NCBI GenBank assembly: GCA_003566875.1 | Contig: PXBQ01000192.1 | Coordinates: 1 to 26,628, forward strand | From: Spirochaetaceae bacterium | Lineage (GTDB): Bacteria; Spirochaetota; Spirochaetia; DSM-27196; PXBQ01 | Direction: 5' to 3' | Length of the DNA stretch: 26,628 nucleotides | Notes under the pieces: model-generated | What the model was told of the DNA's origin: nothing | What the model saw: only the letters and a program-made list of their open reading frames with translations | The model's database searches: none | In this document: piece by piece, positions 1 through 26,628 of the stretch | Layout of the letters: the number at the start of each line of letters is the position of its first letter | Numbering within the stretch: position 1 is the first letter of the stretch | Position numbers and translations under genes: made by a program

Positions 1-906
1 GTCAGCGAGCTCATCGTGATGGCGATGCAAGGTCTCTTGAATGCCGGAGACGAGATGTTGATTCCCACACCCGATTATCCACTCTGGACCGCGGCGGTTC
101 ATCTCTCCGGCGGAAAGGCGGTCCACTACGTCTGCGACGAGGGGCAGGGATGGCTTCCCGATCTCAACGATATTCGGTCAAAAATCACTGCCAATACGAA
201 AGGGATCGTGATCATCAACCCCAATAACCCGACCGGCGCGACCTACCCCGTAGAAATTCTTCAAGGTGTGCACGATATCGCGGCCGAACACGGCTTGATT
301 GTGTACTCCGACGAGATCTACGACAAGATCGTGTACGACGACGTGAAGACGTGTTCGTTGGCGTCTCTCGGAGACGACATTTTCTGCGTAACCTTTGGTG
401 GAATCTCGAAAGTCTACCGCGCGGCGGGGTTCCGCGCGGGGTGGATGGTCTTGAGCGGCAGAAAAGGCCCGGCGGGTGACTATCGTGAAGGGCTCGACAT
501 GCTCGCGAACATGCGGCTCTGCAGTAACGTGCCCGCTCAGTTCGCGATCCAGGCCGCGCTCGGTGGGTACCAGAGCATCATGGACCTTGTCGCTCCGGGA
601 GGACGGTTGCGGCAGCAGCGAGATGCGGCGTACGCGGCAATAACGGCGATACCGGGTGTGAGTTGTGTCAAGCCGAGCGGTGCATTCTACTTGTTCCCGC
701 GTCTTGACGAGAAGATGTTCGGAGTGAAAAACGACCAAGAGTTTGTGCTCGACTTGCTTCGCGAGAAAAAAATTCTGGTCGTGCAGGGCACGGGCTTCAA
801 CTGGATACGACCGGATCACTTTAGGGTTGTTTTTCTTCCCGACGAGGAGACCCTGACGACAGCGATCACCGGCATTGCCGACTTTCTCTCGTGGTACAAA
901 CAGTGA
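1..906 (+). CDS. alaA: PLP-dependent class I/II aminotransferase, AlaA (alanine transaminase) type; 5' end lies outside the window
   Basis: Frame 1 is open from base 1 (VSELIVMAMQGLLN). Motifs YPLW, NPNNPTG, DEIY and the PLP-lysine motif GGISKVYRAAGFRAGW; NWIRPDHFRVVFLP tail typical of AlaA. Confidence 0.88.
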   Translation, partial: VSELIVMAMQGLLNAGDEMLIPTPDYPLWTAAVHLSGGKAVHYVCDEGQGWLPDLNDIRSKITANTKGIVIINPNNPTGATYPVEILQGVHDIAAEHGLIVYSDEIYDKIVYDDVKTCSLASLGDDIFCVTFGGISKVYRAAGFRAGWMVLSGRKGPAGDYREGLDMLANMRLCSNVPAQFAIQAALGGYQSIMDLVAPGGRLRQQRDAAYAAITAIPGVSCVKPSGAFYLFPRLDEKMFGVKNDQEFVLDLLREKKILVVQGTGFNWIRPDHFRVVFLPDEETLTTAITGIADFLSWYKQ

Positions 907-931
907 CGACGCATCGTTTCAGGAGGTTTGC

Positions 932-2407
932 ATGAATGTACGTGTACGGTACGCGCCGTCGCCGACGGGGCTGCAACACATCGGTAGCGTGAGGACCGCC
1001 CTTTTTAACTATCTCTACGCGCGCGCGACGGGCGGCACGTTTGTCTTGCGTATCGAAGATACCGACCGTGAACGGTTTTCTCCCGATGCTCTCGACGATA
1101 TTTACGACACGTTTCGTTGGTTGGGGGTATCGTGGGACGAAGGGCCCGATGTCGGAGGGCCGTACGGGCCGTACTTCCAGTCGCAACGCGCCGATCTTTA
1201 CCGGGCCCACGCCGAGAGTCTGCTTAGCTCGGGCCACGCGTATCGTTGTTACTGCACGGCCGAACGACTCGCCGACCTGCGCGAACAGCAGGCGCAAAAA
1301 AAAGGCGAACAAGGGTACGACCGAAGGTGTCGCACGCTCTCGGACGACGAGAGAACACGCTTAGAAAATTCCGGGGCGCCGTCGGTAATCCGGTTCCGTG
1401 TTCCGCTCGAAGGGAGCTCCGTATTCGAGGACACGATTCTCGGAGCGGTGAAACGGAAGAACCGCGACATTAACCCCGACCCCGTGCTTCTGAAGAGCGA
1501 CGGTTTTCCGACGTACCACTTGGCGAACGTCGTCGACGACCACCTCATGGAGATCACACACATCCTACGCGCGCAGGAGTGGGTTCCTTCGGCCTCGCTG
1601 CACGTTCTGTTGTACGAGGCATTCGGTTGGTCGCCGCCGGTATTCTGCCATTTGCCGATGGTTATGGGCAAGGACGGCAAGAAACTCTCGAAGCGTCACG
1701 GTTCGACGAGTGTCGTTGATTTCAGAACAGCCGGATATCTTAGCGACGCGGTAGTGAACTACATCGCGCTTCTGGGATGGGCGTTCGATGACAAGACCGA
1801 GTTTTTTACGCGTGAGGAGCTCGAGACGAAATTTTCGATCGAGAGACTGAACAAATCGCCGGCGGTTTTTGATTACAAGAAACTCGAGTGGTTCAACGGC
1901 GCGTACATCAGGGCGCTGAGCGACACGGAGTTGGTAGACGCGATGATTCCGTTTCTTGAGATCGCGGGACTCGTCACAAATCCTCCGAGCGCCGAGCACC
2001 GTGAGGTTCTTGACGGCGTTGCGCCGCTCGTGAAGGAAAGATTGAAGCTCCTGTCCGATGCGCCCGAGGCGCTGCGGTTTCTCCTGAGCGAGATCGATCC
2101 GCCGAGTCTCGAAGATCTTGTCCCGAAGAAAGCCGGGCCGAAAGACGCGCTCGTAGCGCTGCAGGAAGCCGAGAAACTGCTCGACGGATTCTTCGATCGA
2201 ACCGACGAACAGAACGAGGAAAGGTTCCGCGAAGCATCCGAAAGACTCGAGATGAAACTCGGCCATCTCCTGATGCCGGTTAGAGCCGCGGTGACGGGAA
2301 GCTCCGTCTCCCCGCCGCTTTTCGGTTCGATCCGACTGCTCGGTGAAGCCAAAACGCGTGCCCGAATCTCCGAGGCGATCGACCGGCTCAAGGAAGCGAC
2401 CGAGTAA
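932..2407 (+). CDS. gltX: Glutamate--tRNA ligase
   Basis: VRVRYAPSPTG start, HIGS (HIGH), LRIEDTD, CYC zinc motif, PTYHLANVVDDH, KLSKR (KMSKS). Start moved from the track's 875 to ATG 932 because AGGAGG lies at 921-926. Confidence 0.97.
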   Translation: MNVRVRYAPSPTGLQHIGSVRTALFNYLYARATGGTFVLRIEDTDRERFSPDALDDIYDTFRWLGVSWDEGPDVGGPYGPYFQSQRADLYRAHAESLLSSGHAYRCYCTAERLADLREQQAQKKGEQGYDRRCRTLSDDERTRLENSGAPSVIRFRVPLEGSSVFEDTILGAVKRKNRDINPDPVLLKSDGFPTYHLANVVDDHLMEITHILRAQEWVPSASLHVLLYEAFGWSPPVFCHLPMVMGKDGKKLSKRHGSTSVVDFRTAGYLSDAVVNYIALLGWAFDDKTEFFTREELETKFSIERLNKSPAVFDYKKLEWFNGAYIRALSDTELVDAMIPFLEIAGLVTNPPSAEHREVLDGVAPLVKERLKLLSDAPEALRFLLSEIDPPSLEDLVPKKAGPKDALVALQEAEKLLDGFFDRTDEQNEERFREASERLEMKLGHLLMPVRAAVTGSSVSPPLFGSIRLLGEAKTRARISEAIDRLKEATE

Positions 2408-2458
2408 CGCGCGGTCATCCTGCGAAGCAACACAACAAAACTACGAAAAGAGGTCAAA

Positions 2459-3823
2459 ATGGCGACAGCGAAGAGTGACATAACGATGGAGAAGATTGTC
2501 TCGCTCTGCAAGAGACGTGGTTTCATCTTCCCATCGTCGGACATCTACGGGGGCTTGAGTTCGGCGTGGGATTATGGCCCGCTTGGGGTCGAACTTAAGA
2601 GCAGGATCCAGAAGTTCTGGTGGCGCGAGATGACGCAACTTCACGACGAGATCGTCGGCATCGACGCATCGATTTTGATGCATCCGCGCGTCTGGGAGGC
2701 GTCGGGCCATGTCTCGAGTTTTTCCGACGTGATGGTAGAGGACACGGTCACGAACGAGAGGTATCGGTGGGATCACCTCACCGATGAGCAGCGGGAGACC
2801 AAGACGTCGCCGAACGGCAATCCACTCTCGGAACCGCGGAAATTCAACCTGATGTTCAAGACGAATCTCGGCCCCGTCGCCGACGACGGTTCGGTCGTGT
2901 ACCTACGGCCCGAGACCGCTCAAGGGATTTACGTTAACTTCAAGAACGTCGTTCAAACCAGTCGCGTCCGGATTCCGTTCGGGATCGCTCAGGTTGGAAA
3001 GGCTTTCCGAAACGAAATCGTGACGAAGAACTTCATTTTTCGGACGTGCGAGTTTGAACAGATGGAGATGCAGTACTTCGTGCATCCGTCGGAAGACACT
3101 CGGTGGTTTGAGTACTGGAAAGCGGAGAGGCTCGCGTACTACGAGAAACTCGGGATCAAGCCGTCCAGACTCCGTTTCGAGGAGCACGGTCCGGACGAGC
3201 TCGCTCACTACGCGAAAGCCGCGTTCGATATACAGTTTGAGTTCCCTTTCGGCTGGCAGGAGCTCGAAGGAATTCACAATCGAACCGATTTTGACCTTTC
3301 GCGGCACTCCGAGTTCTCCGGGAAGGATCTCACGTACCTCGACGATCAAACAAACGAACGATACCTGCCGTACATCATCGAGACATCGGCCGGGCTGACG
3401 CGCAGCGTGCTGATGGCGCTCTGCGACGCGTACGAGGAAGAGGAAGTCGGCGAGAACGACGTCCGGACCGTGTTGCGATTTCATCCCGCGATCGCGCCGA
3501 TCACCGTGGGGGTCTTCCCGCTTGTGAAGAAAGACGGCCTCGCGGACAAAGCGAAGGAAATCGAACGAGCATTACGCGAAGATTTCTCTACGTTTTACGA
3601 TCAAGGTGGAGCAATCGGGCGGCGGTATCGCCGACAGGACGAAATCGGTACGCCGTTCTGTGTGACCGTCGACTACCAAACGATGGAGGATGGAACGGTC
3701 ACTCTTCGGTACCGCGACTCGATGGAACAGCAACGCGTCGCGGTCGCCGAACTCGACGCGACGATCCGGGACGCGATCCGCACGTACAGGAGGACCGACG
3801 CACACAAGAGGACCGAACCATGA
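2459..3823 (+). CDS. glyQS: Glycine--tRNA ligase, homodimeric (alpha2, archaeal/eukaryotic-type)
   Basis: KRRGFIFPSSDIYGG, WDYGPLG, LRPETAQG, GKAFRNEI, EFEQME, anticodon-binding GAIGRRYRRQDEIGTPFCVTVD; GAGG RBS upstream. Confidence 0.97.
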   Translation: MATAKSDITMEKIVSLCKRRGFIFPSSDIYGGLSSAWDYGPLGVELKSRIQKFWWREMTQLHDEIVGIDASILMHPRVWEASGHVSSFSDVMVEDTVTNERYRWDHLTDEQRETKTSPNGNPLSEPRKFNLMFKTNLGPVADDGSVVYLRPETAQGIYVNFKNVVQTSRVRIPFGIAQVGKAFRNEIVTKNFIFRTCEFEQMEMQYFVHPSEDTRWFEYWKAERLAYYEKLGIKPSRLRFEEHGPDELAHYAKAAFDIQFEFPFGWQELEGIHNRTDFDLSRHSEFSGKDLTYLDDQTNERYLPYIIETSAGLTRSVLMALCDAYEEEEVGENDVRTVLRFHPAIAPITVGVFPLVKKDGLADKAKEIERALREDFSTFYDQGGAIGRRYRRQDEIGTPFCVTVDYQTMEDGTVTLRYRDSMEQQRVAVAELDATIRDAIRTYRRTDAHKRTEP

Positions 3824-5043
3824 GTGGTGGTTTTGATGCGCTGACGCGGCGTGGTTTCGTGCAGCAATGTACCGACCACGACGCGGTCTCGCGCGAGCTG
3901 AACGACGGAAAAATCGTGTTCTACGTTGGGTTTGATCCGACCGGTCGGAGTCTGCACGCGGGCCATTTAATCCCTCTTTTTGCGCTCGCGCATCTTGTTC
4001 GTGCGGGGCACACCGCTATCGCATTGGTCGGAGGCGGAACCGCGCGAATCGGTGATCCGTCGGGCAAGACTGAAATGCGAAGAATGCTCACCGTCGAGGA
4101 TATTCAGGCAAACGCGTTGTCGATCCGTGGGCAGATCGACCGGTTTCTTTCGGCGGCCGGAGCATCGGCCGAGATCGTCGACAACGCGGATTGGCTCGCC
4201 GATCTGAATTACATCGAGTTTCTTCGTGATATCGGCCGTCACTTTTCGGTAAACCGGATGTTGTCGTTCGAGACGTACAAGATGCGCCTCGAGACGGGTT
4301 TATCATTCATCGAGTTTAACTATCAGCTTCTTCAGTCTTACGATTTTCTCGAGTTGTACCGCCGGCACGGCTGTACGCTTCAAGTAGGTGGCGACGATCA
4401 GTGGGGCAACATCGTTGCCGGTGCGGATCTAATCCGCAGAGTCGAGGCGGGCCTGGCACAGGGCCTGACGTTTCCCCTCGTAACGCGCGCCGATGGGAAA
4501 AAAATGGGCAAAACCGAGAAAGGCGCCGTCTTTCTCGATCCGGAGCTATGCTCGCCGTACGATTTTTTTCAGTACTGGCGAAACGTCCCGGATCAGGACG
4601 TCGGGCGGTTCCTTAACCTCTACACTTTTCTGCCGGACGACGAGGTCGCGCGCCTCGCGTCGCTGCGCGACAAGGAGATCAACGTCGCAAAAGAGTCACT
4701 CGCGTACGAGTTGACGCGACTTGTTCACGGTGCAGAGCAGGCAAAGACCGCGCGCGAAGCCGCCCGTTCTGCCTTCACCGGCGGCGCCGCAACCGAAGGA
4801 ACTCCTGAACTGATACTCGACGCGGACGAAATCGACGGTCCGGTCGTGATCATCGAGCTTTTTGTCCGTACGGGATTGTGTGGATCAAAGAGCGAAGCCC
4901 GACGGCTGTTCGCACAAGGTGGCGCGTACGTTGACGACGAGGCGCTGAGCGATCCCGACGCGACCGTCGAGCCGGTGCGATTGAAGGAGGGAATCATGCT
5001 GAGGGCCGGGAAGAAACGGTACTACCGCGTCGTCCGCGCATGA
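3820..5043 (+). CDS. tyrS: Tyrosine--tRNA ligase with C-terminal S4 domain
   Basis: YVGFDPTGRSLHAGH (HIGH), QVGGDDQWGNI, KMGKT (KMSKS), S4-like SKSEARRLFAQGGAYV...RAGKKRY; ATGA overlap with the glyQS stop. Confidence 0.97.
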   Translation: MSGGFDALTRRGFVQQCTDHDAVSRELNDGKIVFYVGFDPTGRSLHAGHLIPLFALAHLVRAGHTAIALVGGGTARIGDPSGKTEMRRMLTVEDIQANALSIRGQIDRFLSAAGASAEIVDNADWLADLNYIEFLRDIGRHFSVNRMLSFETYKMRLETGLSFIEFNYQLLQSYDFLELYRRHGCTLQVGGDDQWGNIVAGADLIRRVEAGLAQGLTFPLVTRADGKKMGKTEKGAVFLDPELCSPYDFFQYWRNVPDQDVGRFLNLYTFLPDDEVARLASLRDKEINVAKESLAYELTRLVHGAEQAKTAREAARSAFTGGAATEGTPELILDADEIDGPVVIIELFVRTGLCGSKSEARRLFAQGGAYVDDEALSDPDATVEPVRLKEGIMLRAGKKRYYRVVRA

Positions 5044-5825
5044 ACCGTCGCGGATACGTCGTGGTCTTCGCGGGAGTCGCGAGTATTCTCGTGGTGTGGA
5101 AAATCGCCTCGAACGTGATCGGAGCCGAGATAATCCTGCCAAGCCCAGAACGAACGGTCGCGGAGGTGTTCTCGGTCGTGTCGTCACCACGGTTCTTCGC
5201 GTCGGTTCTCGCGACGACTCGGCGCGGTATCGTGGGTTTTCTGGTTTCGGCGGGGCTCGGTGTCGTTTTCGGCATCGCGGCAGGGCTGTCACGTCCGATC
5301 GGTAACGGGCTACGACCAAGTATCGTCGTGATCCAGTCGACGCCCGTGATGGCGGTTATTCTTCTTGCTTTGATCTGGTTCCGAACGGAAACGGTTCCGG
5401 TGTTCGTCGCGTTTCTTATGACGTTTCCTATCGTGTTCGGAAACGTCCGCGACGGTATCGGCACGGTCGATCCCCATCTGATCGAGATGGCGCGCGTATA
5501 CCGTGTCTCTCGCACCCGAACCCTGCTCTCGGTGTACATTCCTTCGGTCACGCCTTTTTTTCTGGCGGGTATGAGGACGGCGCTCGCATTGACGTGGAAG
5601 GTCGTGATCGCCGCGGAGATCCTTTCTCAGCCGCGATACGGCATCGGAAGTGAGATGAACGAAGCGCGGATCTTCTTGATCACCGCTCGCGTTTTTGCAT
5701 GGACTATCATCGCGATCTCTCTTGCCGCCGTTGGGGACGCGACAATGTACGCGGTGTCGCGGGCCGTTACCGGCCGACGCGCGGCGATCAGCCGGAAACG
5801 GCTCGCGGAGATAGATCGTGGGTGA
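5040..5825 (+). CDS. ABC transporter permease, NitT/TauT/SsuC family
   Basis: Several hydrophobic helices, ILPSP motif, EAA-like loop DPHLIEMARVYRVS, WKVVIAAE; ATGA overlap with tyrS. Confidence 0.9.
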   Translation: MNRRGYVVVFAGVASILVVWKIASNVIGAEIILPSPERTVAEVFSVVSSPRFFASVLATTRRGIVGFLVSAGLGVVFGIAAGLSRPIGNGLRPSIVVIQSTPVMAVILLALIWFRTETVPVFVAFLMTFPIVFGNVRDGIGTVDPHLIEMARVYRVSRTRTLLSVYIPSVTPFFLAGMRTALALTWKVVIAAEILSQPRYGIGSEMNEARIFLITARVFAWTIIAISLAAVGDATMYAVSRAVTGRRAAISRKRLAEIDRG

Positions 5826-6585
5826 CTCGATGCGATCGCGCATGGACGGTCCTGCCGAACCGAGAACCGGGCTGTTTGCGGTCACAAAGAGATTCGGTGC
5901 CACGACGGTTTTCTCCGAGTTCACGATGCCGGTACGACGCGGCGTGACGACGTCGGTGCTCGGACCGTCCGGATGCGGGAAAACGACATTACTGCGGCTT
6001 CTTTCGGGTTTGCTCGATCCGGATTCGGGTGCGGTTGAAGGAGTCGGGCAGGGGCCTCACGGTTTTGTCTTTCAGGACCCGTGTTTGCTTCCTTGGAGAA
6101 CGGTACGGGAGAATATCCGTTTTGTCGTTCCGCGGCAAAAAAGCGATCGCACGCGCGATTTTATCGACGCTCTTCTGCGCGATGTCGGGCTGCTCGCGTG
6201 GGCGGAATCGCTTCCATCGGAGTTATCGGGCGGAATGCGTCGGAGAGTTGCGCTCGCACGCGCGTTCGCTTTGGACACGGAGTTCGTGTTTCTTGACGAG
6301 CCCTTTCAAGGCCTCGACGTTCCTCTGAAACTCGAAATCGTGTCTGTATTTAACGCCCTACGCTCGTCGAGACGCCCGACGGTCGTTTTTGTTACGCACG
6401 ACATACCCGACGCCGCGCTCATGGGCGAGGAGATTGTCGTGCTTTCGGGTGCCCCGACTGCCGTGAGCGAATGCTTTTCGTGTTTGACCGATCCGGGCGA
6501 ACGTTCGCCCGACGATCCCGAGGTGCTCGAGCTTTCTGCGCGGTTGTACCGGTCGGTTCTTGGTTCGAGTCGCGGCGGAGAATGA
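5818..6585 (+). CDS. ABC transporter ATP-binding protein, NitT/TauT/SsuB family
   Basis: Walker A GPSGCGKT, FQDPCLLPWRTVRENI, signature LSGGM, Walker B FLDEPF, H-loop VTHD. Start uncertain (GTG 5818 or ATG 5830). Confidence 0.92.
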   Translation: MGDSMRSRMDGPAEPRTGLFAVTKRFGATTVFSEFTMPVRRGVTTSVLGPSGCGKTTLLRLLSGLLDPDSGAVEGVGQGPHGFVFQDPCLLPWRTVRENIRFVVPRQKSDRTRDFIDALLRDVGLLAWAESLPSELSGGMRRRVALARAFALDTEFVFLDEPFQGLDVPLKLEIVSVFNALRSSRRPTVVFVTHDIPDAALMGEEIVVLSGAPTAVSECFSCLTDPGERSPDDPEVLELSARLYRSVLGSSRGGE

Positions 6586-7525
6586 AACATTGGTGAATTT
6601 TCCGGTCGCGGAAATCCGTCGGGATTGTCGTGTTCGTGATATCGGTGATCTCTCGTGACTCGATCTCGTCGAGCCGGAGTCGAAACTTGCGGTGATTCGT
6701 CGAAAAGAGCACGAACCCGTCGGGCGACAGCAACCTGAGGCACGTGTTGATCAGCGCGGGATGATCACGGAGGATGTCGAGCGTTCCGTCCATTTTTTTG
6801 CTGTTTGAGAACGTCGGCGGATCGAGAATTACGATGTCAAACCGGTTTTTTCGCTCGAGACACCCGCGCAGGTACTCGGCGACGTCGGCGCGAACGAAGG
6901 TTGTGTGGTCGTCGAACAGGCCGTTCAGAGACATATTCTCTTCAGCCCACGCGAGGTACGTGTTGGACAGGTCGACAGAGGTCACCGACGTCGCACCTCC
7001 GGCTGCCGCGTGGACCGAGAAAGACCCCGTGTAACAAAACAGGTTAAGAACCGACTTCCCGACCGAGGTATCGCGGATCATCGAGCGCGTATCGCGGTGG
7101 TCGAGGAAGAGGCCGGTGTCGAGATAATCCGACAAGTTGACGATGAAACGAAGATTGCTCTCGACGACCTCGATTTTCCGGCCCGCCGCACGCAACCTCT
7201 CGTATTGTGAGTTTCCTTTTTGCGGCGTTCGTGTCTTGAGGTACACGTTGTCCGGCTGAACGGATAGCGCGCGTGCAGCCGCCGACACCATCGTATCGAC
7301 CCAATCACGTCGAGCCTGCGAAGCGGCTTCTTCAGGCCGCATGTGCGCAGCTACGACAAGGTTCGACCCATATACCTCAACGGTGAACGGTAGTTCCGGC
7401 ACGTCGCGATCGTAGATCCGAAAGCACGTTGTACCGACCCTTCGTGCCCATCGCGAAAGATGTTTGTGGCGTTTCTTGAGACGGTTCGAGAAAACGACCG
7501 CCTGGTTTTGTGATACGTCGTCCAA
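6419..7525 (-). CDS. rlmK: Class I SAM-dependent rRNA methyltransferase, stand-alone RlmK-like (C-terminal half of RlmKL)
   Basis: FRIYDRDVPE, DYLDTGLFLDHR, VLNLFCYTG, DPPTFSNSK motifs; TTG start 2 nt after the rex stop; C-terminal tail overlaps the ABC ATPase gene. Confidence 0.8.
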   Translation of the reverse strand: MDDVSQNQAVVFSNRLKKRHKHLSRWARRVGTTCFRIYDRDVPELPFTVEVYGSNLVVAAHMRPEEAASQARRDWVDTMVSAAARALSVQPDNVYLKTRTPQKGNSQYERLRAAGRKIEVVESNLRFIVNLSDYLDTGLFLDHRDTRSMIRDTSVGKSVLNLFCYTGSFSVHAAAGGATSVTSVDLSNTYLAWAEENMSLNGLFDDHTTFVRADVAEYLRGCLERKNRFDIVILDPPTFSNSKKMDGTLDILRDHPALINTCLRLLSPDGFVLFSTNHRKFRLRLDEIESREITDITNTTIPTDFRDRKIHQCFILRRDSNQEPTGTTAQKARAPRDRRANVRPDRSNTKSIRSRQSGHPKARQSPRP

Positions 7526-7527
7526 AA

Positions 7528-8169
7528 TTACCTGTCCGTGCCGCGGAGCCGCATTTTCACCGATAGCACCGCGTAACCCGATGAGAGGTCCTCTTTCTGC
7601 ACGACTACGCCGGGCGGAAGTTTCAACTTGACGTTCGTGAAATTCCAGATCGCCGTGATTCCGGCCTTAACGAGCAGATCGGCGACTGCCTGAGCGTGCG
7701 AGGACGGTACGGTGAGAATTGCCATCCGTACCGTGCTCTCTTTGACGATGTCGTGAATCCGTCCGAGCGGATACACGGGGGTTCCGTTAAGGTCTTTGCC
7801 GATCTTCTTTTCGTCGAGATCAAACGCGCCGACGAGGTTCATTCCCCTGCGGCGAAACTCACGGTATCCGAGCAACGCGGTGCCGAGATTACCCGCGCCG
7901 ACGAGAATCGCGTTGTGGTCGCGGTCCCAATGCAAAAACGTGTGGATAGCCTGGATCAACTGATCGACGGGAAACCCGAGTCGCGGTTTTCCGACGACGC
8001 CGGTCACGGCGAGGTCTTTGCGTACCTGGATTGGTTCGAGTTCCAACTCCTCGGCGATCACGGTGCCGGATATATACTCCTTGCCTTCCGCCTGCGCGTT
8101 TTCGACAAGGTGAAGGTACGATGGTAGACGCTTGATTGTCGGTAGGCTGGCCAAACGGGTGCTTTTCAT
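7528..8169 (-). CDS. rex: Redox-sensing transcriptional repressor Rex
   Basis: TIKRLPSY, winged-helix QVRKDL...G...G, Rossmann VGAGNLGTAL, GITAIWNFT; G-rich RBS upstream. Confidence 0.95.
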   Translation of the reverse strand: MKSTRLASLPTIKRLPSYLHLVENAQAEGKEYISGTVIAEELELEPIQVRKDLAVTGVVGKPRLGFPVDQLIQAIHTFLHWDRDHNAILVGAGNLGTALLGYREFRRRGMNLVGAFDLDEKKIGKDLNGTPVYPLGRIHDIVKESTVRMAILTVPSSHAQAVADLLVKAGITAIWNFTNVKLKLPPGVVVQKEDLSSGYAVLSVKMRLRGTDR

Positions 8170-8231
8170 CGTAGATCCCCCCGGTGAAACGGTCTCTTGA
8201 GCGTCATTGTGATCTGCATCGAGCCGAAGCG

Positions 8232-8237
8232 ATTATA
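8232..8237 (-). promoter_or_regulatory. Putative sigma70 -10 hexamer (TATAAT) for rex-rlmK
   Basis: Exact TATAAT on the minus strand about 60 nt upstream of the rex ATG; no good -35 at 16-18 nt. Confidence 0.4.
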
Positions 8238-8340
8238 CCGGATACTCGGACAAATTAATAGGTGTGAACGCGTGACTCAACGGAGTCTCTCGGTTCAAGG
8301 CAAAACACTACGGCTGTCGTGGTGCATCATGAGCGGGTAC

Positions 8341-8370
8341 TTGCGTACGCAACGGTCGGGGTTATACGAT
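8341..8370 (+). promoter_or_regulatory. Putative sigma70 promoter for the beta-propeller/HEAT gene
   Basis: TTGCGT(8341-8346)-N18-TACGAT(8365-8370), 7 nt before ATG 8378. Confidence 0.4.
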
Positions 8371-8377
8371 GGGGAGC

Positions 8378-9997
8378 ATGAACGTTGTTCGCGGCGGTCG
8401 TCGGACGATCATGTTATCGAGCGTGTTGCTCTTTTTTGTCGGCGGGATGTCCGCGACCGACGGAGCGCCGCCGATCTGGACGTTTGTCACCGGTGGGCGG
8501 ATAGTCGGCTCGCCGGTTGTGACCGAGACGGGGCGTGTGTACGCCGTTGCGGAAGATAGATATCTTTACGCGGTCGAACACGGTGTTGCGCGGTGGAGGT
8601 ACGATCTGCGCGTGCGACCGATCGGGCCGATTCGGGTGTCACCCGACGGAACGGTCGTCGTTCGGACCAGAGCCGATTCTTTAGTTGCTGTGAACCCCGG
8701 CGGCGGGACCGTGTGGGCCTACAGACACCGAACCGAGATTGGCTCATTTGAGCACGGCGGAGACGGGCAAGTCCTGCTCGGTGACTCCGCGGGTGTCGTC
8801 ACGGCGCTCTCTGCAACCGGGCGTGTCGTATACCGCGTCGCAATCGGCGATTCTCCGGTCACGGCGATCGTCCGCGGTTCCGGTTACCACGTGTACGCGG
8901 CGACGCGAGACGGCAGACTCGCGGCCATTACAGACGGCGGAGCTCGCGTCTTCAGGCGGCTGTTCGAGGCGCGGATCGAAGCCATGGCGAGCACGGCAGA
9001 CCGCGTCGTTGTTTTTTTGTCCGACGGGCGTCTCATCGCCGTCGACACGTTTGGGCGGGAGGCGTGGACAATCGGTGTTCCCGAGGCTGCGCGGCGGCTT
9101 GGCGTCGCCGGTGTACATATCGCGCTCATTTCTGACGAGGCCGTTTGGTTTTTTGACGATTCGGGGACCACGGTCGGCAGCGATCGATTTGACGGGCTCG
9201 GCGATACTGTGATCGCGGGAGACGGTGTGTTCGTTGCGGCGGGAAACGCCGTGTACTCTGTTCGAGCGTCACAACCACGCGCGCCGGTCGCCCGCTTTTC
9301 TTCGGGCGTCGGGGCGATCGGCGCGGGCGGCGGTCGTGTCGCCGTCGGTACGGACGACTGGGTTCTTTCATCGTTCGGAAATGCGCACGCAACTGCGCGT
9401 CCAGGCGGTGTGCGCGTCCCGTACTGGCGCACGTCGTACGATTATCTGTTTCTCAAGGACCAGATATCGGCGGGAACCGATCAGGCCGTACGCGCGACGC
9501 GCGAGATGATTTCGCGCGTGGACCGTGCTGATCTCGCGGGCAGTTATCACGCGATACGCGAGCTATTGATCGAGGTCGCGACGCCACGGACACCGCGGAC
9601 CGGACGCGCGATTCCTCCTGACGTACGTAGCGCGGCGGTCCGGGCGCTTGGACGCGTAGGAGACGTCGTCGTCCGGGATTTTCTCGCGCGCGCCGTCGCG
9701 GCGGAGACCGACCCGTTCGTCATGGTCGCAATCTTTGATGCTTTTACCGATACCGGTATTGCGGCCCCGGAGCCTGTACTCGAAATCGCGGCGCGGTATC
9801 TCTCGAACGCGCGTGGGGGCGAGCTTTCGGGAGAAATCGCGCGCGCCGCGGTGGATCTCGTGATCGCGTCGCACAGATACGCGGGGTATGTCCCCGAAGT
9901 AGGAGTGGGATTGCTTCGACGCGCGATGGAGGCACCGTTTCCGCGCGAAATCCGAGAATACGCGCTGACGGCCGCCCGACAAATAGACGGGCGATAG
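8378..9997 (+). CDS. Exported PQQ-like/BamB-type beta-propeller protein with a C-terminal HEAT-like helical domain
   Basis: Signal-peptide-like N-terminus; repeated blades (WTFVTGGRIVGSPVV, GRVYAVAEDRYLYAV...G..RWRY, VYAATRDGRLAAI); C-terminal VRSAAVRALGRVG and AAETDPFV HEAT-like motifs. Start could be 8369, 8378 or 8411. Confidence 0.7.
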   Translation: MNVVRGGRRTIMLSSVLLFFVGGMSATDGAPPIWTFVTGGRIVGSPVVTETGRVYAVAEDRYLYAVEHGVARWRYDLRVRPIGPIRVSPDGTVVVRTRADSLVAVNPGGGTVWAYRHRTEIGSFEHGGDGQVLLGDSAGVVTALSATGRVVYRVAIGDSPVTAIVRGSGYHVYAATRDGRLAAITDGGARVFRRLFEARIEAMASTADRVVVFLSDGRLIAVDTFGREAWTIGVPEAARRLGVAGVHIALISDEAVWFFDDSGTTVGSDRFDGLGDTVIAGDGVFVAAGNAVYSVRASQPRAPVARFSSGVGAIGAGGGRVAVGTDDWVLSSFGNAHATARPGGVRVPYWRTSYDYLFLKDQISAGTDQAVRATREMISRVDRADLAGSYHAIRELLIEVATPRTPRTGRAIPPDVRSAAVRALGRVGDVVVRDFLARAVAAETDPFVMVAIFDAFTDTGIAAPEPVLEIAARYLSNARGGELSGEIARAAVDLVIASHRYAGYVPEVGVGLLRRAMEAPFPREIREYALTAARQIDGR

Positions 9998-10012
9998 CCC
10001 GGCGGTTATAAT
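9984..10012 (+). promoter_or_regulatory. Sigma70 promoter for the P83/100-pyrBI unit
   Basis: TAGACG(9984-9989)-N17-TATAAT(10007-10012), then a G-rich RBS at 10021-10028 and GTG at 10031. Confidence 0.7.
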
Positions 10013-10030
10013 GAACAAAAGGGGGGTGCT

Positions 10031-11644
10031 GTGAGACCTCGAAAGCAATTTTTCCGGACGGCGCGGTTGGTGTCGGGCGTACTAGTTTACCTCATGGCCG
10101 CCGTGGCCAACACGGCCGGTCTCGAGGTCGATGAGGTCGAACTCGAACAGGTTCGCGACGCGCAAATCGAGTTCTTGAACTACGAGGGGCCCGTTGACCG
10201 AATAGACACGATCGAGTCGATTCGGGGGATCGGTACGTACCTCGGTACGCGGATTACGACACCCGGGGACGTCGCGTCGTACTTCGGCCGATACCGTGTG
10301 ATCCACGCGGTCGATCCAAGCGTGTTGGTCGGTCTCGACGCCGACATAGTGATAATCGAACCGGACGCTCAAGTCAACCACATCAATAACTTGCGCCATA
10401 TCATCTCGGCGTACCTCGAAGCTGCGTACGGATACACCGGCAACGATGCTTCGACTCTTGCGTTTTTCACAACGATTTATAACGCCGTGCATCGACAAGA
10501 TGTTCCGTTCTTTGATGCGCGCTACAAACCGGTGGTCACGCGCCATCTGTCACCGGAGAATGCGGGTTTGTCGACTCGATACTACGAATGGCCGGGTATG
10601 TCGCGAGTCGTGATTCCTCTCGCGCGCGGTGCAGCGCCGGGAGTTATCGGCACTATCGACCCGTTGCAGCTCACCGATCCCGAAGTGATAGCCGAGTTAC
10701 GCGCACAACCCGATATGGGGATTCGCGAACGGAAGGACATAATCGATCTGATGGAACGAGTCGTCGCCGCGCGTGAAGAACGCGAAGAGCAGGAGCGACT
10801 CGCGCTCGAACGCGAGAGACGGCGACTGGAACAGGAGAGAATCGACCGCGAGCGAGCGGTCGAAGCTCCGGACGAGGAGATTGAACCACCCGAAGACCCC
10901 ATTGATCCCGAAGAAGCGCCTGTAGAAGAGCCGGACGAAACGCCTGAGCCACGTGTCGTGGACGAAGGCGCAGAACCGTTAGTGACCGAGGAGGAGCGCG
11001 AGGCACGTGAGCGGGAGCTCGCCGAGCGCGAAGAGGCCCTCGAACGCGACGTGCAGGAGACCGAGGAAATGCTCGATCGCGTCCGCGAGTTGTACGACGA
11101 CACCGCAGACGATCAACACGCGCTGCTGACCGAGGAACAGCGTCGCGCGGAGGAAGCGGCTCGAGTGGTCCCCGTGCCGTTTCTGGTCTCGACCTCGCGA
11201 ACCGCGGCAGGTGTCGCGATTTCCCGCCTTGTCGGTGTTCATCCCGAGACCGGTGATGTGCTTGTTCGATCGGACTCGCGTGGCGTGTATGGGCGCAGGA
11301 TCGTGAATTCAGCAGGGGAGGTCACCGCGATTGTTGATACGTCCGACGGCCCGCGTCTCGTGACGTTCGAGCGGGAGAACCTGTCGAGCATACGGACTGG
11401 GGACGACGAAATCTTCCCCGGAGCGTCGCTTGAACGGCGTGGTGACGATGTCTTCACGGTCGTACGGGTTAACGGTGCGTGGTACCTTGGGAGGTTTGAC
11501 TCCACCCTGACGCTTATCGAGCATTCGGATCGCGAGGTTGCACCGGCTACTCATATCGTGATCACGGAGAATAGAGTATACGCCGAGATGCCCGACGGCT
11601 CGGTGTTCAGCCTCGAACTCGACGATCTCGGCGTCCGGTGGTAG
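10031..11644 (+). CDS. P83/100 family spirochaete protein (Borrelia P83/P100-like)
   Basis: Signal peptide, then IEFLNYEGP...IDT...IRGIG, GLDADI, HINNLRHII..YL..AYGY, GLS..Y.EWPG.SRVVIPL; central Glu/Arg coiled coil; beta-rich C-terminus. Confidence 0.83.
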   Translation: MRPRKQFFRTARLVSGVLVYLMAAVANTAGLEVDEVELEQVRDAQIEFLNYEGPVDRIDTIESIRGIGTYLGTRITTPGDVASYFGRYRVIHAVDPSVLVGLDADIVIIEPDAQVNHINNLRHIISAYLEAAYGYTGNDASTLAFFTTIYNAVHRQDVPFFDARYKPVVTRHLSPENAGLSTRYYEWPGMSRVVIPLARGAAPGVIGTIDPLQLTDPEVIAELRAQPDMGIRERKDIIDLMERVVAAREEREEQERLALERERRRLEQERIDRERAVEAPDEEIEPPEDPIDPEEAPVEEPDETPEPRVVDEGAEPLVTEEEREARERELAEREEALERDVQETEEMLDRVRELYDDTADDQHALLTEEQRRAEEAARVVPVPFLVSTSRTAAGVAISRLVGVHPETGDVLVRSDSRGVYGRRIVNSAGEVTAIVDTSDGPRLVTFERENLSSIRTGDDEIFPGASLERRGDDVFTVVRVNGAWYLGRFDSTLTLIEHSDREVAPATHIVITENRVYAEMPDGSVFSLELDDLGVRW

Positions 11645-11648
11645 AGCG

Positions 11649-13214
11649 ATGTCGCACTTCTCGGGCCGAACGATCCAGGTAGTTCGGGACCTGTCGGTCG
11701 ACGAACAGGTATATCTCTACGACGTCACACGCCGCTTGAAAACGAAACTCACCACGGGCGAACGAACCGACGAGTTTCGGATAGGAAACCACGACCTCGG
11801 CGTTTACCTTTTTTTTCTTGAGGATTCGACGCGGACGAAAGAGTCTTTTCGCAACGCGGCGAAATTCCACGGTGCGCGTGTCAATGACTTTACGGTCGCC
11901 GGCTCATCGATCAACAAGAGAGAAAGCATTACCGACACCGTGAAAATGCTTGTCGGTTACTCCGAACAATCGGTCTTCATCGTACGGACCAAACTCGAGG
12001 GTACATGTCGATGGCTCGAGGCCGCGCTTTCCGAGTACGCCACGTCAAAAGGAATGCCTGTACCCGTATTCATTAACGCCGGCGACGGACGACACGAACA
12101 CCCAACCCAGGAATTTCTCGACGAATTTAGTTTTCTGGAACACGTGTCGTGGGATCGGTCGCATCTGCATCTCGCGCTCGTCGGTGATCTCTTTCACGGG
12201 AGGACCGTCCACTCGAAGGTCGACGGGTTACGTATCTTCCGCGAAGTGGAGCTCGATCTCGTGGCCCCGCCGGACCTTGAGATGCCTCGACACTACATTG
12301 AGACGATGAAGCGTGCCGGGTTCGAAGTCAGGACGTTCGGTTCGATCACGGAGTATCTTGCCTCCGGCCGCCCGGCGTCGGCGTGGTACTTCACGCGGCT
12401 ACAGCTCGAACGGATGGGCGACAGACTGCTCGAGAAGGCCGATCAGCTTCGCGATGCCGTCACGTTCAAGCAAGCGGACATGGCGCGGGTGCCGGAGGGC
12501 ACGCGGTTTTTCCATCCGCTTCCGCGGCACTCGGTGACACCGACTATACCGTCGTTTCTCGACTCGACGCCGCTTAACGGATGGGATGAACAGTCGATCA
12601 ACGGCTACTTCACGCGGATAGTGGAAATCGGGCTTGTCGCAGGGCACCTCGGCGATGACTTTTCAGGTGAATCGCGGCTCAAGCTTAGTTTCAGCGACGA
12701 CTTTGTCGAAAGCGCTCCCGTGAGTGTCGGGAAGAAGCCCGAGTATAAAGTGGGGATTCGACCGGTCGAGAGCGGAATAGTTATCGACCACATCGGGCGC
12801 GGGAAAAACCCACACGAAATTTGGGTTCAGATCGACAAGGTACGACGGATCCTCGCGCTAAACTGCATCAGTTCGCACGGGGTATACACGTCGCTGCGAA
12901 CTGGCGCGCATAAAGGCATGATTTCGCTTCCGGACCACAACGGTTTTGACGGCCGCGAGATCAAAATGCTCGCCGCGATCGCGCCCGGGTGTTCGGTAAA
13001 CCACGTTGTTGACGGCAAAGTAGCGAGGAAGTTCCGGCTTCACATCCCGCCACGCGTGTACAATCTCGATGAGATCTGTTGCCGAAACGAGGAGCGTATT
13101 TCCCATCCGGCGCATCACGAGCCGATAACAGCGGAGTTCTATCGCGCGGACACCGAGATATTTACGTGCAAGTATTGCGAACGACCACACGAGTTTCACG
13201 AGATCTGGAAGTGA
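11649..13214 (+). CDS. pyrBI: Bifunctional aspartate carbamoyltransferase, catalytic and regulatory chains fused (PyrBI)
   Basis: Catalytic motifs FLEDSTRT, HPTQ, GDLFHGRTVHS, HPLP; C-terminal PyrI-like domain (GIVIDHI, CKYCE). This fusion is known from Treponema denticola and Thermotoga maritima. Confidence 0.93.
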   Translation: MSHFSGRTIQVVRDLSVDEQVYLYDVTRRLKTKLTTGERTDEFRIGNHDLGVYLFFLEDSTRTKESFRNAAKFHGARVNDFTVAGSSINKRESITDTVKMLVGYSEQSVFIVRTKLEGTCRWLEAALSEYATSKGMPVPVFINAGDGRHEHPTQEFLDEFSFLEHVSWDRSHLHLALVGDLFHGRTVHSKVDGLRIFREVELDLVAPPDLEMPRHYIETMKRAGFEVRTFGSITEYLASGRPASAWYFTRLQLERMGDRLLEKADQLRDAVTFKQADMARVPEGTRFFHPLPRHSVTPTIPSFLDSTPLNGWDEQSINGYFTRIVEIGLVAGHLGDDFSGESRLKLSFSDDFVESAPVSVGKKPEYKVGIRPVESGIVIDHIGRGKNPHEIWVQIDKVRRILALNCISSHGVYTSLRTGAHKGMISLPDHNGFDGREIKMLAAIAPGCSVNHVVDGKVARKFRLHIPPRVYNLDEICCRNEERISHPAHHEPITAEFYRADTEIFTCKYCERPHEFHEIWK

Positions 13215-13235
13215 GCACGACGGCTACGACTGTGG

Positions 13236-13661
13236 TCACGCGGGCTTGGGCCGGATCTTTTTCTTTCGGCGTGTCCGTCGTCGGAAAATCTTCCTGAAAA
13301 ATGCCCTTATCGCCGCGAGAATTTTCTTGAAAAACCCCGGGTTTTTCATTTTGTCGAGTTTCATGTACGCCTCGGCGAGTTCGTCCGTCGTGAGCTCTTT
13401 GCGATGGATGTTCTCGTCGAGCTCCATCTCGAGTTTCTCGGCGTCGTCGTCGCGATCGACGACCCGCCCGGGGACGGAGCTCCAGCCGAGCCGTCGAACG
13501 GCTTCAAGCCGGCGATGCCCTGCGATCAGCTCGTTCTTGCCGTTAATTACGATAGGGTTCATCAAGCCGAACGATTCGATGCTTCTCATAAGTGGACCGA
13601 TATCGCCAAGACTCTTGCGGATCCGCTTCCGGATGATGATTGAGTTGATTTCGACTTGCAC
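13236..13661 (-). CDS. Small ParB N-terminal (CTPase-type) domain protein with an amphipathic/basic C-terminal tail
   Basis: SIESFGLMNPI, LIAGHRRLEA (GxxR arginine patch), ENIHR (ENLQR-like); no HTH region; GTG start with GGAGG 9 nt upstream. Confidence 0.85.
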   Translation of the reverse strand: MQVEINSIIIRKRIRKSLGDIGPLMRSIESFGLMNPIVINGKNELIAGHRRLEAVRRLGWSSVPGRVVDRDDDAEKLEMELDENIHRKELTTDELAEAYMKLDKMKNPGFFKKILAAIRAFFRKIFRRRTRRKKKIRPKPA

Positions 13662-13682
13662 GGCGCATGGCCTCCACGCGGC

Positions 13683-13691
13683 ATAGTATCA
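13683..13691 (-). promoter_or_regulatory. Putative extended -10 promoter (TGnTACTAT) for the ParB-like gene
   Basis: Minus strand reads TGATACTAT, about 20 nt upstream of the start and just before the GGAGG RBS. Confidence 0.5.
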
Positions 13692-13731
13692 ATCGGTTGG
13701 GTTGGCGCTCGAGACGCGAAAACCGCCTTCG

Positions 13732-16284
13732 CTAATCGAGTAAGGGATTTCCTCCGGATGCGGGTAAATCGCCGTTGAGGTCGAAGTCGTTGCCGTACCC
13801 AGGGAACCGTAAATCTATATCGAAGTCGAGATCAACCGAGAGATCGCTCTGTGGCCGAGGGCCGCCGAATGCGTTGACCGTGAGGCTTGTCCCTGCTATC
13901 GCGTCGCGCATTCGATCGGCGAACACCGGGGTCCAATCGCGCTCAAATTCCTGAAGAGTATCGAACTGCGTCGGTTCGGTTCCCGAGATGAACACTCGTT
14001 CGACCGTGCGTCCGGTGTAGTTTTCGGGTGGAAGCAGGCCTGTACGCGCGCTCACGCGTACTGTGGTTAAACCGTCGTTCGGCTTCGGGAACGCGACACG
14101 GTCGCGCCCTTCATGGATCTCGCGCATGTACTGAACCCACATCGGCGCAACGGCGGCCGCGCCGGTCTGGTTTGTGCCGAGAGAATTATTGCCGCCACGG
14201 TCAAAACCGAACCACACCGCGGTCGTAACGTACGGTGAGTAACCGACCGACCACGCGTCCGACCAGTTTTGCGTCGACCCGGTCTTTCCCGCCATCGGCA
14301 TATCGTCGAAACCGCCACCGCGTGCGCGTGCTCCGGCCATTGTACCGACCTCAAACGTCGCCTTCATCATCTCGGTCATCACGTACGCTGCTTGCGGCGA
14401 GATCACCTGTGTCTCACGCCCGCGCCTCTGTTGCGCCAACCGGATTTCCTGCTCAGGTTCCAGAATCACGCGGCCGTCACGATCTTCGATGTACCGGACG
14501 GCAATCGGGACGACCTCACGACCGAGATTCGCGATCGTAGCGTATCCGCGGGCCATCTCCATCGGCGAAACCGAGACCGTTCCGAGGCCGACCGGAAAGT
14601 TTCGCACGAAGCCCCGCGAGGCGAGGCTCGACTCCGGGATGCCCATCAAGCGGCTCGCGACTCGGAACGCATCGGTGAACCCGACGCGGTCGAGGACCCG
14701 AAGCGACGGAATGTTATACGACGCGGCGAGAGAAGTCGTCAGGTCGACCCATCCCCACCAGCGTCCGAAGTAGTTGTTTGGTGTGTACGGGGTCCCGTCG
14801 TCGTTCCAGAACACGACCGGTGCGTCGTAGAACGTCGTCGCCGATGTGACCACCTGTTTGTCGATTCCGGCAGCGTAGTACATCGGTTTGAACGCGCTAC
14901 CCGGTAACACGCGCGCGTCGACCGCACGATTGAGCTGGTTACGCGCCTCGAAACCGGAACCGCCGATCAGAGCCAGGATATGTCCCGTGGAATTGTCGAG
15001 TGTCACGAGGCCACCCTCGACCCGCGTTCTTTGCGCCTCACGTTCGGTTCGTGTGTACGATACGCGCGCGACATGACGAAGCTCATCGTTCTCGGATGAT
15101 CCGAACAGAAGCGATACCATGTCGATTACAGGGTTAATCTGGCGCTGGTAGTGTTCGAGGGTGCGTGAACGTTCTTTTGCGTCGCCGACGCGAAGCTCAG
15201 GAATATCGAATAGAAGAGCCGAAAGCTCGATCGCGGGTATGAGCTTGTCGCCGGCCGAAATACTTACGCTCCGGTTTTGTTCGTAGATTCTGTTGGAAGT
15301 CTCGAGCGACGCAGCCATGTGACGATCGGCTGCCCTCTGATAGTCGAGGTCCAGCGTCGTATGAACGGTGAACCCGTCACGGTTGACGTTAGCACGACCG
15401 AAAAGATACTCGTTCTCGAGCTGGAATCGCACGAACTCGCTGAAGTACCGTGCACGATCCTCGCGGTCGAAAAATGCCGTGGAGACATTTGAGCGCGTGA
15501 AGTCGTAGTTGTTCCAGTAATCGTCAAACGAGAAGTCGACCTCTTCCTGGGTGGCAAATCCCATCGTTACCATATCGTTCAAGACGACTCTCTGCATTAC
15601 GCGAGCCTGGTTTGGACGGCGAATAGGAGAGTATAACGACGGATTCGCCAGCTGGATAACGAGAATCGCCGACTCGGCGTGCGTCAAGTCACGCGCGGAA
15701 CGCCCGAAGTAAAACTGTGATGCCGACTCGACGCCGTAGTTACCGTGTCCAAACGGCATTTTGTTGAGATACTCTTCGAGAATCTCATACTTCGTCAGCC
15801 GCTTTTCGAGCTGCAATGCCCACCATAACTCGCGGAGCTTCCGGACTAATGAAAACTCGGTACGGTCGGCGTACAAGTGTCCCGCGAGTTGTTGCGTAAT
15901 TGTGCTTCCGCCCGATACATACCTTCCGCGTAAAAGATTCCACGCGGCTCGAGCGGTTCCGCGGAAACTGAAACCATGATGATGGAAAAAAGTGCGGTCT
16001 TCTCGCGTGATCAGCGCGTTTATCAAGTGTCTCGGCAACTCGTCGATCGGGACGAGCTCACGCCTTTCGTCACCGAAGAATTGAGTGATCTCGCGTCCCG
16101 TCCGGTCGAGGATGATCGTCGGCAACGCGTTAAAGGTTTCTCCGCGCTGCACGGTATCGAGATGTTCGGTGTTTCGGATACCCGCGAGCGCCAAACCGGT
16201 AACGACGCCGAAAACGATTGCGGATACGGCGGTCACGATCAGCAAAACCATGACGAGTACGCCTTTCCGTCCTGCAAAACCCAT
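13732..16284 (-). CDS. mrcA: Class A penicillin-binding protein (PBP1A family, transglycosylase/transpeptidase)
   Basis: N-terminal TM helix; glycosyltransferase motifs EDRTFFHHHG, GGSTITQQLA, RKLRE, EYLN; transpeptidase motifs SAFK, SYN, KTG all intact. Confidence 0.95.
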   Translation of the reverse strand: MGFAGRKGVLVMVLLIVTAVSAIVFGVVTGLALAGIRNTEHLDTVQRGETFNALPTIILDRTGREITQFFGDERRELVPIDELPRHLINALITREDRTFFHHHGFSFRGTARAAWNLLRGRYVSGGSTITQQLAGHLYADRTEFSLVRKLRELWWALQLEKRLTKYEILEEYLNKMPFGHGNYGVESASQFYFGRSARDLTHAESAILVIQLANPSLYSPIRRPNQARVMQRVVLNDMVTMGFATQEEVDFSFDDYWNNYDFTRSNVSTAFFDREDRARYFSEFVRFQLENEYLFGRANVNRDGFTVHTTLDLDYQRAADRHMAASLETSNRIYEQNRSVSISAGDKLIPAIELSALLFDIPELRVGDAKERSRTLEHYQRQINPVIDMVSLLFGSSENDELRHVARVSYTRTEREAQRTRVEGGLVTLDNSTGHILALIGGSGFEARNQLNRAVDARVLPGSAFKPMYYAAGIDKQVVTSATTFYDAPVVFWNDDGTPYTPNNYFGRWWGWVDLTTSLAASYNIPSLRVLDRVGFTDAFRVASRLMGIPESSLASRGFVRNFPVGLGTVSVSPMEMARGYATIANLGREVVPIAVRYIEDRDGRVILEPEQEIRLAQQRRGRETQVISPQAAYVMTEMMKATFEVGTMAGARARGGGFDDMPMAGKTGSTQNWSDAWSVGYSPYVTTAVWFGFDRGGNNSLGTNQTGAAAVAPMWVQYMREIHEGRDRVAFPKPNDGLTTVRVSARTGLLPPENYTGRTVERVFISGTEPTQFDTLQEFERDWTPVFADRMRDAIAGTSLTVNAFGGPRPQSDLSVDLDFDIDLRFPGYGNDFDLNGDLPASGGNPLLD

Positions 16285-16290
16285 ACGAGA

Positions 16291-16319
16291 AGGGTACTTA
16301 CGGGCGTTCCTTTTGTCAA
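16291..16319 (-). promoter_or_regulatory. Sigma70 promoter for mrcA
   Basis: TTGACA(16319-16314)-N17-TACCCT(16296-16291), 6 nt before ATG 16284. Confidence 0.7.
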
Positions 16320-16380
16320 GGTGACGTTCTCACCGTGTCGTTCATACCGAGAGCAGCGAGCTTTGAGCTTAGCGGATGCG

Positions 16381-16409
16381 AAAAAAAAAGCCGGCTCTTT
16401 CGAACCGGC
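16381..16409 (-). terminator. Intrinsic terminator ending the mla-TPR-M23-PEGA transcript
   Basis: Minus strand GCCGGUUC-GAAA-GAGCCGGC (8-bp stem with one G-U pair, GNRA loop) followed by nine U. Confidence 0.9.
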
Positions 16410-16480
16410 CCAACCGTTAGGTTATCGGCACCAATATAGTAAACTGGGAGGGGAACTATATTAAATGACCGACGGTTTTA
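16381..16480 (-). ncRNA. Candidate structured small RNA or 3'-UTR element with a C-rich loop
   Basis: Rod-like hairpin (AACCGU/ACGGUU outer stem, AAUAUAGU/ACUAUAUU inner stem, loop UCCCCUCCCAGUUU) abutting the terminator. No known family recognised. Confidence 0.35.
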
Positions 16481-16504
16481 TTATCGTCTCACGACGAGAT
16501 TTAT

Positions 16505-17500
16505 TTAGTCTTCATTTACCAAAACGTCCAACGTCAACGAGACGTTGTACGTGCGGTTCGGTTCCACACGGATTCTTCGCGTGACCGAAAAATCACCTAC
16601 GCGAAACATGACCGTATGCTCACCCGGCCGGAGCATAATCTCGCGTGAAGTCGCATCGACGATTTCACCGTTCACAAATAATGTCGTCCCGCGCGGCGCA
16701 GATATTAACACTTTTGCGTGTGGATGTTCCAATTGCACGACATGTTTTTTCGTGACTCCACGTTCGACTCCGATACTCGCAGAATACTCACGATACGTCT
16801 CGGACTGCAGGCCCAAACGTTTGACCCCGGGAACCAAGACGATGCCGTCCGGATCAAAGACCACTTCGCGGCCGTCGATCGTTACGGTGTGCTGCCCGAG
16901 TGACTCGCGCTCGAGTGTCGTGCCTTCCGGGCTCAGCAGTTCCAACACGACGGCGCCTTCGTTGCGGAAGATCGGCCTGATGCGGACGGGGAACTCCGCG
17001 TCGCGCGCGGAGTCCGGCATACCTTTTGAAACTGGAATAATCGTAACGGCGAACGGACTACCGTCGTACTCCATCATCGGTTCGGCGACGATCGTATCCG
17101 CGGTCGCGCGGACGGAGTGATCGAGGCGCAGCGGAAGCGAAAACACGACCCGACGGGCGTTCTGCGCGACGTGAGAAGCTGCCGAACGCGCGTCGCGCGC
17201 CATCGGTGGATCGTCGTCCGAGATCGTGACGTTCGAGAACACCGCGAGCGAAATCGGTAGCAACAAAGTCCGGATAGAGTCGGGGATCGTTATTTCGAAC
17301 TCGAGCGCGTCGACAAAACGCGGTGTCGCGTCGAACGAAGCGATTCCGATTTCGCCCATCGTCAATACGAACGCAACTTCGCTGCCGGATTCCAGTGGTA
17401 CGGTGTGGCGCTCGGTTACCGGCCCCCACAGGGTCTCCGCGGGTAACAGCCCGGCTATGAAGATACATGAAACGGCGGCGATCATCCTGCGAAACATCAA
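16505..17500 (-). CDS. Exported PEGA-domain protein
   Basis: Signal peptide; C-terminal PEGA-like repeats (ISAPRGTTLFVNGE, LRPGEHTVMFRVGDF); ATGA overlap with the M23 gene stop. Confidence 0.75.
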   Translation of the reverse strand: MMFRRMIAAVSCIFIAGLLPAETLWGPVTERHTVPLESGSEVAFVLTMGEIGIASFDATPRFVDALEFEITIPDSIRTLLLPISLAVFSNVTISDDDPPMARDARSAASHVAQNARRVVFSLPLRLDHSVRATADTIVAEPMMEYDGSPFAVTIIPVSKGMPDSARDAEFPVRIRPIFRNEGAVVLELLSPEGTTLERESLGQHTVTIDGREVVFDPDGIVLVPGVKRLGLQSETYREYSASIGVERGVTKKHVVQLEHPHAKVLISAPRGTTLFVNGEIVDATSREIMLRPGEHTVMFRVGDFSVTRRIRVEPNRTYNVSLTLDVLVNED

Positions 17501-18390
17501 TTCCTCCGCGGAAGCACCGACAGCGGGTCCCGCGATGTTCCGTGGACCCGCACTTCGAAGTGGAGGTGTGGTCCGGTCGAAATTCCGGTACTGCCGACTC
17601 TCCCGATAATCATACCCGATGTAACGCGGGCGTTCAACTCCACGAGTGCTTCGGAAAGGTGGCCGTAGAACGTGGTGTATCCCGCCTCATGCTCGATGAT
17701 GATGTAAAGGCCAAACAGTCGGTCGTCGCCCGACTCGATCACCCGACCGTCCCGCGCGGCGTACACGTCGGCGCCATCGGGCGCGGAGATGTCGACACCG
17801 TGGTGAAAACTGCGTAGCCCCGTGAAAGGATCAAATCTGAAACCGTACCGTGACGTGATACGCCCGGACGGCAAAGGATCGCGAAAGAGGGCGTCGAGAA
17901 ACGCGCGGCGCTCTATCGCCGAAAAATCCTCGCCGCGCACGTACCGGAACGAAATCGGTTGATCTCGTACGGTCACGGAAATGAGATCGCCGTGGTCCGG
18001 ATTACGCTCACTCGCGATGATACGTTCGAGATCGTTGACGGGTGTTTGCGCGACGAAAATCCCGGGTGCCGTCGGTATCACGAGTTCGCCGACATCGGGA
18101 GGTATCTGTGTTCCCGTGAGGCGATTCACGGTCGCGATCGTACTATAGGGAAGTAGAAACCGAGCGGAGACCGTAAGTACCGTGTCCCCCGGCCGTATCT
18201 CGTATCGATACATCGTCAGTGGGGGTGGATCGTCGCCGCGTCGGACGGCCATGTGAAACTGTTCGACGTTCTGAACGACCTGCAAAAAAAGCGGATCCGA
18301 ACGGTCGGGCCTTTCGATCAAAGGATAACGCGCTTGAGAGTGTGCCGAAGCGACAAGGATCAACCCAAAAACAAAGAATGGTACGCGCAT
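17497..18390 (-). CDS. LysM-M23 family peptidoglycan metallo-endopeptidase
   Basis: Signal peptide; LysM-like YEIRPGDTVLTVSARF; M23 motifs GRITSRYGFRFDPF, HHGVD (HxxxD), YGHL, STGPHLHFE (HxH). Confidence 0.92.
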   Translation of the reverse strand: MRVPFFVFGLILVASAHSQARYPLIERPDRSDPLFLQVVQNVEQFHMAVRRGDDPPPLTMYRYEIRPGDTVLTVSARFLLPYSTIATVNRLTGTQIPPDVGELVIPTAPGIFVAQTPVNDLERIIASERNPDHGDLISVTVRDQPISFRYVRGEDFSAIERRAFLDALFRDPLPSGRITSRYGFRFDPFTGLRSFHHGVDISAPDGADVYAARDGRVIESGDDRLFGLYIIIEHEAGYTTFYGHLSEALVELNARVTSGMIIGRVGSTGISTGPHLHFEVRVHGTSRDPLSVLPRRN

Positions 18391-18464
18391 CGGTTTCTAA
18401 GGTCGGTCTCCATCTGTCGCACCGTGGCGAAGAGCGAGCCGCGCGGCGGCAAAGACTCCCTCGC

Positions 18465-19451
18465 TCACCGCTGCGACCCTGTGCTGGGACTCATCCGGAG
18501 CTCGACCGTTTCACGGCGCGTGGCGTACGCACGCGCGTCTTCCTCCCGTCCCATCGACACGGCGTTTTCCTCGAGCGCGGAGAGAGCGCGGATTACTTCC
18601 GGGACGACGCCCAACGTAAGGTAGATGTCGAACGCTCGTGTGTAGTACTCGTGCGCGGCATCAAAGCGCGTTCGTCGACGTTCGATGCTGCCCAACGCAA
18701 AGAGGTCCTGCGCGATGCCGAGCGGATTCTCGATCATCTTGTCGCGCTCGAGCGCCTGGTACGCGAGATCATACGCCTCATCGAATAATCCGCGTCGAGA
18801 GTACACGGACGCCAACATGTAGAGGTTGGCGGCGACTTCCCCGTGGATGCGACGCTGTTCGTTGATGGCCAACGCTTTGCGGAGGTATTCTTCGGCAACG
18901 TCGTATCGTCCGAGACGGCCGTGAGCCGCACCGACATTGTGGTACAGGATAGCCGCGACGGGGGTCGTATGGTGCGGTCCGACAAGTTCGATCGCTTCGG
19001 AAAAAAAAGCGAGAGCGCGTTCGGTGTCTCCACGGCGTAAAGCGAGGTCGCCGAGATTGCTCTTGCCTTCAATCAACGTTTCGATCATGCGATCTGCGGT
19101 ATCGACCGTGGTGCCCGCGGTACCGCGTTCAGCGATCTTGACGGCACGTTGAAACTGGGCCTCGGCCGTCGAGAGATCCCCGGTAGCGACGTAGACCTTC
19201 CCGATTGCGTTCAATGCGCGCGCAACACCATTTTGGTCGTCAACCGAGATGCTCAGGCCTAACGCGTTCTCGTACAGCGATAGCGCTTGTTCGTACTCGG
19301 CTCGGACGGCGTACGTTGTGCCGTAGCGGATAAACTCCGCAGCCTGATTCCTCGTCGTAACAACTTCGTCGGATCCGCCTCGGAGCGACGAACACCCGAG
19401 GAGCAGAAAAAAACTCACCGCGACCGCGGTCAAAGCTGTTTTCACCGTCAC
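18465..19451 (-). CDS. Tetratricopeptide-repeat lipoprotein
   Basis: Lipobox LLG-C20; about six or seven TPR units (e.g. ARALNAIGKVY, AAILYHNVGAAHGRLGRYDVAEEYLRKAL, AQDLFALGSI); start abuts the mlaD stop. Confidence 0.88.
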   Translation of the reverse strand: MTVKTALTAVAVSFFLLLGCSSLRGGSDEVVTTRNQAAEFIRYGTTYAVRAEYEQALSLYENALGLSISVDDQNGVARALNAIGKVYVATGDLSTAEAQFQRAVKIAERGTAGTTVDTADRMIETLIEGKSNLGDLALRRGDTERALAFFSEAIELVGPHHTTPVAAILYHNVGAAHGRLGRYDVAEEYLRKALAINEQRRIHGEVAANLYMLASVYSRRGLFDEAYDLAYQALERDKMIENPLGIAQDLFALGSIERRRTRFDAAHEYYTRAFDIYLTLGVVPEVIRALSALEENAVSMGREEDARAYATRRETVELRMSPSTGSQR

Positions 19452-20531
19452 CTAAAACTCCGGATCGCGGAAGCCACCGAACGTTGCCGGGGGTTCGAGC
19501 TGCGTGGAAATGCCGCCGCGGATCAAGGGGTTGTTGCTCAAACCTTCGAGCACGTCCTTCCCGGTTGCGAGCGTGCGTCGGCCTTCCTCGAGAATGCCTG
19601 TCAGTTGTGGTGTCGTTCGATTCATGAACTGCGCAAGGTCGGCCAGCTCCATCGTGACATCCGAAAGGTCGGACAGCAAGCCGTCGATGCGATCGAACAG
19701 AACTTCATCGTCGTCGAGGATCTTCGCGATCGAGCCGCTCGGATCGAGCAATCTCGGAACGATGCCGGTCGGATCGGCGATCGCGTCGGAAGCGAGCGCA
19801 ACGTTTTTTGCAATTTCCTCGATATACACCAGGATCCCGTCGGCCTGCGTGACGGTGTTCCTGATCGTTCGTTCGAGCTCCTCGATGATCGCGTCGACCC
19901 CAATGAAGAGTTCGGCTATCGGCCCGTCTCGGCTCGAACCGTCGAGCGTCGCGTTAACGATTTGTAGAGTTTGGGTCGCTTCGGCGACCGCGATATCGAG
20001 GGTAGCGGTCAGCGTCGTCACGTTCTCGAGTATCGGGTCGATCTGGTCAAGAAGGCGCGTGATCTGGTCTTCCTGCCGAGGCAGAACGACGAGATCGTCG
20101 GCAATCAGTTGACGCGCTTCGACCGAATCGAGCGACGGGATGACCGAGTACTCTTCGGGCGGAGCCGACGGGTACCTTCCTTGATGGAAGACAAGTCCAC
20201 CTCCGAGCCCGAGCGGATTCGAGATTAACTGGATCACCGAGTTTTCGCGAACGGTGTCGATGTACCGGTCCTGAACGTGAAAAATGATCTCGACATCGTT
20301 CTCGGCGGTAAGCTCCATTTTTTCAAGTCTTCCGATCTGGAAACCTTTGAACGTGATCGGCATTCCGATGCTGAGGCCCGACGCGGAAGAGAATAAGCTC
20401 CGGTAGTAGTAGTTTCGCGCGAACCACCGTTGGTTTGCGCCGACCGTGACGAGAATCGCGATGAACGAAAGCATACCGACGATCACGAAGACGCCGACGA
20501 TCTGGTACGCGAACCGGATTCTGAATTTCAT
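19452..20531 (-). CDS. mlaD: MCE/MlaD-family protein with a long helical C-terminal extension
   Basis: N-terminal TM, single MCE domain (FSSASGLSIGMPITFKGFQIGRL), then about 200 aa of heptad-like helix ending NNPLIRGG. Confidence 0.87.
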   Translation of the reverse strand: MKFRIRFAYQIVGVFVIVGMLSFIAILVTVGANQRWFARNYYYRSLFSSASGLSIGMPITFKGFQIGRLEKMELTAENDVEIIFHVQDRYIDTVRENSVIQLISNPLGLGGGLVFHQGRYPSAPPEEYSVIPSLDSVEARQLIADDLVVLPRQEDQITRLLDQIDPILENVTTLTATLDIAVAEATQTLQIVNATLDGSSRDGPIAELFIGVDAIIEELERTIRNTVTQADGILVYIEEIAKNVALASDAIADPTGIVPRLLDPSGSIAKILDDDEVLFDRIDGLLSDLSDVTMELADLAQFMNRTTPQLTGILEEGRRTLATGKDVLEGLSNNPLIRGGISTQLEPPATFGGFRDPEF

Positions 20532-20566
20532 CTCGGTTCACAGTCTAGTTGAGGAACGCTCGTTCG

Positions 20567-21361
20567 TCAATCGAGCGTGTCGCTTCCGAGCAAGTCGAGT
20601 ACGTCACCCGCGTACGTGGCAGTCTCGCTGAGTACATCTGACAGAATCGCGGCAACGGCTTGATCCTCCGATCGGACGATATCGTTGAACGGTCCAAACG
20701 CAAGAATACGGCCCTCGCTCATAACGACGAGGTTATCGGCGCATTGCGACGCGAACTGCGCGTTGTGCGTCGCTCCGATTATCGTGGTCGACGTACTCTT
20801 GAGGTGTTTCACCACGCGGAGCACGTTGCCGACCGTTTGCGCGTCGAGAAAAGTGGTCGGTTCATCGAGAAAAAGCAGACGAGGAGTTGCCGAGAGCGCC
20901 CGGATGAATGAAACGAGCTTGATTTGGCCACCGGACAGCTGGGACGGACGGTTGCGTAGGTCGCCCGTGAAGCTGAGCTGATGAGTTAGTTCCGAAATGC
21001 GCGTTGCGATCTCGGTGTGCGTCATCGTGGGATAGTGGAACGATATGGGAAGTGCAATGTTGTCGTAAATCGACATGTTCTGCCATAATGCACCGCTCTG
21101 AAAAACGAAACCGGAGTACTTGCGGAACTCGAGTAGCGTTCGATGGTTGAGCATCGCGAGATCGCGATCGTCGACGAACACCGTACCGGTGTCCGGCGGG
21201 ATTATCCCGCACGCGACACGCAGGAGTGTGCTCTTCCCGCAGCCGGACGGCCCCATTATCAATGTTGTGGCGTTTTCGGGGAACTCGACCGATACGTCCG
21301 AGAGAACTTGAGTTTCTCCGAGCGATGCCGAGACGTTTTCCAGTCGGATCGTTGTGTTCAT
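20567..21361 (-). CDS. mlaF: MlaF/Mkl-type ABC ATPase
   Basis: Walker A GPSGCGKS, GFVFQSGALW, LSGGQ, Walker B LFLDEPT, H-loop ATHN; lies between mlaE and mlaD. Confidence 0.87.
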   Translation of the reverse strand: MNTTIRLENVSASLGETQVLSDVSVEFPENATTLIMGPSGCGKSTLLRVACGIIPPDTGTVFVDDRDLAMLNHRTLLEFRKYSGFVFQSGALWQNMSIYDNIALPISFHYPTMTHTEIATRISELTHQLSFTGDLRNRPSQLSGGQIKLVSFIRALSATPRLLFLDEPTTFLDAQTVGNVLRVVKHLKSTSTTIIGATHNAQFASQCADNLVVMSEGRILAFGPFNDIVRSEDQAVAAILSDVLSETATYAGDVLDLLGSDTLD

Positions 21362-21370
21362 CTCGGCGTC

Positions 21371-22165
21371 TCACAGGTAGTATGCGATCGTCAACACGGC
21401 ATTGACGAGCATAAGGATCGTGACGTTGTACCCAACCGATCGAATCGTCATCTGAGGGATCTCGGTCTGTGCGCTCTCAACCTTGAATCCGAAGTACGTC
21501 GCCACCGTCGCGATCACCGCACCGAAAGCGATGCTCTTTACGATCGACGCGAAGATATCGACCATATTCAACACACCCAGTAGTCCCGAGAAGTACTCAC
21601 CGAAACCTATGGGGCGAACGAACTGCGTCACGACGAACGAACCGAGTAAACCGAACACGTTGAAGTAAACGTTCAGTACGACCAGTGACACCGTAACGCC
21701 GACAAAACGCGGCACGACTAGATACGAGATCGGATCGATCCCGGTAGCGATGAATGCGTCGATCTCGTGGTTCGCCACCATCGTACCAAGCTCGGTCGTT
21801 ATCGCGGTGCCCGAACGCGCCGCGACGATGAATGCGGTCAGGATCGGGCCGAGCTCGCGCGTGATCACCGCGATCAGGATCGTGTAGATCAGCGCGCCTT
21901 GCCCAAACTGCGGGAGGATAGACAACCCTTGAACCACGATGATCGCTCCGAGTCCCAACGAAAGCGTCGCGATGATCGTGAGCGCCTCGACGCCCGTGAA
22001 CAGGATCTGGAACACCAGCACACGAAACCCGGCATTCTTGCGACGGAAGAAAAAAACGGTCTCTTTCAGAACTGCCGCAAAAAAACCCATCGCGTACAAG
22101 AATCCGGTGATCCTTCCGACCGTCGTTCTGCCGATTCTTTCGAGTGCTTCGCCTGCTCGTGCCAC
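21371..22165 (-). CDS. mlaE: MlaE-family ABC permease
   Basis: RELGPILTAFIVAARSGTAITTELGTM, EIDAF..TGIDP..YLVVPR. Start reassigned from 22249 to GTG 22165, giving 264 aa and placing it just after a sigma70 promoter. Confidence 0.9.
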   Translation of the reverse strand: MARAGEALERIGRTTVGRITGFLYAMGFFAAVLKETVFFFRRKNAGFRVLVFQILFTGVEALTIIATLSLGLGAIIVVQGLSILPQFGQGALIYTILIAVITRELGPILTAFIVAARSGTAITTELGTMVANHEIDAFIATGIDPISYLVVPRFVGVTVSLVVLNVYFNVFGLLGSFVVTQFVRPIGFGEYFSGLLGVLNMVDIFASIVKSIAFGAVIATVATYFGFKVESAQTEIPQMTIRSVGYNVTILMLVNAVLTIAYYL

Positions 22166-22170
22166 GACGC

Positions 22171-22199
22171 ATTTTACGCGATTCGCGACGAAACGACAA
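22171..22199 (-). promoter_or_regulatory. Sigma70 promoter for the mla operon
   Basis: TTGTCG(22199-22194)-N17-TAAAAT(22176-22171). Confidence 0.65.
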
Positions 22200-22337
22200 C
22201 AAAGCGCCGGCCGGTTCGGCGGAACCCGGATCGGCGGATAACTCACCAAAAAACTGATCGTCGGCCCAAACCGGACCGATACTGGAAAAAGGAAACACCA
22301 AGAGCGTCTTTCCGAATTTACAGTCGCGTGACGTCGC

Positions 22338-22366
22338 TTGATTAGAACTGCATTGTTGACTAAAGT
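22338..22366 (+). promoter_or_regulatory. Sigma70 promoter for the cNMP-TPR/Crp pair
   Basis: TTGATT(22338-22343)-N17-TAAAGT(22361-22366), then RBS GGGAG (22375-22379) and GTG 22388. Confidence 0.6.
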
Positions 22367-22387
22367 AGCATTTTGGGAGTGTGTATC

Positions 22388-23404
22388 GTGCCGAAACCTA
22401 TGACGTACAAGGCCAACTCTGTAATTTACTTTCAGGGCGACGTCAGCGATCGTATCTACATTCTCAAGTCCGGGCGGGTCAGCTTGACGTCAAACGACAT
22501 CGAGACCGGGCAGGAAATCCACGACTACATTCAAACGGGTGAGTTTTTTGGGGTCAAGTCTGCGCTCGGTAGATATCCACGGGAAGAGAGCGCTGCGGTT
22601 CTCTCGGATGCTCACGTGATCATGTTCACGGTTCCTGAGTTTGAGCAGGTCGTTTCCGCGAATACGCGTATCATCATGAAGATGCTCAAGGTTTTTTCGA
22701 ATCAACTCCGGAAAATGCACGCCAAGGTTCAAGACCTCTTGGCGTCCGACTCACAAAACGACCCCGAAGAGGGCCTGTTCCGGATTGGTGAGTACTATCT
22801 GCGAAAAAAACAGTACTCGAAAGCCCTATACGCGTTTCAACGATACCTCACGTACTATCCTTCGGGAAAATTCCACGTGAAGGCAAACTCCCACGCGTTG
22901 ACGGCTGAAAACTATGCGCAGCAGTATGGGGTCGGCAAGGGCCCGGGTGTTCCCGGATTGACGACGGGAGACGCTCCTCAATCGACGACACAATCAAAAC
23001 CCGAGGAAGGGAGGTCGTTGTCGGATGTAGCCAAAAGGTTCTACGACGCCGTGAGTCTTTTCAGTCGGCAGGAGTATACCGATTCGCTCAAGGCGTTCAA
23101 GCAGATAGCGGCATCGGGTGGAGACGAGGAGTATACGGTCAAGTCGTTGTTCGAAATCGGCAGATGTCTCCACGCTTTGAAACAGTACGGGCCGTGTATC
23201 AAACACTTCACGGGGATGATTCAGAAGTATCCGAAAATGCCGAGCCTCCCGGATGCGTTGTACTACGTCGGGCAATCGTACCTCGAGCAGGGCGACGCTA
23301 CGCGCGCGTCAGGGTTCTTCAACAAAATCATCTCGATGCCGGGAATCGACGACGGGCTCAAAAGAAAAGTCAACAAGGCGATGAAAGCGGTCGAGGAGAC
23401 GTGA
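22388..23404 (+). CDS. Cyclic-nucleotide-binding-domain protein with C-terminal TPRs (cytoplasmic)
   Basis: cNMP fold (VIYFQGD..DRIYILKSGRV, GEFFGVKSALGRYPREESA); CpoB/BamD-like TPRs (FQRYLTYYPSG, KYPKMPSLPDALYYVGQSY); no signal peptide. Start set at GTG 22388 from the RBS. Confidence 0.88.
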   Translation: MPKPMTYKANSVIYFQGDVSDRIYILKSGRVSLTSNDIETGQEIHDYIQTGEFFGVKSALGRYPREESAAVLSDAHVIMFTVPEFEQVVSANTRIIMKMLKVFSNQLRKMHAKVQDLLASDSQNDPEEGLFRIGEYYLRKKQYSKALYAFQRYLTYYPSGKFHVKANSHALTAENYAQQYGVGKGPGVPGLTTGDAPQSTTQSKPEEGRSLSDVAKRFYDAVSLFSRQEYTDSLKAFKQIAASGGDEEYTVKSLFEIGRCLHALKQYGPCIKHFTGMIQKYPKMPSLPDALYYVGQSYLEQGDATRASGFFNKIISMPGIDDGLKRKVNKAMKAVEET

Positions 23405-23405
23405 C

Positions 23406-24044
23406 ATGGATCTCAGCAACCCTGCGTTCGAGCGCTTCGCGGTAACGTTCCAGCCGGGCGACATCATCTTCTGCGAACACGAACCCGGAGACTCGTTTTA
23501 CCTGATTCAGGCCGGTCGCGTGCAGATCTCGCGAATCATGGCCGACATCGAGAAGACGATCGACATCCTTCAGCCCGGAGAGATTTTCGGCGAGATGGCC
23601 ATTCTCGAAGAAGCTCCACGATCGGCGAACGCGATCGCGCTCGACCCGATGAAGGCGCTCGAGTTCAACCGCGCCAATTTTGAGATTTTGATGCGCGGAA
23701 ATCCACAGATCGCGTTAAAACTGCTTAAGTTATTTACAAAGCGCATCTACGATCAACGCCGCCGCTTCATGATCTTGACTCTCGACGATGTGCAGGCGAA
23801 AGTCGCCGACGTTTTCTTGATGCTCGCCGAAGGCGAGGGGACAAACAACCAGGAGTCGAACGAACGCACTTTTCGCACCTCGGTCGAAGACGTCGCGCAC
23901 TGGGCGGGTATATCGCCCGAGAAGAGCCGCGAAGTCCTGAGCCACTTCGCCTCTCAACGCCGGATCGAGATCTACCAGGACCGCGTCGTCGTCCGGAACA
24001 TCAACGACCTCATCCGTTTTGTGAACTCCCGCCGCCGGCAGTAA
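23406..24044 (+). CDS. Crp/Fnr family transcriptional regulator
   Basis: IFCEHEPGDSFYLIQAGRV, canonical cassette FGEMAILEEAPRSA, C-helix, HTH SVEDVAHWAGISPEKSREVL; 1 nt after the upstream stop. Confidence 0.9.
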   Translation: MDLSNPAFERFAVTFQPGDIIFCEHEPGDSFYLIQAGRVQISRIMADIEKTIDILQPGEIFGEMAILEEAPRSANAIALDPMKALEFNRANFEILMRGNPQIALKLLKLFTKRIYDQRRRFMILTLDDVQAKVADVFLMLAEGEGTNNQESNERTFRTSVEDVAHWAGISPEKSREVLSHFASQRRIEIYQDRVVVRNINDLIRFVNSRRRQ

Positions 24045-24124
24045 TGCCCGGAGAGAGTCGAATTATCGAAGTTCTCACCGACATCATCCGGAGCGGGGTC
24101 GGTACGTTTTCTGGGGAAGGGGAA

Positions 24125-24196
24125 AGCCAGAACGCGGATTCGAACCGCGGACCTGCTCATTACGAGTGAGCTGCTCTACCACTGAGCTATCCTGGC
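24125..24196 (-). tRNA. tRNA-Thr (anticodon CGT), CCA not encoded
   Basis: GCCAGGA TA GCTC AGTGGTA GAGC A GCTCA CT-CGT-AA TGAGC AGGTC CGCGG TTCGAAT CCGCG TTCTGGC T; all four stems pair. Confidence 0.97.
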
Positions 24197-24215
24197 GATT
24201 TTCTTACGAGGCCGG

Positions 24216-24244
24216 AGTATAGATCATATCCCGAAAAATGGAAA
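24216..24244 (-). promoter_or_regulatory. Sigma70 promoter for tRNA-Thr
   Basis: TTTCCA(24244-24239)-N17-TATACT(24221-24216), 20 nt upstream of the tRNA. Confidence 0.6.
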
Positions 24245-24251
24245 TACCCTC

Positions 24252-24279
24252 TCACGAGAATCCGTCGGTTCTCCGATAA
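24252..24279 (+). promoter_or_regulatory. Putative sigma28 (FliA) promoter for flgF-flgG-flgJ
   Basis: TCAC(24252-24255)-N16-TCCGATAA(24272-24279) against the consensus TAAA-N15/16-GCCGATAA; -10 matches 7/8, -35 is weak. Confidence 0.4.
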
Positions 24280-24306
24280 ATAAGTAAGTAGTGTGGGGAG
24301 GGAACC

Positions 24307-25170
24307 GTGGTTCGGGGAATGTACACAGCTGCAAGCGGCATGACCGCGCAGCAACACCGGCTTGACGCGTTGACGAACAACCTGGCCAACGTCGACACGA
24401 CCGGTTTCAAACGCGACCAGGCCGTGTATAAGGCTTTTCCGGAGCTTCTGCTTCGCAGGATGAGCGACGACGGCGTCCTGCGCATTCCGTATCGAGCGCA
24501 GATGCCGTGGGGTTCGATCGACAAGGCACCGGTGGTCGGCCGCCTTGGAACGGGTGTGGAACTCAACGAGATATACACGATTTTCGAGCAAGGCAGCTTC
24601 AAGGAGTCCGGTAACCCGTTCGACCTCGCTCTCGAGGGGCGAGGTTTTTTCGTCGTCGAGACACCGAACGGAGAAAGATTGACGCGTAACGGGAGTTTCC
24701 ACGTCGACCCGTCCGGATACCTTGTGACGAAAGACGGTTTCCCGGTTCTCGGCGAAGAAGGGCCGATTCGTGTGACGATGAACAACTTCGTCGTCGACGA
24801 GGACGGACGCGTTTTTGCGAACGATGTATACCGAGACCCGGACCGACTGGTTTCGATGATCGAGAACCAATGGGAAGAGACGATCGAACTCGACCGGCTT
24901 CGGTTGGTCGAAGTGCCGAACGATCGGTATCTCGAGAAACAAGGTTCGAGCCTGTGGCGGACCACGTGGGACTCGGGCGACGCGGAGATCGCCGCAGAGG
25001 GCTTTCGACCCCGCGTTCATCAGGGTTTTCTCGAGACCGCAAACGTGAATCCGGTCACCGAAATGGTGGAGATGATCGAGGTGAACCGGGCGTACGAAGC
25101 GAATCAGAAGGTTATTCAAACGCAGGATGCGACGACCGGCAAGTTGATCAACGAAGTCTTGCGAATGTAG
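24307..25170 (+). CDS. flgF: Flagellar rod protein FlgF/FlhO-type (hook-basal body protein)
   Basis: MVRGMYTAASGM, NNLANVDTTGFKRD, DLALEGRGFF, TRNGSF, GFLETANVNPVTEMVEMI; first of a tandem rod-gene pair. Confidence 0.87.
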   Translation: MVRGMYTAASGMTAQQHRLDALTNNLANVDTTGFKRDQAVYKAFPELLLRRMSDDGVLRIPYRAQMPWGSIDKAPVVGRLGTGVELNEIYTIFEQGSFKESGNPFDLALEGRGFFVVETPNGERLTRNGSFHVDPSGYLVTKDGFPVLGEEGPIRVTMNNFVVDEDGRVFANDVYRDPDRLVSMIENQWEETIELDRLRLVEVPNDRYLEKQGSSLWRTTWDSGDAEIAAEGFRPRVHQGFLETANVNPVTEMVEMIEVNRAYEANQKVIQTQDATTGKLINEVLRM

Positions 25171-25182
25171 TGAGGTAGAAAA

Positions 25183-25977
25183 ATGGTACGTTCCCTTTGG
25201 ACCGCAGCGGCCGGCATGAATGGACAGCAGTTCAATATCGACACGATCGCGAATAATCTCTCTAACGTGAACACGACCGGTTTCAAGAAAAACCGACCCG
25301 ATTTTGAGGATCTCTTGTACCAGACCGTCCGGACCGCCGGCACCCCGGCGACCGAGAACACCTTGGTTCCGGTCGGAGAACAGTTTGGTCACGGTGTTCG
25401 CGTCGCGGCGACGCAGAAGATTTTCACGCAAGGATCGCTTCAAAACACCGATGTCGTCAGCGACATCGCGATCGAGGGCGAAGGATTCTTTCGCGTCTTG
25501 ACGTACGACGGCTCGTTTGCGTACACACGCGACGGTGCGTTCAAGATCGACTCGAATGGTCAGTTCGTCACGTCGAAAGGGTATCGTGTTGTCCCGGATA
25601 TCATTATGCCCGAGGGCTTCATACGCGAATCGATCGCGATCTCGGCCGACGGGCGCGTCTCGGTGAACCTTCCGGGGATCGACGATCCGATCGACGTCGC
25701 TCAAATCGAAGTCTACCGATTCGTGAACCCGGCAGGTTTGACCGCCGTCGGTGAGAACCTCTTCAAGGTCACGTCTGCGTCGGGCGATCCGATCGCCGGG
25801 CAACCGGGGTTCGACGGGATGGGCCGGCTTCTGCACAAATTTATCGAAATGAGCAATGTTGAAGCGGTAAACGAGATGGTAAACATGATTGTCGCGCAAA
25901 GAGCGTACGAGATGAGTTCAAAGGCGATTCAGACCTCGGACACGATGCTGGGAATCGCGGCAAATCTCAAACGATAA
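25183..25977 (+). CDS. flgG: Flagellar distal rod protein FlgG
   Basis: MVRSLWTAAAGM, IANNLSNVNTTGFKKNR..FEDLLYQ, TRDGAFKIDSNGQ, YRFVNPAGL, EMSNVEAVNEMVNMIVAQRAYE. Confidence 0.96.
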   Translation: MVRSLWTAAAGMNGQQFNIDTIANNLSNVNTTGFKKNRPDFEDLLYQTVRTAGTPATENTLVPVGEQFGHGVRVAATQKIFTQGSLQNTDVVSDIAIEGEGFFRVLTYDGSFAYTRDGAFKIDSNGQFVTSKGYRVVPDIIMPEGFIRESIAISADGRVSVNLPGIDDPIDVAQIEVYRFVNPAGLTAVGENLFKVTSASGDPIAGQPGFDGMGRLLHKFIEMSNVEAVNEMVNMIVAQRAYEMSSKAIQTSDTMLGIAANLKR

Positions 25978-26002
25978 AGCCCGTTCAACGAAGGAATAAG
26001 GC

Positions 26003-26344
26003 ATGATCGACGCAGTATTTGATCGTCACACTGTCGCGAACGCGCGGACGCCTGAAATGCCGCGCGTCCCGGTCAACGCCGATGAGGCGCGGCTGCGAGA
26101 AGTCACGCGCGATTTTGAGGCGATTTTTGTGAAAACGATGCTTGATTCGATGCGAAACACATTGAACCGAGAGTCACGCATGTTCGACGGCGGCATGGCC
26201 GAAGAGTTCTTTGAGGACATGCTTTATGAACAGTACGCAAAGAGAATGACCGAGACCGCGCGTCTCGGAATCGCCGATCTTTTGTATCAGCAGCTCTCGC
26301 CACAGGTTTCGACCGTTCCCGCGCGTGACGCGTATCGTGAATAA
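26003..26344 (+). CDS. flgJ: Single-domain FlgJ (rod-binding/rod cap protein, no muramidase domain)
   Basis: LREVTRDFEAIFVKTMLDSMR and FEDMLYEQYA...LGIADLLYQQL (Rod-binding domain); AAGG RBS. Confidence 0.85.
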   Translation: MIDAVFDRHTVANARTPEMPRVPVNADEARLREVTRDFEAIFVKTMLDSMRNTLNRESRMFDGGMAEEFFEDMLYEQYAKRMTETARLGIADLLYQQLSPQVSTVPARDAYRE

Positions 26345-26468
26345 CCAAAACGCCGGTACCGTATGATAAAGTGAACAGTTTTAGTGATTCTTTTCGCTCG
26401 GCCTGGCGCGGTTTTTTTAAATCTATTCCACGTAGAAAGTTATATGTTGTGCTTGTTGTTTGTATCAT

Positions 26469-26484
26469 TGGCACGCTATTTGCA
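26469..26484 (+). promoter_or_regulatory. Sigma54 (RpoN) -24/-12 promoter
   Basis: TGGCACG-CTAT-TTGCA is an exact match to TGGCACG-N4-TTGCW. The predicted +1 near 26495 is followed by RBS AGGAG (26496-26500) and ATG 26507. Confidence 0.85.
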
Positions 26485-26506
26485 TCATTAATGCCAGGAG
26501 CACGGC

Positions 26507-26628
26507 ATGGAAAAGAAGAATAGTTCTAAAACCGATAACGAATCGCTGAAAGCATACTTCGAAGAAATAAAAAAAACAACGCTCCTGACTTTTGAAGAGG
26601 AGCTGGACCTCTCTAAAAGGATCGAAAA
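26507..26628 (+). CDS. RNA polymerase sigma70-family factor, RpoS-like (no region 1.1); runs off the window end
   Basis: Hand translation MEKKNSSKTDNESLKAYFEEIKKTTLLTFEEELDLSKRIE matches region 1.2 (L..Y..EI...LLT.EEE..L..RI) starting at about residue 11; strong RBS. Too short for the ORF track. Confidence 0.8.
   Translation, partial: MEKKNSSKTDNESLKAYFEEIKKTTLLTFEEELDLSKRIE

Follow-up and report, generated by a model that had tools for sequence, protein, structure and literature searches.

A minimal ParB-fold protein with a predicted membrane-binding C-terminal helix, encoded behind PBP1A in the class Spirochaetia

To our knowledge, the CTP switches of the ParB fold that are known all act on or through DNA, as do ParB, Noc, KorB, and VirB, or on a cytoskeletal scaffold, as does PadC. 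Noc has been described as linking the binding of CTP to attachment to the membrane through an amphipathic helix. In Caulobacter ParB, residues R60, S74, G79, R103, R104, N136, and R139 form class I, in which mutation abolishes CTP binding; of these, S74 and G79 contact the cytosine, which they are said to select, and R60 contacts phosphate (PMC8367383). Mutation of E135 stops hydrolysis, and Q58 and E102 are the proposed catalytic residues (PMC8367383). The N-domains of ParB dimerise through this nucleotide pocket, and PadC, which differs at the positions of Q58 and E102, binds CTP without noticeable CTPase activity (PMC8367383). In a 2025 survey of the ParB-CTPase fold, short forms with a single domain came mainly from phages and archaea, and there is no mention of the family described here.

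The window analysed is a 26,628 nucleotide stretch of DNA from a Spirochaetaceae bacterium, whose genome is a MAG of 80% completeness. On the minus strand it carries a short gene, here called mini-ParB, with the following features.

13236..13661, minus strand: mini-ParB coding sequence, 141 amino acids and a stop codon, with a GTG start, at the start position (M-Q-x-x-I) shared by its homologues
13671..13675, minus strand: ribosome-binding site GGAGG, 9 nt before the start codon, read directly
13344..13661, minus strand: ParB/Srx N-terminal domain and the two helices after it (residues 1-106), from Pfam, NCBIfam, AF2, and Foldseek
13281..13340, minus strand: cationic amphipathic C-terminal helix (residues 108-127), a predicted in-plane membrane anchor, from AF2, muH, and the family profile
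13239..13283, minus strand: Arg/Lys-rich C-terminal tail (residues 127-141), of varying length and sequence among homologues

The sole Pfam domain is ParB_N (PF02195), which matches residues 19-86 with an E-value of 2.5e-9 and a score of 37.5 bits, above the cut-off of 26.3. The best NCBIfam models are those for Noc and ParB, both far under their full-length cut-offs (for Noc, 60 bits against 315), and Noc is also the best match in the sequences of the PDB (7NFU and 7NG0, 2e-12), where CTP- and CDP-bound ParB structures and PadC are among the top matches. An AF2 model built from a 50-sequence alignment has a mean pLDDT of 81, with the N-domain above 90 and the helices 73-87, 92-106, and 108-127 at around 70. 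When this model was compared with known structures by Foldseek, Noc (7NFU) ranked first, followed by PadC, the nucleotide-bound ParB of M. xanthus, Caulobacter, and B. subtilis, and then KorB, with a probability of 1.00 to Noc, ParB, and PadC; a serine kinase and sulfiredoxin match weakly.

The architecture is therefore largely that of the original prediction, in that a ParB N-domain with its arginine patch (GHRR, 13509-13520) and ENIHR motif (13401-13415) is followed by an amphipathic helix (PGFFKK...) and then by an Arg/Lys run, except that the one short helix proposed to precede the amphipathic helix is modelled as two (73-87 and 92-106). Neither a helix-turn-helix (HTH) nor a C-terminal dimerisation domain is found by Pfam or AF2 in the 141 residues, as had been proposed, and there would be no room for an HTH because the reading frame stops 22 nt from a convergent pyrB-pyrI gene. 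The N-terminal ParA-activating peptide is likewise absent, the domain beginning at residue 1. A domain search of the window ORFs identified no ParA-type gene, in agreement with the claim that parA is not near.

A perfect 21 nt palindrome (TGAAAAACCCCGGGTTTTTCA, 13328-13348) lies within the coding sequence at the junction between domain and tail, where it encodes K-N-P-G-F-F; it was scored as terminator-like on the plus strand. A 146 aa ORF antisense to mini-ParB (13246-13686, plus strand) is a shadow frame and not a separate gene.

Of the described proteins, Noc (Bacillus and Geobacillus; 7NFU, 7NG0, 7OL9) is the best match in both sequence and structure and has the same ParB-type N-domain with Boxes I, II, and III. 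It differs in that its helix is N-terminal, where that of mini-ParB is C-terminal, and in having an NBS-binding HTH and a C-terminal dimerisation domain, and it serves to bring DNA to the membrane, whereas mini-ParB has no DNA-binding domain and an N-domain of another ParB_N lineage. The canonical ParB/Spo0J clamps (Caulobacter 6T1F and 7BM8; B. subtilis 6SDK) share the fold and are identical at all seven CTP-binding positions, but mini-ParB lacks their ParA-stimulating peptide, HTH, C-terminal dimerisation domain, parS role, and parAB operon. PadC (Myxococcus xanthus; 6RYK) is a good match in fold and is similar in having a ParB-like domain that does not clamp DNA and in the replacement of the residues at the Q58 and E102 positions. 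In PadC, however, a separate domain provides the anchor to bactofilin and the protein recruits ParA, while mini-ParB has a membrane helix and no link to ParA is seen.

The nucleotide pocket of the family was placed against the ParB of the same genome, on which MAFFT and hhalign agree. The roles of the residues were read from the mutagenesis study of Caulobacter ParB (PMC8367383), and invariance was judged in 50 mini-ParB sequences spanning the phylum.

13617..13625, minus strand: R13-I-R15, both arginines invariant; R15 corresponds to Caulobacter R60, and R13 stands in place of Q58
13554..13583, minus strand: Box I or C-motif, S27 ... G32-L-M-N-P36, with S27 and G32 invariant, corresponding to Caulobacter S74 and G79
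13509..13520, minus strand: Box II, G48-H49-R50-R51, with G48, R50, and R51 invariant; R50 and R51 correspond to Caulobacter R103 and R104
13401..13415, minus strand: Box III, E83-N84-I-H-R87, with E83, N84, and R87 invariant, corresponding to Caulobacter E135, N136, and R139

In all 50 sequences, the counterparts of the seven Caulobacter residues that are essential for CTP binding are invariant, and the three boxes have the canonical spacing. Box III, which is often lost in orphan ParB folds according to the 2025 survey, is retained. The N-domain thus appears from these residues to keep the whole triphosphate and cytosine pocket of the ParB/Noc type, and it is likely that CTP is bound. The candidate catalytic residues, on the other hand, are not conserved. 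The Q58 position is occupied by the invariant arginine R13 in place of glutamine, and at the E102 position H49 is a histidine in most Spirochaetia and E, Y, F, A, R, or Q elsewhere, the Leptospira-like members retaining G-E-R-R. With both residues replaced, many members may hydrolyse the nucleotide slowly or not at all, and a hydrolysis-driven switch is less secure than a nucleotide binder.

The strongly amphipathic character proposed for the C-terminus is borne out. The helix formed by residues 108-127 has a muH of 0.75, a net charge of +6, and a HeliQuest-type D of 2.68, and the muH of the tail (0.69-0.75) compares with 0.26 +/- 0.13 in shuffles of the same residues, 0.12% of which reach the observed value. 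In 48 of the 50 family members no other 18-residue window of the protein is as amphipathic as the C-tail (median muH 0.71), and the family-averaged hydrophobicity profile has a 3.6-residue period with a muH of 0.65, a value reached by none of 10,000 permutations. The hydrophobic positions 110/111, 114/115, 118, 121/122, and 125/126 are conserved, as are the basic positions that separate them; F, W, I, and L are abundant on the hydrophobic face, which has R and K on its flanks. Conservation of the tail had been set beforehand as a test, and the helical pattern is indeed kept across the phylum.

In some orthologues, those of five cluster representatives and of five Treponema-like genomes, the protein runs on beyond the helix into two hydrophobic segments of at least 19 residues, which would be expected to form a transmembrane hairpin. 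All five of the Treponema-like examples are at the same locus, behind PBP1A. The added segments give independent support to a location at the membrane. That orthologues carry an added integral anchor is strong evidence for a role of the family at the membrane, and speaks against a tail that is a DNA-binding or coiled-coil element. The tail is therefore predicted, from its composition and periodicity, to be an amphipathic in-plane anchor of the MinD, FtsA, or Noc type. MinD and FtsA, which also carry a short cationic amphipathic C-terminal helix, have unrelated folds (Walker-type or actin-like ATPases), and the resemblance to them is functional only.

A word-indexed search returned 177 proteins of 128-169 aa, all with ParB_N only, and every one with a named source is spirochaetal. 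Scanning at the DNA level, with one genome per species, found 547 relatives, and when 1.84 billion representatives were searched exhaustively with a profile, 121 clusters had E <= 1e-30. The best E-values in 401 Spirochaetota genomes fall into two groups, with values of 1e-28 or lower where the family is present and of 1e-12 to 1e-18 where there is only a canonical ParB. On this basis the family is found in 57 of 75 genomes of the same class, in all 3 of the same order, and in roughly half of the 401, at least 149 of which score E <= 1e-32. It is present in Borrelia-like and Leptospira-like genomes, and was not found in the 401-genome search in a 1.1 Mb genome of the Treponema family, in the family f25, or in the genus g91. 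The lineages that carry it include important pathogens: Borrelia-like genomes (the Lyme disease genus), Leptospira-like genomes with LipL32, and oral Treponema-like genomes.

Since most of the 53 usable gene pairs are near saturation, dN/dS is quoted for the four closest only, where it is 0.03-0.12 over the whole gene and 0-0.34 in the tail. The mini-ParB gene is a real, conserved gene under purifying selection. One contig labelled as Anaerovoracaceae of the Firmicutes (L079) has M23 peptidase, PEGA, PBP1A, and mini-ParB genes in the spirochaete-type synteny; it is probably mis-binned and not a case from outside the phylum.

No paper on this family was found in a literature search, nor any characterised protein of this architecture, just as the original prediction had stated. 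The orthologues of Borrelia and Leptospira may be those with the locus tags BB0731 and LIC11351 / LA2638, tentatively assigned from gene order, and nothing was found in the literature under these tags. The AlphaFold DB clusters and the ESM Atlas have only generically named ParB/Srx entries for the family, and a preprint on Borrelia bactofilins has ParB and PadC in its methods and references only. A 'ParB-like nuclease' of T. denticola, TDE1162, which may or may not be a mini-ParB, is 85.8-fold up in a prtP mutant (PMC7586716).

The genome from which the window comes also has a canonical parA-parB pair on another contig (C327), the ParB of which carries QPR, GERR, ENIQR, and an HTH. It is 38% identical to mini-ParB over 98 residues. 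Outside the family, the nearest relatives of the N-domain are phage-borne ParB_N fusions, which score about 120 bits as against about 50-60 for canonical ParB or Noc. In a tree of 107 columns, which gives no order of the mini and long forms inside their clade, the chromosomal ParBs of spirochaetes split at 100/99 from a clade of all the mini forms and the longer proteins of the same type. The tree and the profile scores both set the resident ParBs apart, which means that mini-ParB did not arise by truncation of the resident parB. The phage-borne proteins share an R-x-R-x(3)-G-D start and the clade with the mini forms, but are fused to HTH/coiled-coil or DNA methyltransferase domains (N6_N4 or MT-A70) that bind or modify DNA, and have no amphipathic tail; the two that were looked up are in phage-like contigs. 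One long relative, P0233 (L168:8001-9164), is on a 154 kb phage-like contig with YonV/YonJ-like, PhoH, and Clp protease genes. Its gene yields the recorded protein only with Gln at TAG codons, which points to a phage with recoded stop codons.

The reading that is favoured here, with moderate confidence, is that mini-ParB is a nucleotide-gated peripheral membrane protein, the nucleotide probably being CTP, in which pairing of the N-domains doubles the number of anchors and which in the Spirochaetia has an output related to the envelope. It would be a small cytoplasmic protein, predicted to be soluble apart from the tail, with an N-domain of the ParB fold that binds nucleotide, most likely CTP. 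The C-terminal helix, with its Phe/Ile/Trp face and flanking Arg and Lys, would sit in the plane of the inner membrane. From the behaviour of ParB, Noc, and PadC, binding of the nucleotide would be expected to pair two N-domains; a fold of two copies as a homodimer, run without controls, scored 0.00 and speaks neither for nor against a dimer. In MinD, nucleotide-driven dimerisation raises the avidity for the membrane, and by the same analogy a mini-ParB dimer with two weak anchors would bind the membrane more strongly. In that way the protein could serve at the membrane as a switch or adaptor that is gated by nucleotide and needs no DNA. A family on bacterial chromosomes with the nucleotide module alone, and with a membrane anchor in place of DNA binding, would show that the ParB fold can serve as a stand-alone membrane switch.

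That there is no on/off cycle at all is unlikely, although it is the strongest of the alternatives. In this case, mini-ParB would be a constitutive adaptor like PadC, which binds CTP or another NTP stably, does not hydrolyse it, and presents a membrane-fixed docking surface to a ParA/MinD-type ATPase or an envelope protein. The two positions replaced in the family (Arg for Q58, His or a variable residue for E102) coincide with the two at which PadC differs, and PadC ranks among the best structural matches. The transmembrane-anchored orthologues would be on the membrane permanently, so that regulated membrane binding would not be essential in them. Against this, E83, the counterpart of the hydrolysis residue E135, is invariant, the Leptospira-like members have kept G-E-R-R, and there is no parA or minD beside mini-ParB in any locus examined.

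The gated-anchor reading takes CTP to be the probable nucleotide. In the 2025 survey some members of the fold bind ATP or GTP, including some methyltransferase fusions that bound ATP, and specificity was not predictable from sequence or from AlphaFold3; since the mini-ParB N-domain groups with the phage-type folds and not with the resident ParB, the nucleotide could differ from CTP. It is quite unlikely that the pocket serves a purpose other than CTP switching, either through binding ATP or GTP or because the protein is a small membrane-acting ParB/Srx enzyme with a kinase-, nuclease-, or sulfiredoxin-like activity. The ATP- and GTP-binding members are several and non-canonical, the closest longer relatives are phage-type fusions, and the serine kinase and sulfiredoxin structures are weaker matches to the fold, all of which would be in keeping with such a role. 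However, the cytosine-contacting Ser and Gly are invariant, as are the three boxes with their canonical spacing, and it is Noc and ParB, not the enzymes, that head the HMM and PDB matches. The catalytic Cys that sulfiredoxin requires (G-G-C-H-R) is absent from Box II, where the motif is A-G-H-R-R.

It is distinctly improbable that mini-ParB is a partner of the resident ParB, its N-domain engaging that of ParB in trans and so tethering the ParB-parS complex, and with it the origin, to the membrane, or else capping ParB and modulating closure of the clamp. Dimerisation of ParB N-domains is through the very pocket that mini-ParB retains without DNA binding of its own, and a canonical ParB was found in the genome of the window and in the five other mini-ParB genomes checked. 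The two domains nevertheless belong to different ParB_N lineages, given their 38% identity and the 100/99 separation of the clades, there is no synteny of mini-ParB with parAB in the loci examined, and many spirochaetes have a ParB and no mini-ParB.

Scarcely credible is the possibility, raised in part with the original prediction, that the gene is what is left of a phage or full-length ParB gene in decay, or that the tail binds nucleic acid and not the membrane: although longer relatives with the same type of N-domain exist and the tail is very basic, descent as a broken full-length ParB is rejected, being largely refuted by the retention across the phylum of syntenic forms of about 125-145 aa with intact frames in roughly half of the 401 spirochaete genomes and by a dN/dS well below 1, and the hydrophobic face of the helix is aromatic-rich and conserved, with transmembrane helices added in some orthologues.

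For the gated membrane protein that is favoured, the evidence of an envelope connection comes from the neighbourhood of the gene. The features 5' of mini-ParB in the window are as follows.

13732..16284, minus strand: class A penicillin-binding protein PBP1A (Pfam Transgly 4.4e-57, Transpeptidase 1.2e-25), 70 nt upstream of mini-ParB
16388..16411, minus strand: terminator-like hairpin with a T-run between the PEGA gene and PBP1A, from a consensus scan only

The minus-strand gene order in the window is MlaE, ABC ATPase, MlaD, a TPR protein, an M23/LysM peptidase, a PEGA protein, PBP1A, and mini-ParB. The hairpin may make a separate two-gene unit of PBP1A and mini-ParB, and the consensus scan found no terminator-like site between these two genes in the window. 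The genes from MlaE to PEGA form an envelope-themed run (16505-22249, minus strand), which is parted from PBP1A by this strong terminator-like hairpin.

In all 77 testable loci from named species genomes, PBP1A is directly upstream of mini-ParB on the same strand. The same is true of 33 of 37 further loci of the class (25/29 and 8/8), but of none of 30 loci from other classes, in two of which PBP1A is about 4.5 kb upstream with intervening genes. The gap between the two genes has a median of 33 nt and is under 120 nt in 103 of 111 cases, and within the class Spirochaetia the pair persists while the flanking genes vary. In a Borrelia-like genome, for example, the order is PBP1A, mini-ParB, pgi. 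One Treponema-like genus has an M23 peptidase, a 531 aa unknown protein, and mini-ParB in place of the pairing with PBP1A.

PBP1A and mini-ParB thus form a predicted operon at the level of the class, and this is not a property of the whole family. The conservation of the neighbourhood across spirochaetes, which had been proposed as a check, is tight in the class Spirochaetia and is absent from Leptospira-like genomes and other classes, which limits the link to PBP1A by lineage. Similarly, the suggestion that PBP1A is the regulated neighbour is consistent with the predicted operon in the class but cannot describe a general function, as other neighbours are present outside it, and regulation of PBP1A as the general role of the family is rejected on the grounds that the linkage stops at the class boundary.

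In many mini-ParB lineages co-transcription with the main peptidoglycan synthase is predicted and, since this is inside an envelope gene cluster, the output of mini-ParB in the class Spirochaetia probably concerns the cell envelope. A more specific version for this class, which is unlikely as it stands, is that a DNA-free, membrane-bound CTP switch controls where or when PBP1A builds peptidoglycan, such that the CTP state gates growth of the envelope. If true, this would be the first ParB-fold CTP switch to act on the cell envelope and not on DNA. PBP1A is a periplasmic enzyme with no more than about 8 residues in the cytoplasm ahead of its membrane helix, so that there would be only a small surface with which to make contact directly.

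Outside the class the neighbours are of other kinds. In Leptospira-like genomes a divergent metK is followed by mini-ParB and then by lipL32 or another gene. In one such locus mini-ParB (L117:7001-7399) is directly upstream, on the same strand, of lipL32 (7622-8440; Pfam Lipl32 3.6e-75), with metK divergent. At seven loci from six families outside the class Spirochaetia, a conserved lipoprotein-like protein of 620-690 aa with an HExxH motif comes after mini-ParB (L121:7399-9282, L122:5135-6988, L123:7408-9366, L129:4974-6956, L130:7406-9397, L131:4782-6860, and L154:6472-8415). Its gene begins 4-33 nt after mini-ParB, with an overlap in L121, and the protein carries a lipoprotein-like signal (...FFVSC). 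In Pfam nothing scores above cut-off for it, the matches to Peptidase_M1 being faint.

On the other side of mini-ParB in the window, the convergent gene (11649-13214, plus strand) encodes a 521 aa aspartate carbamoyltransferase (ATCase) in which the catalytic chain (OTCace_N/OTCace) is fused to the regulatory chain (PyrI, PyrI_C). About half of the related loci have this pyrB-pyrI fusion in the same place. CTP is a classic regulator of ATCase, but the orientation of the gene and its patchy synteny suggest that its presence beside mini-ParB is a coincidence. Further along the window, a 570 aa ORF without a Pfam match (24187-25899, minus strand) overlaps a clear FlgG-type rod gene (25183-25974, plus strand) and is probably spurious.

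Follow-up and report, generated by a model that had tools for sequence, protein, structure and literature searches.

The flgJ locus and its sigma-54 box

The stretch of DNA analysed here (the window) is a whole contig of 26,628 bp, C204, belonging to a metagenome-assembled genome (MAG) of 59.8% GC that is 80% complete and distributed over 567 contigs. Towards the end of the window, the flagellar rod genes flgF and flgG are followed by a short flgJ-like gene and then by a sigma factor gene, inside which the contig ends (Table 1). A sequence-only reading of this DNA had proposed a perfect sigma-54 promoter, followed by AGGAG and an open reading frame (ORF) that begins 162 nt after flgJ, and all these features were recovered. 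The box, TGGCACGCTATTTGCA, agrees exactly with the consensus and is the sole match in the window, its GG (26470-26471) and GC (26482-26483) doublets lying 10 nt apart within the pattern TGGCAC-N5-TTGCW. The stop codon of flgJ ends at 26344 and the ATG of the sigma factor gene is at 26507, which gives the spacer of 162 nt and places the box approximately 22 nt before the start codon. None of 100 dinucleotide-preserving shuffles of the window contained the box pattern with zero mismatches, and when up to one mismatch was permitted the shuffles yielded 0.28 matches on average. The strict pattern is found seven times in the 3.0-Mb genome: twice at the RpoS-type locus described here (C204 and the overlapping contig C425), once before a sister sigma factor gene on contig C56, three times beside activator genes and once on contig C306. 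The box is identical in C425 and in G001, a genome of the same genus.

Scans of positions 25900-26628 detected, on the + strand, neither an intrinsic terminator between flgJ and the box nor a sigma-70 promoter in the spacer between flgJ and the sigma factor gene. Since no terminator separates flgJ from the box, transcripts running on from the flagellar operon could contribute to the expression of the sigma factor gene. The folding of the spacer gave a z-score of 0.03, and a repeat search of positions 26200-26520 returned no notable direct or inverted repeats.

Two genes for cyclic-nucleotide-binding proteins are located just upstream of flgF (22373-24044, + strand), one product (343 aa) carrying TPR repeats and the other (212 aa) being a Crp-like regulator equipped with an HTH domain; the pair may be linked to flagellar or sigma factor control. 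We also observed an open frame of 570 aa antisense over flgF and flgG (24187-25899, - strand), which most likely results from the high GC content and does not represent a gene.

Table 1. Features of the flgJ-sigma factor locus and of two further sigma-54 promoters of the same genome (positions refer to the window unless a contig is named).
Feature	Position	Strand	Basis or remark
flgF, flagellar rod	24307..25170	+	Pfam Flg_bb_rod/LlgE_F_G_D1/Flg_bbr_C; NCBIfam flgF 193 bits, above cutoff
flgG, distal rod	25183..25977	+	NCBIfam PRK12816 FlgG 461.7 bits, above cutoff
flgJ-like gene (113 aa) whose sole domain is rod-binding, the muramidase domain being absent	26003..26344	+	Pfam Rod-binding, E 7.8e-16
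Putative upstream activator site GTATGATAAAGTGAACAG, palindrome of GTAT-N8-ATAC type	26361..26378	+	Motif derived by expectation-maximisation, 18.6 bits
Sigma-54 (-24/-12) box	26469..26484	+	Exact consensus; conserved in orthologous loci
Predicted transcription start	26495	+	Expected from the geometry of sigma-54 promoters, 12 nt past the doublet's final C (GC)
Shine-Dalgarno sequence AGGAG	26496..26500	+	6 nt before ATG; read from the sequence
RpoS-type sigma factor gene, first 40 codons	26507..26628	+	Remainder on contig C425 (L002:329-1170)
Sigma-54-like box TGGTAC...TTGCA before membrane protein gene	C402 238	-	Paired with GTAT-type site at 332-349
Sister sigma factor gene, 291 aa, regions 1.2-4	C56 (L147), ORF 1260-2132, box 1223-1238		Exact sigma-54 box

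Completion and identity of the sigma factor

The first 450 nt of contig C425 overlap window positions 26179-26628 with 97% identity and 14 substitutions; C425 is a strain variant of C204, and the bin thus mixes at least two strains. C425 carries sigma regions 2, 3 and 4, with a divergent polysaccharide deacetylase gene 15 nt further on, and the same-genus genome G001 contains an intact ORF of 280 aa with 98% identity. Near-identical DNA was found in metagenomes from soda lakes, salt lakes and alkali sediments.

For the 40 codons present in the window, Pfam returned Sigma70_r1_2 (E 9.3e-10), as expected from the earlier suggestion that the ORF opens with sigma region 1.2 and does not encode RpoD. 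The full protein has 280 aa and the region order 1.2-2-3-4, starting at region 1.2 and lacking region 1.1, and it is a group-2-like sigma factor. An identity as RpoD (group 1) was rejected on the grounds of this length and starting point, together with the presence of a separate RpoD, a frame of 579 aa, on contig C258.

In a maximum likelihood tree the protein forms a clade with the RpoS proteins of three Borrelia-like genomes (SH-aLRT 96, rising to 99.8 when one very long branch is left out). The sigma factor encoded on C56 represents the sister clade of this RpoS type (joint support 90-95); placing Borrelia RpoS with the C56 type instead is worse by 14.9 log-likelihood units, an arrangement that the AU test does not reject (p 0.119). 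A P[HY]RKE motif in region 3.0 is common to the protein and to Borrelia-like RpoS, the corresponding residues being PVHMIE in RpoD and PIHIVK in Escherichia coli RpoS. E. coli RpoS itself groups with a Nitrospirota sigma factor (support 95-97), outside the spirochaete clade. The tree, the flgJ and deacetylase synteny (see below) and the P[HY]RKE motif thus argue that the protein belongs with Borrelia RpoS and not with E. coli RpoS; judged by these comparisons, it is an orthologue of Borrelia RpoS, and hence "RpoS" in the Borrelia sense.

The "RpoS-like" label of the sequence-only reading does not extend to orthology with the proteobacterial protein. Proteobacterial RpoS (sigma-38, TIGR02394) has the same build of regions 1.2-2-3-4, region 1.1 and the large RpoD insertion both being absent, and its models are among the best NCBIfam matches. 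However, the scores fall far under the family cutoffs (TIGR02394, 218.9 bits against 378.7; PRK05657, 210 against 394, over the C-terminal 239 aa), the two proteins belong to separate clades, Lys173 of E. coli RpoS, which reads -13C, aligns to Asp, and the C-terminal extension is missing here, so that this identity was rejected. This outcome agrees with doubts that PMC6719511 quotes from Chiang and Schellhorn and from Hengge.

Conservation of the box and of gene order

The box is kept at the same spot in essentially all spirochaete orthologues surveyed (more than 100 loci). Within the order, the orthologue is found once per genome in 40 of 40 genomes from 11 families, at 53-98% identity, and is clearly apart from RpoD and from two other paralogues. 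The -24/-12 box, with zero or one mismatch and at fixed distance, occurs in 29/29 loci of these 11 families for which upstream sequence is available. The order flgG-flgJ-sigma-deacetylase is common to the relatives' loci of the order: flgG was seen upstream of the sigma factor gene in 25 of 30 loci, the other loci being cut by a contig end, and the arrangement flgJ, sigma factor, divergent deacetylase is found in the window combined with C425, in 25-28 of the 30 relatives' loci (those extending far enough to be counted) and in three Borrelia-like genomes.

Outside this order the picture is similar. A set of 80 named loci includes 59 from spirochaetes, nearly all of which have the box approximately 40 nt before the start codon; among them are Gracilinema caldarium, Alkalispirochaeta alkalica, Rectinemataceae and Treponema-labelled MAGs. 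In other families of the phylum, the box precedes the homologue in 17 of 20 cases. As negative controls, homologues from Nitrospirota, Verrucomicrobiota and other non-spirochaetes (0/21) lack it, and it was found neither before RpoD genes (0/8) nor before the third sigma paralogue (0/4). Column identity is 80-99% for TTGGCACG and 60-99% for TTGCAT, as against 20-40% for the flanks and for the 4-5 nt that separate the two elements. The box and the upstream site described below are clearly under purifying selection across the phylum, with fixed spacing, including at loci where flgJ is not located upstream.

A Treponema denticola-like genome (G055; L151, 2680372-2681166) carries a very divergent member of the RpoS-type clade, with a branch length of 3.0 and without a sigma-54 box, and the T. 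pallidum-like genome yielded no RpoS-type gene. In the family of the T. denticola-like genome, this gene seems to have entered decay or taken on another role.

A conserved putative activator site upstream of the box, shared with a second gene

An expectation-maximisation motif search of 78 distinct loci, anchored on the box, produced an 18-nt motif of 16.5 bits with the consensus GTATAAAAAAGTATACAG, i.e., GTAT-N8-ATAC. A site of this GTAT type exceeds the 99th percentile of shuffles in 74 of the 78 loci, at a median position of -110 relative to the box (interquartile range -111 to -107), and the DNA between site and box is AT-rich. Such sites are rare, only 16 scoring 14 bits or more in the 3.0-Mb genome. 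In the window, the centre of the putative activator site lies approximately 126 nt before the predicted transcription start. The site was found by comparing loci, and the repeat search of positions 26200-26520 alone did not show it. A distal second copy near -144 occurs in 31/81 loci, and no such copy is recognisable in the window (best score -5.5 bits). GTAT-type sites are absent from the Borrelia-like loci (below 2 bits) and from the sister sigma promoter on C56 (about 2 bits).

One other place in the genome, on contig C402, pairs a GTAT-type site (20.7 bits) with a sigma-54-like box. The gene downstream of this box encodes a polytopic membrane protein of 213 aa and continues on contig C302; its counterpart in G001 is L167:1002-1640 (- strand). 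Pfam and NCBIfam searches of this protein gave no match, loose thresholds included, and an Atlas feature search placed it among diacylglycerol/polyprenol kinase (CdsA/dolichol-kinase-like) proteins (0.96); we take the polyprenol-kinase-like assignment as a lead rather than proof. A box with at most two mismatches precedes the 213-aa gene in 25 of 29 relatives' loci, and all 25 have a GTAT-type site at -99 to -117. The pair of site and box is also present in G070, a 2.47-Mb genome from another order, and is lacking in the T. denticola-like, T. pallidum-like and Borrelia-like genomes. These observations define the small conserved regulon of an as yet unstudied activator, consisting of a sigma factor and a gene of envelope-lipid type.

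RpoN, the sister sigma factor and candidate activators

RpoN is complete in this genome (459 aa; AID, CBD and DBD domains), and seven full and one partial Sigma54_activat genes accompany it. The contig C460 carries a PAS histidine kinase gene followed by one for a REC-AAA-HTH_8 activator, which is 56% identical over 449 aa to Borrelia-like Rrp2, the next-best activator reaching 41%; on this sequence evidence the two genes are the orthologues of Hk2 and Rrp2. Concerning BosR, which the sequence-only reading had listed with the Borrelia pathway, one Fur-family gene is present. At 25%, the identity of its product to the Borrelia-like protein is low; a BosR role is thus unsupported and orthology is not shown.

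The sister sigma factor shares with the RpoS type the domain build and a preceding sigma-54 box, in addition to their sister-clade relationship. It differs in its upstream elements, which are pairs of another palindrome, GTCA-N3/4-TGAC, and in its linkage to Hk2-Rrp2 where the RpoS type is linked to flgJ; it is also the better conserved of the two (72-84% identity within the order, compared with 53-76% for the RpoS type). Its box was present in all 35 loci examined from the order, as well as in Spirochaeta thermophila-like, T. pallidum-like and T. denticola-like genomes, and in the latter two only the C56-type sigma factor has a box. In two complete genomes of the order the Rrp2-type gene lies approximately 7 kb upstream of the sister sigma factor gene, and in four genomes from other families it is immediately upstream, with the box and GTCA-type sites in between.

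Several orthogroups are resolved in a tree of the activators. The C267 type consists of a REC-AAA-HTH_8 regulator and a HAMP histidine kinase; its genes are situated 4 kb downstream of rpoN and are followed by lexA, and no sigma-54 box adjoins the activator gene (contig C267; L003, L007). This type is present in 14 of 14 sampled box-bearing non-Borrelia genomes tested and missing from the T. denticola-like, Borrelia-like and T. pallidum-like genomes. Two further types were considered for the RpoS-type promoter: the C191 type was excluded, being absent from several site-bearing families, and the C259 type is disfavoured, as it was not found in one site-bearing genome. Additional sigma-54 boxes are located directly downstream of activator genes (C191:4201, C250:5746 and C259:12231, the last on the - strand), two of the three preceding small or periplasmic-looking proteins with signal-peptide-like starts; these are probably local activator-target pairs.

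Which protein would act at the GTAT-type site was judged from gene distribution and linkage in approximately 20 related genomes, whose counts are not independent. Because the sister sigma factor has its own box, a different site and a linkage to Rrp2, the activator of the RpoS-type promoter is more likely of the C267 type than Rrp2, and we regard the C267 regulator as the candidate with a somewhat better than even chance. The main competitor is the Hk2-Rrp2 orthologue pair on C460, which would act here as in Borrelia, GTAT-N8-ATAC then being an ancestral Rrp2 enhancer that Borrelia has lost. In its favour, the C460 activator resembles Borrelia-like Rrp2, combines REC, AAA and HTH_8 domains and has a PAS kinase gene upstream, and in B. 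burgdorferi Rrp2 is proven to activate rpoS (PMC1976401). The distribution of Rrp2 is also compatible with it: an orthologue is present in every sampled genome having a GTAT-type site, and the only clade without Rrp2 is also without a recognisable site. However, the Rrp2-type genes adjoin, or lie approximately 7 kb from, a sigma factor gene whose palindrome is a different one, and in the clade of three families that lacks an Rrp2-type gene it is exactly the C56-like sigma factor that has no box, whereas the RpoS-type gene keeps one. Moreover, the T. denticola-like and T. pallidum-like genomes retain Rrp2, yet have no gene with both a GTAT-type site and a box. We therefore consider Rrp2 unlikely as the activator here; the chance that the activator is neither C267 nor Rrp2, but another protein, is a little smaller again.

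A proposed sigma-54 promoter for an RpoS orthologue

We propose, with a probability of about 0.8, that a functional sigma-54 promoter transcribes the gene for this Borrelia RpoS orthologue with the help of an enhancer-bound NtrC-type activator, the mRNA starting at about 26495. The proposal draws on the box and the upstream site with their conservation and fixed spacing, on the presence of RpoN and of activators, and on the orthology with Borrelia RpoS; RpoN dependence, the start site and the identity of the activator are what we infer from them. RpoN holoenzyme would form a closed complex at the -24/-12 box. From the palindromic site, an enhancer-binding protein of the NtrC type would loop over the AT-rich spacer and spend ATP to open the promoter, so that the mRNA would begin near the predicted position. 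The transcript would contain the gene for the RpoS orthologue and probably also the downstream divergent polysaccharide deacetylase gene, and the newly made sigma factor would redirect core polymerase to its own regulon.

It could be argued that the box is unused and that the sigma factor gene is read only through extension of flgF-flgG-flgJ transcription or from an unrecognised sigma-70 or sigma-28 promoter. The uninterrupted passage from flgJ to the box is compatible with such a reading, and Lybecker and Samuels reportedly described in 2007 a second, longer Borrelia rpoS transcript with its start upstream. Against it, the box and the site are under clear phylum-wide purifying selection at fixed spacing, also where flgJ is not upstream, and the spacer has no sigma-70-like promoter. 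As a weak further point, metatranscriptome contigs cover the sigma factor gene from approximately 26528 onward and do not cover flgJ or the spacer; such contigs cannot show start, strand or expression, and the position where RNA coverage begins is only a weak hint on the transcription start. We regard an unused box as very unlikely.

Even less probable is that the sigma factor gene is a pseudogene and its promoter a relic, a reading suggested by a 1-nt deletion at a run of four A in C425, which introduces a stop after 49 codons, and by the end of C204 at exactly the A-run where C425 lost a base, and opposed by the intact ORF of G001, by the absence of further stops in the downstream part of the gene and by the extra A present at this place in four of four independent assemblies (three DNA runs and one RNA run, from soda- and salt-lake samples), which restores the frame; the frameshift thus arose in assembly, and the gene, of 280 aa, is intact.

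Comparison with known systems

The arrangement resembles NtrC-type promoters such as glnAp2 of enteric bacteria, which likewise combine a -24/-12 box with a palindromic site approximately 100-150 nt upstream and an AT-rich spacer, and for which, as here, a REC-AAA-HTH_8 response regulator is paired with a histidine kinase in the genome. Differently from glnAp2-type promoters, the target is a sigma factor gene and not a metabolic operon. GTAT-N8-ATAC is also not an NtrC site, and the window contains one such site, where 31/81 relatives contain two.

The closest known system is the Rrp2-RpoN-RpoS cascade of B. burgdorferi, in which rpoS corresponds to BB0771. Both systems have an orthologous sigma factor whose gene stands between flgJ and a divergent deacetylase gene, a sigma-54 box within the flgJ-sigma spacer, and RpoN, Hk2 and Rrp2 orthologues in the genome. 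The B. burgdorferi rpoS box is TGGCACAGTTTTTGCA, and the published map matches the Borrelia-like loci (PMC1976401). The distance from box to ATG is approximately 22 nt here and approximately 45 nt in the Borrelia-like loci, and the host is a free-living soda-lake spirochaete of 60% GC. More importantly, the locus described here has a conserved upstream site, common to a second gene, that Borrelia lacks, and its activator is probably not Rrp2. In B. burgdorferi, Rrp2 activates rpoS without an enhancer, no binding site having been found within 238 bp (PMC1976401), and the lack of a GTAT-type site in the Borrelia-like loci fits this enhancer-independent action. The "Borrelia-style" cascade of the sequence-only reading holds for RpoN, the box and the Hk2-Rrp2 orthologues; it does not extend to the upstream site, and the comparison favours a different activator.

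The same reading had placed the origin of both synteny and cascade before Borrelia parasitism. This is very probably correct, as the Borrelia-like genomes have the gene order and the RpoS clade in common with the genomes studied here; furthermore, promoter, gene order and sigma factor are common to free-living spirochaetes across the phylum, and the circuit thus dates from well before parasitism. The sigma-to-sigma circuit looks like an old one in spirochaetes, of which Borrelia has a stripped-down and possibly rewired version. In the Lyme disease agent, the RpoN-to-RpoS cascade acts as the central switch of virulence, and the Borrelia literature treats it as a Borrelia pathway, one paper referring to a novel regulatory network. 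The open full-text papers searched describe the cascade for Borrelia only, and none of them mentions the upstream site in another organism.

How the Borrelia form may have arisen can be formulated tentatively, in a scenario to which we give slightly less than even odds: the Borrelia Rrp2-RpoN-RpoS pathway would be the rewired remnant of an ancestral circuit with two branches. In this ancestor, Hk2-Rrp2 would have driven the sister sigma factor through a GTCA-type enhancer, and a C267-type system would have driven the RpoS-type sigma factor and the polyprenol-kinase-like envelope gene through the GTAT-N8-ATAC enhancer. In Borrelia, the enhancer would then have disappeared together with the second activator and the sister sigma factor, and Rrp2 would have been recruited to rpoS from solution. 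If true, this scenario would explain the long-puzzling enhancer-independent action of Rrp2, and it is testable. Alkalispirochaeta and Gracilinema provide cultivable, non-pathogenic models for dissecting the putative enhancer-dependent ancestral form.
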